Source of the DNA: Candidatus Hecatella orcuttiae | Lineage (GTDB): Archaea; Thermoproteota; Bathyarchaeia; Hecatellales; Hecatellaceae | Reading direction: 5' to 3' | NCBI GenBank assembly: GCA_002011035.2 | Contig: MTLY02000002.1 | Coordinates: 320,001-384,000 of the forward strand | Length of the DNA stretch: 64,000 nt | Shown here: piece by piece, positions 1 through 64,000 of the stretch | Layout: every line of letters begins with the position of its first letter | How positions within the stretch are numbered: position 1 is the stretch's first letter | The notes under the pieces: generated by a model | Databases searched by the model: none | Told to the model about the DNA's origin: nothing | Seen by the model: the letters and a program-made list of their open reading frames with translations, nothing else | Translations under genes and position numbers: made by a program

Positions 1-369
1 GCTTTCCAAGGACACCACTACGTCAGCGCCTTCAGGCACCTCCATGTAATGGGAAACATACACAGCTTGCCCCGGAGAAACCTTCACGGCTGAGGGTTGC
101 CCTGGGATAATTTTCCCTGCGATTTTAAGCCTGACAGGTTTCTCAGCTGAAGCGCCTTGAACATCCTCCGCCCTGAGGGCGTAGCCGTCGAGGAAGACCA
201 GATTGGCGGAGGGCACGTTCACCTCCGAAACGATGTCCCTAGCCAACACTCTGCCCAAAGCTTCCTGAAGAGGTACGAGTTCCTCCCCCAAAACCTTAGG
301 TTGAGTCTTTTCTAAGAACCCGTCCAACGCCTCTTTTGGTGGAACAAGCTTCCAGCCTAAACCTTCCAT
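1..369 (-). CDS. moeA: Molybdopterin molybdenumtransferase MoeA (N-terminal part, runs off the window)
   Basis: Manual translation from ATG at 369: MEGLGWKLVPPKEALDGFLEKTQPKVLGEELVPLQEALGRVLAKDIVSEVNVPSANLVFLDGYALRAEDV; matches the MoeA motif EALGRVLAxD...DGYA. Confidence 0.85.
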   Translation of the reverse strand, partial: MEGLGWKLVPPKEALDGFLEKTQPKVLGEELVPLQEALGRVLARDIVSEVNVPSANLVFLDGYALRAEDVQGASAEKPVRLKIAGKIIPGQPSAVKVSPGQAVYVSHYMEVPEGADVVVSLES

Positions 370-456
370 CGTCAATTCCTCAGGTCAAATAAATGTTTCA
401 GTATTAAAAAGACCTGCCCCTAGAAAAGATTATCTGCAGAGCTGAAAAAAGACCCT

Positions 457-648
457 CTATTTCTTTCTTTTAACCTTCTGTTTTCGCTGGGGTTTTCGGC
501 TTTTAGACCGCGACTTAGGCGTAGGCTTCTTTTTCAGGGAGCGCTTGGAAGAAGTTTTAATTCCCCTTTTTCTCCGATACATAGCTCGAACGGTGTTTAC
601 CGCCATTTTTCTCCGGGATAGGGGGTTGTCTCCCAGTCTCTTGCTCAT
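457..648 (-). CDS. Small, very basic protein translationally coupled to parA
   Basis: 63 aa, K/R-rich; its ATG overlaps the parA stop (ATGA). Confidence 0.55.
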   Translation of the reverse strand: MSKRLGDNPLSRRKMAVNTVRAMYRRKRGIKTSSKRSLKKKPTPKSRSKSRKPQRKQKVKRKK

Positions 649-1394
649 CCTACAAACTCCTTGGCCAAGTTCAGATAAGCTTTCGCCCCCGTGCTTCTGG
701 GAGCATAGGTTATGATAGGCTGGTGGTGGCTGGGCGACTCCGCCAACTTCACGTTGATGGGAATCACGGTCTTGAAAACTTTACCCCTGAAGGCGTTTCT
801 AACCTTTTCCTCCACTTCCTTGGACAGGGAAGTTCGCCTGTCGTACATGGTCAGGACGATGCCCTTGACTGAAAGGTTAGGGTTAAGGTCTTCCTTGATG
901 GTGTTAACGGTGTCCAGCAGTTTGGTAACACCGTCCATGGCAAAATAATGAGTCTGAATGGGAATAATAACCTGGTCGCAGGCGGTTAAGGCGTTAACCG
1001 TCAAAAGCCCCAGGGAAGGAGGAGTGTCGATGAAAACATAGTCAAACCCGTCTAAAGCCTTCAACTTCCGCTTAAGCCTGAACTGCATGTTAACCTCGTT
1101 GGCCAGCTGAACCTGGGCAGCGCTTAATCCTATGCTGGAGGGAGCCAAACTTAGGTTGGGGAAGTCGGTCTTCAGGGTGATGTCTTCCAGTTTAATCTCA
1201 TCCTTCATCAGCAGGTCGCAGGTGGAACTTTGGGGGTTATTTCTCGTCAGATAGTCGGTGGCGTTGGCCTGAGGGTCCAAGTCGACCAGCAACGTGTTGA
1301 AAGAGAAAGAAGACAGAGAAGCAGCTAGGTTGACGCAGAGGTCCGTTTTCCCTACGCCGCCCTTCTGGTTGGCTATGGCGATTTTAACGGTCAT
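645..1394 (-). CDS. parA: ParA/Soj-family ATPase
   Basis: Deviant Walker A NQKGGVGKT, DLDPQAN, DTPPSLG, Soj-like LTMYDRRT and LAESPS. Confidence 0.92.
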   Translation of the reverse strand: MTVKIAIANQKGGVGKTDLCVNLAASLSSFSFNTLLVDLDPQANATDYLTRNNPQSSTCDLLMKDEIKLEDITLKTDFPNLSLAPSSIGLSAAQVQLANEVNMQFRLKRKLKALDGFDYVFIDTPPSLGLLTVNALTACDQVIIPIQTHYFAMDGVTKLLDTVNTIKEDLNPNLSVKGIVLTMYDRRTSLSKEVEEKVRNAFRGKVFKTVIPINVKLAESPSHHQPIITYAPRSTGAKAYLNLAKEFVG

Positions 1395-1849
1395 ATAGGA
1401 GCTCTCTCCTCTAATTTTCGCAGTAAATTATAATAACCTTTAACCACGCTAAGAAGTCCTTTCAGCTGAAAACGACCCGCTTGCCATGAAAATCCGTTGA
1501 AATTTTTTTCTCCAAAAAAGATGTACTTCCGTCTATTTTTTTACTGAAATATGTAAAAAGCAACCCCAAATTAGGCTGCGTATTCTCCTCCGGGCAAGTC
1601 TTCGAAGCTTCCACATCCGCTGCCAACCAAGAGCCCTTATTCCCTCTAATTGGGGGATGTTGCCGTTTAAGTTTGTCAGATAACTGTATAATTTCCTCCC
1701 AACCAGCCGTTGATTTCCACGTCTAACCTCCCATCCCACAGGAGAAATCGCCTGAAAACCCTGCTTCAAACCCCCTTTCTCAAGGATGAAACGTAATAAA
1801 ATATCACCTAGAAAGATTGCTTGACGAGAAGGAAAGGGGAGGTGATCCT

Positions 1850-1978
1850 TTGTCTGAAGGACCCAGAGAAGGAGAAATAAAAATCATCGAAAGGAAGGGA
1901 AGAAAAATCACCATGGTGGCCACCGGTAAAAAGGGATTCGGAGCTTGGAAGATCATCAAAAACGAACCCCTAACCTAA
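1850..1978 (+). CDS. 42-aa small protein not in the ORF track
   Basis: Perfect SD GGAGGTGA (1838-1845) before TTG; MSEGPREGEIKIIERKGRKITMVATGKKGFGAWKIIKNEPLT*; followed by a hairpin and T-tracts. Confidence 0.55.
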   Translation: MSEGPREGEIKIIERKGRKITMVATGKKGFGAWKIIKNEPLT

Positions 1979-1989
1979 CCACCCTATCT

Positions 1990-2035
1990 CCGCCTAGGTT
2001 TTTTGGCGGCAAACAATTTTTCTCCCTAGTTTTTC
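1990..2035 (+). terminator. Hairpin and oligo-T terminator-like element
   Basis: CCGCC-TAGGTTTTTT-GGCGG followed by TTTTTT and TTTTT runs, between the small ORF and the convergent tRNA-Phe. Confidence 0.4.
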
Positions 2036-2046
2036 AAAAAATCGAA

Positions 2047-2200
2047 TGGTGCCCAGGGCAGGGTTTGAACCTGCGATTGGGCCGGCCTTTGGTCAAGGGC
2101 GGAAGGCCGTCAACCCGGTCTTCAGCTTCACCTACCACCTGCCTTGAGGCGGTATCGGGCGCTCTCCTTAGCCTTTGAGATCAGGCTGAGCTACCTGGGC
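2047..2200 (-). tRNA. tRNA-Phe(GAA) with three non-canonical introns (18/19, 30/31, 46/47)
   Basis: Removing 2181-2168, 2155-2127 and 2110-2077 gives a complete 77-nt cloverleaf: GCCCAGG TA GCTC AGCCTGGGA GAGC G CCCGG CTGAAGA CCGGG TTGTC GCAGG TTCAAAC CCTGC CCTGGGC ACCA; each junction forms a BHB-like motif. Confidence 0.93.
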
Positions 2201-2377
2201 TCAAACATGTGGACGCAGTTTGGGCACATAAATCTTTCTATGAATCTTTCAGGACAACTCTCCTTTTGTTCATGCGGAGTAAGGGTTACAGTGCCCTTGG
2301 GTAGTGTTGACTTGGAGGGGCTTTCCACTATGCAAATGCTTTAAAGGAGGTGGTGGGTTAAGTTCTGCGAAGTCTCT

Positions 2378-4282
2378 TTGGAGGAAATTGCTGTGAAGGA
2401 TGCCGCCCCCGGCTTCGGAGAAATACTCAAAACCCGGCTGGATGAGGAAGCTTATCGAAGGCTTCTAAGAATAGATAACCCTGCGCTCCACCACTTTGTG
2501 GCAAAATATGTGGAACTCTGCAATCCGGACAGGGTTTACGTCTCCCAGGGCTCGGCGGAGGATATAGAATACATAAAGAATACGGCGGTGAAAAACGGGG
2601 AAGAAATCAAGCTTGCCACAGAAGGCCATACCGTTCACTTCGACAACTACAAGGACCAAGCGAGAGACCGGGAGCACACGTTGCTGCTCGTCTCCAAGGG
2701 GAGGGAGCTAGGCCCTAAGCTGAGGACAGGGGACAGAGAAGAGAAGCTGAAGGAAATTCACGAAATCCTGAAAAACATCATGCAAGGCCATGAGCTCTAT
2801 GTTTGCTTTTACACCCTAGGCCCAGCGGGCTCGGAGTTCACTATACCCTGTGTTCAGCTCACAGACTCCAGTTATGTGGCTCACAGTGAAAACATTCTCT
2901 ACAGGCAGGGATACGAAGAATTCGTCAGGCAGGGCCGCCAAGCCCGACCGTTTAAGTTTGTCCATTCCCAAGGCAAACTGGATGAGAGGAAAACCTCCAC
3001 GAACCTAGACAAGCGCAGAATATACATCGACATCGAAGGTGACACTGTGTACAGTGCTAACACCCAGTACGGCGGCAACTCCATCGGCCTCAAGAAGTTG
3101 GCCATGCGTTTGGCGATAAACCGCGCGTCCAAGGAAGGTTGGTTGACGGAGCACATGCTCATCATGGGCATCCATGGGCCGAAAGGCAGAGTGACCTACT
3201 TCACCGGAGCTTTTCCCTCCATGTGCGGGAAAACCTCCACGGCCATGCTGGACGGTGAGACCATTGTAGGCGACGACATAGCCTACCTTCGAAAGAAAAA
3301 TGGCCGGGTTCGCGCCGTCAACGTGGAGAAAGGCGTTTTCGGAATAATTCAGGGAATTAACTCCAAAGATGACCCCATCCAATGGGAGGTGCTCCACAGC
3401 CCGGTGGAGGTGATTTTCTCCAACGTCCTCGTCACCGAAGACGGCCATGTGCACTGGACAGGGAAGGACGGCGAGGTTCCCCTGCGAGGCTACAACCATT
3501 CCGGTGAATGGTGGAAAGGTAAAAAAGACGAGAAGGGTAAAGAAATCCCCTGCTCCCATCCTAACGCTAGGTTCACCGTGGAATTAAAATATTTCAAGAA
3601 TCTAGATCCCCGCCTCGACGACCCTGAAGGAGTTGTGTTAGACGCCATTGTGTACGGCGGGAGAGATTCAAACACTTGGGTGCCAGTGGAGGAATCCTTC
3701 AACTGGGAGCACGGAATCATCACCAAGGGAGCCTCCCTAGAATCCGAAAGCACAGCCGCCACCTTAGGCGCGGAGGGCGTTCGGGAGTTTAATCCTATGT
3801 CGAACCTGGACTTTCTGTCGATACCCATCGGCCGATATATCGAGGACAACATCAACTTCGGCAAAGACTTGGCGAAGCCGCCTCGCATCTTCGCCGTTAA
3901 CTATTTTCTGAAAGGTGAAGATGGAAACTTCTTGACTGAGAAGACGGATAAGAAAGTTTGGTTTAAATGGATGGAGCTTCGTGTCCACGAAGATGTGGGC
4001 GCCATAGACACGCCTACTGGGAGGATACCTGTCTACGAAGACTTGAGGAAGCTGTTCCAGCTGGTGCTCGACAGACACTACGCTAAGGAAGCCTACATTA
4101 AACAGTTCACTGTCAGAGTTCAGGAAAACTTGGCTAAGATCGACCGAATAACCAAAATTTACAGGGAGTTAACCAGTGTACCTTCAAGGGTGTTCGAGGT
4201 GCTTGAAGAACAGAGGCAGAGGCTCATCCGAGCTAGAGAGAAGTATGGAGATTACATATCGCCCTTCGAACTCGCTTCTTAG
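2378..4282 (+). CDS. pckG: Phosphoenolpyruvate carboxykinase (GTP)
   Basis: YGGNSIGLKK, AFPSMCGKT, VGDDIAY, HPNARFT motifs. Confidence 0.95.
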   Translation: MEEIAVKDAAPGFGEILKTRLDEEAYRRLLRIDNPALHHFVAKYVELCNPDRVYVSQGSAEDIEYIKNTAVKNGEEIKLATEGHTVHFDNYKDQARDREHTLLLVSKGRELGPKLRTGDREEKLKEIHEILKNIMQGHELYVCFYTLGPAGSEFTIPCVQLTDSSYVAHSENILYRQGYEEFVRQGRQARPFKFVHSQGKLDERKTSTNLDKRRIYIDIEGDTVYSANTQYGGNSIGLKKLAMRLAINRASKEGWLTEHMLIMGIHGPKGRVTYFTGAFPSMCGKTSTAMLDGETIVGDDIAYLRKKNGRVRAVNVEKGVFGIIQGINSKDDPIQWEVLHSPVEVIFSNVLVTEDGHVHWTGKDGEVPLRGYNHSGEWWKGKKDEKGKEIPCSHPNARFTVELKYFKNLDPRLDDPEGVVLDAIVYGGRDSNTWVPVEESFNWEHGIITKGASLESESTAATLGAEGVREFNPMSNLDFLSIPIGRYIEDNINFGKDLAKPPRIFAVNYFLKGEDGNFLTEKTDKKVWFKWMELRVHEDVGAIDTPTGRIPVYEDLRKLFQLVLDRHYAKEAYIKQFTVRVQENLAKIDRITKIYRELTSVPSRVFEVLEEQRQRLIRAREKYGDYISPFELAS

Positions 4283-4303
4283 GCGTTTGGAGTGTTTAAA
4301 ACT

Positions 4304-5794
4304 CTATCCTAGGCTTTTTCTCAGCAGCCCTAAGTGGATTATCAGCTTCCTAGAACCTTCAGCCACGCTTGAATTAGGCCCTTTTAGTAAGGCGGCCAGA
4401 TAGGGTTCCAAGAGAAGGAGGAAAGTCGTATAGTTTTCATCAGGCTCTATCTCAAGTTTGAGTATCCGCTTGGTTTTTTCCACATCTTTTTCCAGAAGCC
4501 GGGAAACATGACTTCCTATGAACTTTGATGCCACTTTAAAATTCAAAAACTTGCCAGCTTTCTTCAAGTCGGAGGTTAAGCCGAGATAGTGTTCTCTTAA
4601 AAACTGAAGCTGCTTGGAGGTCAGTTTCTCCAAGAAGGCTCCGACGCCTAAGAATTCGGGGGGAAGACCTATGGTGTAGAATGCTGCTGTGGTTTTTATG
4701 ACTCGGGGAAGAAGGTAAGGCTTGTGCTCGTTTAAAGTTCTTCCATATTTGACGTCGGAATCTATCGACAGCCTATCTCTCTGGTTAGGGATAAATTTAG
4801 AAATTCTCACGATTATATCCATGAGCTTCGCGAGATGTTTCCGGTAGGACCTAGTTGCCAGTTGGATCATCTTCACCATACTTTCCACATCCTTTTCATC
4901 GAATATTGTAGGTTGAGTTTTGGGAATTTCAGCTCGGAGATGCCTGATCAACCGCTTGACTTTTTCCTTAGGATAGTCGTATCTCAAAGCTGACTGCACG
5001 GTTACAGTTTTGATGCCGCTGTATTCTTTCAAAAAGTTCTCGATGTTCTCAGGTGTAAGGTGTCCTCTGAAAGGTAGGCTTCCGACGCCCAGAATCGGGT
5101 AAATGGGGACGTTTAAATCTTCTGATGATAGACCCAGCTTGCTTAAGGCTATTTTAGCTGCGAGAACAGCAGCTACTAAGCCGCACATCATGGCTGGGTC
5201 TGACCTGCCTATGAAAACCCTTAACCTTTCAGGTTTTCCAGCTTTATTGACGTAAGCCTTTACAGTTCTATCGATGTTGAGCAGTGCAGAAACGGATTCG
5301 AACAGAGGTATGATGCTCATGTCTTCAGGTTTGAGTTTGGCTCCCAGCTCGTTCTTAGCCAAGCTTATTGCCTGATTCATTCTACTTTTAGCGCCCAGCA
5401 GTTCACCGACATCCTTTGTCATAGGGTGAATTATCTCGATTACCGCCGGGCTGTCAAGTGTATTCTGGGTCAGATAGTTAGCTTCGATCGCCGCCATTAC
5501 GGACATGATCTGACGGAAAGCTGTTTCCTCCCTTGCACTGGGCATTCTCGGGGTTACGAAAATGTCTCTACCCGGCTTCAGTTTGCTTTCCACAGCCTTG
5601 AGAACTATCTGCGACACCTGATGGTACGGTGTGAGTTTACCTTCATAGTCAACCTTGTATTCGTCGCAGTGGAGTCTCTCCCTATAGCCGTTGAGAAAAG
5701 CCTCCAACGCCTCATCGACTTCCTCCTGTACGGGAACGTATTTTTTGGCAGAATCGGGATGCTGGGTTGCCATTACCGTTGGTACGCCGCCCAT
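4304..5794 (-). CDS. ppcA: Archaeal-type phosphoenolpyruvate carboxylase
   Basis: MATQHPD, DYEGK, RVFIGRSDPA, PILGVGSLPFRGHL, LPR...GLPPE; start placed at ATG 5794 (the ORF extends to 5920). Confidence 0.9.
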   Translation of the reverse strand: MGGVPTVMATQHPDSAKKYVPVQEEVDEALEAFLNGYRERLHCDEYKVDYEGKLTPYHQVSQIVLKAVESKLKPGRDIFVTPRMPSAREETAFRQIMSVMAAIEANYLTQNTLDSPAVIEIIHPMTKDVGELLGAKSRMNQAISLAKNELGAKLKPEDMSIIPLFESVSALLNIDRTVKAYVNKAGKPERLRVFIGRSDPAMMCGLVAAVLAAKIALSKLGLSSEDLNVPIYPILGVGSLPFRGHLTPENIENFLKEYSGIKTVTVQSALRYDYPKEKVKRLIRHLRAEIPKTQPTIFDEKDVESMVKMIQLATRSYRKHLAKLMDIIVRISKFIPNQRDRLSIDSDVKYGRTLNEHKPYLLPRVIKTTAAFYTIGLPPEFLGVGAFLEKLTSKQLQFLREHYLGLTSDLKKAGKFLNFKVASKFIGSHVSRLLEKDVEKTKRILKLEIEPDENYTTFLLLLEPYLAALLKGPNSSVAEGSRKLIIHLGLLRKSLG

Positions 5795-5986
5795 CTGCGA
5801 AAACCTTACCGAGAATGGAAAAAGGCCTTCTACATAAGTCTTCTCTTCAAAGCTGAAAACATCCAAACCTTGACGGTCAAGGCGCCTCGAATTTTCATCT
5901 GCAAGTATTCTCATAAACACAATATGCTTTCCTCATGGTTCATGTTGACTGTTTCGAGTTGAATTGGAGACAGAGGCCTATTCCAT

Positions 5987-6697
5987 TTGTGTATCTGTGG
6001 AGGAATAGAATTTATAGGCTCATGTCCAAAGATGATAGGTATGGTCCGGGTTCTCAAGGCCGTCTACGATTCTATACTGAATCTCGAGGTAGAGGACATA
6101 GCTTCCTTAGTCCAGAAGGCATTAGATGAGGGAATAAGCGTCCCTCAAATTCTAGACAAGATGACGGAGGCCATGAGAACAGTTGGCAGAAAATTTGAGA
6201 ACATGGAATATTTTCTCGCAGACCTTCTCATGGCGGCGGAAGCCTTCAAGCAAGGTTTCCAGATACTGAAACCTCATCTTCAAACTTTCCGACGCTCAGA
6301 GCCTTTGGCGACCGTGGTCATCGGCACGGTGAAGGGGGACATCCACGACATCGGCAAGAACATGGTGTCCACCATGCTCACCGTGGAAGGCTTCCAGGTG
6401 ATGGACTTGGGTGTGGACATCCCGGCTGAAAAATTTGTGGAAGAAACTGAAAAAACTGGTGCTGAAATCCTAGCTCTGTCCGCCTTGCTTTCCACATCCC
6501 TGAAAAGCATCGAAGAAGTTATAGGGCTTCTGGAGGAAAAAAATCTGAAGGGCAAGGTTAAAGTCATCCTAGGCGGCACAGCTGTGACAAGGGATTTTGC
6601 TAGACAGGTTCACGCCGCCTATGCAGAGGATGCTGTTCAAGCCGTGGAGATGTGCAAAAAGCTGGCAGGAAAAGTTTTCCTTCAACCTAAAACTTAA
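5987..6697 (+). CDS. Corrinoid (B12-binding) protein, MtaC/MttC-like
   Basis: Cap domain plus GTVKGDIHDIGKN, SALL, LGG motifs; true start probably downstream (~6029-6041). Confidence 0.9.
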   Translation: MCICGGIEFIGSCPKMIGMVRVLKAVYDSILNLEVEDIASLVQKALDEGISVPQILDKMTEAMRTVGRKFENMEYFLADLLMAAEAFKQGFQILKPHLQTFRRSEPLATVVIGTVKGDIHDIGKNMVSTMLTVEGFQVMDLGVDIPAEKFVEETEKTGAEILALSALLSTSLKSIEEVIGLLEEKNLKGKVKVILGGTAVTRDFARQVHAAYAEDAVQAVEMCKKLAGKVFLQPKT

Positions 6698-6725
6698 TAT
6701 GAGATGCTGATGAAATAATTAACGA

Positions 6726-6855
6726 TCGAGTTAACCGGACGGGTAAGTTAAAGTAGCCTCAGGCTGCTTAGCTTTTCTCCAACGGTTTAAGCTCGAAAAA
6801 GGAAAAGGCTTTTTCGCCTTGAAAGCAGCGAAAGAAAAGAGATAAGTCAAACCGT
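6726..6855 (+). ncRNA. Candidate structured RNA or ssb leader
   Basis: Long hairpin 6726-6796 with apical AGTAGCC/GGCTGCT, a second hairpin, and an alternative ACGGTTT/AAACCGT pairing; TATA-like TTAATAT just upstream. Confidence 0.3.
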
Positions 6856-7042
6856 AAGGAAACGAAATCCGAGTCGAAGTCTATGTTTTATCAACAGATA
6901 AGTTTTGGTGACACGCTTTCTTTGAAAGAGCACAGTTTAACCAGGTTTCCGAGGTTTTCTGCTGCCACTCTTCGCTTCCATTTGAAGCAAGCCAAGTTGG
7001 AAGAATTGAAACCTGTCTGGTTGCGGATGCGAAAGAAAGGGG

Positions 7043-7348
7043 GTGAAACGTTCATTGAAAATATCTGAGCTGCATGTGGGCATGAGGTCCGTGAACATTC
7101 AAGGTAAAGTCTTGGAGATATCGGAGCCTAGGACGGTGATTTCGAGGATAACCAACAGGCCCAACCGCGTCGCCACAGCGGTTTTGGCAGACGAGTCAGG
7201 GAAGATCAACTTGGCTCTCTGGAATGAACAGATAGACTCTGTTAAACTTGAAGACGACGTTCAGATTGAAAACGGCTACGTCTCCGAATTTCGGGGAATA
7301 AAGCAGCTTAACATAGGGCGCTATGGAAGCCTTAAGGTTTTGCCTTAA
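7043..7348 (+). CDS. ssb: Single OB-fold ssDNA-binding protein (crenarchaeal SSB/RPA type)
   Basis: KISEL...VNIQGKV...ADESGKINLALWNEQ...IENGYV..FRG..QLNIGRYG. Confidence 0.9.
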   Translation: MKRSLKISELHVGMRSVNIQGKVLEISEPRTVISRITNRPNRVATAVLADESGKINLALWNEQIDSVKLEDDVQIENGYVSEFRGIKQLNIGRYGSLKVLP

Positions 7349-7394
7349 TATTTCCTGAAAACTGTTCACACTCATCAGCAGGAGGGAAAAATGT

Positions 7395-7625
7395 ATGGGT
7401 TATGAAAGAAGGTCGACCTACTCGGGTCGAGGCTTTAGGCCCTACCCTGTCGAAGTTGGCAAGGAATACGATGTGGACATCATGGAAACCAGCCGACGGG
7501 GAGAGGGAATAGCCCGAATCCAAGGCTTCGTGGTGTTCGTTCCTGAAACGAAGCCCGGTGACCACGTCAAGATCAAGGTGACCCGAATAGGTCGAAGATG
7601 CGCAAACGCCGAAGTAGTAGGATGA
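7395..7625 (+). CDS. Single TRAM-domain RNA chaperone
   Basis: PVEVGKEYDVDI...RGEGIARIQGFVVFVP..KPGD.VKIKV. Confidence 0.9.
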   Translation: MGYERRSTYSGRGFRPYPVEVGKEYDVDIMETSRRGEGIARIQGFVVFVPETKPGDHVKIKVTRIGRRCANAEVVG

Positions 7626-7722
7626 AAATCAGCGTCCACGAAACTCGGCTTGAGATTTTCCGCAGCCGTAAAGGCTTGCAGTAGATGAGAGGCTTCATCC
7701 TAAGGTTCCAGGTTAGTTAGGC

Positions 7723-8391
7723 TTGGACACCTCCAAGATCGAAAAGAGGCCTCTTCCGGAACACCATCGAGGCTTCAACCTCTCTAAAGCTCGGAAAATT
7801 CAAGAAACCTTAGCAAAACGGGTGGAAATCAGACCTCTCCCTCTCACGGAGGTGAAACTGGTGGGGGGAGTGGACGTGTCCTACATGGAAGACCGCGCCA
7901 AAGCCGCTGCGGTGGTTTTAGATTTTCAGACCATGGAACAGAGGGAGGCTAAAATTTCATGGACTCGGGTGGCGTTTCCTTACATTCCAACCTTCCTAGC
8001 TTTCAGGGAGGCTCCACCTATTGTTCAGGCCGTGCAAAAGCTTGAAAACCGCCCCCATCTTCTGCTGGTGGACGGTCATGGTGTTGCTCATCCTTTGGGC
8101 TGCGGGCTGGCTTCTCACGTGGGTGTTCTTCTGAAAATTCCCACGGTCGGAGTGGCCAAAAGGCTGCTATGCGGGGAAGTTGGAGAATTTGAGGGGAGGC
8201 GGGCGCCGATTTTTTTAGGCGGGAAAATTGTGGGTATGGCTTTGGCTCCTAAGCCGGGAAAAAAGCTCCTCTACGTTAGTGTGGGAAACCTGATAACGTT
8301 GGACGAAGCGGTGGATGCTGTTTTCCGATGTATCAGGGAGCACGTTCAACCGGAACCCTTGAAGATAGCTCACCAGCTATCTCGGGTCTGA
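7723..8391 (+). CDS. nfi: Endonuclease V
   Basis: GGVDVSY, FPYIPTFLAFRE, LVDGHGVAHP, GVAK, YVSVG. Confidence 0.93.
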   Translation: MDTSKIEKRPLPEHHRGFNLSKARKIQETLAKRVEIRPLPLTEVKLVGGVDVSYMEDRAKAAAVVLDFQTMEQREAKISWTRVAFPYIPTFLAFREAPPIVQAVQKLENRPHLLLVDGHGVAHPLGCGLASHVGVLLKIPTVGVAKRLLCGEVGEFEGRRAPIFLGGKIVGMALAPKPGKKLLYVSVGNLITLDEAVDAVFRCIREHVQPEPLKIAHQLSRV

Positions 8392-8453
8392 AAAATCGTT
8401 CTTATTAATATTTATAGGTAGGTACCTCTTAAGGAGTTGAAAAGGGTTGAACT

Positions 8454-9155
8454 TTGATCGAGCCCCGGCAGTGGTTTCTCCTGTTAAAGCTGGCGGAACT
8501 GGGAGGTCTTAAAAGGCAGATTTTCACCACAACCAGCAGCCTTGCCAAAGAGCTCCTTTGCTCCCAGCAGACGGCTTCTAGGTGGTTGAGGGAACTCTCT
8601 CAAAAAGGTCTGATTGAAAGGAAAATCAACCTTCGAGGAGAGTATTTGAGTCTTACAAAAAAGGGAAGAGACGAGTTGATGGCTGTTCATGCAGCCCTAG
8701 CCGCCTTGCTAAGGCCTTCCAAGGTGGAGGCCCTCCGTTTGGCTGGTAGAATTTTCACCGGCATCGGCGAGGGAGCCTACTACATTACCAGAAATGGTTA
8801 TGAAAAGCAGTTCATCGCCAAACTGGGCTATAAGCCGTATCCCGGAACCGTCAACCTGCGGCTTTCAGGAAGCCACGACTTGGCTGTCAGAAGGGAGATA
8901 GAAGTTCTCCCTAGCATTCTTATTGAAGGTTTCAGCAACGGTGTCCGAACTTATGGGACCTTAAGGTGCATACCCGTCTTGGTCGACGGCAAAATTAAAG
9001 GCCACGTAATCCTCATCCAGAGGACCCATTATGATAATTCCGTGGTGGAGGTCATCGCCCCCATATGCATCCGAGAAGCCTTAAAGCTTAAAGACGGCGA
9101 CCTAGTCCGGCTGGAAATTCCGCTTCCCCAGCTTCAGCCTGCGCTCCGAAGCTGA
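8454..9155 (+). CDS. ribK: CTP-dependent riboflavin kinase with N-terminal wHTH (RbkR type)
   Basis: HTH with SQQTASRWL; GIGEGAYY, PYPGTVN, RTHY, VEVIAP. Confidence 0.92.
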   Translation: MIEPRQWFLLLKLAELGGLKRQIFTTTSSLAKELLCSQQTASRWLRELSQKGLIERKINLRGEYLSLTKKGRDELMAVHAALAALLRPSKVEALRLAGRIFTGIGEGAYYITRNGYEKQFIAKLGYKPYPGTVNLRLSGSHDLAVRREIEVLPSILIEGFSNGVRTYGTLRCIPVLVDGKIKGHVILIQRTHYDNSVVEVIAPICIREALKLKDGDLVRLEIPLPQLQPALRS

Positions 9156-9233
9156 AACAATCCTCTTTAAGGCTTATATAAGCTTCCCTGCTCAAAACCA
9201 GTAGGTTGGTTCAGCTTTGGGAGGACGTCAACC

Positions 9234-9428
9234 CTGCCTAAAGAGATAAAGGACGTGGAGGAGTTCCTGAAGCTTTCAGCCAAAGCTGAAGTCTGCTTCC
9301 TCAAGAGGTCTGAAGATGGAGTGAAGCTCAAACTTCGAACCTCCAAGTATCTCTACACTCTCAAAACGGATGAAAAGCACGTGGAAGAAGTGAAAAAGAA
9401 AATAAAATGCCGTGTAGAGGAAATTTAA
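9234..9428 (+). CDS. rpl38e: Ribosomal protein eL38 (CTG start; missed by the ORF track)
   Basis: MPKEIKDVEEFLKLSAKAEVCFLKRSEDGVKLKLRTSKYLYTLKT...; the KLKLRTSKYLYTL motif matches eL38 KFKVRCSRYLYTL; SD GGAGG at 9220. Confidence 0.88.
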   Translation: MPKEIKDVEEFLKLSAKAEVCFLKRSEDGVKLKLRTSKYLYTLKTDEKHVEEVKKKIKCRVEEI

Positions 9429-9465
9429 ACAAAAAGTCAGCCCGCCGAATGTTTCCTCCGAGAGG

Positions 9466-9771
9466 GTGGAAAGGGGAATGAAGGTTAAAGTCGAATTCGT
9501 AGGATTCCTGAAGAACTTAGCAGGCCTTCAGCAGACAGAGCTCAGCCTCGACCGGGAGTCGTGTCAAAAACTTTCCTTGCTCATAGACCTTCTGGAGAAA
9601 AAGTTTGGAAAAAACTTGGGCGTAAACTTGGTGGAAAGAAGACCCGACGGAGTAAGGCTTCTCCCCTTAGTTCTGAAGAACGGTGTAGAGGTAAGCGCCC
9701 TCCAAGGATTAAACACGCCGGTGGAGGAGGGGGACTCCTTGGTTTTCGTGCCCGTTTCCCATGGAGGATAA
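9466..9771 (+). CDS. Ubiquitin-like MoaD/ThiS/SAMP protein (Urm1-like C-terminus)
   Basis: Beta-grasp pattern, LKNG...EGDS, C-terminal PVSHGG. Confidence 0.85.
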   Translation: MERGMKVKVEFVGFLKNLAGLQQTELSLDRESCQKLSLLIDLLEKKFGKNLGVNLVERRPDGVRLLPLVLKNGVEVSALQGLNTPVEEGDSLVFVPVSHGG

Positions 9772-9917
9772 AAATTCAGAGATACCCTCCTCCACCGGAA
9801 TGTTTCCCACCAACCATCCCTAAGTGGTGTTTCTTTTCCGATGCGGAATGCGGCTGGGGGAGGATTTAAAATTCAAGCTTTCTCATATATTCGGTAAACC
9901 CCATGCTTCCCCATCAG

Positions 9918-10124
9918 AGGCAAGTTCTGCCTAAGGAGTTGGAGGAGCCTCCGCTGCTATGATGAACCAATAAGCCGGACAGAAGGCTTGAATAGACGGC
10001 GGAGGAGACCTACCCTAACCTCCAACTCGGGTAGAAGGACTGCAGGCGGGCTGTTGGGCGGAGAAACGTCAAGGCCTCTTTTGGCGAGGCGTCTGACTGC
10101 CTCCAGTTCGTCTGGAAAAGGCAG
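9918..10124 (+). ncRNA. Candidate structured non-coding RNA with a K-turn
   Basis: Nested 10-bp and 9-bp helices, K-turn CTAT-GAT-GA/GA-ATAG and further hairpins; lies between convergent genes, downstream of TATA-like elements. Confidence 0.5.
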
Positions 10125-10126
10125 CC

Positions 10127-10945
10127 TTATCCCAGCTTGTAAGAAAGGATGAGGATCGCTGAGAACACGGCCAAAAACATGGACTCCCTCAGCCCAACCC
10201 TGAGGACGGCGGAGGTGTAAGTTTTTCTTCTCCCAACTCTCACCAACCTCGCCGAGAAAACCGAAAAAGCCAAAATCGTAAAGGGGGGAATGAGACGTGC
10301 TGCTGTCAGAAAGCCTGCTACTCCCAAGGAAAGGACATGTTGCAAGATCGAAAGCCAGTAGGCGGTCATCCTTTTTGGCTTGGACTTCGCTGAATCTGTT
10401 TTGAGCTCAGCAAATTCTACCTTCATTTCCGACAATAAAGTTCGGATGTAACTGTTGGTTGGAAAGTGGTAGAGGAGAAGAGTCAGCCACAGCATCCAAG
10501 CGGTTAAGTCGAAGCTGCCGGTCATGATGTAGTAGCCGGCGGGCGCTGCCAGTGTTAAACCTGCGATTCCAAGGTACTCTCCCCCCACACGAGACCCAAA
10601 CCTGTACTGAGCTAGGGGAGGAAGGATGACTAGGAGGAAGGCAACTCCGCCCAAGGGTATGAGAAACACCAAGCTGTACAAATGCACCAGCATGGCTAGG
10701 GTTAAAACTGAGACTCCTGAAACCACGGTAAACCAGCGGAAGGAGCCTCGCGTCCCCTCGGGCCTCACCCAGTCTTCGAACAGACGCTCAGCCACCAGGG
10801 CCAGAAAAGTTCCTGCGAAAAACAGTAGTAGCTTTCCCAAGTCAAAAAATTGACTGATCCCAACCCCGGTGAGGGAGGTGATAAGCCAGATTACCACAAT
10901 CCCTCTTTGGGTGGGTCTGATCCTCCGCCAAAAGGCCGGACTCAT
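10127..10945 (-). CDS. YwiC-like integral membrane protein
   Basis: About 8 hydrophobic segments; N-terminal PTQRG.W and C-terminal VGLRE resemble the YwiC family. Confidence 0.6.
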   Translation of the reverse strand: MSPAFWRRIRPTQRGIVVIWLITSLTGVGISQFFDLGKLLLFFAGTFLALVAERLFEDWVRPEGTRGSFRWFTVVSGVSVLTLAMLVHLYSLVFLIPLGGVAFLLVILPPLAQYRFGSRVGGEYLGIAGLTLAAPAGYYIMTGSFDLTAWMLWLTLLLYHFPTNSYIRTLLSEMKVEFAELKTDSAKSKPKRMTAYWLSILQHVLSLGVAGFLTAARLIPPFTILAFSVFSARLVRVGRRKTYTSAVLRVGLRESMFLAVFSAILILSYKLG

Positions 10946-11111
10946 GGTTATGGCTTGTTAAGATTTTAAAGTAAGCTTTATCCTTTTGAGGATAAGAGGA
11001 CGTATTTTTCGATGAAAAAGCATCCCTTATAGGAGTTAATCTTGGGGCTGATTACTATAATTTTTTATATATTTACTATTTATTATAGAAAACTCTTGAG
11101 GGTAGGTTCAA

Positions 11112-11537
11112 ATGTCGGAGGAGGAAATACGCAGGGTAATGGAGGAGATTCTCCAAGGCTGTAAGGTTTGCACCCTAGCCACCGAAAGCGGTGGAAAACC
11201 TTGGGCTACAACCATGTTCTTCGCGGTGAAGGGGACGAATTTTTACTGCATAGTTGAAAATCGCGGCCACGGTATGGCGAATCTTAAAAAGAACCCTCAC
11301 GTGGCGTTGGCTATAGACAACAGAGTTCCGGATAGGTTTGTTCAAGCGGCAGGTACAGCTGAGGTGGTGGAAGGCGAGGAGGAAGCAGAAGGGAGAAAGC
11401 TTGTGCTGGACAGGGTGCCCGAGTATCGGCCTTTCTTCGAAATGGTCACCACCTCGCTGGTTAGAATAGTTCCGAAGGAAATCCATGTCACCGACGTTCC
11501 CCGAGGATGGTTTCCCGCGAAAGTCCTGAGGCTTTAG
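11112..11537 (+). CDS. Pyridoxamine 5'-phosphate oxidase-like (split-barrel flavin-binding) protein
   Basis: CTLAT...GKPWAT, NLKKNPHVAL. Confidence 0.8.
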   Translation: MSEEEIRRVMEEILQGCKVCTLATESGGKPWATTMFFAVKGTNFYCIVENRGHGMANLKKNPHVALAIDNRVPDRFVQAAGTAEVVEGEEEAEGRKLVLDRVPEYRPFFEMVTTSLVRIVPKEIHVTDVPRGWFPAKVLRL

Positions 11538-11564
11538 ATCAGAAGGCCGGAAGACTCGCCGAAT

Positions 11565-11843
11565 TTACTGGGAGAACCGCTGTTTTCCACGCTTTTCCTC
11601 TCCCAGAGAAAGCTCATACCAGAAGAGGGCGTGGAAGAATCTTCGGAAAAAAATCAGGATCACCGCCAAGGTGAAGAGAACCCCTAACCATACGAGGATG
11701 TCGGAGGTTAAGGCTCCCAGCTCTCCGGAGGTCCATGTCTTCACCAGAGGCATGTAGAGCTCAGCCAGCAGCCAAGCTGCCTCCAAGCATAGAACCCAGA
11801 ATAGGACCACGGCCGCATACAGTTTCCAGAATTTCCCCAGCAA
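11565..11843 (-). CDS. Small two-TM membrane protein
   Basis: Two hydrophobic helices; starts 2 nt after the aglH-like gene. Confidence 0.6.
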   Translation of the reverse strand: MLGKFWKLYAAVVLFWVLCLEAAWLLAELYMPLVKTWTSGELGALTSDILVWLGVLFTLAVILIFFRRFFHALFWYELSLGEEKRGKQRFSQ

Positions 11844-11845
11844 GT

Positions 11846-12844
11846 CTAACCCCCCAACATGAAAAGGGCGGTTGCCAAGGCGAGAGCTCCTGTGAGCAGG
11901 TTTAAAGCCATGAACCCCCTTACAACTTCTTCCTCCCTCAGAGGCTGAGAAGCCACCATCAGCCTAGTCAAGGTTACCGGAGCCTGCCTGCTGGGGCTGG
12001 CTGCGATCCGAGGGCCCGCCACTAGAAGGGTGGGGCGCTCTTTTATCCCCCGACGCTCCACCAGCCTCCCCAAGCTGGAGAGAATGAGGGAGCCGTTGAT
12101 GAGAGCTGGGAGGAGGACGATGAGGGTTAAAACCTCCAAGCGGCCGATGATGGCTGCCGCGGCGAAGGCAGCCCCCACTGCTAGGCTTCCTCCATCTCCG
12201 GGGAAAACCTCAGCTGGGTAGCGGTTATGCCGGTAGAAGCCGTAGGTGCAGGCTGCGAGAAGACCGAGGAGGAAGGCTGTTTCCCACTGGCTGAAAAGCA
12301 CGGCGATGAGGGTGAGGAAGAGGGCGGAGATGGTGGAGGTTCCTGCCATCGACCCGTTTAGGACGTCCAGCATGTTCACCGAGTTCGCCAGCACCGTGAC
12401 CAGCAGAGGCATGAAAATGAAAGGATAGATGAGGGTAAGCCTTAACCCGCCCACAAAGGGAAGCACCGGGTAGGGCGTGTACATTCCCAGAATCAGGAGG
12501 GGAAGCGCGGCCAAGGTCACAGCAGCCACCTTCTCCAAGGGGCTCAAAGGCCTCAGCCAGTCGTCCACAACGCCCACCACCGCAGCCACGACCACCGTAG
12601 AAAGAAAGGCCGCCGCGGTCAGGCTGAACTCAGGGTTGAGGGCTGTGAAAAAACCCATGCCCACCGCCAAGCCGACGACGATGGTCACCCCGCCCATCTC
12701 AGGGATAAGCGGCCTGTCCGGCTTGTGGACATCCCTGCCGCAGATGCCCTTCCTCAACATGAGGCGGGCCCAAGGCTCGGTCAGCCTTTCCACAGCCAGA
12801 AAACCTAGGAGGAGGCTGAGGGCTGCCGTGAACGCGGGAAGCAC
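11846..12844 (-). CDS. UDP-GlcNAc:dolichol-phosphate GlcNAc-1-P transferase (MraY/GPT family, AglH-like)
   Basis: GRDVHK...IPEMGG, GVVDD, NSVNMLDVLNG, NRYPAEVFPGD. Confidence 0.85.
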   Translation of the reverse strand: MLPAFTAALSLLLGFLAVERLTEPWARLMLRKGICGRDVHKPDRPLIPEMGGVTIVVGLAVGMGFFTALNPEFSLTAAAFLSTVVVAAVVGVVDDWLRPLSPLEKVAAVTLAALPLLILGMYTPYPVLPFVGGLRLTLIYPFIFMPLLVTVLANSVNMLDVLNGSMAGTSTISALFLTLIAVLFSQWETAFLLGLLAACTYGFYRHNRYPAEVFPGDGGSLAVGAAFAAAAIIGRLEVLTLIVLLPALINGSLILSSLGRLVERRGIKERPTLLVAGPRIAASPSRQAPVTLTRLMVASQPLREEEVVRGFMALNLLTGALALATALFMLGG

Positions 12845-12887
12845 CGGGAAGCTTATGGTTTTTTTCCTCCGACGTTTTCGAAGCCGG

Positions 12888-13997
12888 TTAGGCTAAAATT
12901 CTAGGGCCTATGAGGCTTATGCCTACTTCCTTGTGGGGGCAGATGGAAACCTTTCTAACCAATTTCAGGGCGTCGGCTACAAAAGCGTGGTCTCCGATGA
13001 CGGTTTGGTCTCGGATTTTAACTCCTCTCCCTATCACGGCTCCTTCCCCCACAACCGAATCTTGTATAAGGCTGCGGGCTCCTACTTCAGCCCTGTCGAA
13101 GACGACGGCTTTCTTTATTTTGCATCTTTCCCCCACGTGTACACCGTTGCCTAGGACCGCATAGGGGCCTACCACCGCTCCGGCTGCTATTTTCGCTTTC
13201 TCCCCAACCCAGACAGGGGGGCGAAGCTGTGCTTCCCGAGCCACTTTGGCGCCTCTGCCGATCTCCAGTCTACCTTCAGCTCTAAGCTCCAAGACCTTGA
13301 AGTTAACCGCCATAAAGTCCTCGATCTTACCTATGTCGCTCCAGAGGCCTTCATGCTTGAATCCGTAGAGTTTTCCCTCCTCAGCCAGCCGGGGGAACAG
13401 TTCTCTTTCTAGAGAGAATCTCCTCTCCTCCAGCCTCCGGAAGATCTTGCGGTCTGTAAGGTAGATTCCAGCGTTTATCAGCCCCTTTCTCTTTCCCCCG
13501 CGAGGTTTTTCCCTAAACTTCAAGATTCTCCCCTTTCCATCTACTTCCACAACTCCATAGCGGCTGACGTCTTTCACCTCTCGAAGCGTCAGAGTCATTA
13601 CAGCGTCATACTCTTCCATGTGGCGGCGGTGTGCCTCCCTCAGAGCTGCAAAATCCACATCAGACCAGATGTCGCCGTTGAGGATGAGCAAGGGCTCCCC
13701 CGGCTTGAGTTTTAAGATTTTTTCCGCCAGCTTTATGGGGCCGCCTGTGCCGAGGGCTCTCGGCTCCTTGGAGTACAAAATCCTCAAACCGTACTTGCGC
13801 CTACCGAGGAAAGCCTGTAAGGCTGCGGCCATGTAGTTCACGGCCAAGACGACTTCGGAAACCCCTGCCTTAGAAAGGTTTTCCAGCGTCCAGTCGAGGG
13901 CGGGGCGGTTGAGGATGGGAAACAAAAGTTTAGGCCTAGTGCAGCTTAAAGGCCTCAGCCTGGTTCCCGGGCCTCCTGCGAGGATTATCGCCTTCAT
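12888..13997 (-). CDS. NDP-sugar pyrophosphorylase with left-handed beta-helix (Man-1-P guanylyltransferase-like)
   Basis: ILAGGPGTRLRPL...PK, LGTGG, NGD, FREKP, hexapeptide repeats. Confidence 0.9.
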   Translation of the reverse strand: MKAIILAGGPGTRLRPLSCTRPKLLFPILNRPALDWTLENLSKAGVSEVVLAVNYMAAALQAFLGRRKYGLRILYSKEPRALGTGGPIKLAEKILKLKPGEPLLILNGDIWSDVDFAALREAHRRHMEEYDAVMTLTLREVKDVSRYGVVEVDGKGRILKFREKPRGGKRKGLINAGIYLTDRKIFRRLEERRFSLERELFPRLAEEGKLYGFKHEGLWSDIGKIEDFMAVNFKVLELRAEGRLEIGRGAKVAREAQLRPPVWVGEKAKIAAGAVVGPYAVLGNGVHVGERCKIKKAVVFDRAEVGARSLIQDSVVGEGAVIGRGVKIRDQTVIGDHAFVADALKLVRKVSICPHKEVGISLIGPRILA

Positions 13998-14030
13998 GGC
14001 TTGACACCTGAGGTTGAGTTGGGCTGGCTG

Positions 14031-15137
14031 TTAGGTTTCCAGATACTGGTTTACATCCTTCCAGTCCAACCTGTCAGTGGACAATATGTTATGGAGGAAG
14101 TTTATGAGTTTTCGCCGCACTTCAAAGCTGAGGGTCGGATACCATTTAGGGCTTGCCAAAACCAACGCCCTCCAAGCGTAGAAAGGCTGAACGACCTCCA
14201 ACAGCTCCTCGTCTCCTGTCTTGTCGAGGTAGTTTTTCATGAAGGCTTCGAACAGTTTCTGGAAGGGCCCTGCTAGTTTTCCGTGGGATTGAAGGGAGTA
14301 GAAGATGTAGTTCACCGTCATGCAGGACACGTCGTCGCCGGCTTCCCCCCACTCCCCCCGGCTTCGATCTAGCACCGTGAAGTCTACACCTTCCCTGAAG
14401 AGGACGTTCCAGGGGTGGAAGTCTCCGTGCACTTGGCAGAGGCGGTGAACTCGGTCTTTGAGTTTCCACCTCCAGTCCACGCATGTTTTCTCTATTCGGT
14501 GAAGCTCCTCGCGGCTGATGAACCTCTCCTCCGGAGGGTAGTTGTCGATGAGGCCCATGATGCATTCCCCATGCCCTAGGAGGTCGCGGATCCTCCGCGT
14601 GTAAAGGCTGGGCATATCGTTTTTCCTGAAGGAGTGAATTTTCACCAGATAGTCGGAGAGAGCCAGACAGCGGTCCAAGTCCAGCGGGCGGAGGTTCCCC
14701 CTGCTGGAAACCTCGTCCAAGTCCCAGTGATACTCCTTTCCCTCCACTTTTTCCAAGAGGATGAAGAATTCGCCGCAGGAGCCTAGGGAAGCCATGGTGC
14801 CGTCTTCCCGCACAGCGCCTAGGTCAAGGGATTTAACATGCCCCTCCAGCCTGTTGTAGGTTTTATGAGCTAGGATGAGGTTCTGAGCCCTGTCGCTGAG
14901 GTACTCGTGGCCGAAGCTGTCCTGCCTCATGGTCTGAAGCACGACGCTGCGTTTTTCCCCACGGACTTGAAACTCGATGAGATAGGATTTCCCGTAGCCG
15001 AAACCCTTGAGCTCCAAGAAGGGCTCGGAAACTTTAGCCCTTTCCACCCCCAGTTCTTCCACGTGGGTTATTCTGGCTTCTCCTCGGTAAAGGGAGGCCA
15101 AGTAGTTTTGGAGTTCAGCTAAACTGAGGCTTGTCAT
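14031..15137 (-). CDS. APH/choline-kinase-like phosphotransferase
   Basis: Brenner motif HGDFHPWNVL followed by VLDRSRG. Confidence 0.8.
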   Translation of the reverse strand: MTSLSLAELQNYLASLYRGEARITHVEELGVERAKVSEPFLELKGFGYGKSYLIEFQVRGEKRSVVLQTMRQDSFGHEYLSDRAQNLILAHKTYNRLEGHVKSLDLGAVREDGTMASLGSCGEFFILLEKVEGKEYHWDLDEVSSRGNLRPLDLDRCLALSDYLVKIHSFRKNDMPSLYTRRIRDLLGHGECIMGLIDNYPPEERFISREELHRIEKTCVDWRWKLKDRVHRLCQVHGDFHPWNVLFREGVDFTVLDRSRGEWGEAGDDVSCMTVNYIFYSLQSHGKLAGPFQKLFEAFMKNYLDKTGDEELLEVVQPFYAWRALVLASPKWYPTLSFEVRRKLINFLHNILSTDRLDWKDVNQYLET

Positions 15138-15733
15138 GTTGTTCCTCCTCTTCTGGAAACATTCCGCCTTTTCCCGGCTTGAACTCCAAACCTGCCCGCT
15201 AAAGCTTTAAGGATTTTTTCAGCAGCCTGCCGAGGGGACACGGCGTCCGTTTCTACGATCACCTCAGGCTTGTGGGGTTCCTCGTAGGGAGCACCCATGC
15301 CGGGAATGGTTCCGCTCAGATTTTTGAAGGCTTTTTCGTAGATTTTTTTAGGGGCTCCGAAGGTTTTCCCTCGGCTTTCCTCCCTCCGGATGCAGGTGGG
15401 TAGAGGACATTTCAAATAGACTTCCATGAACTTCTTAATTTCCCTGCGAGCCTTATCCCTGTAGCTTCTTCTGTTTCCCGTGGCGTCGATGATTATGTTT
15501 GTTCCCCCCTCCGTCAGCTGCTTAGCCATGAAGACTAGGACATTGTAGACCATCTTCCGCTCTTTCTCCGTGTAGGTTGGTTTGGGGGTTAAGATTTTCC
15601 GAAGCCTATCAGAGGATAGGATTTGAACAGGAACCTTCTTTTCGCGTAGTTTACGCGCCACTAGTCGGGCTAGAGTGGACTTTCCCGACCCCGGTAAACC
15701 TGTGAGCCAAACAGCCCAGCCTTTCATTTTCAA
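15134..15733 (-). CDS. P-loop kinase (APS kinase/AAA_33-like)
   Basis: WLTGLPGSGKST, DRLR, DATG, PYEEP. Confidence 0.8.
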   Translation of the reverse strand: MKMKGWAVWLTGLPGSGKSTLARLVARKLREKKVPVQILSSDRLRKILTPKPTYTEKERKMVYNVLVFMAKQLTEGGTNIIIDATGNRRSYRDKARREIKKFMEVYLKCPLPTCIRREESRGKTFGAPKKIYEKAFKNLSGTIPGMGAPYEEPHKPEVIVETDAVSPRQAAEKILKALAGRFGVQAGKRRNVSRRGGTT

Positions 15734-15852
15734 CCATCCGTAAAGTTTGCGGATTTTTCACTCAGCCTAAATCACAATTATTAAATGGCTTAAAGGGTTA
15801 AATCTTTAATTGTAAGAAGTTTCCTAAATCAAGATTAGAAGCTCTGGAAAGG

Positions 15853-16473
15853 ATGTTCATGATCTTCTGGCGACGTAAGGAGAAGAAAGAAACAGAGCCT
15901 CCGAAAAGCCTTTCCACAGAGGTCCCTCCAGTTTTGAAGGTTGAGAGAAGCTTCACCCCCGAAGACATCGAAAAAGCCAAAAGCGAACTCAGACTCTCCA
16001 CCGTGGAGAAAGACATTCTCGGTGAAACTGTAACCCATCTTTACGAGGCCGCGGCGGAAGGGAAGATCACTCCTGAAGAAAGAGACCGCCTCATCTCAAA
16101 GTACAAGGACCAGCTGGCCATGTTGGACTCCATCGTCGAACGCAACCAGCGGATCATCAGCCTTCACGAACTGGAAGAAACCCGCGCCGAGCTTGCTAAA
16201 ATGTTCCATGATAAATTCATGGAGGTCAACACCAAGATCGAAGAGTTCCGGAGAAAACTTGGACTGAAGACCAAGGAAACCGTAGAGCTAAAGCTAGCCC
16301 CAAAGGTTGAAAGAGAAGCCAAACCGTCTCCCCCGGAAAAGGTTTCTCCACCAACCCCCACACCCGCTCCCCCGCCGAGGAAGCGGACGAAAGCCGACGA
16401 GGAACTGGAAAAGCTGAGGGAAGACCTCCAAAAGGAACTGGAAAAACTGGAGCAGATTGAGCTGGAGGCCTGA
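15853..16473 (+). CDS. Coiled-coil hypothetical protein with Pro-rich linker and C-terminal helix
   Basis: 206-aa ORF, E/K-rich heptads, co-oriented with rpiA. Confidence 0.75.
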   Translation: MFMIFWRRKEKKETEPPKSLSTEVPPVLKVERSFTPEDIEKAKSELRLSTVEKDILGETVTHLYEAAAEGKITPEERDRLISKYKDQLAMLDSIVERNQRIISLHELEETRAELAKMFHDKFMEVNTKIEEFRRKLGLKTKETVELKLAPKVEREAKPSPPEKVSPPTPTPAPPPRKRTKADEELEKLREDLQKELEKLEQIELEA

Positions 16474-16478
16474 CCTAG

Positions 16479-17171
16479 ATTCCCTCTTGGCGGGAGAAGG
16501 CGAAAAAGAGAGCTGCAGAAGAAGCGGTTAAACTCGTGAAAGACGGGTTTGTTGTAGGGCTGGGAAGCGGCAACACCGTCGCCCACGCCATAGCTGAACT
16601 CGGGCGGAGGGTGAGAGTTGAGGGGCTACAGGTTTCAACCGTCCCCACCTCCTACCAAGTCTTCTTCGCAGCCATCAAAGAAGGGTTGAAGGTCACTTCC
16701 CTAGACGCTCACCCCCAGCTCGACCTAGCCATCGACGGAGCTGACGAGATCGATGGAAAGCTGAACTTGGTGAAGGGAGGCGGGGCCGCGCTCGCTCGGG
16801 AGAAGATGGTAGCCTTTTCAGCGAAAAGATATGTCATCATAGCCGATGAAACCAAGCTGGTGAAAAAACTGGGCTCCACCCATCCTCTGCCCGTGGAAAT
16901 TCTACCCTTCGCCGCCTCGGTAACCTTAGAGAGGATTAAAAAACTCTGGAAGAAAGCTGAAATCCGGGAAGGCGGGGGAAAAGTGGGGCCCCTCATCACC
17001 GACAACGGAAACTTCATCGTAGACGTCCACTGCGGCCCCTTGAAAGACCCTGAGAAGGCCGATGGAATGTTGAAGGCTATCCCCGGTGTGGTGGAAACAG
17101 GACTATTTCTTAAGCTGGCGGATGTTGCCTACGTAGGCGACAGGGAAGGCCGGGTTAGAAAGTTAGCTTAG
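16479..17171 (+). CDS. rpiA: Ribose-5-phosphate isomerase A
   Basis: GLGSGNT, DGADE, KGGGAALAREK, TDNGN, GVVETGLF; the N-terminal helix KKRAAEEAV lies upstream of the GTG at 16536, so the start is placed at ATT 16479. Confidence 0.93.
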   Translation: MPSWREKAKKRAAEEAVKLVKDGFVVGLGSGNTVAHAIAELGRRVRVEGLQVSTVPTSYQVFFAAIKEGLKVTSLDAHPQLDLAIDGADEIDGKLNLVKGGGAALAREKMVAFSAKRYVIIADETKLVKKLGSTHPLPVEILPFAASVTLERIKKLWKKAEIREGGGKVGPLITDNGNFIVDVHCGPLKDPEKADGMLKAIPGVVETGLFLKLADVAYVGDREGRVRKLA

Positions 17172-17181
17172 GTCCTTTCAG

Positions 17182-17868
17182 CTAGGTCCATATTCCCAAG
17201 GCGGTGATGAGAAGGCCGCCCAGCAACACGGAGAGGATAACTTTGAGGTTGAATTTCTCATGGGCTTCAGGCAGCAGGTCGCTGGCTCCGATGTAGATGA
17301 AGGTGCCGGCTGCGAAGGCGAGGATATGCTCAAACACAGCTTCAGGGATCAGAAAAGAAAGCAAAGCCCCCAGAGGAGTGAACATGGCAGCCAGAAACAA
17401 GGCTATCAGTATCTTAGAGCCGCGGTATTTGGCTTTCATGATCACCGCCATGGAAAGCCCTTGGGGTAGCTCATGGGTTGCAACCGCTAGGGCTACTGTA
17501 ACTCCCAGTATGGGGCTGAGGATGGAGCCTACGGCTATTCCCGCACCGTCGACAACGTTGTCCAAGGTTAAACCGCTCACCGGAAGCCATCCCACGTGGT
17601 GAAATTTGTAGGGGCATTCCCTCTCTTGGCAGGCGTGGATGATGGTTAACTTTTCAAAGAAGTAAAGGAAGAAAAAGCCCAGCCCAGCCGCCCAAAGGCT
17701 TCCTTTCACCTCGGGGAGCATGACCAAGAGGGCTGTGGAGATCAGAACCCCCGCGGAGAACCCCGCTAGGTATCGGAGGTCCACGTTCTTCAGCCCAGTG
17801 TAAAGGGCCAAAGCCCCTCCTAGGATGGTGGCTGCGCCGGCGATGAGGGCTAAAATAAGAAATATCAA
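17182..17868 (-). CDS. ZIP-family metal transporter
   Basis: FSAGVL, DNVVDG, HELPQG, AAGTFIYI..DLLPE. Confidence 0.88.
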   Translation of the reverse strand: MIFLILALIAGAATILGGALALYTGLKNVDLRYLAGFSAGVLISTALLVMLPEVKGSLWAAGLGFFFLYFFEKLTIIHACQERECPYKFHHVGWLPVSGLTLDNVVDGAGIAVGSILSPILGVTVALAVATHELPQGLSMAVIMKAKYRGSKILIALFLAAMFTPLGALLSFLIPEAVFEHILAFAAGTFIYIGASDLLPEAHEKFNLKVILSVLLGGLLITALGIWT

Positions 17869-17944
17869 CGGTAAGCTCGCCTATCAATAGGGCATTAGAA
17901 GAAAGTGGGTTTTTTAAGGCTTTTCGAAGAGGCTCCCTTTTGCC

Positions 17945-18859
17945 TCATCCGCCTTTGAGGTAGCGGTAGGCGTTTACCGCCGCGGTTATGCCTTCCCCCA
18001 CGGCAACGCCTACCTGGCGTACGTTCCCCGTCACGTCTCCCGCGGCATATACAGCTTTGAGGCTGGTTTCCTGCTTCCGGTTGACGAGGATGAACCCTTC
18101 ACCGTCAACCCGAACTCCTGCTTTCTCCGCCAACTTGCTTTGGGGAGCTTCGCCCACGTAAATGAATACGCCGTCCACGGGAAGAGCTGCCTCTTCCCCT
18201 GTTAGGCTGTTGGCCAGTTGAACACGGGCTACATGCCCGTTTCCTTCTATTGATTTGACTAAAGTGTCCCAAAGAATCTCTACGCCGCTTTCCTCCAACC
18301 TCTCTCGGAGGACAGCGTCCGCCCTAAGCTGGCTTCTTCGGTGCACGAGGTAAACTTTTTTCGCTAAATCCTTAAGGTGAAGCGCCCCGGACACAGCGGA
18401 GTTTCCTCCGCCCACCACCATGACAGTTTTATCCTTGAAGAAGGGGCCGTCGCAGGTGGCACAGTAGCTGACGCCTTTGCCTTTGAATTTTTCTTCACCG
18501 GGGACTCCCAGTTTTTTGGGAGCGCATCCAGTGGCGATGATCACCGCCCGGCAGGAGTAAAGGTTCCTGTCGGTTTTCACCTTCTTCTCCTCCCCGTGGA
18601 GGACCAGTTCCAAGACTGTTTCCGGGGCGTGGATTTTCGCCCCATACTTTGCAGCTTGCCTATGCAGCCTGTCCATGAGTTCGAGGCCGGTCACGGGTTC
18701 GACGCCGGGATAGTTTTCTATCAAAGCGGCTTCCGTAGCCAGTCCGCCTAGTATTTCCCCTACGACAAGCGTGTTCAACCCCATTCTCGCCCCGTAGAGT
18801 CCAGCTGCCAAGCCGGCGGGGCCTGCTCCGACGATGATGAGCTCGAAGTTTTCGGCCAA
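17945..18859 (-). CDS. trxB: Thioredoxin reductase
   Basis: GAGPAG, GVSYCATCDG, GGGNSA, HRR, AAGD. Confidence 0.92.
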   Translation of the reverse strand: MAENFELIIVGAGPAGLAAGLYGARMGLNTLVVGEILGGLATEAALIENYPGVEPVTGLELMDRLHRQAAKYGAKIHAPETVLELVLHGEEKKVKTDRNLYSCRAVIIATGCAPKKLGVPGEEKFKGKGVSYCATCDGPFFKDKTVMVVGGGNSAVSGALHLKDLAKKVYLVHRRSQLRADAVLRERLEESGVEILWDTLVKSIEGNGHVARVQLANSLTGEEAALPVDGVFIYVGEAPQSKLAEKAGVRVDGEGFILVNRKQETSLKAVYAAGDVTGNVRQVGVAVGEGITAAVNAYRYLKGG

Positions 18860-19019
18860 AATTTCCCCCTCAGCCTCGAAAGGCTTCCGCCATGATTTTC
18901 ATCTGATGTAAAGGCTTATAAAATATGATAGAATGAAGGTAATGTCGGAAAGTCTAAGTTCAGGTATGCACGCAGCCGAGGTCAGTCTTGAGAAAAGCTC
19001 TGCTGGTGAATGGTTAATT

Positions 19020-19736
19020 TTGGCTATAATCCGCTACAGCATCTTCGGAAGCCCTAACATCGGCATCTATTCTCTGGCCACCGACAAGTTCGTCATGCTT
19101 CCCGCCGGAGTTTCGGCCAGAAAAATTGAGAGGGCTGAAAAGGTTCTAAAGGTTAAGGCTGTAAGCCTGGATTTAGGCTACTCTAAACTGATAGGAATCC
19201 TCGCAGCCGCCAATTCCCACGGCATAATCCTACCTCACTACATTTCCGACGAGGAAGTCAGCTTCATCCGGAAACAGTTGGACGTGAGGGTCGACAGGCT
19301 TAACAGCAAGCATACATCCCTGGGAAACCTGATCCTAGCTAACGACCGCGGCGCGGTGGTAGCGCCTCTCTTCAGCCGAAGGGAGGTGAGGAGAATCGAA
19401 GAAACCTTAGCCGTTGACGCTGCCTCCAGCCCGCTGGTAGGTCTGCCTCTTCCCGGCTCCTTGGCCGTCGCAACCAACCAAGGGGCTCTCGTTCACCCTG
19501 AAGCCTCGGAGGAGGAGAAGAAATTGCTGTCAGAAGTCCTGAAGGTTCCGGTAAGCGTGGGAACCATCAACGGAGGTGTAACCTTCCTGAGCAGCGGCAT
19601 CCTTATCAACAGCCATGGGGCGCTGGTGGGTGCTTTCACCACAGGCCCTGAACTCATGGGCATTTCAGCTATCCTCCCCTCCAAAGCTCGAAGTCGAACT
19701 CGGGATTCCTCTAAGCCCTTGAATAGGAAGAGTTAA
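19020..19736 (+). CDS. eif6: Translation initiation factor aIF6
   Basis: GSPNIGIY, LGNLILAND, GSLAVATNQGALVHP, GTINGG, TTGPEL; TTG start at 19020 preferred (the ORF extends to 18933). Confidence 0.93.
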   Translation: MAIIRYSIFGSPNIGIYSLATDKFVMLPAGVSARKIERAEKVLKVKAVSLDLGYSKLIGILAAANSHGIILPHYISDEEVSFIRKQLDVRVDRLNSKHTSLGNLILANDRGAVVAPLFSRREVRRIEETLAVDAASSPLVGLPLPGSLAVATNQGALVHPEASEEEKKLLSEVLKVPVSVGTINGGVTFLSSGILINSHGALVGAFTTGPELMGISAILPSKARSRTRDSSKPLNRKS

Positions 19737-19775
19737 GAATTTTCCTTCTTATCGTATCTTGGGATTCGAAGGGAA

Positions 19776-20231
19776 GTGTCTGAAAGGAAACCTACCCAAG
19801 TAGGCTGGATTCCGATGGGGCGGGGAATAGGAAGCGAAAGGGAGCTTGTCCGTAAACTCGACGGCCTCGGGTTCGCCGTCCTCCGAGCTCCTGCTTCCGG
19901 CTCCCGAACGAAGCTGGACCGCCCTGACATCCTAGCCGGCCGGAAGGGTTTCTGCCTTGCCTTGGAAGTGAAGACCACAGCGAAAAGTATCCTATACGTT
20001 GAGAAGGCGTCTGTAGCCCAGTTGCTCCGGTTCTCCGAGAGATTCGGCGCCAAGGCCATGCTTGCTGTGAAGTTTAAACATAAAGGGAAGGGGTGGCTTC
20101 TCCTCGAACCCGGGAAACTCCCCTCCACCAGGAAAGGCTACAGAATAGCCTTCAAAGAAGCCTTAAAAACGGGTAAAAGCTTGGAATCCCTTGTCGCCCA
20201 CAAGCTTGAAACCTACCTTCAGCCTTCTTGA
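19776..20231 (+). CDS. hjc: Holliday junction resolvase Hjc
   Basis: ERELV..L...GFAVLRAPASG, PDILAG, EVK. Confidence 0.92.
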   Translation: MSERKPTQVGWIPMGRGIGSERELVRKLDGLGFAVLRAPASGSRTKLDRPDILAGRKGFCLALEVKTTAKSILYVEKASVAQLLRFSERFGAKAMLAVKFKHKGKGWLLLEPGKLPSTRKGYRIAFKEALKTGKSLESLVAHKLETYLQPS

Positions 20232-20257
20232 AAAACCCAAACAGGTGAAGAGAAAAC

Positions 20258-21343
20258 TTGGAGTTCGTGGAAATCGACGGCAGCATGCTGGAGGGAGGCG
20301 GGCAAATCCTCCGGGTTTCCGCAGCCCTCTCCGCCCTCACAGGTCGGGCTGCCCGAATTTTCAACATCAGGGCTAAGCGGAACCCTCCGGGCCTTCGCCT
20401 TCAGCATATCGCAGCCCTAAAGTCTGTGGCTTCCGTGGCGGAAGCTGAGGTGGAAGGCCTAAACCTCGGCTCCTCGGAGGTCAGGTTCAACCCCAAAACC
20501 TTGAGGGGAGGGGAGTTCCTCTTCCAGATCGGAAGCGCTGGAAGCACCATGCTCATCCTCCAAGCGTTGGCTCCGGTGGCAGCCTACGCTCCGAAGACCA
20601 TGTTCGCCGAGATCCACGGGGGAACCAACAACAAGTGGGCGCCTCCCGTCGAATACGTGCAGCAGGTTCTTTTCCCAACCTTGGAAAAGATAGGCTTCCG
20701 GGGCAGTGTTGCGCTGGTGAGAAGAGGCTTCTACCCACGAGGAGGCGGCGTGGTCAGGGCTAGGCTGAATCCGGCTCGAAGGCTGACGGCCGTTGACTTC
20801 ACAGATTTCTCCAAGGTTTCCCAGATTCGGGGACTGGCCTACGTCTGCCGCCTCCCCGGCCACATCGCCTCTAGGATGGCTAAAACCGCCTTGGAAATGC
20901 TTAGGGACGCCGGGTATGCCGACGTGGACATTCAGGTGGAGGTTCTTCAGGATGGGGATGGCGCCTGCGCGGTGAGCCCCGGCTGCGGCCTGTTTTTGGT
21001 GGCGGAGCTTCAAAACGGCTTGAAGATAGCTGCGGACAGTTTGGGGGAGAGGGGGAAACCTTCGGAGAAAGTGGGCGCTGAGGCTGCTGAAGCCCTTCTA
21101 AGCCAGCTGGGAACCAAGGCGCCTGTGGACACGCATCTAGCAGACCAGCTTATCGTCTGGTTGAGTCTAGCTCAAGGTGTTTCAAGGCTTAAAGTCTGCA
21201 AGCTCACTCTTCACGCGTTGACCTCCATGGAAGTCTGCAAGCTTTTCGTAGGGGCGGGCTTCAAGGTGGAGGGAAAGCTGGGGGAAACCGCCAACATAAC
21301 CTGCGAAGGAGTAGGCTGGAAGAACAGGTTTCTCGAACCCTAA
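20258..21343 (+). CDS. rtcA: RNA 3'-terminal phosphate cyclase
   Basis: DGSMLEGGGQILR, GGT, RRGFYPRGGG, DTHLADQL. Confidence 0.95.
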   Translation: MEFVEIDGSMLEGGGQILRVSAALSALTGRAARIFNIRAKRNPPGLRLQHIAALKSVASVAEAEVEGLNLGSSEVRFNPKTLRGGEFLFQIGSAGSTMLILQALAPVAAYAPKTMFAEIHGGTNNKWAPPVEYVQQVLFPTLEKIGFRGSVALVRRGFYPRGGGVVRARLNPARRLTAVDFTDFSKVSQIRGLAYVCRLPGHIASRMAKTALEMLRDAGYADVDIQVEVLQDGDGACAVSPGCGLFLVAELQNGLKIAADSLGERGKPSEKVGAEAAEALLSQLGTKAPVDTHLADQLIVWLSLAQGVSRLKVCKLTLHALTSMEVCKLFVGAGFKVEGKLGETANITCEGVGWKNRFLEP

Positions 21344-21359
21344 GGAGCCGTTTGGAGCT

Positions 21360-21947
21360 GTGATGCGCATTTACAGCCTCCGAAAAGAAGGCGCATGGTT
21401 CTGCGTAGGCATGGAGGAGGACGACTCTGTTTCCTTCTCCAGTTTCTCCCCCAAAAGTTTAAACCACGCCCTCCAAGCTTACGGGGGCTTCCCGGGCGAA
21501 GGCTGGAAGGTGGAAGAGAAACCTTCTCCGGAGGCGAAGGAAATCTTGGAAGCCCTAGCCGAAGCCTACATGGGGAGGGAGACCAACGTGAAGCCTCCCC
21601 TCGCCTTGGGAAGGCTGTCCCCCTTCACGAGGAGGGTTCTGGAAGCCGTGCGGGAGGTTCCCCGAGGCTTCACCGCCACCTATCGGGGCGTAGCTGAAGC
21701 TGTGGGGGTTCCTAGGGGAGCCAGAGCCGTGGGGAACGCTGTGGCCGGAAACCCGTTCTCCCTTCTCGTTCCCTGCCACCGCATCATAAAGTCAGACCTC
21801 ACCCTAGGCCGCTACGGTTTAGGCGCCTCCGTCAAGTTGATGCTGCTGAAGCGGGAAGGCGTAAAGATTTACCTCAGCCCCTCCAGCCGAAAACTCCGGG
21901 TCGACGTGCAGCACGTCTTAAAAAAAGGAACCCGGCGGCTGGCATAG
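21360..21947 (+). CDS. ogt: Methylated-DNA--protein-cysteine methyltransferase
   Basis: ARAVGNA, VPCHRII. Confidence 0.88.
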   Translation: MMRIYSLRKEGAWFCVGMEEDDSVSFSSFSPKSLNHALQAYGGFPGEGWKVEEKPSPEAKEILEALAEAYMGRETNVKPPLALGRLSPFTRRVLEAVREVPRGFTATYRGVAEAVGVPRGARAVGNAVAGNPFSLLVPCHRIIKSDLTLGRYGLGASVKLMLLKREGVKIYLSPSSRKLRVDVQHVLKKGTRRLA

Positions 21948-22144
21948 GCGGGAAGTCTCGCCCAAAAAACCTATGCTCATATATGCCACTTTTTCACATT
22001 CACCTCCAGCCGAGCTCTAGTCTTGACTCAGCTTAGGTCACGTTGCCTAAACCCGGTGATACGTTTGATGGGGCATTAGTTTTTTCGTTTTTCAGTGCAA
22101 AAAAGTATATATTCAACGGCAGCGAGGTTTCGGAGGGTTCTTCC

Positions 22145-22258
22145 CTGAAGTGCGCTTGGTGTGGAAGCGTTCTCAGCAAAAATTCCGCCTACTATCCTAG
22201 GTCGATGAAAGAACCTGTCTGCCGAAGCTGCTACCGGAAATATGGAGAAGACTACTGA
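22145..22258 (+). CDS. Small Zn-finger microprotein
   Basis: CAWC...CRSC in 37 aa; TATA-like TATATAT and SD-like GGAGGG precede an in-frame CTG at 22145. Confidence 0.5.
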   Translation: MKCAWCGSVLSKNSAYYPRSMKEPVCRSCYRKYGEDY

Positions 22259-22322
22259 GCTTCGGTGATGCTGCGGGAAGGCGGGGACGATAGCTATCAG
22301 TTTCGTTGGAAAGAATTATGGC

Positions 22323-22353
22323 ACTTATTTATGAGTAATAACTTATTAATAGT
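22323..22353 (+). promoter_or_regulatory. Tandem palindromic operator upstream of the ECF S-component gene
   Basis: ACTTATTTATGAGT and ACTTATTAATAGT, 18 bp apart. Confidence 0.35.
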
Positions 22354-22384
22354 ACTCCAGATATAAGCCTTCTCGGCTGGAACT

Positions 22385-23017
22385 ATGATGCGCAAGCCGA
22401 ATATCGTAGGCATTGCAGGCGCAGCTGTGCTGGCAGCCTTATCTGTGACCTTACAGCTTCTACCTCCCCTTTTCCTAACCCCTTGGTTCATGAGAATAGA
22501 CTTCGTGGCGGTGCCTTGGATTTTGGCCTGGATCTTCTTCGGATTTAGGCCGGCGGCCCTCAGCCTCCTCATAAGCGTCCCCTTGGTGGGGCTTCTCGGC
22601 CCCTTCGCTGGAGGCTGGGTGGGAGCCATCATGAAATCCGCAGCCAGCGTGTGGATGATCGCCGTGCCAGCCGGCTTCGCCTGCAAGTTCGGAGTTAACC
22701 GTCTGCTTCACAGCAAATGGCTTTACGCTTTGGTGGGCCTTGTGGCTGTAGCCGTACGGGATTTGGCCACCATCCTTTTCAACCTGTATTTCGCCATTCC
22801 CGTCTTCTTCGGGATGACCGTCCGCCAGGTGGTGGAGTTTTTCTCCAACCCTGTTTTCCAGAGCTTTGTAGGCCTCTCCCTAGGGGCGGCTGGGATAACG
22901 GCTGTAGCCGTGGAGATAGCCTTCTGGAACTCCGTTCAAGGCTTCATCGACCTCTATGTGGCCTTAGCCTTAGGTTTAGCCGTCCTCCGCAGGCTGAAGA
23001 TAAGGCCGGCCTCTTGA
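22385..23017 (+). CDS. ECF transporter S component (possibly RibU-like)
   Basis: AVLAALS.......P..FMRIDF..VP...A.IFFG; about 6 TM segments. Confidence 0.75.
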   Translation: MMRKPNIVGIAGAAVLAALSVTLQLLPPLFLTPWFMRIDFVAVPWILAWIFFGFRPAALSLLISVPLVGLLGPFAGGWVGAIMKSAASVWMIAVPAGFACKFGVNRLLHSKWLYALVGLVAVAVRDLATILFNLYFAIPVFFGMTVRQVVEFFSNPVFQSFVGLSLGAAGITAVAVEIAFWNSVQGFIDLYVALALGLAVLRRLKIRPAS

Positions 23018-23073
23018 GCGCCAATCCGCCTCGGTTTTCGCTGAGTATTTTTGGCTAACCTGAGCCTCCGAGC

Positions 23074-24363
23074 TTACCGCTGCCACCACATGAAGATGGG
23101 CGGTAAAACTATCAGGTCCACAGGTTCACTTACGCTCGTTGCATAGGCCGGGTCATCTGGAACGAAGATGATGTAAACCTTCAGCGTAAGCCACAGCCTT
23201 TCGGAAGGTAGCTGCCAGTTAAAGGAGTAGTTGCCGTTTTCCACCCTGATGTCGCGGAGGATGATGTCGTACTCTGGGCCTCGGCCTGAGTAAGCTACGA
23301 AGATGATGGACCCGTTTACTGCGGGCTCCACCGAGCCCACGGTCTCTAGGCTTGCACCAGCTTCAACAATAGGCAGTTTCATGGCAAAGGGCAGAGGAAC
23401 CACCGGTAAGTCTAAATTCATCGTCACCAAGGTGGGCCGCTGAGTCTGTATGACTATTTCCGGGTGAAGGATAGAGGCCAAAGTGTAGAGGCCGTTCACT
23501 ATCCGGGGCCCCGGCCTTAGGAAAAGGTCCTCGTCCACCACGTAGATTCGCTCATTTCGCACAGCGTCGATGATGTCCCACCCCGGCCTGCTCTTGACAT
23601 CGTTCGGGGACACTCCTCCGGCTGAGTGAGATTGGAGGATGATGAACTCGGGGTTGCGGTCGATGATGGTTTCGCTGCTCACAACCGGGTACTGGGAAAG
23701 GGCGTCGTGGAAAATGTTACTCCCACCTGCCTTGGTTATGATCTCGTCCACCCACGTGTCGGGGCCGAAGCTCATGAAGGGGTCATGCCAAAGCTCAAAA
23801 TAGACCCGGGGCGTGTAATCCGCCTCAGCGGCTACAATGTCTTCAACCCGGGAAACTTGGTCCATCATCTCCTGCGCCACCCTGTTTCCTCCTTCCACGT
23901 TTCCCGTGGCCGTTCCCACTAAGATGGCGTTCTGGATTACATCGTCGATGCTTTTGGGGTCTAGGGCGATCACCGCATAGCCTAGGTCGCTGAGTTCCTC
24001 AACGTAGGGCAGCTGAACTCCGGCGGTGGCGAGGATGAGGTCCGGCTCCAAGCCGATGACCGCCTCGATGCTGATGGAGCCGAAGCCTCCCACGGTAGGT
24101 AAGCCCACAGCTTCAGGAGGATAATCCGAGTAGGTGTCCACCCCCACAACCTGAGGCCCCGCGCCCACCGCGAAGAGAAGCTCCGTGTTGCTGGGGGCCA
24201 AGGAAACGATTCTTTGAGGAGGATAAGGATCAATCGTCACCGACCTCCCCAAATTGTCCACCACGGTAATCGAGTCAGCCGAAGCGGAAGGAACAACCCC
24301 GCCCGCCAAGGAAGCCAAAAGCAAAACCAAGACGAAATAGGTAAGGACTGCCCTCATACGCAT
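23074..24363 (-). CDS. Cobalamin/siderophore-type ABC substrate-binding protein (BtuF-like) with C-terminal extension
   Basis: Signal peptide, PQRIVSLAPSNTELLFA, RPGPRI. Confidence 0.85.
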   Translation of the reverse strand: MRMRAVLTYFVLVLLLASLAGGVVPSASADSITVVDNLGRSVTIDPYPPQRIVSLAPSNTELLFAVGAGPQVVGVDTYSDYPPEAVGLPTVGGFGSISIEAVIGLEPDLILATAGVQLPYVEELSDLGYAVIALDPKSIDDVIQNAILVGTATGNVEGGNRVAQEMMDQVSRVEDIVAAEADYTPRVYFELWHDPFMSFGPDTWVDEIITKAGGSNIFHDALSQYPVVSSETIIDRNPEFIILQSHSAGGVSPNDVKSRPGWDIIDAVRNERIYVVDEDLFLRPGPRIVNGLYTLASILHPEIVIQTQRPTLVTMNLDLPVVPLPFAMKLPIVEAGASLETVGSVEPAVNGSIIFVAYSGRGPEYDIILRDIRVENGNYSFNWQLPSERLWLTLKVYIIFVPDDPAYATSVSEPVDLIVLPPIFMWWQR

Positions 24364-24548
24364 TCCCTCTTAATGATATATGGATGGTTAATCCATCCTT
24401 ATATATTTAACGCACCAAAACCGGCAACGGCAGTCAGTTTTTTACCCTCTTTTCTCTTCAGTCGATTTTTGATTAAACTTTAAATTTAGCCGCTGTGAAA
24501 CGAAATATGCGCAATTATATCTACTGGATGATTAAAAGGTAGGCTGCG

Positions 24549-25883
24549 TTGGAGTTCGAAGTTTTGAAGAAGGTTTACGAGTTAACCCAATTTGGGTTAA
24601 CGCTCCTTCAGGCTAAGGTTTACGTTGGGCTTCTTCAGCTCGGCAAGTCTTCTGCAAGTCAGATAGCGAAGACGGTGAACATGCACAAGGCGGAGGCCTA
24701 CCGGGTTTTGAGAGAGTTGGAGAAGTTGGAGTTGGCGGAGGCTTCGTTAGGCCGTCCGATAACATTCCAGCCTGTCCATCCCCGAAAGGCGCTTACAAGG
24801 CTTCTCTCTCAGCTTTCTTCAAAAATGAAGAGCTTGAGCGCGAAGAAGAGGGAGCTGAGCTTATGGTTATCTTCCATTCCCAAAAGAAGCGTAGTGGAGG
24901 AGAAAGAGCATGTTAGGTTTGAATTGATTTCGGAGCAAGCTGGCAACAAGAGAATAGCCTCCATGCTGAAGCGTGCAAAAAAGGAGTTTCTCTTCGTTAC
25001 GCCGGTTGAACTTTTGGGAACCTACATTTCCATGTTAGACGGCGCAACGCTTAGAGGACTTATGCGAAGGGGAGTGAAGGTTAAGGGTATTTTAGAGGTA
25101 AAACAGTTCACTGACAGATTTTTAAACCATCTCATGGGATTGGTTAAACGCTACCAGAGAGTGGTTGACCTCAGACATTCTGACGACCTAGCCTCCCGCC
25201 TCACAATTTGCGACGGCAAAGAGCTGTTGGTCGGCGCTCAGGTTAAGCCTGGGATGGGAGAGCGTTTTGACCTCTGGACTAACAGTCCGAGTTACATTGC
25301 CATAACGAAGAGGTTCTTTGATGAAATGTGGGTTGACTCCGTACCCATGGGTGAAAGAGTTCAGGAGCTCAAGACAGGGGAACCTAGGGAGCTTTTCACC
25401 GTCATCAAAAACTTTGGAGCTTTCAGGGATAAAGCTCTTGAAATGATGAACAGGGCTGAAAAGGAAATGTTGTTCATCTCCGGCGTCCGAGGTTGGCGTC
25501 AGGTAGCCCAAGCTGGTTTGGTGGAAGCATTCACCAAAACCTTAAAAAGAGGTGTGAAGGCCAAGGGCATCGTCGAGGTGGAGGAAGAAAACTTGAAGGA
25601 TGTTAAGAAGCTTCGCAAATACTGCGAACTACGGCATCTGAGCCACCTCAACACTCGGATCTTCGTCGTTGACGGGGAAGAAATGACCTACGGCTATGCG
25701 ACAGAAAAGTGGACCCGCATCTGGACGAACAGCAAATCGTTCGTTGCCGCTGCCAAAGAACACTTCCAACGGCTATGGGAAATATCGTCCAATGTCGACG
25801 CTAGGATTTCCGAGCTGGAAACGGCTTCGTTGAAGAATCCTAGTCTAGCCCAATGGATGCAGGCGGCGTCTTTCCCTGTGTAA
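24549..25883 (+). CDS. TrmB-family regulator with two tandem effector domains
   Basis: FGLT..QAKVY.GL..LG wHTH, then two A.KE..F...RGVK.KGI.EV...LRH...DG.E...WTNS repeats. Confidence 0.85.
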   Translation: MEFEVLKKVYELTQFGLTLLQAKVYVGLLQLGKSSASQIAKTVNMHKAEAYRVLRELEKLELAEASLGRPITFQPVHPRKALTRLLSQLSSKMKSLSAKKRELSLWLSSIPKRSVVEEKEHVRFELISEQAGNKRIASMLKRAKKEFLFVTPVELLGTYISMLDGATLRGLMRRGVKVKGILEVKQFTDRFLNHLMGLVKRYQRVVDLRHSDDLASRLTICDGKELLVGAQVKPGMGERFDLWTNSPSYIAITKRFFDEMWVDSVPMGERVQELKTGEPRELFTVIKNFGAFRDKALEMMNRAEKEMLFISGVRGWRQVAQAGLVEAFTKTLKRGVKAKGIVEVEEENLKDVKKLRKYCELRHLSHLNTRIFVVDGEEMTYGYATEKWTRIWTNSKSFVAAAKEHFQRLWEISSNVDARISELETASLKNPSLAQWMQAASFPV

Positions 25884-25916
25884 TCTGTTTTGCTTGAGGC
25901 TATTTTTCCTACATGT

Positions 25917-26114
25917 TCATGTATAGGCGTGGATTATCTTGCCAGGGAAGTTCTCCGGAGAACTTCCCTTAGAGTTTTGGTTGGTGGAGCTTACGTAGAT
26001 TTCCTTAACCTCATGTTTTTCTTTCAGTAGCTTCCTTATGATTTCACCTATTTCCGCGGGGGCCCCGAAACATTCGAACTGCATACCTTTAACCTTAAAT
26101 TTTAACTTAATCAT
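25917..26114 (-). CDS. Small hypothetical protein
   Basis: 65-aa ATG ORF filling an intergenic gap; no motif recognised. Confidence 0.35.
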   Translation of the reverse strand: MIKLKFKVKGMQFECFGAPAEIGEIIRKLLKEKHEVKEIYVSSTNQNSKGSSPENFPGKIIHAYT

Positions 26115-26361
26115 GGTTATAGGCCCCTTAAACAGGGAATCAAAAGAAAGCTGCTTTTTCTATTAAAGATTAGTAAGTTATATTCCAACTTTATTTATAG
26201 GTAAATAAAGAGGCTGCCTATCTTTCAGCACCACCCAACCGGTGGAAAAGGCTGAATGCTGAAATTCTTGACGGCTCCCCGGGCTAAAGTTTATCCCTGA
26301 GCCCCGAATTTTATTTGACCGTGGAACCGATTGAAAGAAGACTCCCTCAGGCGGTTTTAAC

Positions 26362-27003
26362 ATGGTGGCCCCTCCTTCGGTAAGAGTCCTCGCCCTAGTA
26401 TCCGGGGGTCTTGACTCCCCGGTGGCTGCGTATCTGGTAGGGAGGAGTCTGGGCGTGGAGGTTTCTGTTCTTCATTTAGACAATTTCCCCCTTTTAAAGG
26501 AGACAGGCCGCTTGAAGGCGTTGAGGTGCTGGGAGAAGCTGAAAAGGCTTAAGGTGGTGGGAGAGGCCTATGTTCTCCCTCACAGTCACAGCCTTTTGGA
26601 GTTCTACAGAAAATGCGAGCGGAGGCTGGTGTGCGTGCTCTGCCGAAGGCAGATGCTGAGGGTAGCGGAGAAGCTGGCGGAGGAGCTCTCAGCCTCAGCC
26701 TTGGTGACGGGGGAAAGCCTAGGCCAGGTGGCCAGCCAGACTTTGGCCAACATCGCCGTAGAAGACCAAGCTGTGAAGCTTCCGGTCCTCCGCCCTCTTA
26801 TCGGCTTTAACAAGGAGGAGATCGTGGCGATTTCCAAGCAGATAGGAACATACCTTGACTCCATCATACCCGGGGGATGCTGCGCCAACCCTAGGAAGCC
26901 TGCCACCCAAGCTAGGCTGGAAAAGGTCTTGGAGGAAGAGGCCAAGCTGAACCTAGAAGCTATGACGGCCAAGTCTTTAGCCGGGAAAAAAGTATACTCC
27001 TGA
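26362..27003 (+). CDS. thiI: ThiI-like tRNA sulfurtransferase catalytic domain (no THUMP)
   Basis: SGGLDS PP-loop, CVLC, TGESLGQVASQT, RPLIG, CC. Confidence 0.8.
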   Translation: MVAPPSVRVLALVSGGLDSPVAAYLVGRSLGVEVSVLHLDNFPLLKETGRLKALRCWEKLKRLKVVGEAYVLPHSHSLLEFYRKCERRLVCVLCRRQMLRVAEKLAEELSASALVTGESLGQVASQTLANIAVEDQAVKLPVLRPLIGFNKEEIVAISKQIGTYLDSIIPGGCCANPRKPATQARLEKVLEEEAKLNLEAMTAKSLAGKKVYS

Positions 27004-27122
27004 GCGGCTACAGAGGCTCCTGCCAGTGGAAAGCCTTTTTTGCCGGCGAGGGCAACCCGCCGGAAGGTTCTAGTTAGTTTTTAACCTTCAAAGAAATAAA
27101 AAGTAAGGAAGGCTGAGGGGAG

Positions 27123-28223
27123 TTGAAGACCATCATCTTAGCCGGCGGCTACGCCACTAGGCTGAGGCCTCTGAGTATCACGCTGCCTAAACCCCTTTTT
27201 CCCATCCTCGACAAGCCCATCCTCGACTGGATGATGGAAGGCCTAAGCCGGGCAGGTTTGAAGAACATCATCCTCTCCATCCGGTATTTTGCAGAGGAAA
27301 TCATGGGAAGATATAGCACCGGCCTTGACTTCGGCGTAGACGTTCGCTACGCTCGCGAGGTTACCCCTTTAGGGGATGCAGGTCCTCTGCGTCTGATCCA
27401 CAGCCTCTACGGGCTGGATGAAACTTTCATGGTGGTTAACGGAGACATCTTCGGAAACATCGACTTCCAAGCTGTGGTGGATTTCCACCGAAGAAAGGGA
27501 GGGATCGCCACCGTTCTGCTTACCAAAGTTAAAGACCCCGGGCACTACGGCGTAGCTGTACTCGACTCGGAGGGCAGGATCGTGAAATTCGTGGAGAAGC
27601 CCAAAGCCAGAGAGGCGCCTTCCAACCTAGCCAATGCAGGGGTTTACATCTTCGAACCAGAAGTCTTGAAGTTCGTGCCTGAAAATGCGAGGATGAAGCT
27701 GGCCGCGGAGCTGATGCCGCAGCTACTTTCCACTGGAAACGTTTTCGGCTGCATTCATGAAGGCCTGTGGACGGACATCGGTAACCTTTCAGCTTTCCTC
27801 CAAGCCAACTTCGATGCCCTGAAACTTTACCGCCCTGAGGGCTATGTAAGCCCCAACGCAGAGGTTCACCCCGAAGCCGAGCTCCTCCAACCAGTTTACG
27901 TCTCCCACGCTGTGAGGGTGGACGCTTACTCCAAGGTGGGCCCCTACGCCGTGCTAGGCCGGGACACCACTGTGGGAAAAACCGCCAGGGTCTACCGAAG
28001 CGTCCTGTTTCCCTCCGCCTTCATCGACACCGGAGCCTTGGTGAAAGGCAGCATCGTGGGTAACGGTGTTGTGGCTGGGAAATGGACTACCTTCAGTGAG
28101 GGAGTAGTAGTGGGGGGCGACGTCACAGTAGCCGACGAGGTCACCCTTGCCTCCGGCGTCATCGTTTTCCCCTACAAAGAGCTCACTGAAAGCGTGGAGG
28201 AGCCGGGAAAGATCATCGTTTAA
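27123..28223 (+). CDS. NDP-sugar pyrophosphorylase (second paralog)
   Basis: LAGGYATRLRPL...PKPL, NGD, FVEKP, LbH domain. Confidence 0.9.
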   Translation: MKTIILAGGYATRLRPLSITLPKPLFPILDKPILDWMMEGLSRAGLKNIILSIRYFAEEIMGRYSTGLDFGVDVRYAREVTPLGDAGPLRLIHSLYGLDETFMVVNGDIFGNIDFQAVVDFHRRKGGIATVLLTKVKDPGHYGVAVLDSEGRIVKFVEKPKAREAPSNLANAGVYIFEPEVLKFVPENARMKLAAELMPQLLSTGNVFGCIHEGLWTDIGNLSAFLQANFDALKLYRPEGYVSPNAEVHPEAELLQPVYVSHAVRVDAYSKVGPYAVLGRDTTVGKTARVYRSVLFPSAFIDTGALVKGSIVGNGVVAGKWTTFSEGVVVGGDVTVADEVTLASGVIVFPYKELTESVEEPGKIIV

Positions 28224-28237
28224 CATGTTTTCTTTAA

Positions 28238-28256
28238 ACCCCCCTTTCCACTGGAA
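28238..28256 (-). promoter_or_regulatory. Distal ORB-like Orc1/Cdc6 binding site
   Basis: Minus strand TTCCAGTGGAAAGGGGGGT, intergenic. Confidence 0.55.
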
Positions 28257-28312
28257 GAAAACCGAGGGAATTCCAACCATCCCAGGAAAGCAAGCGCCGC
28301 GACGGGCCTCAA

Positions 28313-29044
28313 TTGATGCTATGGGTTTTTTTGGGACTGTGTCAGAGGGAATTTTACATGGGCGCGAAAACCTCTAAACGGCGGGGGAGAGAGCCTCCCC
28401 ATTCCTCAGGACTCTCCTTCCTTGAGGTAAAGGAAGAAAAGCAGAGGCTTAGGCGTAGAATCTGGAGGCTGCTGGAACAACGCCAAGCGGCATTATTTCC
28501 TTTCCCCGTTTGGGGGAGGATGCCCAACTTCGTAGGCTCGGATGTCGCTGCTGAAAGGCTCCGCCAGCTAAAAGAGTGGGCTGCTGCTTCGGTTGTTTTC
28601 TGCAACCCCGACTACGCTCAAAAACCCGTCAGGGAAAGAGTCCTCAAGGACGGGAAAGCTCTGCTCATGGCTACGCCTAGGCTTAAGGCCGGCTTCCTTT
28701 TCATCCCTCCAAGGGACGCAAGAGGCAGGGAAAGCTACCTAGCCACCATCAAGGGGGCCTTCCGCCACGGCACCGCCCTTCCACTGGAGCGGGCTCCGAA
28801 ACCCGACTTGCTGGTCACTGGCTGCGTGGCGGTGGACTTGGAAGGCTTCAGGCTTGGAAAGGGCGGCGGCTACGGGGACAGAGAAATCAGAGAGATTCAG
28901 GAAAGGTTCGGCAGGATTCTCGTGGTCACCACCGTCCACGACTTACAAGTGGTGGACAAGGTTCCAGTGGAAAAGGGGGATGTGAAAGTCGACATCATCG
29001 TAACCCCAACTCAAACCTACCGGGTTGACGGGAAGGAAAGCTAA
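28313..29044 (+). CDS. 5-formyltetrahydrofolate cyclo-ligase family protein
   Basis: PNFVG, NPD..Q, TPRL, RLGKGGGYGD, VHDLQ, DIIVTP. Confidence 0.88.
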   Translation: MMLWVFLGLCQREFYMGAKTSKRRGREPPHSSGLSFLEVKEEKQRLRRRIWRLLEQRQAALFPFPVWGRMPNFVGSDVAAERLRQLKEWAAASVVFCNPDYAQKPVRERVLKDGKALLMATPRLKAGFLFIPPRDARGRESYLATIKGAFRHGTALPLERAPKPDLLVTGCVAVDLEGFRLGKGGGYGDREIREIQERFGRILVVTTVHDLQVVDKVPVEKGDVKVDIIVTPTQTYRVDGKES

Positions 29045-30126
29045 GCTAAGCCGGCCTTTTCTTCTCCAAGCTTCTTCCTCACCGCCTCCACTAAACCTAA
29101 GGTTCCCGCCATCATGACATCGCCCCCAGGGTAGGCGAAGTGCACCTTTAAACCGGAGTCTTTCAGCATCCCCCGCCGGGGCCCTGTGGCTGCGACCAGT
29201 TCTAGGTTCTTAAACCCTCGAGGCGAGGAGATATAAAAGGCTCCGTGACCGCCGTCAGCTAGGACTTCTTCGGATGTTAACCTCCCCTCCGCCAAGTTCA
29301 CTGCGAAGGTTTCCAGTTTAGAAGGCGTCAGCAGGGAAGTGTGATGCTCCATCAGCCCCAGCACAGTGCCTTTATCCACCACCGCCATGATGGTGTGCGA
29401 GTTTCCCAAGTTCATGGCCAGCACACAGTCAGCGAATTTGACGGCTTCATCTTGAAGACAGCCTAAAACAGCCGCGGGCACGCTGTCCATGACCCATACA
29501 CCGATGTTTGGCAGCTGCCGTTTAGCCGCCTTGACTCCCGACTTCATCCTATAGTAGCAGTCGGGAATTCTGTCTTCAGAAAACATAAGGCTGGCAAGTG
29601 AAGGATCCTTCAAGAGAGGCTCCCTCATTTTTTTCAGCCTAAACTTGTTTCCAGCTTCCCCTCTTGGGGGAACCCCGTGGTCCTGCACAGCCAAGGCCAC
29701 AGCGTCTAGGTTCTCTAGTTTTTCTCCGAAACTCTGCAAGAACAACGCTAAGGCTTTTATGTTCACTTCTTGAGTTTCAAGACGGGGACCGTTCCAAGTC
29801 TCGGGGGCTTTGCTTAAAACTTCCACCCCCAAACGCCTAACCCTGTCTAGGTCGTTGTAAAAGGTGTAGGCTGCAGCCTCCGTGGCGTAGAAACGATATC
29901 CCTGCTTCAAGAAGTCTTTCACCACACCTGTTAAGGCGCCACCGCCTACTGTGTCTCCTGTGATGAGAAAGCGCCGCCCTTTCTCCGCCAAGGCTTTTAG
30001 TTTTTCAGCCAAAATCCCCGTTGGGCTTGGAAGCACCAGTTTGATGCAGTTCTCCAAGTTTTTGTTAGAGTCGTAGAGTAAAATGTCCTCCGTCCCCGAA
30101 CCGATGTCTAAAGCCAGAATTTTCAA
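29041..30126 (-). CDS. DUF1786-like ASKHA-fold protein
   Basis: LALDIGSGTEDIL, PSPT, AVQDHG, NLGNSHT, EHHT, DGGHG, PGGDVMM. Confidence 0.75.
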   Translation of the reverse strand: MKILALDIGSGTEDILLYDSNKNLENCIKLVLPSPTGILAEKLKALAEKGRRFLITGDTVGGGALTGVVKDFLKQGYRFYATEAAAYTFYNDLDRVRRLGVEVLSKAPETWNGPRLETQEVNIKALALFLQSFGEKLENLDAVALAVQDHGVPPRGEAGNKFRLKKMREPLLKDPSLASLMFSEDRIPDCYYRMKSGVKAAKRQLPNIGVWVMDSVPAAVLGCLQDEAVKFADCVLAMNLGNSHTIMAVVDKGTVLGLMEHHTSLLTPSKLETFAVNLAEGRLTSEEVLADGGHGAFYISSPRGFKNLELVAATGPRRGMLKDSGLKVHFAYPGGDVMMAGTLGLVEAVRKKLGEEKAGLA

Positions 30127-30208
30127 GGCTTAACCTCCCCGCCGCGGGGAAGACTGTTCAAAAAGCTAGGGGGCGCTCAGAGGTTAAAGAAGGTTTCCCA
30201 GCCGCTGG

Positions 30209-31414
30209 CTATTTAATGAATCCTTTGAGGTGTAGGTCTTCTCGGAAAATTCTTTCCAAAGTGCTGAAGGGCACTTTTAAACGGATTTTTTTAGTCCGCC
30301 CATAACGTCCTAGGCTGGCAATTTTGGCATTAACCGCCCCCAGCATGTCCAACTCGTTCAGGAGGCCGCTTATCCTCCGCTGAGTCAGGGCTTCAACTCC
30401 AATCCTCTGAGAGAGTTCCTCATAAGCCTCATAAAGTTCTCCAGAAAAGAGGCCTTCTCTCGCCGTCTGCTTTTTTTCGTAGAGCACAAAAAGAATTAGC
30501 TTAGAATGAAGGGGGAGAGAGTTTAAAACCTCCAAAACCCGGTCATGTTCTATCTTCCTCTGCGCATCTCGCACATGCTCCTCCGTCACTACACTGGCGC
30601 CGTCCCTCTCAGCCACTTCCCCAGCAACCCTTACCAAGTCGAGAGCCCGCCTTGCATCCCCATGCTCAGCGGCAGCAAGGGCTGCACAGAGGTTCAGTGT
30701 AGCGGAGGGAAGACTTCCGTTGCGGAAGGCCAACTTTACCCTCTGTTGCAGAATATCCCGAATCTGCTCAGCGCTATAAGGTTTGAAGACCATTTCCTCT
30801 TCGCTGAGGCTGCTGAGGACTCTGGCGTCTAACATGTCCTTGAAATAGAGGTCGTTAGATATGCCTATGGTGGTGAGGCTGCTGGATTTCAGCTCTTCGT
30901 TGATGCGGGTTAACTTGTAGAGCAACCGGTCTCCATGTTCTTTGACTAAAGTGTCAACTTCGTCCAAAGCAACGATAAAGGCGCAACGAGCATCGTTTAA
31001 TCCTTCTTTAAACCTGTCCAAGGCTTCTGCCACTGAAAGCCCAGTGAAGGGAATGCTAACTCCTACAGCTGAGCACATGTTTGAAACTACTCTATACTCG
31101 GTTCCTGCTGCTCGGCAGTTTGTGTAACAAATTCTCACTTTTTCCCCCCTTTTTTCGCTTTTTTTAACCAATCTCTCCAGAACATACCTTGTCACCGCCG
31201 TCTTTCCTGTCCCAGTTTTACCGTAAGCAAAAAGATTGGAGCATTTCATTTTTTTAAGGGAAGGAGCAAGGATGGAGGCAAATCTTAATATTTCTTTTTC
31301 TCGGTGAGGGAGTTCTTTCGGTACAAAATCATGTCTCAAGACTTCCCTGTTTACAAATATTGAAGATTCACCTGCATATTTTTCGAAAAGCTGCTCTAGT
31401 TTATCTACAGACAA
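30209..31414 (-). CDS. cdc6: Orc1/Cdc6 replication initiator
   Basis: LPHRE, GKTGTGKT, LDEVD, GDARRALD, C-terminal wHTH with GRYGRT; TTG start at 31414 preferred (the ORF extends to 31513). Confidence 0.96.
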   Translation of the reverse strand: MSVDKLEQLFEKYAGESSIFVNREVLRHDFVPKELPHREKEILRFASILAPSLKKMKCSNLFAYGKTGTGKTAVTRYVLERLVKKSEKRGEKVRICYTNCRAAGTEYRVVSNMCSAVGVSIPFTGLSVAEALDRFKEGLNDARCAFIVALDEVDTLVKEHGDRLLYKLTRINEELKSSSLTTIGISNDLYFKDMLDARVLSSLSEEEMVFKPYSAEQIRDILQQRVKLAFRNGSLPSATLNLCAALAAAEHGDARRALDLVRVAGEVAERDGASVVTEEHVRDAQRKIEHDRVLEVLNSLPLHSKLILFVLYEKKQTAREGLFSGELYEAYEELSQRIGVEALTQRRISGLLNELDMLGAVNAKIASLGRYGRTKKIRLKVPFSTLERIFREDLHLKGFIK

Positions 31415-31530
31415 TGCCTCGCCTCTAGAACTTTCTCTAAAACAGCGAGAGACAAAATAAATGGTTGACTTAAGAAAAGAAGACATGAAACACAAAAAGA
31501 ATAGATTAGACATAAAAGATTAACCAGTAC

Positions 31531-31797
31531 ACCCGCCGGTTTCCACTGGAAAATAAGTTAGGTGCCCAGAAAAAATATATTACAAATGCCAAAAGATACC
31601 TCATACGGTTTATCTTTGTTTCAGATATAAAATTACTCAACCAAACTTTTAATGTTAACCTCAATTTCTCTGTAACAACATCACTTCTTAGAAATTTAAC
31701 TTTTCCAGTGGAAACATAGGGGTGGAGCAGGCGATATAAGTTCAAATTAAAACCGTTCACAAAATATAATATTTCAACCCCCTTATTTCCACTGGAA
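31531..31797. other. Replication origin (oriC) with three ORB elements and an AT-rich unwinding region
   Basis: ORB1 (-) 31531-31551 TTCCAGTGGAAACCGGCGGGT; ORB2 (+) 31703-31723 TTCCAGTGGAAACATAGGGGT; ORB3 (-) 31777-31797 TTCCAGTGGAAATAAGGGGGT; directly upstream of cdc6. Confidence 0.9.
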
Positions 31798-31966
31798 AAG
31801 GAAGATACGGCCTCTTAAAGGATATTTTCCTTAGAAAAGGTTGTGAAAAGGTGAAAAGAAATTTTTCTTTAGAAACTCCAATTTCTAAATTTTTCCCATA
31901 CGATCCCTGTTTGACTTCACAATTAAATTTATTACATTGTGAAGAGAAGTAAGTGAAGGACAGACG

Positions 31967-32377
31967 TTGGAATTGAGAAAGGTAAAAGTGGAGGTCGAAG
32001 ACATCAAAGGAAACAAGTACACCTTCACGGTTAGTTCTCCCATAAACCGAGATAAAATAATCAAGTTCATCGACCTAGTAGAAATGATGGCCGGTTCTTT
32101 GGAAATTAAAAATCCCTCCTCCTCAGACACGAAATTTGAAAAAATCCTCCAAACCGTGAAAGAACACTATCCTTTTCAATGGTTTACATCCACTGAAGTT
32201 CAGTTAGCTTATGAAGAAAAATTTAAGGAGCCCATAAGCCTCAGCACCGTTTCCACCTACCTAAGCAGGTACTGGGAACAAAAAATTCTAACCCGCGAAG
32301 GCTCTCCAGCCAGTCTTCGGTATAGACTTAACCCTGAGGTTTTAAATTCAGCACCGAAACAAGAACGTAGTGGCTAG
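31967..32377 (+). CDS. Winged-helix DNA-binding protein adjacent to oriC
   Basis: FTSTEVQLAYEE...ISLSTVSTYLSR....ILTREG...YRL wHTH pattern. Confidence 0.75.
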   Translation: MELRKVKVEVEDIKGNKYTFTVSSPINRDKIIKFIDLVEMMAGSLEIKNPSSSDTKFEKILQTVKEHYPFQWFTSTEVQLAYEEKFKEPISLSTVSTYLSRYWEQKILTREGSPASLRYRLNPEVLNSAPKQERSG

Positions 32378-32380
32378 AAT

Positions 32381-33100
32381 TCAGAGAGGCTCTTCTTTAA
32401 CAGAAAACTCAAAACTTTTCCTGATCCTTTCACTTAAACTATAGCTGAAAGGTATTACATCAGTGTTTCTAACCACATAACCTTCTCTGTAAAGTTTTTT
32501 CATTAACCTCGCTGCGTGCTCCCGTGTTTTGCCGATGACCTCTCTAATTTCCGGAGCTGTTTTAGGGCCGCTGCGGTACAAAACTTTTAGGACAGCCATC
32601 TCTGTGGGGGTTAAGCGAGCGATGGAGACGTTTCCCCCCTCTAGCGTTGGACTCGGCTCCTCCAAACGTGGAGTCAAGCCTCGCATTTTTTTATCTTGGG
32701 CATTAACCTGCTGTTCAAGCTGGATACGCTTTTCATCTAGGGCAGATAGTTTATCGTTATGGACTTTCAATATTTTTGCGAATTTTGTCTGAGCGCGGAA
32801 GAGCTCTTTGATATTGGCGGTTAATGCTGATAACGTTTCCCTCTCAGCTTCATGGAAAGATTGAAGGCGGTTTAACTCTGAAAAGGAAGCTTCAATTCTG
32901 TGCAGAGCATAGGAGACACTCTCCTCAACTTTAGCCATCTTCTTACTTAACTGAACTATGGAAAGCTGAACCAAGTCGCTTAACTCCCCTAGAGAACTCT
33001 TTTTAGGCCTTCTGAATAGAAGCAGTGCGAGAAGAAATCCGAAGGCCGCTGTAAAACTCAACAAGCCTAGAAAAAACACTTCTCCGGAAAAAACCGTCAT
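32381..33100 (-). CDS. Membrane-anchored coiled-coil protein with C-terminal wHTH
   Basis: N-terminal TM (aa ~8-29) followed by RRPKK, ~100-aa heptad region, LTPTEMAVLKVL...TAPEIREVIGKTREHAARLMKKL..EGYV.R. Confidence 0.8.
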   Translation of the reverse strand: MTVFSGEVFFLGLLSFTAAFGFLLALLLFRRPKKSSLGELSDLVQLSIVQLSKKMAKVEESVSYALHRIEASFSELNRLQSFHEAERETLSALTANIKELFRAQTKFAKILKVHNDKLSALDEKRIQLEQQVNAQDKKMRGLTPRLEEPSPTLEGGNVSIARLTPTEMAVLKVLYRSGPKTAPEIREVIGKTREHAARLMKKLYREGYVVRNTDVIPFSYSLSERIRKSFEFSVKEEPL

Positions 33101-33118
33101 GAAATCTCACTCACCCTC

Positions 33119-33499
33119 TCACATGTGACCTGAAGAAAATCACAGAAATAATCACCTGTGACCTCTTCAACTGCATAATTCCCACCTGATATCACAAGTG
33201 ATGCTTTTGTAAGCAAGCACATCACATTTGACCTGACATTCATTCAAAAAATTATTCTCTTTATCAGGATTTAAACCTTGTGATTCCACCTACAAATCAT
33301 GTGACATCACGTTTATATGATAATTTTTCATTAAAAAGGAGTTATTCGGTGAAAAGAAGCTTATTTTTAGGGCTAAAATTGTTTTTAAACAATAATATAA
33401 GTTTTTATGTTAAGACATCACATGTCAAGTCACAGCTGATGTTTATTTATGATTTCAGGCGGTCACGGCATCACATGTAATCTGTGACATCACGTTTGA
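33119..33499. repeat. Array of TCAC-N2-GTGA palindromes and half sites
   Basis: TCACATGTGA 33119, TCACCTGTGA 33152, TCACAAGTGA 33192, TCACATTTGA 33222, TCACATGTCA 33418, TCACAGCTGA 33430, TCACATGTAA 33471, TCACGTTTGA 33490; 15-mer TGTGACATCACGTTT at 33300 and 33483. Confidence 0.85.
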
Positions 33500-33993
33500 T
33501 ATTTCAATGACTTGGGAGAAGTCAAAGTATTTAGGGCTTTTTCCAAGGCCTCCCTTACAGAAACAATGGTTGCGGCTCTTTGAAGTTCGTCGGAACTTGA
33601 TGAGGACTCTTCGCGGACTTGTCTATGTAAATCTAAATAGTCCTTCAGTCTACTGGACAATTCGATGTATTGTTGGAAGGCAGGCAAGTCGAAGATCCCC
33701 AGGGAGCCCAGTAATAAAAACGTGTATATTGACTTTATTATGTTTTTCTGAGCTTGTTTCAGGGTTCTATTGAAAGAACCTTTACTAATTTTTCCTTTAA
33801 TTCTAAAATAAGTTTTTTCTTCAGTTATCATTTTATTTCCAGATAAATATGGAATTATAGTGTCTATTAGAAACGTTTCCAGCTGCGTTTTGGTTAAATG
33901 ACTGTTTTTAAGTAGAATATCAGTGATGGGGTCTTGGTCGAGGTTTCTTAGCCATTTTTTGAATTCTTCAGGGTCCTTTAATTCCACGCTCAA
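33490..33993 (-). CDS. Putative HTH DNA-binding protein (Tfx/HTH_10-like)
   Basis: SHLTKTQLETF...KISKGSFNRTLKQAQKNI. Confidence 0.65.
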   Translation of the reverse strand: MSVELKDPEEFKKWLRNLDQDPITDILLKNSHLTKTQLETFLIDTIIPYLSGNKMITEEKTYFRIKGKISKGSFNRTLKQAQKNIIKSIYTFLLLGSLGIFDLPAFQQYIELSSRLKDYLDLHRQVREESSSSSDELQRAATIVSVREALEKALNTLTSPKSLKYQT

Positions 33994-34132
33994 GGAAACA
34001 CCCTGAAAGAATACGTTTTTGTATACCAGTATTTAAATCTTCCCGCAATCATAAGGTCTAAGGTTCCAATTTTTGGAGGCTTACCATACCTTTAGAAGCT
34101 AGGTGAGCAGGGAAACCCAGGCTTTCCGGAGG

Positions 34133-35428
34133 CTAAACAGAAATCTTGGCGGAAAAAGGCTTACCGCCAAAGGTTTTTTCACAGACTTCCGCAACTTTTT
34201 CACGGAATTGCGGCAAGGTATAGACTCTCACAATGTCCATAAACTGGGTTAGGGATGCTAAAAGAGGAGAAAGCTCCGTGGCTTTTTGAACAATCACACC
34301 CGCAGGGGTCTTCCGGTAGACGAGGATGTCTGACCGCTGCCTCTCCACTGGGTTGATGGGTACGGAAAGAACTTGAGGGACGTCGATGACGATGAAGTCC
34401 GGGTCAACTCCGGTTTTTTCCCCGATTTCAACCTCAACCTCGCGGCGGATGTTAGGTTTGTTGAGGAGGTTGGAAAAGAAGGTGTCTTTTCTGAATATGA
34501 TAAGCTCGTAGGTGCTCTTCAGAAGCTTTCTGCTGCGAACCCCCAAAATATATTGGTAGGCTTTCTGAAGCTTTTGGTCGACTTCCTTCTTGAGGGAGAG
34601 CAGTCCTTCTAGGACTTTACCGTCGTCCAATCGGAGAAACTCCTCCACGTCTTTGAAGGAGGCGAGGCCCAATTTTTCGCAGGCAAAATCCATGGCCCTT
34701 GCAATCATAACATTAGTCGCCCGCACTGTTCGGTGGAAGTAGACAGTGTTAAACATTTCCATCCTAGCGATGATGAAGGATTCCAAGACGCCGAAAGCCC
34801 CTGAACCGTCGGCCATCAGCCTCTTCTCTATCAACTCTAGGGATGAGATAAGCCGCTGGGCATCCACCTTTCCATATTCCACTCCAGCGAAGTAGGAGTC
34901 CCGAGCCAGATAGTCCATGATGTCTGCGGAAAAGTGGCCGGCGATAACCTGGTTCAGAAAAATTCTCTCCGTACGGTCTAAATGTCCTGTGGAAAGCTGA
35001 GCTATCTCTTTCTTGGAGAAGCCATGACTGGAAAGGATGTCCCCGATTTCGCTGCTCTCAATCACCCACTGGGTGAGGTCTTCGTGAGTTTGATGGCGGT
35101 GCTTTTCGAGGATTTCTTCGTAGACATGGGAGAAGGGGCCGTGGCCTACGTCATGAAGCAGCCCTGCTAGACGGACTTTTTGAATTTCCTCCTCCGAAAT
35201 GTAGCCCTTTTCGGCGAGATAGACTCCCAGCATGCCTGCCAAGTGCATAACCCCGAGGGAGTGGAGGAAACGGGTGTGAACGGCGCCAGGGTAGGTTAGC
35301 TCAGCTCCTGCCAGCTGCTTGATGTTCCTCAGCCTCTGGACGGGGGTGGAATCGATGAGCTTCTTCTCCACTTCTGTGAATCGGATGTAACCGTGGACAG
35401 GGTCCTTGATTTCTCCAACTCCTTTCAA
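34133..35428 (-). CDS. HD-domain phosphohydrolase (SAMHD1/dNTPase-like)
   Basis: DPVHG, QRLRNIKQL, HTRFLHSLG, LLHDVGHGPFSH, DYL.RD, VYFH. Confidence 0.9.
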   Translation of the reverse strand: MKGVGEIKDPVHGYIRFTEVEKKLIDSTPVQRLRNIKQLAGAELTYPGAVHTRFLHSLGVMHLAGMLGVYLAEKGYISEEEIQKVRLAGLLHDVGHGPFSHVYEEILEKHRHQTHEDLTQWVIESSEIGDILSSHGFSKKEIAQLSTGHLDRTERIFLNQVIAGHFSADIMDYLARDSYFAGVEYGKVDAQRLISSLELIEKRLMADGSGAFGVLESFIIARMEMFNTVYFHRTVRATNVMIARAMDFACEKLGLASFKDVEEFLRLDDGKVLEGLLSLKKEVDQKLQKAYQYILGVRSRKLLKSTYELIIFRKDTFFSNLLNKPNIRREVEVEIGEKTGVDPDFIVIDVPQVLSVPINPVERQRSDILVYRKTPAGVIVQKATELSPLLASLTQFMDIVRVYTLPQFREKVAEVCEKTFGGKPFSAKISV

Positions 35429-35446
35429 TGGAAGGATCAGTTTAAC

Positions 35447-35809
35447 TCACCTGAAGTGAATGCTGGTTTTCGAATTTCCCATGCTCTTAACGAGGTTCAT
35501 CAGCGTTCGACCTGCTAGGGGATCGTTTTCTTGGGGGATAAACACCGAAGCTAGGGCGGTCTTGCCCCATTTGGCTGCCAAATATTCCGCCAAAACCCTA
35601 GCGAGGTGGGAGTTCTTATAGCCGAGGAGAAGGCTTGAAGAATGAGGCGCGGAAGGAGGAATGGGCGGGGTTGCCACGGCTAGGGTGCCCAGTTTAGTTT
35701 TCTCCCCTTCGAAAAAGAAGCTTAGGATAGCGTTGTCCAGTTCGAAGATGTAGACTGAAAATTTTCTTCCTTCCAGCTCCACTGTTTTGCTTAGGGCTTG
35801 GGGGAACAT
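35447..35809 (-). CDS. Hypothetical protein, possibly proteasome assembly chaperone (PAC4-like)
   Basis: KLGTLAVATP...SSSLLLG...LAEYLA......ASV pattern; ATG 35809 with SD GGAGTG. Confidence 0.5.
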   Translation of the reverse strand: MFPQALSKTVELEGRKFSVYIFELDNAILSFFFEGEKTKLGTLAVATPPIPPSAPHSSSLLLGYKNSHLARVLAEYLAAKWGKTALASVFIPQENDPLAGRTLMNLVKSMGNSKTSIHFR

Positions 35810-35844
35810 CACTCCTTTAATCTCCAAGAAATCCTTAAAACATT

Positions 35845-36627
35845 GTGCTGGAAAAGGGAAATAACTTTTTGCGGAGGATGATAGATAAAGTTCAACCGCT
35901 TGAGGCGGCGACGACTTTGAAGCAGGATGCCAGCTGGATGGGTTCAATAATTTCCAGACTTAGGAAACACTTCGGAAAAATAATGTGGGCCAAATCGAAA
36001 GACTCTTTCGAGATTCTCGTGGCAACGATCCTAAGTCAAAACACCTCCGATGTCAACAGCCATCGCGCCTTCAGAGAGTTAAAAAAAGCCATGAAGCTTA
36101 CTCCGCAGGTTCTGGCTGAAAAGCCTCTGGGAGAGATCAAGCAGGCCATTCGAACAGCTGGGCTGGCTGAAATCAAAGCTAAAAGGTTGAAAGAGGCTTC
36201 CAAGTTCATCTTGAGGGAACTGGGAGGAAACCTGTCCAAAGTGTTCAACCTCCCTCCAGAAGAGAGTAGAAATTTTCTGCTGAGATTACCAGGTGTCGGA
36301 GATAAAACCGCCGACGTCATCTTAGTTTTCGCGGGGGGAATCCCCGTTGTTCCAGTGGATACGCATCTTTTCACCATAGGGAAGAGGCTGGGGCTTACAG
36401 CTTCCAGCCGCTACCAAGATGTCAGAGCAGCCTACGAGCGGCTTATCCCTCCAAAGGAAAGGGCGGAGGCCCATGTTCTCTTCATCGAGTTGGGGAAAAA
36501 AATCTGCACGGCTAGGAATCCTAAGCATGAAGCTTGCCCTATTCTAGACCTGTGTCCCACGGGGCTGAAATCTGTCTCCCAAGTGGATGATGAGGCTGAG
36601 AGGCGGCTTTCTGATACAGGCATGTGA
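35845..36627 (+). CDS. nth: Endonuclease III (HhH-GPD, 4Fe-4S)
   Basis: LVATILSQNTSD, LPGVGDKTAD, PVDTH, C-x6-H..C..C (one Cys replaced by His); real start probably near 35938. Confidence 0.88.
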   Translation: MLEKGNNFLRRMIDKVQPLEAATTLKQDASWMGSIISRLRKHFGKIMWAKSKDSFEILVATILSQNTSDVNSHRAFRELKKAMKLTPQVLAEKPLGEIKQAIRTAGLAEIKAKRLKEASKFILRELGGNLSKVFNLPPEESRNFLLRLPGVGDKTADVILVFAGGIPVVPVDTHLFTIGKRLGLTASSRYQDVRAAYERLIPPKERAEAHVLFIELGKKICTARNPKHEACPILDLCPTGLKSVSQVDDEAERRLSDTGM

Positions 36628-36777
36628 CTATTTCCCACCTCCGTGGGGGAAGCTTCAGCATTTTTTCGTCAATTTTTCCTCTCCCAGCAGGCTTTAATCC
36701 CGTTTCCAATCCTTCTCTGATGATTGTGAAATTTTATATGATGTCCTTCACGCATAAGACTTGAGGCTGCAAAAGAA

Positions 36778-37413
36778 TTGAAACCGCTTAAAAACTGGGA
36801 AAAGAAGGATTCTCTCTTCGGAAAAATTAGCGACCGCTTCCACCGCACTCCGCCTTTGAGGGATAAGGTTTTCAACTCCCTCTACAAACTTAACAGCATC
36901 CAAGCTAAACTGGAGCAGTTGACCAACAAACTGGAGCAGAAGGATCGGGAGCTCTTTGGCAAATGCGCTGAATCCATGGCCCGGGGAGATGAGGAGCGTT
37001 CGAAGATCTATGCCAACGAGTGCGCTCAGCTGAGGAAGATGGCTAAAACCGTTTTGGGAAGCCAGCTGGCCATCGAGCAGGCTGCTTTAAGGCTGGAGAC
37101 GGTGAAGGAATTCGGAGACGTGGCCAAGGAGATGATGCCTGTAGCTGGTGTAGTTCGGTCGTTGAAAGGGAAGCTGGTGGGAGTTATGCCTGAAGCCTCC
37201 TTGGAGCTCAACGAAATTGGAGAAACATTAAACGAGATCATGTTCGAGGCGGGGGAAGTCTCCGCGTCGGCTCCCAGCTTCCAAGCCTCAGGGGAAGAGG
37301 CTCAGAAAATCCTTCAGTCCGCTTCGGTTTTGGCTGAGCAGAAAATGAAAGAGAAATTCCCCAAACTTCCAGTGGGAGAATTTGCGGAGGAGCGTTCTCC
37401 CGACCTCGGCTAG
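36778..37413 (+). CDS. ESCRT-III / CdvB-family protein (Snf7 core)
   Basis: LFGKC....GD..RSKIYANE..QLRK, LRLETV.EFGD, GVMPE, EEAQKIL..A...AE, FPKLP (MIM2-like). Confidence 0.9.
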   Translation: MKPLKNWEKKDSLFGKISDRFHRTPPLRDKVFNSLYKLNSIQAKLEQLTNKLEQKDRELFGKCAESMARGDEERSKIYANECAQLRKMAKTVLGSQLAIEQAALRLETVKEFGDVAKEMMPVAGVVRSLKGKLVGVMPEASLELNEIGETLNEIMFEAGEVSASAPSFQASGEEAQKILQSASVLAEQKMKEKFPKLPVGEFAEERSPDLG

Positions 37414-37515
37414 TCTTCAAAACAGTCCGCAGCCTAGTCTTTCAAGACTTCCTTCAAGCTACTCCGCTTCCCCCCTCAACAGTGCGAGGTGGTTTAGGAT
37501 AGAAGGTTATTTCCG

Positions 37516-38493
37516 ATGGGAAGAGAGGAAAGACTTGAAGATGAAGTCCTAAGGATCTTTTTCGTCCTCTTGTCTGTGGTGAGTTGGTTTTTTATTCTCC
37601 AGTGGGCAGCGGAGCTTCTAGGCTGGCCCAGCCGGCCGGCGGGGTGGTCCTACCTCGCCGCCTTCTACGGGGCCTCTGCCGCCTATCTGGTGGGAAGGAC
37701 GAAAGGGCGGCTTAGAAAGGTCGTCTACGACTCCCCTTTTGCCGCTTATATCAACCTCCTGATAATCCTCGTCCCCCTATTCCTCATCTACCTAGCCTTG
37801 GCAAATCCCCCGCTGGAGGAGGCTCCTGGAAAAATCAGCCGACTGACGGCTTCAAGCCCCCTCACCTTGGCTTCAGGTTGGCTTTTCTCCTTCACCGCCT
37901 ACAGGTTTCTGGACAAGCTCTACGACAGGATTTTTGGGGTTTTCGAAAAAACCGGCCCCAGAGTCAGCTTCAAGACATCCGGCCCCATTCAAAGAGATGC
38001 GGAGGAGGTAGCGGGGAGGCTTGAGGTTGAGGCTGGAAAGCTGGCAGCCAAAGCCTCTGCTTGGGAGAAGCATGCCCACAGGTTGTACGATAAAGCCTTA
38101 GCAGCTCAGGTTTCAGGAAAAGCCGATAAAGCCAGCGCCTACCTTACAGCCTACTGGGAGGCGAAGAAGAACTCAGACCTGCTGGTGAAGGTGCAGGTGC
38201 AACTGGAAGGCTTAGTGGAGAGGCTTAAAACCCTCCACAGCTTCGCGGAAACCATGGCCGAGATGCCCTCCGCCTTCAAAACCATTTCAGAGCTTAAAGG
38301 GAGACTGAAGGGAGTTATTCCCGCTTTCTCCGGCGAACTGGAGAAGATAGGGCGAACGGTAGAAGAGCTTCTGGCCAAGACGCAGGCTCACGGCGGCAGC
38401 CTCCCAGAACAGCTCCAGGGAAAAGAGGCTCAAAAAATCCTCCTAGAAGCCGGCGGCGTAGCAGAGGCGAGGCTGAGGCATGGGAAAGACTAA
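37516..38493 (+). CDS. Transmembrane domain fused to a CdvB/ESCRT-III-like domain
   Basis: 3-4 hydrophobic segments in aa 12-130; C-terminal ~170 aa aligns collinearly with the neighbouring CdvB (LKGRLKGVIP vs LKGKLVGVMP; GKEAQKIL vs GEEAQKIL). Confidence 0.8.
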   Translation: MGREERLEDEVLRIFFVLLSVVSWFFILQWAAELLGWPSRPAGWSYLAAFYGASAAYLVGRTKGRLRKVVYDSPFAAYINLLIILVPLFLIYLALANPPLEEAPGKISRLTASSPLTLASGWLFSFTAYRFLDKLYDRIFGVFEKTGPRVSFKTSGPIQRDAEEVAGRLEVEAGKLAAKASAWEKHAHRLYDKALAAQVSGKADKASAYLTAYWEAKKNSDLLVKVQVQLEGLVERLKTLHSFAETMAEMPSAFKTISELKGRLKGVIPAFSGELEKIGRTVEELLAKTQAHGGSLPEQLQGKEAQKILLEAGGVAEARLRHGKD

Positions 38494-38549
38494 TCTGCTT
38501 TGGAACCTGATCCTTAGGTGAAGTTTCCCTGTCCCTCGGAGGGTTTTGG

Positions 38550-39188
38550 ATGCTGGTCAAGAGACTGACGGTAGGGCCGCTGATGGGAAACTGCTACATC
38601 GTAGGCTGCGAGGAGACGGCTAAGGCCGCGGTCATCGACCCGGGGGCAGAGCCTGAGCGAATCTTAGAGGCGTTGAAGAAAAGCCGTTTAAAGCCTGTTT
38701 ACATTGTCAACACCCACGGCCACCCGGATCATGTCTCCGCCAATGCTCCGGTGAAGAGGAGGACCAGCGCCCTGATTCTGATACACGAACTGGACGCCTC
38801 CCTGCTTTCTTCCCCCCGCCTAGACTCGGAGATAGAGCTCCTCCTCGATGTCGGGGAGAATTCCCCCCCGCCTGACAGGCTGTTGAAGGACGGGGAAACC
38901 ATCCGGGTGGGGAAGGTCACGTTTCAAGTCCTCCACACTCCCGGCCACACCCCCGGCAGCATCTGCCTCCTCGCCGAGGGCAGCCTCTTCACCGGAGACA
39001 CCCTCTTCGCCGGCAGCGTGGGTAGGACGGACCTCCCCGGCGGCTCCCCGGAGGCCTTGAGAAACTCGCTCCAGCGGAAGCTTCTGCCCTTGGACGACGG
39101 GTTAACCGTCTACCCTGGACACGGACCCCCCTCCACCTTAGGCTACGAGAAGAAGCACAATCTCTTCCTCAAGTCTTCTTTTCTCTGA
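38550..39188 (+). CDS. MBL-fold metallohydrolase (glyoxalase II-like)
   Basis: THGHPDH, TPGHTPG, TGDTLF, PGHG. Confidence 0.9.
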   Translation: MLVKRLTVGPLMGNCYIVGCEETAKAAVIDPGAEPERILEALKKSRLKPVYIVNTHGHPDHVSANAPVKRRTSALILIHELDASLLSSPRLDSEIELLLDVGENSPPPDRLLKDGETIRVGKVTFQVLHTPGHTPGSICLLAEGSLFTGDTLFAGSVGRTDLPGGSPEALRNSLQRKLLPLDDGLTVYPGHGPPSTLGYEKKHNLFLKSSFL

Positions 39189-39204
39189 GATTGAAGGCAC
39201 AGGG

Positions 39205-39819
39205 TTGGAGGCCGCTGGGTTGGTGAGGGTTCTGGGCGTGGAAGATGGCAGTTTTCCCAGCTGGCCGGCTGGGGTTAAGAAGGGAAAGGCTCTTCTCGCC
39301 GCGGTCACTCTCCGAGATTTCACCGTCGAAGACGTTGCCCTCGCTTGGGTGGCTGTAGACGGCTGGGATGCCACCGAGGCCGTCATCCAGATGGTGAAGC
39401 AGGGAGGGAAAAAACCAGACTTGGTGATGTTGGCCTCCCTTGCCTACGCCGGCTTCAACCTCGTCGACCCGGAGGAGGTTCACCGCCGCCTCCGCCTCCC
39501 CGTCCTCATTGTAAACCCCCAGAAACCCGACAGCTTAGCCGTGGAAGCCGCCCTTAAGAAGCATTTCCCCAACTGGAAGCAGAGACTCGCCATCTTGGAT
39601 AAGGCTAAAAAACCCTACAAACTCAGCTTGGAAGAAGGCGGAGAAGTGTTCTTCTACACCTACGGCCTAAGGGCCTTCGAAGCCCGAAAGCTCATCAAAA
39701 AACTGACAGTCTTCGGCCACCGCCCCGAACCCTTGAGGGTCGCCCGGCTGATAGCCCGAGGTCTCAGCCCTTCAAGGCGCGCCAAGCATCCGAGAAAAAT
39801 CCATCACGGTCAAGGCTAA
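39205..39819 (+). CDS. DUF99-family (endonuclease V-like) protein
   Basis: GVEDG, VDG.DAT, AGFNLVD, PEPLRVA. Confidence 0.8.
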   Translation: MEAAGLVRVLGVEDGSFPSWPAGVKKGKALLAAVTLRDFTVEDVALAWVAVDGWDATEAVIQMVKQGGKKPDLVMLASLAYAGFNLVDPEEVHRRLRLPVLIVNPQKPDSLAVEAALKKHFPNWKQRLAILDKAKKPYKLSLEEGGEVFFYTYGLRAFEARKLIKKLTVFGHRPEPLRVARLIARGLSPSRRAKHPRKIHHGQG

Positions 39820-41367
39820 GGTTTTCAGATTGACCACCGCTGCCACACCGGGGGTGGGCGTTAACCCCAGCCTCTGCTGGTAGAGGGTCTGCTTTTGCCA
39901 ACACCCGGAATTGATCAGCCTCACCCCCCGGTAGTAGGTTTGGTCGAACACATGAATGTGGCCTGCGTGGTAAACGTCGGGAACCCGGTCCACCACCATC
40001 CAGTCCCGGGTCTCCGGGGCTATGGGGGTCCTCTGCCCGTAGACAGGGCTCAAATGCCGACCCTTGAGAAGGCCCAGCATGGCCTTGGCGGGGTTCCGGT
40101 GGCTGACGTTGGGCATGGAGACTAGGACGTCCTCCAAGCTTCGCCCGTGGTGGAGGAGAAACTCAACTCCGTGAAGCCTCACCTGCGCCGGGTTTCCCAG
40201 GGAAACCAGCTGAGAGCCGCATTTCTCGTAGAGGGCTTCGGCGTATTTTTTAGAAAGAGCCGGCTGGGGTAAAGCCTTTCGAACGGCGTCGTGGTTTCCC
40301 GGAATGACAATGATGACAATGTGGTCTGGAACCTGTTCGAGCAGAGCGGCAGCTGCCTCGTATTGGCGGCAAACGTCCTGAATCTCCAACTCTTCTTCCT
40401 GCTGAGGGTAGACTCCTATCCCGTCGACCAAGTCTCCTGCCACCAGAAGATACTTGACCTTTCCGGCGAGCTCCCTCTCCCGGCGGCCTCCCCCGCCTCC
40501 CCTCAGCCACCCGAGAAAGGCTTGGAAAAGTTTCCCCTCAAAGACCTTGCTTCCCACGTGGAGGTCTGAAATCAGCACAGCGTTTACCTCCTCTGGGGAA
40601 AAGCCGGGTCTCCTCTGGGGAACATCCGGCAGGATTAGGTCTTCCGCCACAACCAAGCCGTTTCCAGTTTTAACGCCTACCACCCCTACAACTTGGTCTA
40701 AGAGCAGATTTCGAGCTTTGTCCACCAGCATGGGATTGGAGTCTTGGACGAGAACCTGAGCCTCTGCCTCCAAGTCATCCACTCTCAGAAAGAATCTTTT
40801 CCCACGGCTGACTTTTTCCGCCACCATGCCCACGAACTTAACCTTAGCTCCCGCCCTACCCTCCAAAGACTCCCTGATGGTGGCTGCGTCCCTCAAATCC
40901 AACCTTTGCCTCAGCAACCTTTTCAGCTGCTGAAAGCGGCTTCTGAAATATTCCATGAAGGCTTCCACGCTTCCCTTGGAAGCCAGCTGAAGAGTAGGGT
41001 CCATGACCACCTCCACCCTAGCTTCCACATCCTTGGCCTCCGGGCGGAAGATCCCTTTACCCATCTCCACAGGTTCAGCTTCCCGAAGCCCCTCTGTGGC
41101 AGCGCGCTTCTCCCTCTCCAGCGTGGAAGCCTCCTCCACCATGGCTTTGCTGACAAAGGGAAAAGAAGGAGGGGCCTCTGATAATTTCTTCAAAACTCTG
41201 TCGACAATCTGCTCCGGATCTTGACGTTGGGAGAGGGTTTGGAGGAGGCTGAAAGCTTCCGCCTGCATCTGGTAGCCGGCTTCGTGGACCTTTCGAAGAG
41301 CCCGCTTCACTTTTTCATCCGGCTGAGCTTCTGGGGTTTGACGGTAGCCTAAGGTTTCAGCCTCCAA
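39772..41367 (-). CDS. polD1: DNA polymerase D small subunit DP1
   Basis: YFRSRF, OB fold, ISDLHVGS, AGDLVDGIGVYP, PGNHD, HG, GHIH, NSGCWQ. Confidence 0.95.
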   Translation of the reverse strand: MEAETLGYRQTPEAQPDEKVKRALRKVHEAGYQMQAEAFSLLQTLSQRQDPEQIVDRVLKKLSEAPPSFPFVSKAMVEEASTLEREKRAATEGLREAEPVEMGKGIFRPEAKDVEARVEVVMDPTLQLASKGSVEAFMEYFRSRFQQLKRLLRQRLDLRDAATIRESLEGRAGAKVKFVGMVAEKVSRGKRFFLRVDDLEAEAQVLVQDSNPMLVDKARNLLLDQVVGVVGVKTGNGLVVAEDLILPDVPQRRPGFSPEEVNAVLISDLHVGSKVFEGKLFQAFLGWLRGGGGGRRERELAGKVKYLLVAGDLVDGIGVYPQQEEELEIQDVCRQYEAAAALLEQVPDHIVIIVIPGNHDAVRKALPQPALSKKYAEALYEKCGSQLVSLGNPAQVRLHGVEFLLHHGRSLEDVLVSMPNVSHRNPAKAMLGLLKGRHLSPVYGQRTPIAPETRDWMVVDRVPDVYHAGHIHVFDQTYYRGVRLINSGCWQKQTLYQQRLGLTPTPGVAAVVNLKTLALTVMDFSRMLGAP

Positions 41368-41450
41368 CCGTTCAACCTACCTGCCTTGAAAACAGCCGTC
41401 CGCATTAGTGTAGATTAGAAAACGATTTAAAACTTGCCAATGCCAGTTTT

Positions 41451-42458
41451 ATGGTGAAGAAGCTGTCTGTTGAGGTTAGGAAAATTCAGAGGACAGCTGA
41501 CGGAACCTACATGCTTTCCCTGCCTAAAAACTGGGCTAAACGCTTCAACCTCAAGAGAGGCTCCCCCATTTACTTGAGGGAGCGAAGCGACGGCTGCTTA
41601 GTTTTAGACCCTGAATATGCCGTGGAGGTTTCTCCGGAGATAACGTTGAAGGCTTCGGAGAGGCTGGAAGACCGCATCCTCAGCAGCTACCTCCTCGGCT
41701 ACGAGCTTATCTTGGTTCAGGCTCCCAGGGTTACGGAGGAATTAATGAAGCGAATAAAGAGGGTGGTTGCCCGCCTCATCGGAGTTGAAATCATCGAAGA
41801 AAGCCCTCAGACGGTGGTTTTGCAGTGCCTCCTCAAGGCTTCCGCCTCGCCTCCGGAAAAAATTCTCCGCCGGCAATACGTCCTTTCCTCCAGCCTCTGC
41901 AGGGATGCTCTAAGCCACCTCGTCGACTTCGACGTCGAAAAAGCCGCCTTGGTGAGGGCGAGGGACGAGGAAATCGACCGGCTTTACTTTCTCTTGGTCA
42001 GGCTTCTCCGAAGCCTCATCCTGAACCCTCGCCTCAGCGAGAAGCTCAACATTTCCCTCATCGACTGCTTGGACTACAGGCTGATAGCCAGCCTCATCGA
42101 AAACATGGCTGACGAGGCGGTGAAGATAGCGGAATCCACCGTGGCCATGGGCGCAGAGGGAAGGCTTCCTCCAGAGTTAACTCAGGCAATAGCAAGCTTT
42201 CAGGAGAGCTTTCAGGCTGCCTTTGAAGAGGCCATGAGGGCTCTGTTTTCCAAGGATGAAAGACTTCAAACCTCCGCCCTGCGGAAGAAAGCGGAGTCCC
42301 AGCGGGCTTTGGAAAAGATAAAAGAAACCTTCACCCTCTACCAGCAGCAGACGCCCCCCGCCTTCTACAACCTCATCTTTCTCTTCGACCAGATTGTAGA
42401 CTACCTCACCGACATGATAGATTTGGTCACACCTTCCCCTCCGCCCAAAACCAGTTGA
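41451..42458 (+). CDS. AbrB-PhoU phosphate uptake regulator
   Basis: RKIQ....TYMLSLPKNW, DEEIDRLY, IENMAD. Confidence 0.85.
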   Translation: MVKKLSVEVRKIQRTADGTYMLSLPKNWAKRFNLKRGSPIYLRERSDGCLVLDPEYAVEVSPEITLKASERLEDRILSSYLLGYELILVQAPRVTEELMKRIKRVVARLIGVEIIEESPQTVVLQCLLKASASPPEKILRRQYVLSSSLCRDALSHLVDFDVEKAALVRARDEEIDRLYFLLVRLLRSLILNPRLSEKLNISLIDCLDYRLIASLIENMADEAVKIAESTVAMGAEGRLPPELTQAIASFQESFQAAFEEAMRALFSKDERLQTSALRKKAESQRALEKIKETFTLYQQQTPPAFYNLIFLFDQIVDYLTDMIDLVTPSPPPKTS

Positions 42459-42511
42459 AAAAAGGCGGCCGGGAAACCGTCACCACCCCGGCGGGGAGCC
42501 GCGTTCAAAAC

Positions 42512-43687
42512 TCATCCAACAACTTTTCGAAATCCTACTCCACCGGCAAGGAAGAGGGCGATGGAAAGCCCGGCGTAGGATACCGCCGCCGCGATGGAAA
42601 AGCCCGGTTGAAAGCCGTAGGCGGAGATAACCTGCCCCAAGAGGGCTGGGCTGGCGGCCATGCCGGCGTAGAAGCAGGTGCTGTAGGCTCCCATGGCTAG
42701 GCCTCTTCCCCCCTGCGTTGTGGTCTCGGCGAGGAGGGCGCTGGCGGAAAGGAAGGTCATTCCCATGGCTAAGCCCACCAAGCCCATCAGCGCCGCGAGG
42801 ACCGGGAGGTTGGTGGAGGAGGTTAGGAACAGGGTGGCGGAGGCTGCTGTGAGGAGGCCGAGGAACATGAACGGCATCCTCCTGCCCAGTCGGTCGGAGA
42901 GGGTGCCGAAGGGAAGCCGGATGGCGGCGCTGGCCGTGGACTGGGCTGTGAACAGCAGGCCGATGGCGAAGACGCTTAGGCCGATGCTTTTGGCGTAGAG
43001 CGGTATGAAAGCCGGCGTTATCCCCCAGGTGAAAGTCAGGCAGAACGCTGAGACAAAGCAGACGAGGGCTACCCGGTTGGCGAACAGCAGCCTAAACTCT
43101 TGGAGGATGCGGGCGGAGGGCAAAGCCGCCTCCTTCCGTTTTGTGCTGGGAAAGGCGGTGAGGCCGAACAGCAGGCCTGCGGTGATGATGAAGCCGGAGA
43201 GGGTGAAGGAGCCCTTGAAGCCGGCAAGTCCGGCAATTAGGCCTCCGAAACCCGGCCCCACCGCCATGGCCACGGCCATGAACGTGGTATACAGCCCGTA
43301 GGCTCGGCCGAAGCTGAGGCTTCCGGACACATCCCCGACGAAAGCGATGATGGAAGGCGTGTAGGCGGCGATGCCTAGGCCGGCTAAGGCGTAGACGGCT
43401 AGGATGAGGTAGGGCTGCCCGGCGAAGGGGAGGAGGAAAGAAACCGCGGCGTTGATGAACGCGCCCAAGAGGACCAGTCGCCTCCGCCCCAGCCTGTCGG
43501 AGGTCAGCCCGAAGGGAATGGCCACCGCCGAGGCGGCCAGCATGAAGGCGGCGGTGATGAAGCCCACCTGGGTGAGGGTGGCTCCTTGGGCTTGGGCGTA
43601 GAGGGGAATGATAGGCAGCCTCATGAAGGCTCCGAGGTAGACGAGAAAAGTAATGGTGCAGGCGACGAAGAGGGGCGGCAGCCTCAT
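42512..43687 (-). CDS. MFS transporter
   Basis: About 12 TM segments, two G.LSDRLGRR-type motifs. Confidence 0.9.
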   Translation of the reverse strand: MRLPPLFVACTITFLVYLGAFMRLPIIPLYAQAQGATLTQVGFITAAFMLAASAVAIPFGLTSDRLGRRRLVLLGAFINAAVSFLLPFAGQPYLILAVYALAGLGIAAYTPSIIAFVGDVSGSLSFGRAYGLYTTFMAVAMAVGPGFGGLIAGLAGFKGSFTLSGFIITAGLLFGLTAFPSTKRKEAALPSARILQEFRLLFANRVALVCFVSAFCLTFTWGITPAFIPLYAKSIGLSVFAIGLLFTAQSTASAAIRLPFGTLSDRLGRRMPFMFLGLLTAASATLFLTSSTNLPVLAALMGLVGLAMGMTFLSASALLAETTTQGGRGLAMGAYSTCFYAGMAASPALLGQVISAYGFQPGFSIAAAVSYAGLSIALFLAGGVGFRKVVG

Positions 43688-43809
43688 TCTAAACCTCCTA
43701 TCTTAAATTTCCTCCCCCCTTATCAGGTTGCCTCTCCCAGGTGGGAGGTGCCCGCCGAAAACAGGCTGATTTTTTCTTCGGAATGTCCATCAAAATAGTG
43801 GGGAGGCGG

Positions 43810-45168
43810 ATGGAGCGGAGGGACGTCGTCACGTCATTCCTCGAGCATGAAGGGAAAATCCTGATCCTGAGGAGGAGCGAGAAGGTGGGAACCTACCGGG
43901 GAAGGTGGGCTGGCGTCAGCGGCTACCTGGAGGAGGGCGAAGACCCTCTCCACCGGGCTTTGCAGGAGCTCAGGGAAGAAGTAGGGCTAACCTCCGAACA
44001 GGTTCAACTGCTCCGGAAGGGTAAGCCTTTACTGGTTCCAGACTTGGAAAAGAAAGTCGTCTGGAAGGTTTACCCCTTCCTTTTCAGGGTGAAGTCTGAC
44101 CGAATTCAGATGGACTGGGAGCACCGGGAATGCCAGTGGATAAGGCCTGAGGAAATAGGCCGGTATGAAACCGTTCCAAAGCTGGAGGAAACTTTGGAAA
44201 GAGTCTGGGAGAAACCCGGCGGGCAGCCGTTGGACCCGCAGGTCCTCAGGGAAATCGAACTCATCAAAGCAGACCGCTGGAAGGGCGCAAGCCAACTGGC
44301 CCGGGAAGCCCTGAGGGTGGTGAAGCTGGCGGCGGAAAGATACTCCCCACCCAAGGCGGCTGATGCGGGGGACTATCTAGGCTACCTGAAGCAGGTGGGC
44401 CGGCTGCTGATGGAGGCAAGGCCCAGCATGGCGGCCTTGGCCAATAGCGTCGGCTTCCTCCTCCATCAACTGCTGGAAAAGGGGAAGACGGAGCCTCCCT
44501 TTTCCCTTAGGGCCTTCGCCCTTTCCAAGGCTGAGGAGCTTATCCGGCAGTCGGAGGAGGCCTCTGCGGCTGCTGCCCGGAAGGCAGCGGAGCTGTTTCC
44601 GCGGAAGGCCAAGGTGATGACCCACAGCTACAGCTCCACGGTTCTACAGGCCTTCCACCACGCCCTCCAAGCTGGAAAGGGGGTGGAGGCCGTGGTCACC
44701 GAGTCTCGGCCCCTCTGCGAGGGAACAGCCACAGCCAAGGCTCTCTCTGAGATGGGTATCCCCGTGGCCTTCATCGTCGACGCGGCGGCCGGCTGCTTTA
44801 TGGATCGGGTGGACTTGGTGCTGGTGGGCGCCGATAGCATCCTAGCCGACGGCTCCGCCGTCAACAAGGTGGGCACGCTGACGATGGCCTTGGCTGCGCG
44901 GAGAAGCCGGGTGCCCTTCTACGTGGTCTGCGAGAGGCTGAAGTTTCACGTCCGCAGCCTGCTGGGGGAAGCGGTGGCGCTGGAGGAAAAGGACCCCTCC
45001 GAGGTTGTGAACCCTCAAACCCTGCCGGGGGTTGGGGTGAGAAACGTTTACTTCGACATCACCCCGGCTGACTGCCTATCCGGAATAGTGACCGAGGACG
45101 GAGTCCTAAAGCCCCCCAGCGTCTCCGCCCACATGGAGGAGATGCTGAAAAACCTGTACCTAGAATAG
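43810..45168 (+). CDS. NUDIX hydrolase fused to an eIF-2B/R15P-isomerase-family domain
   Basis: Nudix box GYLEEGE...ELREEVGL; RPSM, THSYS, ESRP..EG, VGAD, NKVGT, FDITP; ATG 43810 with SD GGAGG. Confidence 0.85.
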   Translation: MERRDVVTSFLEHEGKILILRRSEKVGTYRGRWAGVSGYLEEGEDPLHRALQELREEVGLTSEQVQLLRKGKPLLVPDLEKKVVWKVYPFLFRVKSDRIQMDWEHRECQWIRPEEIGRYETVPKLEETLERVWEKPGGQPLDPQVLREIELIKADRWKGASQLAREALRVVKLAAERYSPPKAADAGDYLGYLKQVGRLLMEARPSMAALANSVGFLLHQLLEKGKTEPPFSLRAFALSKAEELIRQSEEASAAAARKAAELFPRKAKVMTHSYSSTVLQAFHHALQAGKGVEAVVTESRPLCEGTATAKALSEMGIPVAFIVDAAAGCFMDRVDLVLVGADSILADGSAVNKVGTLTMALAARRSRVPFYVVCERLKFHVRSLLGEAVALEEKDPSEVVNPQTLPGVGVRNVYFDITPADCLSGIVTEDGVLKPPSVSAHMEEMLKNLYLE

Positions 45169-45192
45169 CCGGGCCAGTGGGATGAGAGAGGA

Positions 45193-45316
45193 TGGCGCCG
45201 GGGAAGGGATTTTCCTGCCCAAGGCATTTTGAACCCCTGAGGACCCGAAGGTCCACTGGATGTTCCGTCGCGGAGGCGATCTCGAGTCCAGCGCGTTACC
45301 GCTCCGCCACCCCGGC
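45193..45316 (-). tRNA. tRNA-Ser(CGA) with two introns (37/38 and 59/60)
   Basis: Removing 45280-45262 and 45227-45210 gives an 87-nt tRNA with long variable arm GGACC-TTCG-GGTCC, G73 and CCA; TATA-like TTTAAAA upstream. Confidence 0.92.
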
Positions 45317-45408
45317 TAAGCTTGATAGCGCCGGGGTTGTTTTAAACCGTTTCCCCGCCCCCTTCAGGCTAGGTTTATTAAGCTGGCTCTGGGACAGTTT
45401 AACCAGCG

Positions 45409-46107
45409 GTGGCCCGGATGAACCGGAAGGAATTGAAGAAGCTGGCCGCTGGGATCAAAGACCGAAAATTCAGGGCTCAGGTGGAAAGTTTCATCGACAA
45501 GACTCTAACTCAGGGTGAAAGAAAGGGGCGGGGAAGCCTAACTTTCTTCACAGCTCCCGCCGGGCGGACTAAGCATCATTCCTATCCCGGCGGCTTGGCG
45601 GAGCACACGGTCTCCACCGTCAAGCTCGCCCTCGCGCTGGCGGATGTGCTGGAGGAATGCTATGGCTGGAAGAAGGTGAACAGGGATTTCCTCATCGCCG
45701 GAGCCCTCATCCACGACCTCTACAAGCCCGCCGTCTACGTCCTCCGGGAAGACGGAACCTACGACGTATCCCCCCTAGGCCAGCGGCTGGACCACCTGTC
45801 CCTCCTCCTGGGGGAGGCTTACAAACACGGCTTTCCAGTGGACTTTCTCCACGTGCTGGCCGCCAGCCACGGGGAATGGGGACCCATATCCCCTCGGACG
45901 CTGGAAGCCCTCCTCGTCCACCTCGCCGACCTAGTGGACTCTCGGCTGGTGGGGGAAATTCAAAAAGCCGCCTACTTCGCAGCCAAAGACCTAGGCGAAC
46001 AGCCCCTCACCCTGACGCCCAAGGAGGCCTTGCGCCTCCTCGAAGACGGGGAAAAGCTGAGGAGAACCCTTCGGAAAGCCGGAGCCGGGAAGGGGCCGTC
46101 GGGCTAG
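45409..46107 (+). CDS. HD-domain protein (YhaM-like)
   Basis: APA...HHSYPGGLAEHT, LIHDLYK, SHGEWG, HLAD..DS. Confidence 0.8.
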   Translation: MARMNRKELKKLAAGIKDRKFRAQVESFIDKTLTQGERKGRGSLTFFTAPAGRTKHHSYPGGLAEHTVSTVKLALALADVLEECYGWKKVNRDFLIAGALIHDLYKPAVYVLREDGTYDVSPLGQRLDHLSLLLGEAYKHGFPVDFLHVLAASHGEWGPISPRTLEALLVHLADLVDSRLVGEIQKAAYFAAKDLGEQPLTLTPKEALRLLEDGEKLRRTLRKAGAGKGPSG

Positions 46108-47204
46108 AGGGCGGAGTCTTCGAAAACCTGCCCCACCTCCACCTTCTCCACCGGCCTGTCGACAGAGGTTAACACCTTCAAAGTTTTCTTCTCCCAGTCC
46201 ACATGCTTCAAGACGCCTAAGCCCAGAAACCTCTCCGCGGCATCGTAAAGGCCTAGGATGGAGCCCTTTTCCAAGGAAAAACCAGCCTCCGGAGGCTTCA
46301 CTTTTCCCAAGGGCAAGACCTTAACCGCGGGAGTCTTCAAGTGTTTCCGATACATCTGCCACCGGAGCTCTTTTCTTTCCTCACGGGTCCGCCGTCTCAC
46401 CGCCGGAGAGGCTTTCACTCTCATCAGCTCAAGGCCTTCTTTTTCCAAGGCTTCAGCCAGCGTTCCTGTCGTCTCCCTCCCTTGAAGAAGCACAGCGCAG
46501 CGGGCTTCAGCGGCTTGGAGGAGGCGAAGCTTGTAGGCTTGAGCGTCCTCCCCATCCACCCAGCCGTCGGTGTTCAGGACGGTGAGGGGGAAGCTCCCCC
46601 GACTTTCCCGGCAGAGGACGGAGACGGCTTTCAAAATTTTCCCCTGAACCTGAGACGGCGAAGTGGCGCCCACGAACAGCAAACGGTCCGGGTTTTCGAA
46701 GGATAGGTCGTAGACAAGGTGGGTAAGAGCGCAGGAGCCGATGGTGGTGGGCGGCCCTAAGTCCGACTGCCCGGGGTCGCTGTCCACGATGTTCACCTTC
46801 AAAGGATGCGGATGGAAGCCTAAGGCCTTGTTGGCCAAGAACATGGTGAAGGTGGTCTTCCCCACGTCCACTCCCCCTAGGACGGCGGCCACGGTGTTTC
46901 CCCCCTCCGCCCTCCTCAGAACGGTTTCAGCGGCCCTTTCCCAGTCTTGGGGGATGGAGTTTCCCTCAAACTCCTCCACCAAGCTGCCCTCGCCCAAGGT
47001 CAGCTGAAAGCGGGAGGCTTGGACGCAGAAAGCGGGGACGGTTCTCCACCGGCGAACTCTGACCTTCAAGCCCGCTGGCAGAGGCGCGCCCAAGACAGAG
47101 ACCTGCCCGCTGAGAAGAGTGAGGGAGGCGGAGCCGTGGAGGATGAGGGTTTTCCCCGGGGCTACGGAAACCTCCCGAAGGCTCAGGTTGTTCCCCTCCT
47201 TCAA
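46104..47204 (-). CDS. Clp1/Grc3/Nol9-family polynucleotide 5'-kinase
   Basis: GGVDVGKTT, DSDPGQSDLGPP, NTDGWV, RTREERKELR. Confidence 0.88.
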   Translation of the reverse strand: MKEGNNLSLREVSVAPGKTLILHGSASLTLLSGQVSVLGAPLPAGLKVRVRRWRTVPAFCVQASRFQLTLGEGSLVEEFEGNSIPQDWERAAETVLRRAEGGNTVAAVLGGVDVGKTTFTMFLANKALGFHPHPLKVNIVDSDPGQSDLGPPTTIGSCALTHLVYDLSFENPDRLLFVGATSPSQVQGKILKAVSVLCRESRGSFPLTVLNTDGWVDGEDAQAYKLRLLQAAEARCAVLLQGRETTGTLAEALEKEGLELMRVKASPAVRRRTREERKELRWQMYRKHLKTPAVKVLPLGKVKPPEAGFSLEKGSILGLYDAAERFLGLGVLKHVDWEKKTLKVLTSVDRPVEKVEVGQVFEDSAL

Positions 47205-47221
47205 GCCTCTGCGGCTTCACC

Positions 47222-47920
47222 TTAGCGGAAGGCGATCTCCAAGGCTGAGGCCTCATCCCTCTCCCTCCGCCCTATCCCCAGCCTCCTAGCCTTGGCGGTG
47301 GTATCCCTTTCGTCGACGAGGAGGATTTGAGCTTGGACTCCTGTCTCCTCAGCCACGGTCTCCACTACCCTCCTAACCGCCTCGTAGGAAGACCCCTCGC
47401 TCTCCGCTCCCAGCCGACCTCGGCCTCCCACCTTGACCACCAGCTTTTTCACACCCCACCCTGTCACTGCCGCCTTTAAGGCTTCCTTCAGCTGAGCGAG
47501 GCTGCGGTAGCTGGCCTTCTGCACCACCGTCCTTCCCAGCAGGGCAGCGTAGCCCACGGTTTTCCCCGGGTCGATGCCCACCGTCAAGGCTTCAGGGATG
47601 ACAGAGGGCAGACCCTTGACGGCTCTGAGGGCTTGAGCAACAGCCTCCTTCACAGTGTCTCCCCGGCAGGCGATGACAGTGTGATGCTTAACTCGCCTCG
47701 CCTCCTGCTCCGTCGTCAGCACAGCCTTAACGGTGAGGGGCACAGGGTCCTCGGGTCTTCGAAGAATAAACCCCAGCCCTTGCTTCCTCAGCTCCTCCCT
47801 TAGCCGATAGCTGAGCTCTCCGTCAGAGGTGGCCACGGCCACCGCCGCTTCTCCCATGGGTTTAGAGTGCCCGCTTAAACCCATAAAAGCTCCGCCGAAG
47901 GAAGGATAGGTTTTTATCAA
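47222..47920 (-). CDS. Hypothetical protein with RNase H/YqgF-like C-terminal domain
   Basis: VGIDPG..VG, VDE.DTT, D..SA..IA. Confidence 0.6.
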   Translation of the reverse strand: MIKTYPSFGGAFMGLSGHSKPMGEAAVAVATSDGELSYRLREELRKQGLGFILRRPEDPVPLTVKAVLTTEQEARRVKHHTVIACRGDTVKEAVAQALRAVKGLPSVIPEALTVGIDPGKTVGYAALLGRTVVQKASYRSLAQLKEALKAAVTGWGVKKLVVKVGGRGRLGAESEGSSYEAVRRVVETVAEETGVQAQILLVDERDTTAKARRLGIGRRERDEASALEIAFR

Positions 47921-47952
47921 CCTGAAAAACTTTTACATTTAACCCTTCCAAC

Positions 47953-48027
47953 GCCGGGATGGCCGAGCGGTTAGGCGGCGGGCTGCAGACCCGCTTCATG
48001 CAGGTTCAAATCCTGCTCCCGGCTCCA
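47953..48027 (+). tRNA. tRNA-Cys(GCA)
   Basis: GCCGGGA...GCGGG CTGCAGA CCCGC...GCAGG TTCAAAT CCTGC TCCCGGC T CCA; U73. Confidence 0.96.
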
Positions 48028-48132
48028 AACTCGGTTGACCTTTGTTCCTATTTTTATTATTCAGCTGCTCCCACATGGGCTATTGATTTCCAAGCCAAAA
48101 GTTAGGTGTAGCTGCGCTCTTTGGGGTGAGCT

Positions 48133-49179
48133 TCACCCAGCTTCTTTTTCGAGCTGAGCCATCAGCTTGTCGATTTCCCAAGCCCACTCTCTTCTCCACC
48201 GGCGTTTGGTGGGGTCGTCAAGCCAGGAGCCGTCGATGCCGTTGAGGACGAACTCCCTGAAGTCGGCTGGCGAGAATCCCATGTACTCCGCCATCACGAT
48301 GTACTCCTTTGTAGGGTTGGTCTTGAACATGGGGGGGTCGTCGCAGTTTACCATGATCTTCAAGCCGCGTCTCGCCATCTCCTTGATGGGGTGGTTGGCG
48401 AGGTTGTTTCCGAAGTAGACCCAGGCTGTGGAAATCGGGCAGACGGTGAAGACCACGCCTTCCTCCGCGCATCTTCTGGTGAGGGCTTCGTCCTCGATCA
48501 CGTGGTAGCCGTGGTCGATGCGCTCACAGCCGAGGAGGTCGAGGCATGTTTCCACGTTGCGTGGAGGGGCATCCTCGCTGGCGTGGGCGGTCAGGTGAAG
48601 GCCATGCTGGGCGGCGAGCCTGTAGGCTTTCCAAAACTTTTCAGGCGGGTTGTCGGCTTCCGCGTAGTCCATGCCTATTCCGATGAGCTCGTCGCGTGGG
48701 TTTTCGATGACGGTTTTAACCATTTCAAAACCTTTCTCCGGGGGTTCCATGCGGTTGATGCCGGCGATCATCTTGCACCGGATGCCGTAGTCCCTCTCCG
48801 CGTCGCGGATTCCGTCGCGGATTCCGTCGATGGCAGTGTCGTAGGGTACGCCTAAATCCATGTGAACCTTGGGACTCCAGAACATTTCCCGGTAGCGCAC
48901 GTTGTGCTCCGCCGCCTCCTGCAGGGTTTCGTAGGTGATCCTCCGAAAATCATCCCGATCCCGCACCGCCCGCGCCACCAAGTCGTATATCTGGAGAAAC
49001 CTGTAGATGTCCGGGTAATCGTAGAGGTCCTCAGGCTTATCGTGGGGAGGCAGCTTCACCCCATGCTTTCGAGCAAGCTCCACAAACGTTGAAGCCTTCA
49101 CCGAACCCTCCAAGTGAACGTGAAGCTCAACCTTCGGAATCCTGCGGAGAAAATCGTGCAGATCCATAGCTGTTCCCAA
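48133..49179 (-). CDS. add: Adenosine/adenine deaminase
   Basis: PKVELHVHLEGS, TAHASE, ERIDHG, VCP.S, NCDDP. Confidence 0.9.
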   Translation of the reverse strand: MGTAMDLHDFLRRIPKVELHVHLEGSVKASTFVELARKHGVKLPPHDKPEDLYDYPDIYRFLQIYDLVARAVRDRDDFRRITYETLQEAAEHNVRYREMFWSPKVHMDLGVPYDTAIDGIRDGIRDAERDYGIRCKMIAGINRMEPPEKGFEMVKTVIENPRDELIGIGMDYAEADNPPEKFWKAYRLAAQHGLHLTAHASEDAPPRNVETCLDLLGCERIDHGYHVIEDEALTRRCAEEGVVFTVCPISTAWVYFGNNLANHPIKEMARRGLKIMVNCDDPPMFKTNPTKEYIVMAEYMGFSPADFREFVLNGIDGSWLDDPTKRRWRREWAWEIDKLMAQLEKEAG

Positions 49180-49271
49180 CCTAAACTTTAGGTGATTAAA
49201 ATTTACGCTGAACGTTTAATTTAGCTTTTCGATTGCTTTGAACATTCCAAGAAAGTCCGGTGTTCAAATAC

Positions 49272-49359
49272 TGGTGCGGGGAGTGGGATTTGAACCCACG
49301 AACCCCTCCGGGACAGGGTCCTAAGCCCTGCGCCTTTGACCAGGCTTGGCGATCCCCGC
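49272..49359 (-). tRNA. tRNA-Leu(TAG)
   Basis: GCGGGGA...CAGGG CTTAGGA CCCTG, long variable arm, GTGGG TTCAAAT CCCAC TCCCCGC ACCA. Confidence 0.96.
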
Positions 49360-49366
49360 TCCTTCG

Positions 49367-49672
49367 CTACCCGCGGCAACGGGTTTTCTTCCACAAGGTC
49401 TCCCCGGTTTTGGTGTTTTTTATTTCTAAGACCCTGTGGAAGGGGATGAAGACCTCGGCTGCGCCCTCCCGGTAGAGGAACCAAGACCCGCCTGCCTTCA
49501 CCACCCGGCTGCAGGGCACCGTCTTCCTGTCTTCCGCTACTCCCCGGTGGGTGAAGGTTACGGTGTAGTCTTCGGGGTTAAGTCTTCTATCCCACAGAAA
49601 CCTATTAAAAACATCCCTCAACTTATGTTTTTTCGGCAACCTTTTTGGCCTCTGCCCTTTTTTGGTTTTCAC
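49367..49672 (-). CDS. DUF504/MJ1316-like RNA repair-domain protein
   Basis: RDVFNRFLWD, HRG, IPFHRVLEI. Confidence 0.8.
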   Translation of the reverse strand: MKTKKGQRPKRLPKKHKLRDVFNRFLWDRRLNPEDYTVTFTHRGVAEDRKTVPCSRVVKAGGSWFLYREGAAEVFIPFHRVLEIKNTKTGETLWKKTRCRG

Positions 49673-49679
49673 CGGCCCT

Positions 49680-50249
49680 TCAGCCGAAAAAGGTCTGAAG
49701 CAGCGCAGGGGTAACGAAGACCTCGATGACCGCCGCCAGAAAAAGTAAAGGCAAGATTCGGAGGGCGAAGAAGAGGAAGCCTTCTTTCATCACCAAGCCC
49801 AGCCCCCTTTCGCCCCTGAGCTTTCGTACGGCCATGAAGCCGAACTTAAGGCCGATGGCGGAGCCGAGGATGACTGCTGGAAGCTCGAGGACTCCGTGGG
49901 GTAGGATGGCCGCCAGCAGGAAGAAGAAGCCCTCCCTCTTCACGGTTTCAAAGGCAACCAGTCCTATGGTTAAGCCGTTGAGGGAGATGAAGAGGAGGGG
50001 AGGGATTCCGAAGAAAACACCCAGCAGCATCACCAAGAAGCTTTTCCCCGCGTTGTTGATAAAAATGAACACAACAAACTCCACTGCTGTCAGCTCTTGG
50101 ACGCCGCCGTAAAATTCCCTTAAAGCCTCCATGAACTCCGCTGAAAGCTCTCCTCCGGCAAGGTAGCCGATGAAAGTAAAGGCGAAGAAAAGAAACAGCA
50201 TAGCTAAGAAAGGCCGTTTCATAGGGTAAAGATATTGCCACCTCTCCAA
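49680..50249 (-). CDS. SpoIIM/DUF95 membrane protein
   Basis: IFINN, NG..IG, LPHGVLELPA, AAVIEVFVTP. Confidence 0.85.
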   Translation of the reverse strand: MERWQYLYPMKRPFLAMLFLFFAFTFIGYLAGGELSAEFMEALREFYGGVQELTAVEFVVFIFINNAGKSFLVMLLGVFFGIPPLLFISLNGLTIGLVAFETVKREGFFFLLAAILPHGVLELPAVILGSAIGLKFGFMAVRKLRGERGLGLVMKEGFLFFALRILPLLFLAAVIEVFVTPALLQTFFG

Positions 50250-50373
50250 TTTTTTCCCTCAACAACCATCTGGATCAGAAGCAGCTCTAAATCTAGGTAA
50301 GCGTACCCATCTTATATATGTCAGCGGAAACAATAAAACCTTTTATGTAAAAAAGGTTCTCCTTGGAATGCTG

Positions 50374-51618
50374 CTAAGGGAAAAGACCCTTAAAGGCCTC
50401 GGCAACCCGTTGCACGGCAAGAATCATAGCAGCGGTTCTCATGTCAACATTTTCTTTCTTCGCCAATTGGTAAACGTCGTTGAAAGCCTTAACCATCTTC
50501 CGCTCAAGCTTTTGGTTGACTTCCTCCTCTGTCCACTGCTCTCGGTGCAGGTTCTGAACCCACTCAAAGTAGCTGACGGTAACCCCGCCGGCGTTGGCGA
50601 GGATGTCAGGAATAAGCAGGATGCCTTTTTCATATATTATCTTGTCCGCTTGAGGCGTCGTCGGGCCGTTGGCGCCTTCGCTGACAATTTTAGCTTTAAC
50701 CTCCGCCGCGTTTTTTTCCGTTAGAACACTTTCCAAAGCACAAGGCATCAGGATGTCGCAGTCCAATGTCAGAAGTTCCTCGTTAGTTATCTCCTCAGCT
50801 CCAGGATAGCCGAGCACAGAGCCGGTTTGCTGTTTATGTTCCCTTAGTTTCACGGGGTCTATTCCGGAGGGGTTGTAGACGCCTCCTTTGGAGTCGGACG
50901 CCGCTATGAGCCTAGCGCCCATCTCCGCAGCGATGACAGCGGCATGATATCCCACGTTTCCATAACCTTGGACGGCAACTCTGGCATCCTTGATGCTCAT
51001 ACCGAGTTTGCTGCACGCTTCTCTGGCGCAGATGGCCACGCCTCTTCCCGTAGCTCCCAGCCTGCCGAGGGAACCTCCGATGCTCACCGGTTTACCTGTA
51101 ACTATTTCGGGCACCGCATAGCCTTTGATGGTGCTGTAAGTGTCCATGATCCAGGCCATAACTTGGGGATTGGTGTAAACATCCGGGGCGGGGACATCCT
51201 TGTAGGGGCCTATCTCGTCGAGGATCATGGTCGTGTACCGGCGGGTCATCCGCTCCAGTTCCCCTTGGGACATTTCCTTGGGGTTGCAGACCACTCCGCC
51301 TTTGGCTCCTCCGTAGGGGATGTCCATCACAGCCGCCTTCCAGGTCATCCACATGGCGAGGGCCTTAACCTCGTCCAAGTCCACCTTGGGATGGTATCTT
51401 ATGCCTCCCTTGTAGGCGCCCCTCCAAGGGTTATGCTGAACCCGGTAGCCTGTGAACACCTTCACCTTGCCGTCGTCCATCTTAACCGGCACTGATACGA
51501 TGAGAACTCTTTTAGGATGTTTGAGTAACTCCGTGATGTTGGGGTCTAATCCTATCTTCTCTGCAGCCATCTCCAGCTGTTTAATGGCGATGTGGTAAGG
51601 GTTAGTATCTTGGCTCAC
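50374..51618 (-). CDS. gdhA: Glutamate dehydrogenase
   Basis: YKGGIRYHP, MTWK, GGAKGG, DVPAPD, QGYGNVG, EGANGP, NAGGVTVSYFEWVQN. Confidence 0.95.
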   Translation of the reverse strand: MSQDTNPYHIAIKQLEMAAEKIGLDPNITELLKHPKRVLIVSVPVKMDDGKVKVFTGYRVQHNPWRGAYKGGIRYHPKVDLDEVKALAMWMTWKAAVMDIPYGGAKGGVVCNPKEMSQGELERMTRRYTTMILDEIGPYKDVPAPDVYTNPQVMAWIMDTYSTIKGYAVPEIVTGKPVSIGGSLGRLGATGRGVAICAREACSKLGMSIKDARVAVQGYGNVGYHAAVIAAEMGARLIAASDSKGGVYNPSGIDPVKLREHKQQTGSVLGYPGAEEITNEELLTLDCDILMPCALESVLTEKNAAEVKAKIVSEGANGPTTPQADKIIYEKGILLIPDILANAGGVTVSYFEWVQNLHREQWTEEEVNQKLERKMVKAFNDVYQLAKKENVDMRTAAMILAVQRVAEAFKGLFP

Positions 51619-51776
51619 GGCAAATTCACACCTCTCTGCGAGAAGATACGTTATTCAAGTTAATAATAAAATTTTCCACCTTCTATATACATCCAGAAAA
51701 ACGTTGGTATTATTTATAGGTAGTAGATAGTTCTTAATGAAAACTTCCAAGAAGGCTTCGGCTGGGAAATTTCTCT

Positions 51777-52931
51777 TCAAAATCCGTAGATCATGTTGTT
51801 TAAACCCAGAAGGTGCAGGTTGCCTACGTGCACTCTCCTGAGGTGTTTCTTGGCCGCCTGATAGCATCGTTCCACCTGCTTCTCCGGTGTCACCGGAAGA
51901 TCCACCATCAAGTGGTCGGGGTGGAAGATGAGCAGTGAGTAGGGTATACCCTCGTCCAAGCTTGAAATGAATCGAGCTATCTCTCCCACTTCCCCCTCAT
52001 CCACGTAGCCGGGTACGAGGAGGGTTGTGGCATTGACCACCGGCAGCCCAGGGCGCTTGGTGGAAAACTCCCTTGCAACCATTTCGAAGTTTTCGTAAGC
52101 CCTCTGGTTGGGGACCCCGCTCAAAGCGAGGCTGAGGATGGGGGTGAAGGCTTTGAGGTCGAACTTCAGGTTTCCCCCGCTTTCCCAAGCTAGCTCCGCG
52201 GCCTCCCTCACCAGCTTGGGGTTTCCGCAGCCGTTCCATTCGAAGCAGATCCTCAGAACGCGGTTAGGGTTTTCTTCCCTCAAGGTTTTGGAAAGCCGGA
52301 GGGCGAAGGGAAGCTGCGGCTCAGGGGAGCCTCCGAAGAAGCACAGGCACGTGTAAGTGGAGTCGGCGGAAACCCGGCGGAGGAGGTCGCCTTGCTCCAC
52401 AGTTTGACCTACGTTGATTTCCTTATGGTTCATGTTCTGACAGAAGAAGCAGTCAAAATTGCATCCGTAGAAGAACACGGCCAAGTTAGAGTAGCCTACC
52501 TCAGCCCCCGGCCTCCGGGCATACTTGGGATAGCCTTCCCCGGTGCCCCCTGGGCAGAAATAGGCGGCGCAGCAGTTGGTCACGTGAGGGTCCCGGTAGG
52601 CGTGGAGAACCCCTCGGTCGGGTTTGGTGAGGCTGACCAGTCTTCCATCTTGGTTCCAGCGGAGGCCGCAGTAACCCTTTTCCCCCGGGCCCATCCTGCA
52701 TTCGTTGGAGCAGAGAGTACAGGGGATACCCCCTGAGGTCTTAGGTGGGCTTGGGGGTAGCCCCCATTGAAGGCGGCTTCTCCGGTGGGCTTTTAGGATG
52801 AGGGGCTCCGCTTCCTCCGCCTTCTCCTTCAGGCAGGAGGGGCAGACTCCCAAGGCTTGGGCTATGAGGCGGTCTTTTCTCCCGCAGAGCATGCAGGTCT
52901 TTTCCATCCAACCTAAAGCCTTGAAAGACAT
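51777..52931 (-). CDS. Radical SAM protein (PFL-activase-like, Cys-rich N-terminus)
   Basis: CNFDCFFC, GGSPEP, FDLK, TLLVPG. Confidence 0.85.
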   Translation of the reverse strand: MSFKALGWMEKTCMLCGRKDRLIAQALGVCPSCLKEKAEEAEPLILKAHRRSRLQWGLPPSPPKTSGGIPCTLCSNECRMGPGEKGYCGLRWNQDGRLVSLTKPDRGVLHAYRDPHVTNCCAAYFCPGGTGEGYPKYARRPGAEVGYSNLAVFFYGCNFDCFFCQNMNHKEINVGQTVEQGDLLRRVSADSTYTCLCFFGGSPEPQLPFALRLSKTLREENPNRVLRICFEWNGCGNPKLVREAAELAWESGGNLKFDLKAFTPILSLALSGVPNQRAYENFEMVAREFSTKRPGLPVVNATTLLVPGYVDEGEVGEIARFISSLDEGIPYSLLIFHPDHLMVDLPVTPEKQVERCYQAAKKHLRRVHVGNLHLLGLNNMIYGF

Positions 52932-53021
52932 GGTTTACATTCAGTATTGTGGAAGTCCGCTTTCTCTAAAAGCCTTATCCCCAAGGCCGCTTGGGTTATG
53001 TTTCCGGTAGGTCGCTGCCGG

Positions 53022-53216
53022 TTATTTGTAGGCTACCAGTTTGGCTCCCAGCTCCTTTTCTAGCTGCTGAAGCTTCTTCAACCTAGCCTTAGACAGTTTA
53101 GCGGGGACAGGCGGCTTCTGAACTGCCAGAAGGACAATGCCCAGGCTTTTCTCCAACTCCCTAACCTTCCTGAGTTCGGAGTCAGCCAGTTTCGCGAATC
53201 TGCACACGGGCTTCAC
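53022..53216 (-). CDS. Small protein made of two tandem ~27-aa repeats
   Basis: AKLADSELRKVRELEKSLGIVLLAV / AKLSKARLKKLQQLEKELGAKLVAY. Confidence 0.7.
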   Translation of the reverse strand: MKPVCRFAKLADSELRKVRELEKSLGIVLLAVQKPPVPAKLSKARLKKLQQLEKELGAKLVAYK

Positions 53217-53352
53217 CTCCCAGTAAAGACAGCGGCATATCCAAATATTAAGGAAGCGACGGCTCAGTAAGGCCTAACCATGGGAAAGCTGGGCTTAGCC
53301 TTTTATTGCTCCAGCAGCTTTTCTAATCTGTAACCTGTTTGAGGGGAGAAGG

Positions 53353-54663
53353 CTGAAGAAAAATTTCCCCCTGCCCCGGGGCATGAGGGACATCGAAGCT
53401 GAGGAGGCGGGACGCCGGCTTTGGGTCAACCGCAAAATCCTCGAGGTCATGGAGAGGTACGGCTTTCAACTGGTGGAGCCTTCCCCCATCGAAAGCCTCG
53501 AAACCCTAGAAGCCAAATGCGGCCCCAGCATCCGGGAGGAAATCTACTGGTTTGAAGACAAGGCCCGCCGAAAACTGGGTCTAAGGTTCGACCTCACCGT
53601 GGGGCTGGCGAGGATGGTGGCCAGCCGCCCTGACTGGGCTACACCCCTGAAGCTCTGCGCCCTCTCCAACATGTGGCGCTACGACGAACCCCAGTACGGG
53701 CGCTACCGCTGCTTCTACCAGTGGGACGCGGAAATCTTCGGAAGCCCCCTGCCTGAGGCGGACGCGGAAGTTATCGCCCTCAGCGTCGACGTTCTCGAAA
53801 ACTTGGGGCTGAAAGACTTCGAGGTCAGGATCAGCAACCGAAGGCTGGTGGAAGCCTTCCTCAGCCAGCTGGGCTTGGAAAACCAGGAAAAGCGGGAAGC
53901 CGTGTTGAGGGTCATTGACAAACGCGGCAAACTGGAGGAAAACCGCTTCACCCAAGAGCTGGAAAACCTGAACTTGGCCGCCGAGCAGAGAAACCGTCTG
54001 CTGGATTTTATTTCCATAAAGAAGGAGCCCGAAGCCGCCTTGGCAGTGCTGGCGGAGACGCCTTGGAAAAGCCCTGAAGCAGAGCGGGGTTTGGAGGAGC
54101 TCCGCCGCGTCGTCGACAGCTTGAAGCTTCTGGGAAAGACAGCTCCCTGCCTCTTGGACATGAGCGTCATCCGGGGAATCGGCTACTACGACGGAGTGGT
54201 CTTCGAAATCTACGACAGGATGGAAGCCGCCCTAGGGGCGGTGGTGGGAGGCGGCCGCTACGACGGCCTCTGCCGCGTCTACGGCAGGGACCTCCCGGCC
54301 ACGGGCACCGCGGGAGGCATCGAAAGGCTTCTGATAGCTTTGGAGAAAGCGGGAAGCATTCCGTCCTCCACTCAGGCTCCCCAGGTCTTTGTGGCTGCGG
54401 CTACCTCGGAGGTGAGAGGGAAAGCCTTGGAGCTGGCGGGATGGCTGAGGGCTCAGGGCATCTCCGTGGACTACGACCTCAAAAACCGGCCTCTCAAGGG
54501 TCAGCTAGAGTACGCGGATGCCTCCGGCATCCCCTTCGCCCTCGTCGTCGGCCCTCGGGAGCTGGAGAAGGGCTTGGTGAGACTGAGGGATTTGAGGAAG
54601 CGCATGGAGGCGGAGGTTAAAATCGAAGAAGTGCCCTCCAAGGTTTCAGGCGTCGAAGGTTAG
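53353..54663 (+). CDS. hisS: Histidyl-tRNA synthetase
   Basis: PRGMRD, LRFDLT, RYDEPQ.GRYR.F.Q, RGIGYY, GGGRYD, GIERL; start extended to CTG 53353 to include the conserved PRG motif. Confidence 0.95.
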   Translation: MKKNFPLPRGMRDIEAEEAGRRLWVNRKILEVMERYGFQLVEPSPIESLETLEAKCGPSIREEIYWFEDKARRKLGLRFDLTVGLARMVASRPDWATPLKLCALSNMWRYDEPQYGRYRCFYQWDAEIFGSPLPEADAEVIALSVDVLENLGLKDFEVRISNRRLVEAFLSQLGLENQEKREAVLRVIDKRGKLEENRFTQELENLNLAAEQRNRLLDFISIKKEPEAALAVLAETPWKSPEAERGLEELRRVVDSLKLLGKTAPCLLDMSVIRGIGYYDGVVFEIYDRMEAALGAVVGGGRYDGLCRVYGRDLPATGTAGGIERLLIALEKAGSIPSSTQAPQVFVAAATSEVRGKALELAGWLRAQGISVDYDLKNRPLKGQLEYADASGIPFALVVGPRELEKGLVRLRDLRKRMEAEVKIEEVPSKVSGVEG

Positions 54664-54732
54664 GGTTAAACTGGTAGTGTTACTAGGTGCTACTATCGCG
54701 CATAACCCCGTCCTAGTTTCAGCCGTCGAGGG

Positions 54733-55302
54733 TTAGGGGTTGAACTGGGAGAGAGTGTAATAGACTACTTCTCCTCTCCTTTCGATGACCCCTAGGATGG
54801 CTTCCTTCTTGAGGCTGCGGGCGCTGCTCAGGGTTTTAACCAGCTCCTGAACAGGGAGGGGCTCCCCCTCCAGCATGGTGCTGATGAGGAACTTAGCAGG
54901 CTCCTTGCCGTAGGCTCCTCTTTCGTAGACCCGGAAGTGGCTGCCGTGCCCGAAGCCTTTCTTGACGGTGTAGCCTCGGCTTCGAAGGTCTCGGTAGACT
55001 AGGTATTTAGACCAGACCCTCCGGTCTTTCTGAGAGAAAAAAGAAAGCAACTCCTCAAAGCTCATCGCCACGCCGGAGTCTTTCTCCACAACCCGTAGCT
55101 CCCCCTCCGCCACCAAGTAGAGGGCTTCCCAAGAGGCAAGTTCCAAGCGGCCTCGAGTCTCCTCCCCAAAGCCTCGGCTGACGAGGCGGGCGGCCTCAGG
55201 GTCTTTCAAGCTCACGTAAACCTTTTCCCCCTTCACGAACCCTTCCACAGGCCGCTTCTCAGCCGCGGCTTCCTTCTCAGCTCTTCCCTCCTCGGCTTCC
55301 AT
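54733..55302 (-). CDS. endA: tRNA-splicing endonuclease subunit (probably the structural beta subunit)
   Basis: EALYL, YLVYRDLRSRGY.VK.G.G....FRVY; no His in the expected catalytic position (YERGAYGKEPAKFL). Confidence 0.85.
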   Translation of the reverse strand: MEAEEGRAEKEAAAEKRPVEGFVKGEKVYVSLKDPEAARLVSRGFGEETRGRLELASWEALYLVAEGELRVVEKDSGVAMSFEELLSFFSQKDRRVWSKYLVYRDLRSRGYTVKKGFGHGSHFRVYERGAYGKEPAKFLISTMLEGEPLPVQELVKTLSSARSLKKEAILGVIERRGEVVYYTLSQFNP

Positions 55303-55367
55303 GTACCCTTCTCCCTTTCAAGGAAAAAGTGTTAACAGTTAAATTAAGCCTCCAGTTTGAAGCTGCC

Positions 55368-56741
55368 TTAAACCTGCGGCTTGACCATTCTGCCCCATCC
55401 CGGCTTGCCGACGAGGACGCCTTCTTCCACCACCAACGACCCTCGGACAAACGTCATGACGGGGACCCCTCGAACCCTCCACCCATGCCAGGGGGAAACC
55501 TTGCCCCGGCTGTGGAGTTCCTCCACCCTGATAAGCCTCTCCCTTTTCATGTCCACCACCACCAAGTCGGCTTCAGCGCCCACTTGAACGGCCCCCTTCC
55601 TCGGGTAAAGGCCGAAGATTCTAGCCGGGTTCTCGGAGAGAAGTTGAACCAGCTTCTCCAAGGACAGCCGACCCCGGTTCACTTGGGTCAGCATAAGAGG
55701 GAGCAGAGTTTCCACACCGCAAAAACCTGAGGGGGCTTCCCAAAAATCCCTCCACCCCCGCTCCTTCTCCTCCGGGGTGTGAGGAGCATGGTCTGAAGCC
55801 AACGTGTCCACTGTTCCCTCCGCCAAAGCCTCCCATAGGGCCTCTCCGTCTTCGCGGGAACGCAGAGGAGGGTTCACCTTGGCAGCGGGGCCAAGGGTTC
55901 GGAGGTTCTCTTGAGTGAGGAGAAGGTAGTGAGGGCATGTTTCCGCGGTCACCCCAAATCCCGAAGCCTTAGCCCACCTCACTAAGCCGACGGACTCCCG
56001 AGAGGTTGCGTGGACTAGGTGAAGGCGGGCTCCCACCATCTTGGCGGTGAGGAGCACCCTAGCCGCTTCCGCCGCTTCCAAGGGGCTGGGTTTAGCCTCC
56101 GAGTGGGCAGCTGGGTCCCGCCGCCCTTCCTGCCTCAGCCGGTTTTCCAGCTGAGCCGCCAGCCGGGAGTTCTCCGCGTGAACCCCTACGAGAAGCTGGG
56201 AGGAGACCGCGGTCTTCAATATAGCGAGGACCTCCCAGCCGCTTTCAGGCACGGAGAAGATGCTGGCTCCTTCAGCTCGCTCGCGGGCGGAAGCCATCAT
56301 CTTCACCCCCACCGCCCCTGCTTTTTTCAGGGAAGGAGCCTCCGCCAGGTTGTCGGAGGAAATGCCTCCCCAGAGGCCGAAGTCTACGTAGGCTTTTTTC
56401 TCCGCGGCCTCCTTTTTGGCTTGGAAGGCCTGACCGTCCACCGTGGGGGGCTTGGTGTTAGGCATGTCCATGACTGTGGTCACGCCCCCGAAGGCAGCGG
56501 CTTGGGAGCCTGTGGAAAAATCCTCCTTATGGGTTAAGCCCGGCTCCCTGAAATGCACATGGCTGTCCATCACTCCCGGGAGGATGAGGCCGCCTTTCAC
56601 GTCCACAATGAGGTCGGCTTGAACCAGCTCTGGCTCTGTGGTGAAGGCTGCGATCTCCCCACCATCCACCACCAAGCTGGCTTCGAAGATGCCTCCGGGG
56701 GTGAAGATTTTACCTCCCTTGATGAGGACGTCGGCCTTCAT
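55368..56741 (-). CDS. pyrC: Dihydroorotase-family amidohydrolase
   Basis: DSHVHFREPG, DMPNT, ETCPHYL, KVNPPLR, SDHAPH. Confidence 0.8.
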   Translation of the reverse strand: MKADVLIKGGKIFTPGGIFEASLVVDGGEIAAFTTEPELVQADLIVDVKGGLILPGVMDSHVHFREPGLTHKEDFSTGSQAAAFGGVTTVMDMPNTKPPTVDGQAFQAKKEAAEKKAYVDFGLWGGISSDNLAEAPSLKKAGAVGVKMMASARERAEGASIFSVPESGWEVLAILKTAVSSQLLVGVHAENSRLAAQLENRLRQEGRRDPAAHSEAKPSPLEAAEAARVLLTAKMVGARLHLVHATSRESVGLVRWAKASGFGVTAETCPHYLLLTQENLRTLGPAAKVNPPLRSREDGEALWEALAEGTVDTLASDHAPHTPEEKERGWRDFWEAPSGFCGVETLLPLMLTQVNRGRLSLEKLVQLLSENPARIFGLYPRKGAVQVGAEADLVVVDMKRERLIRVEELHSRGKVSPWHGWRVRGVPVMTFVRGSLVVEEGVLVGKPGWGRMVKPQV

Positions 56742-56799
56742 GGCGGTTAAGCCTCGCCTGTCTAAGCCGGTTGGCTCTTTTATATTTAACGACCAACCT

Positions 56800-57234
56800 T
56801 CACCCCGCTTGGGTAGTTTGGGCTAGGGCTTCCAGTTTTTCAACCTCCGCCTTTCTAAATCCCACGTAGAGGCCGTCCCTCTTCCCCCCAACCCAAGTCC
56901 TTGTTTTCTCCCCAGCTTTCAGAACCCTGTTTAAAACCGGAGAGAGGACAGTAACAGTTGGAGGCTGAGCTGACTTGCTGCCAGTGAGTTCCAGCTTTAT
57001 CTCCAGCCCGCCTTTGATTCCTCTCACGGTTAAAAACCGTCCGCCTTTCAAGGGAAGCAGCCCGTCGAGGGCTTCATGCTCCACATCCAAATGCGTTACC
57101 CTAGCTAGGGCATAGCCCTTTAAGTGAACGTAGACCGTTGCATCATGGAGTTCAATTCGGTTGCCGCCTTCTTGAAGGAAAACATGGGCTTTAAGATGAA
57201 TTTTGCCTTCCGCTGGACCTGTCAACCAAGCCAT
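56800..57234 (-). CDS. Hypothetical protein
   Basis: 144-aa ORF, globular composition, no family recognised. Confidence 0.6.
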   Translation of the reverse strand: MAWLTGPAEGKIHLKAHVFLQEGGNRIELHDATVYVHLKGYALARVTHLDVEHEALDGLLPLKGGRFLTVRGIKGGLEIKLELTGSKSAQPPTVTVLSPVLNRVLKAGEKTRTWVGGKRDGLYVGFRKAEVEKLEALAQTTQAG

Positions 57235-57297
57235 CTCCCCCGCTTAAAAAATCCAAGTGTCAAACGGCAAAGAAGCAGCTTCCGGTGGCGCTGTCTC

Positions 57298-58368
57298 CTA
57301 GACAGATTTGAAAGAGCATATTTTGGTGGGTTCTTCCAGAATTCGGTTGATTGTGACTTCGGCTATGGTCTTGTAGTAGGTTGAAATCTGGATTAGGTTC
57401 CCCACGATCTGGCTGAGGTTCAAGCATACTAAGCAAGGGTCGGAGACACCTCGCTTCCGCATCTCTGCGAAATTCCCAGCTATCTTTTCCGTCAGCCTTT
57501 TTTCTCCCTTCACGCTTACCTCCACGGTTTCGATGACATCGTTGGCTAGGGCCATGTCCTTGGTGAAAAAGGCTCTGAAAATCTTATCCGAAATCCCTTT
57601 GATCACTTCGTTGTATTCGCGAATCTCCTCCAACAGCCGAGACTCTGTTAAACCCCTCTCCAGAAGCTGAAGAACACCATAAGCCATGGTTTCCACAAAG
57701 TCCCCGATCCTCTCTAGGCACACGGCGATGACCCTGTTGCCGGAGATGTGCGTCGGAGACTCAATGCCTATCTTCTTAGCCAGCTCCGGCTTCCGCATGG
57801 CCGTGAGAAGCTGCCTGATAATCAGCCAGTAGATTCTGTCTGCCTCTACCTCCATATGCAAGGCCTCTTGGGCGAGCTCCGGCCGGCGTTCCAAGAGGGC
57901 TCTGACGGTGGCCTCCTGCATGGAGCTCACGATGACATGGAGGCGGCTGATGAGGCCGTAGATGGGAAACTTGGTTGAGTCCACAAAGCTTTGAAGGATA
58001 ACCTTCTTCAACGTCTGCTCCACTACCCCCAAGCCTGTAAGCTGCTTGACGGTGTTGCGGATTTCTTCAAAATGCCGAGGATGAATTTCCTTGTTCGCCT
58101 CTACCTCCATGGTGTCGTGGCCGAGAAGATAGTTTCCTGTGAGGACTCTCGTCAGCATGCCTTCCCCTTCGCAGAGGTCGCTTTTGATGATACATTTCAC
58201 AGGCTTTTCCTCCGCCATCTTGCTGGGATAGATTCTAAGGGAACCGTCGTCCTCCCTTTTGATGTAGACGATGTCTCCCTTCTTTAAACCGGTCTCTACA
58301 CTCCAATCTCGAGGTAAGGATACGATGAAGGTTGAAACGCTTACCTGCTGGATTTTTCTAGCCTCCAA
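57298..58368 (-). CDS. AbrB-PhoU phosphate uptake regulator (second paralog)
   Basis: RKIQ....TFIVSLPRDW....LKKGD, EADRIYW, LERIGD. Confidence 0.87.
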   Translation of the reverse strand: MEARKIQQVSVSTFIVSLPRDWSVETGLKKGDIVYIKREDDGSLRIYPSKMAEEKPVKCIIKSDLCEGEGMLTRVLTGNYLLGHDTMEVEANKEIHPRHFEEIRNTVKQLTGLGVVEQTLKKVILQSFVDSTKFPIYGLISRLHVIVSSMQEATVRALLERRPELAQEALHMEVEADRIYWLIIRQLLTAMRKPELAKKIGIESPTHISGNRVIAVCLERIGDFVETMAYGVLQLLERGLTESRLLEEIREYNEVIKGISDKIFRAFFTKDMALANDVIETVEVSVKGEKRLTEKIAGNFAEMRKRGVSDPCLVCLNLSQIVGNLIQISTYYKTIAEVTINRILEEPTKICSFKSV

Positions 58369-58519
58369 ACCCCTCGTCCTCCGAGCTCTTGTGATTAAAT
58401 CCTTATAATAAACATGAATATAAAGATATTATAACCTAATATATTTTAAAAAATCCCCCCGCAATGTAATTATGCTCTCTATACTAAGCCAAAAGTCGAC
58501 ATAGCCGTGAATAAAAAAT

Positions 58520-59110
58520 ATGGGAAGCCAAAAACATATATTTTCCAGCAGTCAAAACCTGAAACGCAGCCTCTTGGAGGAAGGAAGGGTTAAACGTAAA
58601 CTTCTCCTCCCCAACCTAAGGTCGAAGCTGAAGAAGCCTTTAGGCGAACTTTTGAAAGAAGCAGAAGCCAGCGTAGAAAAGAGGCTGCGGAAGAAGCTTG
58701 AACAACTCAAGCCCCCCAAACTGGTGGCCGTGGGGGACCAGACTTCCGCGGCGCTGGAGAGAATGGGAATCAAAGCCGACCTCTACATCGTGGACGGAAA
58801 GGTTGAAAGACGAAAAACCTCCGAGTTAAAGTTGTATCCCTCCAAGGTTTTGAGGGTCGAAAACCCAGCCGGTGTTTTGACGGAAGCAGCCTTGGTAGCT
58901 GTGAGGGAGGCCTTGGAGTCGGAGGAAGCGGGGGTTATCCTTGTCGAGGGGGAGGAAGACCTGCTGACCCTGCCAGCAATTTTATATGCTCCCAAGGAAT
59001 CTTTGGTTCTCTACGGGCAGCCCGGAGAAGGTGTGGTAGCGGTAAGGGTCACCGCTGAAAGGAAAAAATTCGCTGAAAAGATCATAAGCCGCATGGAAGA
59101 GGTTGAATAA
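58520..59110 (+). CDS. GTP-dependent dephospho-CoA kinase (DUF359)
   Basis: LKKPLG, VGD, VDGK..R, NPAG, GEEDLL.LP, YGQP.EG. Confidence 0.9.
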   Translation: MGSQKHIFSSSQNLKRSLLEEGRVKRKLLLPNLRSKLKKPLGELLKEAEASVEKRLRKKLEQLKPPKLVAVGDQTSAALERMGIKADLYIVDGKVERRKTSELKLYPSKVLRVENPAGVLTEAALVAVREALESEEAGVILVEGEEDLLTLPAILYAPKESLVLYGQPGEGVVAVRVTAERKKFAEKIISRMEEVE

Positions 59111-59315
59111 AAAATTGTCGGAAAGGGTAAGGAAACCTGAAAAAGGAGTTTGGAGCCGCTACGAAGTCGACTACCAGACGGGAAAAGTTACCTTCAAGAA
59201 TAAAAGATGCCCCCGCTGCAAGAAAACCATGGCCCGCCATGATAACCCATCCCGCTGGGCTTGCGGCGGCTGCGGATACATGGAATACATCAAAAAAGCA
59301 GCGGAAAAAACCTGA
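59103..59315 (+). CDS. rps27ae: Ribosomal protein eS31 (S27ae)
   Basis: CPRC...MA.H...RWACGGC. Confidence 0.92.
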   Translation: MNKKLSERVRKPEKGVWSRYEVDYQTGKVTFKNKRCPRCKKTMARHDNPSRWACGGCGYMEYIKKAAEKT

Positions 59316-59320
59316 AACAG

Positions 59321-59677
59321 CTACTTTTTGGGCGCGGCGGCTTTCTTCGCTTTTTTCTCCTTCAGAAGTTTTTCCTTTTCGCTTTTGGGCAGTCCTCTCC
59401 AAGCAAAATATTTGGGAATTACTTGCTCCGCTTTTTCCGGAGAAAAATAGGCGTGGACTGTTCCCCGAGTTTTCCATGTGCGTGTCTTGGTCTCCATCTT
59501 GACGATGTGGACGAGGCTGGGGTCCGCGTTCAGCTTCCCGGCGAGTTTCTCCCGGACCTCCTTCCTGCTCGGCGTGGAGGACATGGTGTGAACGACTTCA
59601 AAGACAGCCTCCTTTCTACTGAGGAGAGGGTTTTCTTTTTCTTCGACGATGTTAACCTCAAACTTGGGGGAAGACAT
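59321..59677 (-). CDS. rps24e: Ribosomal protein eS24
   Basis: ENPLLSRKE, TPSRKEVREKLA. Confidence 0.9.
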   Translation of the reverse strand: MSSPKFEVNIVEEKENPLLSRKEAVFEVVHTMSSTPSRKEVREKLAGKLNADPSLVHIVKMETKTRTWKTRGTVHAYFSPEKAEQVIPKYFAWRGLPKSEKEKLLKEKKAKKAAAPKK

Positions 59678-59761
59678 TTCAACTACTCAGCCGGCGCTCA
59701 AGGTTTCTGGTAAAATAGGAGCCGAAGTTTATATAAACCAATCGCCCCGCCAGAGAAGCTT

Positions 59762-60325
59762 TCACAAATTTTTCTTCCTTGAGGCGGCCTTGATCTTCAA
59801 GGCTAGAGACCGCATATGGCGGGTGCTGGCGACGTAGGCTGCCAAAGCCATCTTGAGGGCATCGCCGGGAAGGAAGGGCAAGACCCCCACGGCCACAGCC
59901 CGCTTCAAGCTGAAATCCAGGTAGAAAGAAAGCTGAACAGCTCCCAAGCTGTAGATGATGGCCGTTCCCAGCAACATGGAAAGGAAGACGTAGACGAAGC
60001 GTCTCTCCCCCTTTAACTCCGTCAATTTTCCGATGACATAGGCTCCCAGAACGAATCCTGCTAGGTATCCGCCTGTAGGGCCGAGGAGGACGCCGAAGCC
60101 AGCCATGCCTCCCGCGAACACCGGGAACCCAACGCCGCCTAAGCCTATGTAGACCAGCTGACTGAGGGCAGCTAAACGGCCGCCTAACACGGCGCCGGCT
60201 AGATAGACGAAGAAGGTCTGGAGCGTGATGGGCACAAGGTAGAGGGGGATGGAAATATACGCGCCTATGGCGGTGAGGGCGGCGAAGAGGGCGGCGAGGG
60301 TAATTTCGAAAGGCTTCATCCTCAT
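59762..60325 (-). CDS. bioY: Biotin transporter BioY
   Basis: VPITLQTF, G.PVFAG, GPTGGYL.GF, PFLPGD..K. Confidence 0.93.
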   Translation of the reverse strand: MRMKPFEITLAALFAALTAIGAYISIPLYLVPITLQTFFVYLAGAVLGGRLAALSQLVYIGLGGVGFPVFAGGMAGFGVLLGPTGGYLAGFVLGAYVIGKLTELKGERRFVYVFLSMLLGTAIIYSLGAVQLSFYLDFSLKRAVAVGVLPFLPGDALKMALAAYVASTRHMRSLALKIKAASRKKNL

Positions 60326-60344
60326 GGTTTTTCTCAGGTTCTAA

Positions 60345-60378
60345 AATGTAAACTTAAACTTCTTATAAAGTTAACGAT
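60345..60378. promoter_or_regulatory. BirA operator overlapping the bioY TATA box
   Basis: AATGTAAAC-N16-GTTAACGAT fits the BirA consensus wwTGTtAAC-N15/16-GTTaACAww; minus-strand TTTATAAG lies in the spacer. Confidence 0.75.
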
Positions 60379-61390
60379 TCCTCAGCACCTTCACATCCCC
60401 GGCCAAAACCTGCCTCAGCGAGCCGTCTGCAAGCTTCAGAAGCAGCCCCCCCGTCCCATCCAAGTCCACGGCTTCCCCCTCCACGGCTTCTCCTTGAAAC
60501 TCAACCCTAACCCACCTGCCCAAGGTGTCTGAGAGTCTTTTCCACGCATTCAGGATGGCGGTGAAATCACGGCGGAGAAACAAGCGGTAAAGCTTCTCTT
60601 TCTCCTCTAGGAGCACTTGCACAAATGTTGTTCGGGAGATTTCCCTGCCAGCCTCGTCCTTCAGACATGTGGCAGCCTCTCTCAGCCTCGGATCCAAGGA
60701 CGCCGGGTTGACGTTGACGTTCACTCCCACCCCCACGATAACGTAGTTGATGAGGTCTGTTTCCGCGTTTATCTTGGTCAAGATCCCTGAAACCTTTCTT
60801 CCCTCTAACAGCACATCGTTAGGCCACTTGAGCTTTGCCTCCAGATGACAGACCCTCCAAATGGCGCGGGCGACAGCCACCGCTGCCATGAGACTGAGAA
60901 TGGGCGCATATCGGGGATGAATCTTCGGCCGGAGGATGATGGACAGCCATACACCGCCTTGGGGGGAAAGCCACATCCTTCCCATTCGGCCTTTTCCTCG
61001 CTTCTGGGTTTCAGCAACCACCACAAGGCCTTCTTCCCCGCCGGCTTGAGCCAGTTCTTCAGCTTTATCCATGGTGGAATCCAGCTCATCGAAGCGGTGG
61101 ACGCTGTGGCCTATGAGGCTTCTACCCCGTTGAGCTTGAATCTCCCATGGGAAGAGAACGTCGGGGACACCCAGCAGACGGTAGCCCAGCTTGGGCTTAG
61201 ATTCGATGGTGTAACCGTCTTTGCGGAGGGCTTGAATCTGCTTCCACACAGCCGCCCTAGTAACCTTCAGCTCCGCGCTCAGCTTTTCACCGGATACGAA
61301 CTTTCCGTCTTTCTCCTTGAGGCTTTTCAGAACAAGTTCTTTCGCGTTTAAGGCCACCGACGCTTCTCCCAAGATATTTCTCTGATTCAA
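60371..61390 (-). CDS. birA: Bifunctional biotin ligase/repressor BirA
   Basis: HTH SGEKLS...VTRAAVWKQI; Q..GKGRMGR.W.SP, KWPND, KVSGIL. Confidence 0.95.
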   Translation of the reverse strand: MNQRNILGEASVALNAKELVLKSLKEKDGKFVSGEKLSAELKVTRAAVWKQIQALRKDGYTIESKPKLGYRLLGVPDVLFPWEIQAQRGRSLIGHSVHRFDELDSTMDKAEELAQAGGEEGLVVVAETQKRGKGRMGRMWLSPQGGVWLSIILRPKIHPRYAPILSLMAAVAVARAIWRVCHLEAKLKWPNDVLLEGRKVSGILTKINAETDLINYVIVGVGVNVNVNPASLDPRLREAATCLKDEAGREISRTTFVQVLLEEKEKLYRLFLRRDFTAILNAWKRLSDTLGRWVRVEFQGEAVEGEAVDLDGTGGLLLKLADGSLRQVLAGDVKVLRNR

Positions 61391-61443
61391 GGGAATAAAA
61401 ACGCGCAGTGCGGGCTTCAGCTTTAGACTTCAGCTTCCCCCGC

Positions 61444-62211
61444 TCAACTGTAATGTTCGTGGTAAGGCCTGCGGGCTGCTGGGATCAGCTTAGTGAAGCC
61501 GTCTTTCAGAATTCTGTCAGTATCGTAACCGAAGTGTCTAGAAAATTTTTCCACCAGTTCCCGGAGCAGCCTTAGGTCTTCTCCATTCATCTCAACAGAA
61601 CGGACGTGATTGTTCAAACCTGAAATTTCCCCTCTAAGATATATGGTTCCCCCGTGCATTCCTGTGCCTAGGAAGTTCGCCTTCCCTTCCCTTTCCCCGC
61701 TCCCGTTCAGCCTCAAGAGGACGATGACGCCTCCCGCCATGTACTCGCCTAGGAAGTCCCCCGCGTTCCCGCCTACCACAAGAACGGGTTTCCTTTCCTG
61801 AAAGCCTTTCATATGAATGGCAGCTCTGTAGCCTACGCAGCCGCGGATGAAGATCCGTCCGCCCCTCATGGCATAGCCTACGATGTCGCCTGCGTGGCCA
61901 TGCACCACAACCTCGCCGCCGGCCATGGTATTGCCGCAGCCGTCCTCTACGTTGCCGTAAACGGTTATCCTTGAGCCTCCCATGAAGGAAGCTAGGTCTC
62001 CGCCAGGTGTGCCGTGGATTTCAACCTCTACACCGTGGCTTAACCCTGCTCCAATGTACCTCTGCCCGTGAACGTTGAGGATCCGAAGCTTCTTCGCGCC
62101 TTCGAAAACAGCTTTCTTGATAAGCCCGTTTAGGACCCTGTGGTGGAGGCCTTGGGCGTCGATGACAGCCGTAGTCTCCTCAACTTTCATCTTTTCATGT
62201 TCCACCATCAA
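61444..62211 (-). CDS. Glutamate synthase GXGXG-domain subunit (split GltB domain 3)
   Basis: GQRYIG, GDFLGEYMAGG, GTGMHGG. Confidence 0.88.
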   Translation of the reverse strand: MMVEHEKMKVEETTAVIDAQGLHHRVLNGLIKKAVFEGAKKLRILNVHGQRYIGAGLSHGVEVEIHGTPGGDLASFMGGSRITVYGNVEDGCGNTMAGGEVVVHGHAGDIVGYAMRGGRIFIRGCVGYRAAIHMKGFQERKPVLVVGGNAGDFLGEYMAGGVIVLLRLNGSGEREGKANFLGTGMHGGTIYLRGEISGLNNHVRSVEMNGEDLRLLRELVEKFSRHFGYDTDRILKDGFTKLIPAARRPYHEHYS

Positions 62212-62235
62212 CCACGTTCCTCCTAGCGGTGGAAA

Positions 62236-63750
62236 CTACTCTCCAGCCATCTTCACCCCTAAAACTTTCAACTCACCCTCCGTCAGCCCTACGCCGCGGA
62301 GGTGAAGCCTGTTTCCCCTCAAGCTTTCAACAGAGTTCATTCCCATACCCCCCAGCATCATTTTGATTTCAAGACTCCACGCTTGGAGCAAGTTTATCAG
62401 CCTTCGGGAGGCTGTGTCCGGGCTGAGCCTTTTCGAAATCTCCAGATCGGTTGTGGCTATGCCCCATGGACACTTACCCGTGTAGCATTTTTGGCAGAGG
62501 CTGCAGCCCATGGCCACTAAGGCAGCTGTGCCTATGTAGACGGCGTCAGCGCCCAAGGCTATTGCCTTCACCACATCAGCGCTGTTTCTAATTCCCCCTC
62601 CCACGATGATCGAGGCGCGGTTACGGATTCCCTCATCCCTTAGACGCTGGTCCACCGCCGCCAACGCCAGCTCTAAAGGTATGCCCACATTGTCCCTCAC
62701 AACTAGAGGCGCGGCTCCTGTAGCTCCCCTCATGCCGTCTATCACCACAGCGTCGGCTCCCGCCCTCACGATTCCACTGGCGATGGCCGCTGAATTATGA
62801 ACCGCCGCTATCTTCACGAAAACCGGCTTCACGTAGTCGGTGGCCTCTTTCAACGCGTAGATAAGCTGCCGGAGGTCTTCGATGGAGTAAATGTCGTGGT
62901 GGGGAGCCGGTGAAAGGGCGTCGGTGCCTTCGGGGATCATGCGGGTTTCAGAGACTTCCCGGGTAACCTTCTCCCCTGGAAGATGGCCGCCGATACCCGG
63001 CTTGGCGCCCTGACCGATCTTAACCTCTATGCCCGCTGCGGCGTTGAGGTAGTCGATGTGCACTCCGAACCTTGCGGAGGCCACCTGAACTATGCAGCGC
63101 CCCCCATACGGGTACAGCCTCTTGTGGAGGCCCCCTTCCCCTGCGTTGAATAGGGTTCTGAACTCCAAAGCAGCCTGTGCCAGAGCCTCTTGCGCCTCTA
63201 AGCTGATGGCCCCGTAGGACATGGCTGCGAAGAGGATGGGAGTCTCCAAGGTCAACTGAGGGGCGATGGCTGTTTCTAGCACAGGCCCATCGCCGCTGTC
63301 GCAGACTTCCAAGCGGTCAGGTTTACTTCCCAAGTAGGTGCGCAGCTCCACAGGCTCTCTCAGGGGGTCGATGGAAGGATTGGTCACCTGACTGGCGTTT
63401 AGAAGGAGTTTATCCCAGTAGACGGGCATGGAAGTGTCGCAGCCCATTCCTGCGAGAAGGATTCCCCCCTTCTCCGCTTGGCTGACCGTCGCCCGTATGG
63501 TCTTCTCCGCCCAGTAGAAGTTCTCCCGGTAGGCGGTGGGGTTCTTCACCACAGCTATGGCTTGAACGGGGCAGAATATTACGCATCGGTGGCAGTTAAC
63601 GCATTTTTCGCTTCTAACACTGAGCCCTCTGCTCTCTCTGTTGTGAGAGAACACGCCGTAGGTGCATTGGACTACACAGGCTAGACAGAGAGTACAGCGG
63701 TCTCCGTCCACCTGCACCAAGTATTCAGAAAGCAGGTAGCTTTTCATCAA
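62236..63750 (-). CDS. gltB: Glutamate synthase FMN-binding subunit with N-terminal 2x[4Fe-4S] domain
   Basis: Two CxxCxxCxxxC motifs, AMSYGA, QVASARFGV, KIGQGAKPGIGGHLPG, SPAPHHDIYSIEDL. Confidence 0.92.
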   Translation of the reverse strand: MMKSYLLSEYLVQVDGDRCTLCLACVVQCTYGVFSHNRESRGLSVRSEKCVNCHRCVIFCPVQAIAVVKNPTAYRENFYWAEKTIRATVSQAEKGGILLAGMGCDTSMPVYWDKLLLNASQVTNPSIDPLREPVELRTYLGSKPDRLEVCDSGDGPVLETAIAPQLTLETPILFAAMSYGAISLEAQEALAQAALEFRTLFNAGEGGLHKRLYPYGGRCIVQVASARFGVHIDYLNAAAGIEVKIGQGAKPGIGGHLPGEKVTREVSETRMIPEGTDALSPAPHHDIYSIEDLRQLIYALKEATDYVKPVFVKIAAVHNSAAIASGIVRAGADAVVIDGMRGATGAAPLVVRDNVGIPLELALAAVDQRLRDEGIRNRASIIVGGGIRNSADVVKAIALGADAVYIGTAALVAMGCSLCQKCYTGKCPWGIATTDLEISKRLSPDTASRRLINLLQAWSLEIKMMLGGMGMNSVESLRGNRLHLRGVGLTEGELKVLGVKMAGE

Positions 63751-64000
63751 ACCTCACTGGAAGCCAGAAGTTTTTCAACTGCCTGAGCCCTCAGCCTGCC
63801 CACAACCAACTCGCCTCCTTTGGGACGCCAGCATCTCTCCACACTCGGACAAACCAAGCGGATGGCTGCCTCTTCGGAGGACATGTAAATCAGGTCATCC
63901 TTAACGCCGACGCAGAGAGGCCGCAATTTTATCCGGTCAGTCAGCCCCACCATTTCACCGCGGCTTGTAAATATCACCGTGAAAGGTCCGTTCATCAGCA
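63747..64000 (-). CDS. Glutamate synthase amidotransferase subunit (C-terminal part, runs off the window)
   Basis: NGPF, DRIKLRPL, SSEEAAI; 4-nt overlap with the gltB start. Confidence 0.85.
   Translation of the reverse strand, partial: LMNGPFTVIFTSRGEMVGLTDRIKLRPLCVGVKDDLIYMSSEEAAIRLVCPSVERCWRPKGGELVVGRLRAQAVEKLLASSEV

What the first reader, a model, noticed from the sequence alone, without database searches (positions are those of the whole stretch)
31967..33993. oriC-linked module of a membrane-anchored wHTH protein, two soluble HTH proteins and a palindrome array: candidate origin-tethering or segregation system
Seen: directly beside cdc6/oriC, in an AT-rich block, lie a wHTH protein (31967-32377), a TM + long coiled coil + wHTH protein (32381-33100), a non-coding repeat array and a Tfx/HTH_10-like protein (33490-33993). 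Known: archaeal origins can carry non-Orc initiators (Sulfolobus WhiP), and segregation systems pair a DNA-binding protein with clustered sites (SegAB, AspA-ParB-ParA). I do not recognise these three proteins as any of those. Inference: the TM-coil-wHTH protein is built like a tether that could hold origin DNA at the membrane, with the array acting as a centromere-like site.
Basis: partly seen in the sequence, partly recalled or inferred. Interest (0 to 1): 0.88.

Follow-up and report, generated by a model that had tools for sequence, protein, structure and literature searches.

The report
Conserved membrane-anchored DNA binder beside archaeal origin
Next to the replication origin of this Bathyarchaeia genome sits a gene for a membrane-anchored DNA-binding protein preceded by a dense array of 7-bp repeats, a pairing kept across two archaeal classes that may hold the origin at the membrane or may only regulate the gene itself.

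Summary
Cdc6 (30209-31513) and three ORB boxes are followed by P1 (wHTH), P2 (N-terminal TM helix, coiled coil, MarR-type wHTH), a 389-bp array and P3 (helical, no family).

- **Array.** It is built from TGTGAY/RTCACA units. 11 of the window's 27 hexamers lie in it (0.17 expected), and no other cluster in the 1.75-Mb genome comes close.
- **Register.** In 77 arrays the units sit in a 7-bp register or as TGTGAYRTCACA palindromes.
- **Synteny.** The order P3-array-P2-P1-ORB-Cdc6 recurs in 77 of 80 Bathyarchaeia loci and in 6 of 6 loci of a Nitrososphaerota-like family.
- **Coupling.** The array goes with P2. Four near-complete genomes without P2 keep P3 and P1 beside Cdc6 but have no array.

Best reading (0.45): P2 binds the array in front of its own gene, represses itself, and thereby holds origin-proximal DNA at the membrane, as RicO and RacA do in bacteria. 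No binding or localisation is shown.

Against the tether reading: autoregulation alone explains much, 7 of 18 homologues outside the class lack the TM helix, and 6 of 23 relatives' loci have no Cdc6 within about 9 kb. My searches found no description in print.

The parts
30209..31513 (-). Orc1/Cdc6 initiator gene
   Evidence: Pfam Cdc6_lid 7e-26, Cdc6_C 1.9e-24, AAA_22. It is one of two Cdc6_C matches in the genome.
31530..31800 (.). oriC core: three ORB boxes (31540-31552, 31702-31714 inverted, 31786-31798) with AT-rich spacers
   Evidence: Exact or 1-mismatch matches to TTTCCACTGGAAA. Inverted repeats I1 and I2. GC 0.33. ORB boxes lie between Cdc6 and P1/P2 in most related loci.
31915..31944 (.). 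Palindrome CTTCACAAT..ATTGTGAAG just upstream of P1: a likely P1 operator over its promoter
   Evidence: Inverted repeat I14. TTCACN-N6-22-NGTGAA lies within about 170 nt upstream of P1 in 46 of 70 loci, against 36 of 1400 control windows. It is also seen by eye in the four P2-less loci printed.
31967..32377 (+). P1: 136-aa protein with an N-terminal beta-beta-alpha unit and a C-terminal winged helix
   Evidence: AF2 pLDDT 78. Foldseek matches to wHTH regulators. Weak Penicillinase_R hits in 9 of 12 family members. Present in 21 of 41 relatives.
32381..33100 (-). P2: 239-aa protein with an N-terminal TM helix (about residues 8-30, followed by RRPKK), a coiled coil (about 40-150) and a C-terminal MarR-type wHTH (163-213)
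   Evidence: Pfam MarR 1.2e-6, above the cut-off. Kyte-Doolittle 19-mer mean 2.35. Invariant R193, E194, H195, R198 and K201 in the alignment of 22. Present in 102 of 151 class genomes.
33101..33499 (.). Repeat array of TGTGAY/RTCACA units. Proximal cluster 33119-33231, central pair 33279-33310 beside a TTTAAA box at 33270-33275, distal cluster 33417-33499 that overlaps the P3 stop codon
   Evidence: 11 hexamers and 16 pentamers, 0 of 2000 shuffles as rich. It is the richest 400-nt window of the genome, with 11 hexamers against 5 for the next best. The same motif and place recur in relatives.
33490..33993 (-). P3: 167-aa all-helical protein of an unnamed family, with a conserved DPI..LL.NS.LT..Q.E N-terminal part and a C-terminal helical hairpin (103-167)
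   Evidence: AF2 pLDDT 89, pTM 0.81. No family hit. 154 relatives in genome contigs. Present in 29 of 41 relatives.

Best explanation
**What is proposed.** P2 is a single-pass membrane protein. A short N-terminus faces out, and the coiled coil and MarR-type winged helix sit in the cytoplasm. Its winged helix recognises the TGTGAY units packed into the 389-bp array in front of its own gene.

**How it would work.** The array overlaps the P2 5' region, so occupancy would repress P2 (autoregulation). The binder is fixed in the membrane and the array lies 1.3 kb from the ORB boxes. The same complex would therefore hold origin-proximal DNA at the cell membrane. That makes P2 a functional analogue of bacterial RicO and RacA, with an array built like the heptad centromere of pSM19035.

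**The other two genes.** P1 is a separate, self-regulated wHTH protein with its own operator. P3 is a conserved helical partner of unknown action that almost always accompanies P2.

**Shown here.** The anatomy, the uniqueness of the array in the genome, its 7-bp register, the conservation across two classes, and the co-occurrence of array and P2.

**Inferred.** That P2 is the binder, the membrane topology, repression, and any role in origin positioning or segregation.
For: 1. **The array is real and unique.** 11 of the window's 27 hexamers fall in 389 bp, and 0 of 2000 shuffles reach that number. It is the richest 400-nt window in the 1.75-Mb genome, 11 against 5 for the next best. The genome mean is 0.16 per 400 nt.
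2. **Ordered architecture.** In 77 arrays with 613 sites, same-strand neighbours are 7 bp apart 176 times (108 + 68). Opposite-strand neighbours form the palindrome TGTGAYRTCACA 49 times.
3. **Synteny.** 77 of 80 Bathyarchaeia loci have P2 after P3, and 76 of those 77 have at least 5 hexamers there against a background median of 0.44 per 500 nt. 68 of the 77 have Cdc6 0.8-4.1 kb on.
4. **The array goes with P2.**
   - G015, G022, G032 and G037 (96-100% complete) keep P3 and P1, with Cdc6 adjacent or within about 7 kb, but have no array. A P2 profile finds only coiled-coil matches in them, and the 10-bp palindrome is never clustered.
   - In L029 the array precedes P2 with no P3 beside it.
   - Over 151 class genomes, 88 of 137 tandem pairs TGTGAYNTGTGAY lie within 1.5 kb of P2, which is about 0.2% of a genome. 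Only 12 fall in the 49 genomes without P2.
5. **Invariant helix, invariant motif.** R193, E194, H195, R198 and K201 are invariant in the 22-sequence alignment. REH..R..KKL also persists in the homologues outside the class that were printed.
6. **TM helix.** It is present in 22 of 22 Bathyarchaeia P2 sequences and in 6 of 6 f32 homologues.
7. **Deep conservation.** Cdc6-P1-P2-P3 with TGTGAY enrichment (4-8 against 0.4-0.7) recurs in all six loci of f32. The Atlas assigns the P2 homologue tested (from L126) to Nitrososphaerota.
8. **Precedents.** RicO combines a DNA-binding domain, a coiled coil and a membrane helix, and anchors origins (abstract and one Results section read). The pSM19035 parS consists of 7-10 heptads WATCACW that overlap promoters (passages read).
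Against: - No binding, localisation or expression data exist. No RNA run was listed.
- The array sits exactly where an operator of P2 would sit, so autoregulation alone accounts for array-P2 coupling.
- 7 of 18 homologues outside the class have no TM helix. Membrane anchoring is therefore not the core of the family.
- 6 of 23 relatives' loci (L026, L029, L030, L031, L034, L035) have no Cdc6 within about 9 kb.
- RicO and RacA use sites spread over hundreds of kb. Here there is one cluster.
- No ParA-type ATPase is adjacent. The nearest is at window 645-1394.
- A winged helix bound every 7 bp would be sterically unusual. The known heptad binder, omega, is a ribbon-helix-helix protein.
- In the window itself the units form inverted pairs rather than long 7-bp runs.
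- GC skew gives no independent proof of the origin, and the genome has a second Cdc6.
Confidence: 0.45

Rival explanations
1. Ordinary autoregulated transcription factors. P2 represses only its own promoter, and perhaps a few distant genes, through the array. P1 represses itself through its own palindrome. Their place beside cdc6 is inherited gene order with no role in replication or segregation. The TM helix serves only to sequester or gate the regulator.
For: - The array lies in the 5' region of P2. In f32 two ATCAC units lie between an AT-rich box and the start codon.
- P1 has a separate operator over a TATA-like box in 46 of 70 loci, against 36 of 1400 controls.
- P1, P2 and P3 are separable. 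In 41 relatives P2 is found in 24, P3 in 29 and P1 in 21. Four genomes have P1 and P3 without P2, and eleven have P2 and P3 without P1.
- There are TM-less homologues (7 of 18).
- 6 of 23 loci are unlinked from Cdc6.
Against: - A median of 8 sites (3-13) per array, spread over 200-500 bp in two clusters, is far more than a simple operator needs.
- The array reaches into and past the stop codon of P3, and that part stays at P3 when other genes are inserted before P2.
- Linkage to Cdc6 is kept in 68 of 77 loci with none contradicting, and across two classes.
- The extracytoplasmic part is at most about 10 residues long, so P2 is not a ToxR-type sensor.
Confidence: 0.33
2. The array is bound by something other than P2. 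Candidates are P3, which may carry a sigma-region-4-like helix pair, or the small basic protein encoded with the ParA-like ATPase at window 457-1394. In that case the array is a true centromere that works with that ATPase, and P2 merely lies next to it.
For: - The distal cluster overlaps the P3 stop codon and stays with P3 when P2 is displaced.
- P2 is accompanied by P3 in 23 of 24 genomes.
- The known heptad centromere uses a small non-HTH binder and a ParA.
- A ParA-like gene (AAA_31, 5.4e-53) with an overlapping 63-aa basic ORF lies in the same window.
Against: - P3 and P1 persist without any array in four near-complete genomes that lack P2.
- L029 has the array with P2 but no adjacent P3.
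- The ParA pair is about 31 kb away, and I did not test whether it co-occurs with the array.
- The 63-aa ORF has no family hit.
Confidence: 0.1
3. The array is part of the replicator itself: a second set of initiator sites flanking an AT-rich unwinding stretch, used by a non-Orc factor in the manner of WhiP at Sulfolobus oriC3.
For: - Two clusters of inverted repeats flank an AT-rich centre of about 100-200 bp (GC 0.34), 1.3 kb from the ORB boxes.
- The whole block is AT-rich.
Against: - Lineages that lost P2 and the array keep Cdc6 and ORB boxes (L117-L119 of the four P2-less loci; none found in L116) and are otherwise near-complete genomes, so the array is dispensable.
- The centre carries a conserved TTTAAA box that looks like a promoter.
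- None of P1, P2 or P3 has a Pfam hit to Cdt1/WhiP-type or other initiator families above threshold.
- Six loci carry the array far from any ORB or Cdc6.
Confidence: 0.07

Closest known systems
[quoted passage not shown]
   Same: One polypeptide joins a sequence-specific DNA-binding domain, a coiled coil and a membrane-targeting element, and its sites lie near the replication origin. The proposed effect is the same: the origin is held at the cell periphery.
   Different: - RicO has the DNA-binding domain at the N-terminus and an amphipathic helix at the C-terminus. P2 has a true TM helix at the N-terminus and a MarR-type wHTH at the C-terminus.
- RicO binds nine 18-bp sites spread over about 700 kb. 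Here there is one 389-bp cluster of 5-7-bp units in front of the gene itself.
- I ran no direct sequence comparison with RicO. It belongs to a different domain of life.
parS / omega (ParB) / delta (ParA) of plasmid pSM19035 (PMC9499535; passages from abstract, Introduction and Methods read)
   Same: The arrays consist of 7-bp units with an ATCAC core (WATCACW there, NRTCACA here). The units occur in direct and inverted orientation, are contiguous in a 7-bp register, and overlap promoters, so the binder is both repressor and centromere protein.
   Different: - Omega is a ribbon-helix-helix dimer. No such protein was seen among the three genes here, and the candidate binder is a winged helix.
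- There is no adjacent ParA.
- This locus is chromosomal and archaeal.
- In this window the units are mostly inverted pairs, not runs of four or more.
MarR-family regulators (Pfam PF01047)
   Same: The P2 C-terminal domain matches the MarR winged-helix model above the curated cut-off. It probably autoregulates through inverted repeats in its own upstream region.
   Different: Only the 51-residue wHTH core matches. From recall, a typical MarR is a soluble protein of about 150 aa that dimerises through helices on both sides of the wHTH. P2 replaces these with a TM helix and a coiled coil of about 110 residues, and faces about 11-16 sites instead of one or two.
SegAB and AspA-ParB-ParA of Sulfolobus, WhiP, and UBP/ucm (PMC12141716; abstract and two Results sections read; the others from recall)
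   Same: These are archaeal site-specific DNA binders tied to chromosome or plasmid segregation, or to origins. UBP shows that non-Orc proteins can bind essential origin motifs.
   Different: - There is no ATPase partner next to the array.
- UBP is a 111-aa beta-rich protein that binds hundreds of sites.
- None of P1, P2 or P3 gave a Pfam hit to ParB, Cdt1-like or PadR models above threshold.
- None of these known systems has a membrane anchor.

Membership tests
MarR family (PF01047) | Winged-helix domain matching the family model above the curated cut-off | tested here: met
   P2 residues 163-213 score 28.7 bits against a cut-off of 24.6, E = 1.2e-6.
MarR family (PF01047) | Soluble protein of about 150 aa that dimerises through helices flanking the wHTH (feature recalled, not from a call) | tested here: not met
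   P2 has a TM helix and a coiled coil of about 110 residues N-terminal of the wHTH, and only about 25 residues after it.
Heptad centromere of the pSM19035 type (omega/parS/delta) | Four or more contiguous 7-bp repeats in direct or inverted orientation (PMC9499535) | tested here: inconclusive
   Across 77 arrays a 7-bp spacing dominates, with 176 same-strand pairs, and some loci show runs such as three overlapping tandem pairs (G009). In this window the units form inverted pairs 5-7 bp apart, with no run of four.
Heptad centromere of the pSM19035 type (omega/parS/delta) | Ribbon-helix-helix centromere-binding protein | tested here: not met
   P1 is beta-beta-alpha plus wHTH, P2 is TM plus coiled coil plus wHTH, and P3 is all-helical. 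I did not search smaller ORFs systematically.
Heptad centromere of the pSM19035 type (omega/parS/delta) | ParA-type ATPase encoded beside the centromere | tested here: not met
   The nearest CbiA/AAA_31 match in the genome is at C2:320714-321385, window 645-1394, about 31 kb away.
Origin-membrane tether (RicO/RacA kind) | DNA-binding domain, coiled coil and membrane-targeting element in one protein | tested here: met
   wHTH, coiled-coil hits for residues 45-150, and an N-terminal hydrophobic 19-mer with Kyte-Doolittle mean 2.35, conserved in 22 of 22 sequences. These are different folds in a different order from RicO.
Origin-membrane tether (RicO/RacA kind) | Specific sites concentrated in the origin-proximal region | tested here: inconclusive
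   There is one cluster 1.3 kb from the ORB boxes, unique in the genome. That P2 binds it is inferred from co-occurrence only. I did not assess scattered single sites.
Origin-membrane tether (RicO/RacA kind) | Membrane localisation and an effect on origin position or segregation | not testable with these tools
   This needs fractionation, microscopy and genetics in a cultured relative.
ToxR/CadC-type membrane-bound regulators (features recalled) | Cytoplasmic N-terminal wHTH, TM helix and extracytoplasmic sensor domain | tested here: not met
   The TM helix starts within the first 25 residues in 22 of 22 sequences, and the wHTH is C-terminal, so there is no room for a sensor domain.
Non-Orc initiator of the WhiP/Cdt1 kind | Similarity to Cdt1-type winged-helix initiators | tested here: inconclusive
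   No Cdt1-like family appears among the Pfam hits of P1, P2, P3 or of their family members at E up to 1. I made no structural comparison aimed at it.

The most novel reading that the evidence does not exclude
An ancient archaeal origin-organising system that predates the split of Bathyarchaeia and Nitrososphaeria. A membrane-embedded coiled-coil winged-helix protein coats a heptad 'centromere' beside oriC, with P3 as cofactor, and fixes the newly replicated origins to the membrane. This would give ESCRT-dividing archaea, which have no known mitotic machinery, a way to position and separate their chromosomes. It would be the first chromosome-membrane tether described in Archaea, and it is testable in cultured ammonia oxidisers.
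Probability: 0.25. Interest if true: 0.9.

Novelty: new variant of a known kind. Interest (0 to 1): 0.74.

Why it matters
How archaea outside the Sulfolobales position and separate their chromosomes is largely unknown, and I know of no archaeal protein that links DNA to the membrane. This locus offers a concrete candidate.

- It has one gene and one defined cis-site.
- It lies 1.3 kb from the origin.
- It is conserved in 102 of 151 sampled Bathyarchaeia genomes.
- It recurs in every sampled genome (26 of 26) of a family that the Atlas places in Nitrososphaerota. That group contains cultured ammonia oxidisers, so the idea can be taken to the bench.

Even if the function turns out to be plain autoregulation, three results stand. 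There is a motif and recognition helix frozen across two classes. P2 and the array appear to have been lost together. And the array converges on the ATCAC heptad design of a Gram-positive plasmid centromere. Annotators can also use the module as an origin marker in Bathyarchaeia MAGs.

Tried and rejected
**Integrated plasmid or virus partition cassette: rejected.** The gene order is vertical and class-wide. The only PHROG hits are weak wHTH matches.

**Structured RNA in the array: nothing found.** An Rfam scan of 31000-34500 at E up to 1 gave only a chance miRNA row. I did not test further whether the 66-aa ORF at 33280-33480 is a gene. It lies inside the array on the opposite strand, and I treated it as spurious.

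**GC skew to confirm the origin.** The cumulative skew on contig C2 is flat and uninformative.

**P3 fold.** Foldseek against the PDB gave no match with E below 2. VIA-align wide gave only generic helical hairpins for residues 103-167, best Z 8.0. Profile searches of PDB sequences gave only chance rows for P3, weak wHTH rows for P1 and coiled-coil noise for P2.

**Complex prediction.** P2 residues 35-239 with P3 as partner returned no verdict (score 0.00, controls not run). This is not evidence either way.

**The look-up of sequencing runs (kind rna).** No RNA holder was listed for 31400-34100. This is no evidence on expression, and read laying was therefore not used.

**Array detector.** The strict tandem pattern TGTGAYNTGTGAY is a poor detector of arrays. 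G000 itself has none, so I used it only to ask where hits fall.

**Other hexamer clusters in G000.** The clusters at C3:40451 and C3:494651 lie inside long ORFs and look like chance.

**Literature.** Five searches found no description of this module: Bathyarchaeota + replication origin + cdc6, archaea + membrane-anchored + winged helix + segregation, Nitrosopumilus + origin + cdc6 + winged helix, origin-associated gene clusters, and pSM19035 heptads. Subscription journals and supplementary files were not searchable and may hold relevant data, for example proteomics or transcript maps of ammonia oxidisers.

**Tools and scripts that failed.** Scripts 23 and 24 stopped on a bug of mine (a missing start codon in L018) and were rerun correctly. 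L018 was then left out of the P3 alignment because no ATG, GTG or TTG start precedes the match.
Full report
**What is in the window.**

They lie in a block where GC drops to 0.33-0.45 from a surrounding 0.52-0.58.

- **Cdc6.** The gene at 30209-31513 (-) is an Orc1/Cdc6 (Cdc6_lid 7e-26, Cdc6_C 1.9e-24).
- **ORB boxes.** Between Cdc6 and the next gene lie three boxes TTTCCACTGGAAA, at 31540, 31702 (inverted) and 31786. Of six exact 12-mer copies in the whole 1.75-Mb assembly, four lie within 4 kb of this spot.
- **Limits on the origin call.** GC skew is flat and adds nothing. The genome has a second Cdc6 on the same contig, at about 182.6 kb. 'oriC' here therefore rests on Cdc6 plus the ORB cluster.
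- **Organism.** It is a member of Bathyarchaeia. 76 of the 80 related public contigs returned are titled Bathyarchaeota, Bathyarchaeia, Bathyarchaeales or Ca. Hecatellales. Three are titled 'uncultured archaeon' and one 'Thermoproteota archaeon'.

**The three proteins.**

*P1 (31967-32377, +; 136 aa).* It has no Pfam hit above threshold. The family shows weak Penicillinase_R matches in 9 of 12 members. The AF2 model (pLDDT 78) has an N-terminal beta-beta-alpha unit and a C-terminal winged helix. That winged helix aligns to RosR, STIV F93 and the Fur DNA-binding domain at 2.4-2.9 A (Foldseek E about 3e-3, so the fold is clear and the family is not).

*P2 (32381-33100, -; 239 aa).*
- It matches MarR above the curated cut-off at residues 163-213.
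- Residues about 45-150 give many weak coiled-coil hits.
- It starts with a hydrophobic helix followed by RRPKK (Kyte-Doolittle 19-mer mean 2.35).
- By the positive-inside rule the coiled coil and wHTH should be cytoplasmic. This is an inference.

*P3 (33490-33993, -; 167 aa).*
- It has no hit in Pfam, NCBIfam or PHROGs.
- The AF2 model is confident (pLDDT 89) and all-helical, with a C-terminal hairpin. It has no meaningful PDB match.
- The only computed support is 1 of 22 members at E = 0.13 and an Atlas lead at 0.79. I treat the label as unconfirmed.

**The array.**

The 389-bp spacer between the P3 stop and the P2 start (33101-33489) holds 11 TGTGAY/RTCACA hexamers and 16 GTGAY/RTCAC pentamers.
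- The whole 64-kb window has 27 and 115 respectively.
- Expectation from window density is 0.17 and 0.73.
- No dinucleotide shuffle of the segment (0 of 2000) reaches 11 hexamers; the largest is 6.
- Genome-wide it is the richest 400-nt window, 11 against 5 for the next best. The runners-up lie inside long ORFs.

The units form three groups:
- a proximal cluster at 33119-33231, just upstream of P2;
- a central pair at 33279-33310, next to a TTTAAA box (33270-33275);
- a distal cluster at 33417-33499, which overlaps the P3 stop codon.

In this window they are mostly inverted pairs (ATCACNNGTGAY, GTGACATCAC).

**Conservation in Bathyarchaeia.**

- **P2 frequency.** P2 is found in 24 of 41 sampled relatives (11 of 13 in the same family) and in 102 of 151 genomes sampled over the class (71 of 95 high-quality ones).
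- **Gene order in the relatives.** In the 23 loci fetched around these matches, the order P3, spacer, P2, (P1), ORB, Cdc6 recurs.
- **Gene order in the public contigs.** In the 80 public contigs found with the P3 profile:
  - 77 have P2 downstream of P3. The other three contigs end right after P3.
  - 70 of the 77 have P1.
  - 68 of the 77 have Cdc6 0.8-4.1 kb beyond P2. The remaining 9 stop within 0.4-3.6 kb, so none contradicts.
  - These 80 are the best of 154 matches, and so lean towards closer relatives.
- **The spacer carries the same motif everywhere.** 76 of the 77 have at least 5 hexamers in the 500 nt after P3 (median 9, range 3-13). The background median is 0.44 per 500 nt.
- **Register.** Over 77 arrays (613 sites), same-strand neighbours are 7 bp apart 108 + 68 times. 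Convergent neighbours form TGTGAYRTCACA 49 times. The array is thus built from heptads in direct and inverted orientation.

**Which gene owns the array.**

Four near-complete genomes (G015, G022, G032, G037; 96-100% complete) have P3 and P1, with Cdc6 adjacent or within about 7 kb.
- They have no hexamer cluster there.
- A P2 profile finds only coiled-coil look-alikes in them.
- The 10-bp palindrome GTGAYRTCAC occurs 0-3 times and is never clustered. The P2-bearing control G002 has 3 of its 4 copies in its array.

Other observations point the same way.
- In L029 the array precedes P2 with no P3 beside it.
- Where a HypF-like gene and an XRE-CBS gene are inserted between P3 and P2, heptads remain both at the P3 stop and upstream of the P2 operon.
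- Across the 151 class genomes, 88 of 137 tandem pairs TGTGAYNTGTGAY lie within 1.5 kb of P2, 37 lie elsewhere in P2-bearing genomes, and 12 lie in the 49 genomes without P2.
- The P2 recognition helix is invariant where the motif is invariant: R193, E194, H195, R198 and K201 in 22 of 22.

So array and P2 are gained or lost together. P2 as the binder is the economical inference, but it is only an inference.

Phyletic patterns in the 41 relatives:
- All three genes: 12 genomes.
- P2 + P3 without P1: 11.
- P1 + P3 without P2: 4.
- P1 alone: 4.
- P3 alone: 2.
- P2 + P1 without P3: 1 (an 89%-complete genome).
- None: 7.

P2 is therefore almost never without P3 (23 of 24). P1 is independent.

**P1 has its own operator.**

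Just upstream of P1 lies a palindrome CTTCACAAT..ATTGTGAAG (31915-31944). It brackets a TATA-like box in relatives.
- The pattern TTCACN-N6-22-NGTGAA is found upstream of P1 in 46 of 70 loci, against 36 of 1400 control windows.
- TTCAC/GTGAA repeats are also visible by eye in the four P2-less loci printed.
- In the Nitrososphaerota-like loci that position carries a different repeat, GTTAACA.

P1 thus looks like an ordinary self-regulated wHTH protein.

**Beyond the class.**

With the P2 profile at E up to 1e-8, 119 of 201 genomes sampled over the phylum match, including 26 of 26 in family f32. The Atlas places the P2 homologue tested (from L126) among Nitrososphaerota clusters (a lead from the few members with a taxon).

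In all six f32 loci fetched:
- The order is Cdc6, P1, P2, P3 (tblastn; profile searches).
- P2 keeps the N-terminal TM helix (Kyte-Doolittle 2.3-3.2).
- Its upstream 370 nt hold 4-8 TGTGAY hexamers, against a locus mean of 0.4-0.7.
- Two of the six loci sit at the very start of complete single-contig genomes.

Other families keep P1 and P2 as a convergent pair. But 7 of 18 fetched homologues (L132, L133, L139-L143) have no TM helix, and some have little or no upstream enrichment. The module therefore predates the split of these classes, and the membrane anchor is a feature of part of the family.

**Mechanism.**

The best-supported chain has four steps.
1. P2 is anchored in the membrane by its N-terminal helix. 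The helix is shown by sequence; the topology is inferred.
2. P2 oligomerises through the coiled coil. This is inferred.
3. Its winged helices occupy the heptads in front of its own gene. This is inferred from co-occurrence and from the invariant helix and motif.
4. The direct consequence is repression of P2. The physical consequence is that DNA 1.3 kb from the ORB boxes is held at the membrane.

Whether that second consequence is the selected function is open. Points in its favour:
- the size and two-cluster layout of the array;
- its extension over the P3 stop codon;
- the persistent linkage to Cdc6 across two classes;
- the absence of any sensor domain that would make P2 a ToxR-type signal transducer.

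Points against it:
- TM-less homologues;
- six of 23 loci with no Cdc6 within about 9 kb (L026, L029, L030, L031, L034, L035);
- a single site cluster rather than dispersed sites;
- no adjacent ATPase;
- the steric oddity of winged helices every 7 bp.

I put 0.45 on 'P2 binds the array and thereby both autoregulates and tethers', 0.33 on plain autoregulation, 0.10 on another binder, and 0.07 on a replicator element.

**Comparison with known systems.**

- **RicO of S. aureus.** It has a DNA-binding domain, a coiled coil and a membrane-binding amphipathic helix. It binds nine origin-proximal sites and positions origins (abstract and one section read). P2 has the same three functional parts in a different order and with different folds.
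- **parS of pSM19035.** It consists of 7-10 contiguous heptads WATCACW, in both orientations, overlapping promoters, and is bound by the ribbon-helix-helix protein omega, which activates a ParA (passages read). The array here shares the ATCAC core, the 7-bp register, the mixed orientation and the promoter overlap. It lacks the RHH binder and the adjacent ParA.
- **Sulfolobus UBP/ucm.** This is a non-Orc origin-binding pair of unrelated fold.
- **SegAB, AspA-ParBA, WhiP and RacA.** These comparisons are from recall only.

P2 is a member of the MarR superfamily by its wHTH only. It is not a member of any of the functional systems above.

**Novelty and limits.**

Five full-text searches found no description of this module. 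Subscription journals and supplements were not covered.

Everything functional here is inference from sequence and comparative genomics.
- No RNA run was listed.
- The one complex prediction gave no verdict.
- Relatedness among the sampled genomes means the counts are not independent events. I could not count how many separate times P2 and the array were lost.

Noticed in passing
window 457-1394 (-): A ParA/Soj-type ATPase (249 aa; AAA_31 5.4e-53, CbiA 1.4e-25) whose stop overlaps the start of a 63-aa, very basic ORF with no family hit. This is a possible chromosomal partition pair, about 31 kb from the origin array.
   Followed up: partly
window 27727-27739, 28245-28257, 28961-28973: Three further ORB-like boxes (0-1 mismatch to TTTCCACTGGAAA) lie in or at the edge of coding regions, 2.5-3.8 kb on the far side of cdc6. 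With the three origin boxes they account for most of the excess over chance (18 matches against 3.0 expected).
   Followed up: no
window 36778-37413 (+) and 37516-38493 (+): Two adjacent coiled-coil genes. The first gives a weak Snf7/ESCRT-III hit (E = 3.3e-4, below the cut-off), and the second resembles it in tblastn. Both are syntenic with the origin block in the same family (HD hydrolase, PAC4-like, EndoIII, Snf7-like). Cell-division genes may therefore lie about 3-5 kb from the origin.
   Followed up: partly
L025:12900-16500 (genome G019): An ORF-poor stretch of 3.3 kb between a HypF-like gene and P3 carries at least four heptad clusters and duplicated 41-73-nt blocks (83-92% identical) about 1-2 kb apart. 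This looks like an amplified version of the array.
   Followed up: partly
L022, L025, L026, L030-L032, L132, L133, L136-L138, L141, L142: In other lineages a HypF-like carbamoyltransferase gene and/or an XRE-HTH or CBS-domain gene lies between P3 and P2. The CBS gene is co-directional with P2 and may be a fourth member of the ancestral neighbourhood.
   Followed up: no
G000:C2:182587-182865: A second Orc1/Cdc6 paralogue (Cdc6_C 8.7e-21, 411-aa frame) on the same contig. Whole-genome searches found no second copy of P1, P2 or P3. This is possibly a second origin.
   Followed up: partly
whole genome G000: TGTGAY/RTCACA is rare genome-wide: 696 sites in 1.75 Mb, against about 1700 expected for equal base use by my own arithmetic. 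This could mean avoidance of the motif outside the array, but I ran no composition-matched control.
   Followed up: no
L126, L127, L131 upstream of P1: In the Nitrososphaerota-like family the P1 upstream region carries repeated GTTAACA units instead of the TTCACA/TGTGAA palindrome of Bathyarchaeia. This is a possible case of operator and regulator changing together.
   Followed up: no

Follow-up and report, generated by a model that had tools for sequence, protein, structure and literature searches.

The spacer between two minus-strand genes of Candidatus Hecatella orcuttiae, here called A and B, carries a dense array of TCAC/GTGA sites. From the sequence we read it as a dedicated docking and operator array of protein B, through which B would repress its own promoter (probability about 0.6). 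The window is the whole 64,000-nt stretch of DNA that was analysed, and all coordinates refer to it. The array occurs together with gene B, is unique in its genome, is conserved in relatives and lies directly upstream of gene B near a replication origin.

The interval 33107-33499 contains eight TCAC-N2-GTGA sites (at most one mismatch) and 16 RTCAC/GTGAY half-sites. Three of the eight (33119, 33152, and 33192) are exact copies of TCACNNGTGA, and the sites at 33222, 33418, 33430, 33471, and 33490 carry one mismatch each; these are the eight palindromes that the initial annotation had listed, all at the positions it gave. The 15-mer that it described as duplicated, TGTGACATCACGTTT, is present in exactly two copies, at 33300 and 33483, against 0 expected. 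The A/T-rich stretch at ~33320-33410, which it had called motif-free, is so except for one bare tetramer (Table 1). The total number of sites with at most one mismatch in the 64-kb window is not above chance (14 vs. 15.7 expected), and 8 of these 14 are packed into 381 bp. Exact TCACNNGTGA was found three times in the window vs. 0.55 expected, a number that none of 100 shuffles reached. Genome-wide, TCAC-N2-GTGA with at most one mismatch gave 292 sites (0.17 per kb) and exact TCACNNGTGA gave nine, of which three are in the array. Elsewhere in the 1.75-Mb genome no 400-bp stretch holds more than two sites with at most one mismatch, vs. eight at the array. RTCAC/GTGAY half-sites per 400 bp reached 16 at the array and 8 at the runner-up locus, with a genome mean of 1.9. 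All remaining genomic copies of TCACNNGTGA and GTGANNTCAC sit within long open frames (at least 128 codons); the array locus is therefore unique and no regulon is visible. It is the half-site (T)GTGA(Y) that is conserved as a unit, and the form best conserved in relatives is the opposite arrangement GTGA-YR-TCAC, represented here by the two GTGACATCAC sites (Table 1).

Table 1. Features of the A-B spacer and of the neighbouring origin region, in window coordinates.
Feature	Position	Strand	Basis or remark
orc1/cdc6	30209-31513	-	
ORB-type replication origin, three TTCCAGTGGAAA-type boxes around an A+T-rich spacer	31537-31802	.	sequence only
p136, winged-helix gene	31967-32377	+	
Gene B, 239 aa	32381-33100	-	Pfam, structure model, fold search
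Proximal half-site cluster	33107-33231	-	sequence; relatives have equivalent clusters next to the B start codon
Proximal single half-sites	33107/33111, 33140		
Proximal palindrome TCACATGTGA	33119-33128		
Proximal palindrome TCACCTGTGA	33152-33161		
Proximal palindrome TCACAAGTGA	33192-33201		
Proximal palindrome TCACATTTGA	33222-33231		
TATA-like TTTAAA (33270-33275) and adjoining half-site GTGAT (33280-33284)	33270-33284	-	read from sequence
Mid palindrome GTGACATCAC (33301-33310)	33300-33314	.	within first 15-mer copy
A+T-rich spacer, 70-82% A+T	33311-33417	.	no RTCAC/GTGAY; one bare GTGA at 33349
Distal cluster	33418-33499	-	sequence; GTGAYRTCAC near the A stop in relatives
Distal site TCACATGTCA	33418		
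Distal site TCACAGCTGA	33430		
Distal half-site GTCAC	33462-33466		
Distal site TCACATGTAA	33471		
Distal palindrome GTGACATCAC	33484-33493		within second 15-mer copy
Distal site TCACGTTTGA	33490		
Gene A, 167 aa, all-helical	33490-33993	-	conserved upstream partner of array and B

The entire intergenic region between A and B measures ~390 bp (33101-33489). Read in the direction of the genes, the A-stop GTGAtgTCAC is followed by the distal cluster, the A+T-rich stretch (33417-33311), the second GTGAYRTCAC (33310-33301), TCACAAG-GTTTAAA (33284-33270), and finally the four TCAC-N2-GTGA palindromes (33231-33119) that lead up to the gene B ATG. The stop codon of gene A (TGA, 33490-33492) itself forms part of a GTGA half-site in GTGAtgTCAC. 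At the other end, the half-sites at 33107/33111 overlap a Shine-Dalgarno-like GGTGAGTGA (including GGTGA) directly before the ATG of gene B. Judged by its sequence, TTTAAA at 33270-33275, which lies ~170 nt ahead of the ATG, may be the core promoter of gene B, and relatives show a conserved TCACAAG-TTTAAA or CTTAAAA block between the clusters. A leader of this length, counted from the best TATA to the ATG, is unusually long for an archaeon, which makes the true B promoter uncertain; a second TATA-like candidate, ATTATTT, is found ~47 nt upstream of the ATG. The candidate TATA lies 36 bp proximal of the A+T-rich core, and the core itself is therefore unaccounted for by that promoter. A sigma-70-type promoter and terminator scan stayed at chance level; such a scan does not apply to an archaeon.

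The structure model of protein B (pLDDT 83) contains a hydrophobic membrane helix (residues 6-29) followed by RRPKK, a single long helix of 106 residues (37-142), a low-confidence linker (144-157), and a winged helix (165-234). The head belongs to the Pfam MarR family (PF01047, residues 163-213, 28.7 bits vs. a cutoff of 24.6). Foldseek matched B to winged helices of MarR-like regulators, of AspA (the centromere binder of pNOB8), and of MecI, at E-values of 2e-4 to 1e-3, and most hits of a B profile among PDB sequences were coiled-coil look-alikes. The B model lacks the N- and C-terminal helices with which MarR proteins build a compact dimer about their winged helix. An N-terminal hydrophobic stretch followed by K/R is present in 26 of 28 B orthologues. 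The recognition helix, (K/R)(T/S)REH..R(L/T)(M/L)KK, is invariant or nearly so across the 28 and is kept in Nitrosopumilus-type homologues. The GTGA half-site is constant even with variation in the recognition helix (AREHVARTLKKL) and gives no covariation test of the binder. B homologues of cultured Nitrosopumilus species are on record, named only as winged-helix or MarR proteins.

Gene A has its own TATA-like box near 34031-34037. Pfam assigned no family to the A protein or to 44 relatives; the PDB sequence search with A gave nothing better than E 0.08, Foldseek gave no match at E ≤0.001, and VIA-align found generic helical hairpins only (Z ≤8.3, residues 103-167). Atlas returned A's own family and a weak lead (0.79) to a Hadarchaeota cluster with Sigma70_r4 in 14% of members. 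The best conserved segment of A is polar and basic. Neighbours identified by Pfam include an HD hydrolase, p136, and orc1. The ORB origin is in the spacer between orc1/cdc6 and p136, with the array ~1.3 kb away, and a second orc1 paralogue is present in the genome. Cumulative GC skew of three contigs showed no usable origin signal on the window's contig. A Pfam scan of 16 frames between 27123 and 39188 detected neither a ParA nor a ParB family, and no ribbon-helix-helix gene was seen at the locus. The actin-like gene beside orc1 (29041-30126) came up as a possible ParM-like motor and was rejected: it encodes DUF1786, and its synteny does not extend to relatives.

Among 41 related genomes, 24 have a B orthologue and 29 have A. 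The species collection yielded 399 A-related loci, of which 80 were kept for gene-order counts. B followed A on the same strand in all 80, p136 was present in 76, and in 60 the retrieved flank included orc1. Bathyarchaeia and Nitrosopumilus-type genomes repeatedly show the order orc1, ORB origin, p136, B, array, A. Sites were counted at 101 A loci (the window and 100 others, some of them duplicates such as L055/L078 and L057/L096), and B lies downstream of A in 97. Among these A-B loci, GTGAYRTCAC occurs at most 40 nt from the A stop in 91 and the A stop codon is TGA in 86; the median is 11 half-sites per 300 bp. Half-sites numbered 38.3 per kb across 90 A-B spacers, whereas 60 ORB spacers from the same set of loci gave 1.5 per kb. 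Their density peaked in the 300 bp that follow the A stop, at 27-39 per kb vs. a background of ~1.5 per kb. The related genomes in this comparison share descent and are not independent. In the window, the ORB boxes also differ from the array motif, which agrees with the initial annotation's remark that the two are unrelated. Its proposal of a dedicated locus is borne out as well: clusters of the motif are enriched at the array only, not common across the genome, and the orthologous spacers of relatives do carry arrays.

A consensus was derived from 36 aligned spacers of 285-335 bp, chosen from the 90 (median pairwise identity 56%). Conservation of 80-95% or more was reached by blocks made up of the half-sites and a single TTAAA box, so that the conserved footprint consists of half-sites plus one TATA-like box. 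The blocks appear in the order TGTGACgTCACAAATCACA at the A stop, an A+T block, TGTGAtgTGTGATaTCAT, ACC..AAaccTTAAAaagTccATGG, and CTGTGATgTGTGATGcAAc...ATCACgcataAATCACAG just before the B start. The TATA-like box is located between a two-heptad cluster and a four-half-site cluster running to the start codon, the same order as in the window. For adjacent pairs in the 90 spacers, direct half-site repeats favour a spacing of 7 bp (217 pairs), then 11 bp (86), and GTGA...TCAC pairs favour 6 bp (111), then 18 bp (41). TCAC-N2-GTGA, the main form in this genome, is a minor form in the class (11 pairs). In four other chromosomes GTGAYRTCAC was found twice at the A locus and 1, 4, 0, and 1 times elsewhere, the latter similar to a reversed-pattern control. 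Many Bathyarchaeia have a second array upstream of A. A profile search of the phylum detected B-like genes in 160 of 301 genomes. Of 12 B-like loci from other classes, 11 have an adjacent p136 and 7 an adjacent orc1, and the 450 bp upstream of the B-like gene contain 10, 9, 11, 8, 7, 6, 0, 4, 6, 14, 6, and 6 half-sites. At Nitrosopumilus-type loci an A-like gene (hhalign probability 94%) ends inside GTGAT repeats, and GTGAT arrays adjoin orc1.

Four loci (L063, L064, L065, and L068) keep A and orc1 and lack B; p136 was detected in three of them, not in L064. A search for B in their genomes, which are 96-100% complete, was negative for all four (three rechecked by profile). No palindrome is present at the A stop of these loci, the half-sites there number 0, 0, 0, and 1, and their genomes contain 0, 1, 3, and 1 scattered singletons, like the control pattern. 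B-like genes with no A upstream (L018; L158-L161) retain arrays. Since the array is absent from the B-less loci and kept at B-like genes that have no A, we concluded that it follows gene B. The B gene and the spacer could have been lost jointly in the B-less loci, which makes the absent array weaker evidence than it looks. When other genes lie between A and B (L050-L054), the palindrome remains at the A stop and B can lack upstream sites; two B-bearing loci (L156 and L157) have 0 and 4 half-sites upstream of B.

We infer that B is the binder, and with it the repression, dimerisation, and looping of the following model. B would be held in the membrane by its N-terminal helix with the remainder in the cytoplasm, an orientation suggested by the K/R run after the helix, and it probably pairs via the 106-residue helix. 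The winged-helix heads, on flexible linkers, would each take one (T)GTGA(Y) half-site on double-stranded DNA. Heads of such flexibility could give rise to an invariant half-site with variable spacing and orientation (6, 7, 11, and 18 bp). A half-site spacing of 6-7 bp is tighter than that of classical MarR dimers and a better fit to ribbon-helix-helix proteins. Filled clusters would flank or cover the TATA-like box and the start region and turn B transcription off once enough B is present, and the distal cluster at the A stop codon may loop to the proximal one. In the array, short repeats do recur upstream of the gene that encodes the putative binder, and they overlap its candidate promoter. 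An autoregulated promoter is the minimal reading and explains most of the anatomy. For a pure regulator it is odd that B has no recognisable target besides its own promoter, and this suggests that the array does something more.

It is conceivable, at perhaps half the weight of the operator reading, that the main job of the array is structural: an origin-proximal, centromere-like membrane tether, akin to the parS-like centromere named in the initial annotation, with self-repression as a by-product. Such a role is compatible with the operator reading and extends it. Many membrane-anchored copies of B might then pin the DNA ~1.3 kb from the ORB origin, tentatively for positioning, segregation, or initiation control. 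The build of B is tether-like and not that of a sensor, as it combines a membrane helix that has no outside domain, the ~106-residue helix, and a DNA-binding head, although membrane insertion and localisation are predictions and the B-like proteins of L158-L161 have no N-terminal hydrophobic segment in their longest open frame and still keep arrays. The presence of one dense cluster per genome with no apparent regulon, likewise in the four other chromosomes, the near-invariant linkage to the orc1/ORB spacer, also in Nitrosopumilus-type genomes, and a number of half-sites far exceeding the needs of a simple operator all point the same way. On the other hand, no partition NTPase gene was found at the locus, and several Bathyarchaeia do not have B, hence the role is dispensable. 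A bacterial precedent is RicO/ricS of Staphylococcus aureus, which anchors origins (bioRxiv 10.64898/2026.03.06.710092); here a single locus stands against ricS and parS sites spread around the origin. AspA is among the best fold matches to the B head, though all winged helices look alike. The array and B may thus form an archaeal origin-to-membrane attachment, a motor-less centromere-like site next to oriC in Bathyarchaeia and ammonia-oxidising Nitrosopumilus-type archaea, a proposal that we regard as speculative. In that case newly replicated origin DNA would be fixed to the envelope through multivalent binding by B. Self-repression at these sites would also determine how much B is made, with gene A as a conserved cofactor.

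That another protein binds the array, and that B is just the regulated gene, is unlikely. The A product, the CBS-HTH protein beside B in some lineages, and an unseen small ribbon-helix-helix protein come into question as candidates. As the upstream neighbour, A is constant, the best-conserved palindrome contains its stop codon, and many Bathyarchaeia have the second array upstream of A. The invariant S-R-G-x-F-N-R-T-L-x-Q helix of the A protein resembles a recognition helix, and the polar/basic segment persists in the A-like protein of Nitrosopumilus-type genomes (hhalign probability 94%). However, A has no detectable DNA-binding family or fold, genomes that contain A and no B have no array at A or elsewhere, and arrays persist at B-like genes that have no adjacent A. 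In its direct spacing of 7 bp and its ATCAC core the array resembles the omega heptads WATCACW, the target of a ribbon-helix-helix protein (PMC9499535), but no gene of this type was seen at the locus, and in relatives the GTGA half-sites interrupt the spacer frames with stop codons. The window's locus has no CBS-HTH gene.

The initial annotation had also suggested a second replication origin or an origin accessory element, with binding clusters flanking an unwinding region, and this part found no support. The A+T-rich core (33311-33417) does lie between two site clusters ~1.3 kb from the ORB origin, and the second orc1 paralogue might use a different motif. Yet the four B-less genomes retain orc1 and the ORB spacer (and p136, except undetected in L064) and have lost the array along with B. 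The half-sites are unlike ORB boxes, and ORB spacers carry them at background density (1.5 per kb). The conserved TATA-like box between the mid and proximal clusters of the 36 aligned relatives, together with an array that ends at the start codon, likewise makes a second origin highly improbable. GC skew is silent either way on this point.

An RNA-level element (a structured B-mRNA leader or a small RNA) or a small protein gene in the spacer is equally hard to credit: against a modest fold signal from the inverted repeats (z = -1.86, 33101-33275, minus strand), a 66-aa frame on the plus strand (33280-33480), and a ~49-codon frame, read by eye, that ends in ATGA on the B start, Rfam found only two tRNAs in the whole window, Pfam gave no family for the 66-aa frame, GTGA puts stops in the spacer frames of relatives, and the half-sites occur in both orientations and in variable number. 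RNAalifold of 19 proximal regions gave -8.7 kcal/mol with a covariation term of -0.29, the arms being invariant with no compensatory change, and the GTGA-N2-TCAC and TCAC-N2-GTGA palindromes, which include the commonest ones, would leave 2-nt loops. Loops of 2 nt and invariant pairs showing no covariation argue for a DNA rather than an RNA element. Rfam gave no match on the 3.3-kb non-coding stretch of L050.

How chromosomes are positioned and separated in archaea that divide by ESCRT-type machinery is largely unknown, and the array and B may bear on this question. To our knowledge, no chromosomal centromere or membrane anchor has been described in archaea outside Sulfolobus SegAB. A search for origin-adjacent elements of Bathyarchaeia and Nitrosopumilus, in a limited literature set, found none, and no description of the array. 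The analysis defines a concrete cis element, together with a protein that is a candidate partner for it, close to the replication origin of two abundant classes of archaea, and the homologues in cultured Nitrosopumilus make the idea directly testable. On the minimal reading, too, an unusual regulator, predicted to be membrane-tethered, is linked to a flexible half-site grammar in which the 5-bp unit is invariant and its spacing varies.

The archaeal oriC resembles the array in that repeated ORB sites flank an A+T-rich core near orc1/cdc6, but its motif is another one, the true ORB origin occupies the neighbouring spacer (31537-31802), and the array is absent where B is absent though the origin is kept. 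MarR autoregulators share with B the MarR-type winged helix and palindromic sites over the regulator's own promoter region. They differ in having dimerisation helices, replaced in B by the membrane helix and the 106-residue helix, and one or two palindromes vs. 16 half-sites over ~390 bp here; no further genomic targets are seen for the array, and its linkage to the replication origin is conserved.

The parC/ParR system of plasmid R1, tubC/TubR, and AspA of pNOB8 are plasmid centromere-operator systems. Like these, the array has short units iterated in direct and inverted orientation over a promoter and upstream of the gene for the putative binder, and the winged helix of AspA is among the top fold matches to the B head. 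Unlike them, the array is chromosomal, archaeal, and next to oriC, and its locus has no motor gene of the ParA, ParM, or TubZ type. The omega/ParB heptads of pSM19035 are comparable in period, since 7 bp is also the commonest direct spacing in the A-B spacers (217 pairs in 90 spacers). According to PMC9499535, the omega heptads (5'-WATCACW-3') form 7-10 consecutive copies in both orientations that overlap promoters, and they have the same ATCAC core. The omega binder is a ribbon-helix-helix protein in that account (PMC9499535), whereas the putative binder here is a membrane-anchored winged helix of the MarR type. The plasmid heptads are contiguous, whereas half-sites in the window are 30-40 bp apart. 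In ParABS systems the parS palindromes are dispersed around the origin, in contrast to the single locus here; no ParA/ParB-type gene is near the array (Pfam, 16 frames), and B is of the MarR type.

RacA/ram of Bacillus subtilis is an origin-to-membrane anchor. In S. aureus, RicO unites a specific DNA-binding domain and a coiled coil with a membrane-binding helix, which is C-terminal and amphipathic, and its motif is confined to the origin-proximal region, with nine 18-bp sites over ~700 kb (bioRxiv 10.64898/2026.03.06.710092). The array differs in being one dense group of sites over the candidate promoter of B itself, and B differs in its anchor, a predicted N-terminal transmembrane helix. Like RicO, B is predicted to join a DNA-binding domain, a coiled coil, and a membrane element in one protein.

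The GTGA arrays were kept at the B-like homologues of three other families (L158-L161) despite two differences. The longest open frame of these homologues lacks the N-terminal hydrophobic segment, and the gene preceding them is a CBS-domain HTH gene, not gene A (which encodes the all-helical 167-aa protein beside the array in the window).

Among loci L070-L149, many Bathyarchaeia have a further array of half-sites, lying upstream of gene A at 300-500 bp from its start; half-site density peaks there between -1000 and -800 relative to the A stop, reaching 16-31 per kb. No such second array was found upstream of gene A in the window, where the upstream region has a plain TTTAAAT box. At the Nitrosopumilus-type locus L150, GTGAT half-sites extend into the A-like gene, where, in its 3' coding portion, they translate as Val-Ile codons (GTG ATx), so that identical bases double as coding sequence and as sites. 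In the low-G+C stretch next to gene A at L050, the unit "end of gene A plus GTGAtgTCAC" recurs in several degenerate copies; the stretch showed no open frame >81 aa, and an Rfam search of it gave no match.

Coordinates of features at the window and related loci
Feature	Location	Remark
DUF1786 gene	window 29041-30126	E 6e-67
ORB-like boxes (n=3)	window 31537-31802	TTCCAGTGGAAA and its inverse, around A+T-rich spacer
136-aa winged-helix gene	window 31967-32377 (+)	
TTTAAAT box	window, about 34031-34037	upstream of gene A
Two paralogous coiled-coil genes	window 36778-37413 and 37516-38493	Snf7/ESCRT-III match weak and below cutoff (E 3e-4)
Second orc1/cdc6 paralogue	source genome, contig C2 181699-182886	divergent (29% identity)
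GTGAT half-sites	L150 4164-4404	
3.3-kb stretch, 32% G+C	L050 10193-13517 (genome G019)	between hypF and gene A

The Snf7-like coiled-coil pair is located 3.3 kb away from the array. The gene order HD hydrolase, PAC4-like, endonuclease III and Snf7-like is kept in the family.

The DUF1786 gene is immediately downstream of orc1, and among the relatives examined it is not syntenic. The two orc1/cdc6 paralogues of the source genome are 170 kb apart. The ORB-like box region sits between orc1/cdc6 and the 136-aa winged-helix gene, the product of which may be an origin-associated factor; synteny of this gene with orc1 was observed across Bathyarchaeia and Nitrosopumilus-type loci.

What the first reader, a model, noticed from the sequence alone, without database searches (positions are those of the whole stretch)
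37516..38493. ESCRT-III paralog fused to a multi-pass transmembrane domain
Seen: the C-terminal ~170 aa align collinearly with the adjacent CdvB (LKGRLKGVIP/LKGKLVGVMP, ELEKIGRTVEEL/ELNEIGETLNEI, GKEAQKILLEAGGVAE/GEEAQKILQSASVLAE), while aa 12-130 hold 3-4 hydrophobic helices. It ends without the FPKLP MIM2-like tail that the neighbour keeps. Known: CdvB/CHMP/PspA/Vipp1 proteins are soluble and are recruited to membranes by CdvA, ESCRT-II, lipids or amphipathic helices, then recycled by Vps4 through MIM motifs. Inference: an integral-membrane, possibly Vps4-independent nucleator that seeds polymerisation of its soluble neighbour without CdvA.
Basis: partly seen in the sequence, partly recalled or inferred. 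Interest (0 to 1): 0.85.

Follow-up and report, generated by a model that had tools for sequence, protein, structure and literature searches.

The report
Membrane-embedded ESCRT-III protein in Bathyarchaeia
An uncultured sediment archaeon carries a real gene in which a membrane-cutting ESCRT-III (CdvB) protein is permanently fixed in the membrane by four built-in membrane-spanning helices instead of its usual detachable membrane-binding tip, a rare design whose role is still untested.

Summary
ORF 37516-38493 (325 aa) is intact. Residues 151-321 are a CdvB-family ESCRT-III core: BLASTP E 2e-16 to the neighbouring gene, NCBIfam CdvB1/B2 E 9e-18, an AlphaFold2 five-helix core at pLDDT 94-98, and Foldseek probability 1.0 to CdvB2 filament structures. 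Residues 1-146 form four hydrophobic helices. The charge pattern of the loops puts both termini in the cytoplasm.

The fusion is not an artefact. A contig from a run not flagged as a possible source spans the junction with no differences. The same architecture, again directly downstream of a soluble CdvB paralog, occurs in two other genera of the same Bathyarchaeia family and in further metagenome protein clusters. It is rare: 3 of 401 class genomes searched.

The anchor sits where Sulfolobus CdvB proteins carry the N-terminal amphipathic helices needed for membrane binding. My reading is a resident, membrane-tethered ESCRT-III subunit that works with soluble paralogs.

The MIM2 tail is missing here and weak in most orthologs. 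Nucleation is untested. I rate it a new variant of a known kind.

The parts
37516..38493 (+). Whole gene: 325-aa CdvB-family ESCRT-III protein with an N-terminal four-helix membrane anchor
   Evidence: ORF. Orthologs of the same architecture. Contigs from runs not flagged as a possible source are identical over the parts they cover.
37555..37623 (+). Predicted TM helix 1 (aa 14-36)
   Evidence: Mean KD 1.94. AF2 helix 7-35. S20 and W24 are invariant in 7 of 7 sequences.
37645..37695 (+). Predicted TM helix 2 (aa 44-60), rich in small residues
   Evidence: Mean KD 0.96 here and 1.1-2.1 in orthologs. AF2 helix 39-61. S45, A49, G52 and A53 are invariant.
37696..37737 (+). Basic loop between TM2 and TM3 (aa 61-74), predicted cytoplasmic
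   Evidence: Charge +5/-1 here and +3 to +5/-1 in 7 of 7 sequences. The cytoplasmic placement follows from the positive-inside rule and is an inference.
37738..37806 (+). Predicted TM helix 3 (aa 75-97)
   Evidence: Mean KD 2.19. AF2 helix 76-96. Y78, L81, P87 and Y92 are invariant.
37852..37908 (+). Predicted TM helix 4 (aa 113-131): weakly hydrophobic but the best conserved segment
   Evidence: Mean KD 0.53. P115, L118, W122, F124 and F126 are invariant in 7 of 7. Forms part of AF2 helix 115-146.
37894..37953 (+). Juxtamembrane amphipathic continuation of helix 4 (aa 127-146)
   Evidence: Hydrophobic moment up to 0.83 in 11-residue windows. AF2 helix 115-146.
37954..37983 (+). Short low-confidence linker (aa 147-156): the junction between the anchor and the ESCRT-III core
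   Evidence: pLDDT below 50 at residues 147-152. Run X7 contig 37777-38353 bridges it with 0 differences.
37984..38484 (+). ESCRT-III core, helices alpha1-alpha5 (aa 157-323), with no MIM2 tail after it
   Evidence: AF2 helices 157-199, 203-238, 243-264, 269-292 and 303-323, pLDDT 94-98 over most of the core. Foldseek to CdvB2 9s98_C: E 1.3e-5, probability 1.0. phmmer to 9s97_A: E 2.3e-11. NCBIfam NF041005: E 9.2e-18.
36778..37413 (+). Upstream soluble CdvB paralog (211 aa). It forms a conserved gene pair with the fused gene
   Evidence: NF041005 E 2.6e-60. The same pair is found in G003 and G001. No hydrophobic segment (logic; ORF).
37357..37371 (+). MIM2 core FPKLP of the soluble neighbour (aa 194-198)
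   Evidence: Sequence. Motif scan.
37414..37515 (.). 102-bp spacer between the two genes
   Evidence: Sequence. No terminator-like site on the + strand. Poorly conserved against G003 and G001.

Best explanation
The gene encodes a genuine CdvB-family ESCRT-III protein that is an integral membrane protein.

Structure: four N-terminal helices, arranged as two hairpins joined by a basic cytoplasmic loop, hold it in the cell membrane with both termini inside. The five-helix ESCRT-III core hangs from the last helix by a roughly 10-residue linker. [quoted passage not shown]

Inferred function: it acts as a resident membrane subunit (a fixed seed or anchor point) that co-assembles with soluble CdvB paralogs. 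The first candidate partner is the one encoded directly upstream. In this lineage it is not recycled by Vps4, because the MIM2 tail is gone.

It is an accessory addition to a complete Cdv set (CdvA, CdvB, CdvB with a winged helix, Vps4), not a replacement for CdvA.

I put about 0.9 on the architecture. The confidence figure below refers to the functional reading.
For: SHOWN

(1) ESCRT-III identity:
- BLASTP to the neighbour, E 2e-16.
- phmmer to CdvB2 chain 9s97_A, E 2.3e-11, residues 152-321 against 27-197.
- NCBIfam CdvB1/B2, E 9.2e-18, residues 151-321 against model positions 26-197 of 212.
- Profile-profile comparison of the fused clade against soluble CdvB: probability 100, E 9.4e-47, 179 columns.
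- AlphaFold2 core at pLDDT 94-98, matching CdvB2 and CdvB structures at Foldseek probability 1.0, TM-score by target 0.59-0.73.

(2) Anchor:
- Four aligned hydrophobic helices with 16 invariant residues in 7 of 7 sequences.
- The TM2-TM3 loop carries +3 to +5/-1 in 7 of 7, and the stretch after TM4 is net positive in 6 of 7 and neutral (+2/-2) in P0006.

(3) The fusion is real and maintained:
- Full-length orthologs in G003 and G001, each directly downstream of a 215-219-aa soluble paralog.
- Four further full-length clusters among 1.84 billion representative proteins.
- The G001 protein and P0004 are 58% identical over 339 aa without a gap.
- The six fused proteins form one clade, SH-aLRT 96.
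- Run X7 bridges the junction with 0 differences.

(4) The anchor replaces the membrane-binding tip. PMC12818579 (abstract and passages read) shows that residues 1-27 of CdvB2 (amph1, amph2) are required for liposome binding. The alignment to the fused protein starts at CdvB2 residue 27.

(5) The MIM2 core is present in 1 of 6 fused proteins against 40 of 73 soluble ones by the strict pattern, and 1 of 6 against 56 of 73 by a relaxed one. It is absent in this copy.

INFERRED
- Co-assembly with the neighbour, from the conserved gene pair.
- A seeding role. This rests on the same paper's conclusion that membrane contact triggers opening of CdvB proteins, and on analogy with myristoylated Vps20/CHMP6 (recalled).
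Against: - No expression or interaction data exist.
- The window copy is the most diverged member, with an end branch of 4.21 against a median of 0.32.
- The family's most conserved motif, YANECAExRK, reads YLTAYWEAKK here.
- The usual charge polarity is flattened. Net charges of alpha1-alpha5 are 0/+1/0/-1/+1 here, against means of +3.4/+1.8/+0.1/-4.3/-1.6 in 73 soluble homologs. The protein may therefore no longer polymerise in the canonical way.
- Pfam Snf7 gives no hit at E up to 1 for this protein. The NCBIfam score of 64 bits is far below the 350-bit equivalog cut-off.
- The gene is dispensable at family level. It was found in 3 of 14 family genomes and 3 of 401 class genomes searched.
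- In G005 and G006 the same syntenic block lacks it.
- TM4 is weakly hydrophobic, so the topology is not certain.
Confidence: 0.5

Rival explanations
1. A membrane-tethered cap, decoy or spatial limiter. The fixed subunit binds the ends of soluble CdvB polymers, or sequesters monomers. It restricts where or how far polymers grow rather than starting them.
For: It has the same architecture and conserved gene pair as the best explanation. The diverged polymer-face motif and the flattened charge pattern of the window copy would suit a subunit that binds on one face only. Loss of MIM2 suits a subunit that is not turned over.
Against: Nothing distinguishes it from seeding with the present data. Four of the five other fused proteins (all except P0002) keep the ECxExR(K/R) core of the motif, and all five keep a basic alpha1, so they look like ordinary polymerising subunits.
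Confidence: 0.15
2. The same molecule serves a process other than cytokinesis, such as membrane maintenance or repair (as PspA/LiaH do with their membrane partners) or vesicle budding. The genome has two FtsZ homologs and a full cdv locus elsewhere that could handle division.
For: Two tubulin/FtsZ-family genes and a canonical CdvB-CdvB(wH)-Vps4 locus lie on another contig. The fused gene lies outside that locus and is accessory within the family. Integral-membrane partners of ESCRT-III-superfamily proteins are known from stress systems (LiaI-LiaH and PspBC-PspA, recalled).
Against: There are no stress-response or vesicle-related neighbours. The flanking genes are DNA repair and replication genes and a metallo-beta-lactamase-fold hydrolase. 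This rival concerns the process served, not the molecular mechanism, so it overlaps with the best explanation.
Confidence: 0.15
3. A decaying or neutrally drifting duplicate. The fusion arose once and is being lost, and the window copy is on its way to pseudogenisation with no present function.
For: It has the longest branch in the tree, 4.21 against a median of 0.32. It has lost the MIM2 tail, the conserved motif and the charge polarity. Its distribution is patchy, 3 of 14 family genomes. No RNA data are at hand.
Against: The 325-codon frame is intact and flanked by real genes. 16 anchor residues are invariant across 7 sequences that share only 28-35% identity. The helical core is modelled at pLDDT 94-98. 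Ortholog pairs are conserved without gaps. Contigs from four runs show no variant.
Confidence: 0.12
4. An assembly, frameshift or gene-calling artefact that joins an unrelated membrane gene to a cdvB gene.
For: Nothing specific. The genome is a metagenome-assembled genome, with contamination estimated at 4.25%.
Against: The junction is bridged by a 577-nt contig from a run not marked as a possible source, with 0 differences (X7). Six proteins at 27-58% mutual identity keep the same single frame and architecture. The ATG is the first start after an in-frame stop.
Confidence: 0.02

Closest known systems
Sulfolobus CdvB2/CdvB1/CdvB (PDB 9s97-9s99, 9s9j, 9s9k; PMC12818579, abstract and passages read)
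   Same: Five-helix ESCRT-III core. Collinear sequence match over residues 152-321. Fold match at Foldseek probability 1.0. The genome also holds Vps4 and CdvA.
   Different: Those proteins are soluble and bind membrane through short N-terminal amphipathic helices, and they carry a C-terminal MIM2. Here the amphipathic tip is replaced by a ~146-residue four-helix integral anchor and the MIM2 is missing. Scores lie far below the equivalog cut-offs.
Soluble Bathyarchaeial CdvB paralogs of the same genome (window 36778-37413; G000 contig 3, L002:1363-2076 and L002:2145-3029)
   Same: Same family, 25-30% identity over the core. The fused gene directly follows one of them.
   Different: The soluble paralogs score 189-207 bits on NF041005 against 64 bits for the fused one. 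They keep FPKLP, FPDLP or YPKLP tails and have no hydrophobic segment.
Bacterial Snf7 homologs with a TM segment, and the actinobacterial Snf7-RND transporter fusion (Ravi et al. 2024, PMC11237479, passages read)
   Same: An ESCRT-III-superfamily domain covalently joined to membrane-spanning segments.
   Different: Those are bacterial, sit in other operon contexts (AAA+ ATPase, ABC transporter), and are mentioned in one or two sentences. I could not obtain their sequences, so relatedness of the anchors is untested. The supplementary tables that list them could not be seen.
Membrane-fixed initiators or anchors of ESCRT-III-type polymers: myristoylated Vps20/CHMP6, LEM2 with CHMP7, LiaI with LiaH, PspB/C with PspA (all recalled, not from a call)
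   Same: A membrane-resident element defines where a soluble ESCRT-III-type polymer assembles.
   Different: In those systems the anchor is a lipid modification or a separate protein. Here anchor and ESCRT-III core are one polypeptide. The functional analogy is inference only.

Membership tests
ESCRT-III / CdvB family (Pfam Snf7 PF03357; NCBIfam CdvB1/B2 NF041005) | Five-helix core with an alpha1-alpha2 hairpin | tested here: met
   AF2 helices 157-199, 203-238, 243-264, 269-292 and 303-323, at pLDDT 94-98 over most of the core. Foldseek probability 1.0 to CdvB2 and CdvB chains, TM-score by target 0.59-0.73.
ESCRT-III / CdvB family (Pfam Snf7 PF03357; NCBIfam CdvB1/B2 NF041005) | Significant sequence or profile similarity over the whole core | tested here: met
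   E 2e-16 to the neighbour. E 2.3e-11 to 9s97_A. NF041005 E 9.2e-18 over model positions 26-197 of 212. hhalign probability 100, E 9.4e-47.
ESCRT-III / CdvB family (Pfam Snf7 PF03357; NCBIfam CdvB1/B2 NF041005) | Score above the curated family cut-offs | tested here: not met
   No Pfam Snf7 hit at E up to 1. NF041005 scores 64.4 bits against an equivalog cut-off of 350. The soluble paralogs of this genome also stay below both cut-offs, so these cut-offs are strict for the whole lineage.
ESCRT-III / CdvB family (Pfam Snf7 PF03357; NCBIfam CdvB1/B2 NF041005) | N-terminal amphipathic membrane-binding helices (amph1/amph2 of CdvB2) | tested here: not met
   The alignment to CdvB2 starts at its residue 27. 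Upstream lies the four-helix anchor. An amphipathic juxtamembrane stretch, residues 127-146, remains.
ESCRT-III / CdvB family (Pfam Snf7 PF03357; NCBIfam CdvB1/B2 NF041005) | C-terminal MIM2 motif for Vps4 binding | tested here: not met
   The protein ends RLRHGKD with no phi-P-x-phi-P motif. One of six fused proteins keeps a strict core.
ESCRT-III / CdvB family (Pfam Snf7 PF03357; NCBIfam CdvB1/B2 NF041005) | Polymerisation on membranes and membrane remodelling | not testable with these tools
   Requires purified protein, liposomes and electron microscopy.
CdvB proper (the CdvA-binding ESCRT-III with a C-terminal winged helix) | C-terminal winged-helix domain | tested here: not met
   The protein ends two residues after alpha5. 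The winged-helix-bearing paralog is L002:2145-3029, which gives weak GntR and other wH hits at residues 244-293.
Bacterial TM-bearing Snf7 homologs (Ravi et al. 2024) | Homologous membrane segment and operon with an AAA+ ATPase and ABC transporter | not tested
No such neighbours are present here.
Any described membrane-domain family, for the anchor (residues 1-146) | Profile or fold match | tested here: inconclusive
   No Pfam or NCBIfam family for the anchor in the fused proteins. No usable Atlas hit. The model of the anchor alone reaches only pLDDT 60.7, and its best structural match is Z 7.6, within the range the tool gives for unrelated helical proteins.

The most novel reading that the evidence does not exclude
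A two-gene, self-contained membrane-remodelling module. An ESCRT-III subunit permanently embedded in the membrane, uncoupled from Vps4 recycling, acts as a fixed nucleation site for its dedicated soluble partner encoded upstream. This would work in parallel to the CdvA-templated canonical machinery. The four-helix anchor would be a portable 'ESCRT site' module, since it is also found fused to a beta-rich, Ig-like domain (P0006).
Probability: 0.2. Interest if true: 0.8.

Novelty: new variant of a known kind. Interest (0 to 1): 0.55.

Why it matters
ESCRT-III proteins are studied as soluble subunits that cycle on and off membranes. How their polymers are started at the right place in archaea that lack ESCRT-I and ESCRT-II is only partly understood.

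This protein is a natural ESCRT-III that can never leave the membrane, and it is paired with a soluble paralog. That makes two questions directly testable with a two-protein reconstitution:
- whether membrane tethering alone primes or opens a CdvB subunit, as the 2026 Sulfolobus structures suggest;
- what happens to a subunit that Vps4 cannot recycle.

It also shows that Bathyarchaeia, whose mode of division is unknown, have diversified their Cdv set beyond the textbook components.

The limits are real. The gene is confined to a few uncultured lineages, it evolves fast, and nothing is known about its expression.

Tried and rejected
- Complex prediction of the ESCRT-III domain (residues 148-325) with the neighbour: no verdict (score 0.07, mark 0.32). 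It counts neither for nor against binding.
- RNA evidence: no RNA holder listed among the runs that hold the stretch, so expression could not be examined.
- Anchor fold: the model of the anchor alone reached only pLDDT 60.7. Its search against 48,161 solved chains gave a best Z of 7.6 (a viral coat protein, P-type ATPase helices), with no clear match. The Atlas gave no usable hit by features, and TM-scores of at most 0.45 by structure.
- Word-indexed homolog searches were of little use for this diverged protein: only the protein itself, and only P0003, P0001 and two soluble CdvB.
- A second 'TM + CdvB' protein (P0007) was considered as an independent fusion. It is a singleton on a 2.5-kb contig, and its N-terminal part resembles the C-terminal part of KaiC-like ATPase proteins. 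I do not rely on it.
- The six extra 'matches' to the anchor elsewhere in the class (E 9e-4 to 6e-3) all contain 1-6 stop codons. I dismissed them.
- The spacer between the two genes showed no conserved promoter-like element across three genomes. The sigma-70 and terminator scan is not suited to archaea and gave nothing on the + strand.
- Literature: five searches and term look-ups in six papers found no description of an archaeal CdvB with a membrane-spanning anchor. The supplementary tables of Makarova et al. 2024 and Ravi et al. 2024 could not be seen and might list such proteins.
- Earlier notes of this scan on this genome or this sequence: none.
Full report
WHAT IS THERE. The window is part of contig 2 of a 1.75-Mb, three-contig genome, 97% complete by marker genes. 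An orthologous locus from a related genome carries the record title 'Candidatus Bathyarchaeota archaeon', so I take the organism to be a Bathyarchaeia MAG. The ORF 37516-38493 (+) is open for 325 codons. Its ATG is the first start codon after an in-frame TAG at 37495. Directly upstream, after a 102-bp spacer, lies a 211-aa ORF (36778-37413).

THE C-TERMINAL HALF IS AN ESCRT-III CORE.
- Residues 175-322 align with the upstream protein at 29% identity, E 2e-16.
- Against solved structures, the single sequence hits Sulfolobus CdvB2 (9s97_A) at E 2.3e-11 over residues 152-321 against 27-197, and CdvB (9s9j_A) at E 2.7e-4.
- NCBIfam CdvB1/B2 matches residues 151-321 to model positions 26-197 of 212 at E 9.2e-18.
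- A profile of the six fused proteins aligns to a profile of 60 soluble CdvB homologs with probability 100 and E 9.4e-47 over 179 columns.
- An AlphaFold2 model built on an 81-row alignment gives five helices (157-199, 203-238, 243-264, 269-292, 303-323) at pLDDT 94-98 over most of the core.
- Foldseek places that model with CdvB2 filament chains and S. islandicus CdvB at probability 1.0, with TM-score by target 0.59-0.73.

Two caveats apply. Pfam Snf7 does not report this protein at E up to 1. The NCBIfam score of 64 bits is a third of what the three soluble paralogs of the same genome reach (189-207 bits), and all four are below the 350-bit equivalog cut-off.

THE N-TERMINAL HALF IS A CONSERVED FOUR-HELIX MEMBRANE DOMAIN.
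- Hydropathy gives two strong segments.
- AlphaFold2 gives helices at 7-35, 39-61, 76-96 and 115-146.
- In an alignment of seven sequences that share only 28-35% identity with the window protein, 16 positions in this domain are invariant. Five of them are in the weakly hydrophobic fourth helix.
- The loop between helices 2 and 3 carries +3 to +5/-1 in 7 of 7 sequences. The stretch after helix 4 is net positive in 6 of 7 sequences and neutral in P0006, and the loop between helices 3 and 4 is neutral or negative.
- By the positive-inside rule this gives both termini in the cytoplasm, which is where an ESCRT-III core has to be. This topology is an inference. No dedicated predictor was available, and helix 4 has a mean KD of only 0.4-0.96.
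- Helix 4 continues into an amphipathic juxtamembrane stretch, residues 127-146. A low-confidence linker of about 10 residues follows.
- The domain matches no Pfam or NCBIfam family, no Atlas cluster and no solved fold clearly.

NOT AN ARTEFACT, BUT RARE.
- Contigs of three runs that are not marked as possible sources are identical wherever they cover the stretch. One of them (X7, 37777-38353) bridges the anchor-core junction.
- Among 41 related genomes, 35 have ESCRT-III matches, but only G000, G003 and G001 match over the full length.
- In G003 and G001 the fused gene (341 and 346 aa) again follows a 215-219-aa soluble paralog.
- Searching the anchor alone in 401 genomes of the class found it in the same three genomes. 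The six other weak matches contain stop codons.
- An exhaustive search of 1.84 billion representative proteins gave 113 hits at E up to 0.001. Five of them (P0001-P0005) have the full architecture. One (P0006) has the same anchor joined to a beta-rich domain with weak Ig-like hits.
- The G001 protein and P0004 are 58% identical over 339 residues without a gap.
- I built a tree from 37 CdvB cores: ORFs from the fetched loci plus P0002, P0004, P0005 and P0007. P0006, P0085 and the other representative hits were left out. The six fused proteins form one clade (SH-aLRT 96), so a single origin is not contradicted. Their branches are long, and the window copy is extreme at 4.21 against a median of 0.32. 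The tree tool warns that the placement of such long rows is unsure.

GENOMIC CONTEXT.
- The genome has a canonical locus on contig 3: two unnamed paralogous small proteins, a 237-aa CdvB, a 294-aa CdvB with a C-terminal winged-helix region, and a MIT-AAA Vps4.
- CdvA is encoded elsewhere (82.6 bits; PRC-barrel plus CdvA coiled coil).
- There are two FtsZ/tubulin-family genes.
- CdvA is present in 12 of 14 genomes of the family, including all three fusion carriers.
- The soluble neighbour belongs to a third paralog group (SH-aLRT 82). In G005 and G006 it sits in the block HD hydrolase, PAC4-like, endonuclease III, CdvB, endonuclease dU, PolD small subunit.
- The window has the same block, with the fused gene and a metallo-beta-lactamase-fold gene inserted after the CdvB.
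- The fused gene is therefore an accessory fourth paralog. It does not substitute for a missing component.

HOW IT MOST LIKELY WORKS. The 2026 structural study of the Sulfolobus machinery (PMC12818579, abstract and passages read) shows three things:
- Short N-terminal amphipathic helices of CdvB, CdvB1 and CdvB2 (residues 1-27 in CdvB2) are needed for liposome binding.
- The N-termini face the membrane side while the MIM2-bearing C-termini face outward.
- Membrane contact appears to trigger the closed-to-open switch.

In the fused protein the match to CdvB2 begins at residue 27. The integral anchor therefore stands exactly where the detachable membrane-binding tip would be, and the core keeps its normal orientation. 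From this I infer a subunit that is constitutively at the membrane and probably primed. The conserved pairing with a soluble paralog makes that paralog the first candidate partner.

The MIM2 core is present in 1 of 6 fused proteins, against 40 of 73 (strict pattern) or 56 of 73 (relaxed pattern) soluble homologs in the same alignment. The pattern follows PMC8970359 (passage read). This fits a subunit that is not extracted and recycled by Vps4. The six proteins are related, so it is one lineage's trend and not a statistical test. The steps from 'tethered' to 'seeds its neighbour' are inference.

WHAT SPEAKS FOR CAUTION. The window copy has replaced the most conserved CdvB motif (YANECAExRK becomes YLTAYWEAKK). 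It has also lost the basic alpha1 and acidic alpha4 polarity that the other fused proteins and the soluble homologs keep. This could mean relaxed constraint, a changed assembly mode, or loss of the autoinhibitory closure that a never-soluble protein does not need. The last idea rests on what is known of eukaryotic ESCRT-III and is recalled. No expression data exist.

COMPARISON WITH WHAT IS KNOWN. By fold and sequence it is a member of the CdvB/ESCRT-III family, but it fails two of the family's usual accessory features: the amphipathic N-terminus and the MIM2. Functionally it resembles systems in which a membrane-fixed element defines where an ESCRT-III-type polymer grows (myristoylated Vps20, LEM2-CHMP7, LiaI-LiaH, PspBC-PspA; all recalled). 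Here anchor and core are one chain.

Covalent membrane anchoring of the superfamily is not unheard of. Ravi et al. 2024 (PMC11237479, passages) mention bacterial Snf7 homologs with a TM segment and an Snf7-RND fusion.

I found no description of an archaeal CdvB with a membrane-spanning anchor in five literature searches and six papers consulted. NCBI names the G003 ortholog simply 'Snf7 family protein'. Supplementary tables that might list it could not be seen.

VERDICT. I rate it a new variant of a known kind, of moderate to good interest.

Noticed in passing
L002:6-548 and L002:589-1170 (G000 contig 3, upstream of CdvB-CdvB(wH)-Vps4); also L042:4818-5453 and L042:5443-6015 in G001: Two similar-looking (by eye; not compared by any tool) proteins of about 180-210 aa, with no Pfam or NCBIfam family, sit directly upstream of the canonical cdv genes in both genomes. 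They may be undescribed components of the Bathyarchaeial Cdv locus.
   Followed up: partly
P0006 (273 aa): The same four-helix anchor (34% identity over residues 12-167) is joined to a beta-rich C-terminal domain with weak Ig-like hits (MG4, invasin D3) instead of an ESCRT-III core. The anchor therefore looks like a portable module.
   Followed up: partly
P0007 (370 aa), P0117 and P0119; L038:1805-2581 in G007: A singleton protein joins another hydrophobic N-terminal region to a CdvB core with an FPELP tail. That N-terminal region resembles the C-terminal part of KaiC-like ATPase proteins. A KaiC-family ATPase gene lies two genes upstream of the third CdvB paralog in G007. This may be a real second fusion or a gene-call artefact.
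   Followed up: partly
P0085 (551 aa): A TPR-containing N-terminal region of about 370 residues is fused to an ESCRT-III core that passes the Pfam Snf7 cut-off (27.6 bits against 27.3) and has a proline-containing tail (LPDDL) at the MIM2 position that does not fit the phi-P-x-phi-P core.
   Followed up: no
window 32381-33100 (-): A 239-aa protein with a hydrophobic N-terminal segment, a long coiled-coil region and a C-terminal MarR/TrmB-type winged helix. It looks like a membrane-anchored transcription regulator.
   Followed up: no
window 34133-41367; L039 and L040: The third soluble CdvB paralog sits in a block conserved across genera: HD-domain hydrolase, PAC4-like proteasome chaperone, endonuclease III, CdvB, endonuclease dU, PolD small subunit. 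This is an unexpected standing association of a division-type gene with DNA repair and replication genes.
   Followed up: partly
G000 contig 3: 491365-491877 and 340669-341193: Two FtsZ/tubulin-family genes coexist with a complete CdvA/CdvB/Vps4 set, so it is open which machinery divides this cell.
   Followed up: no
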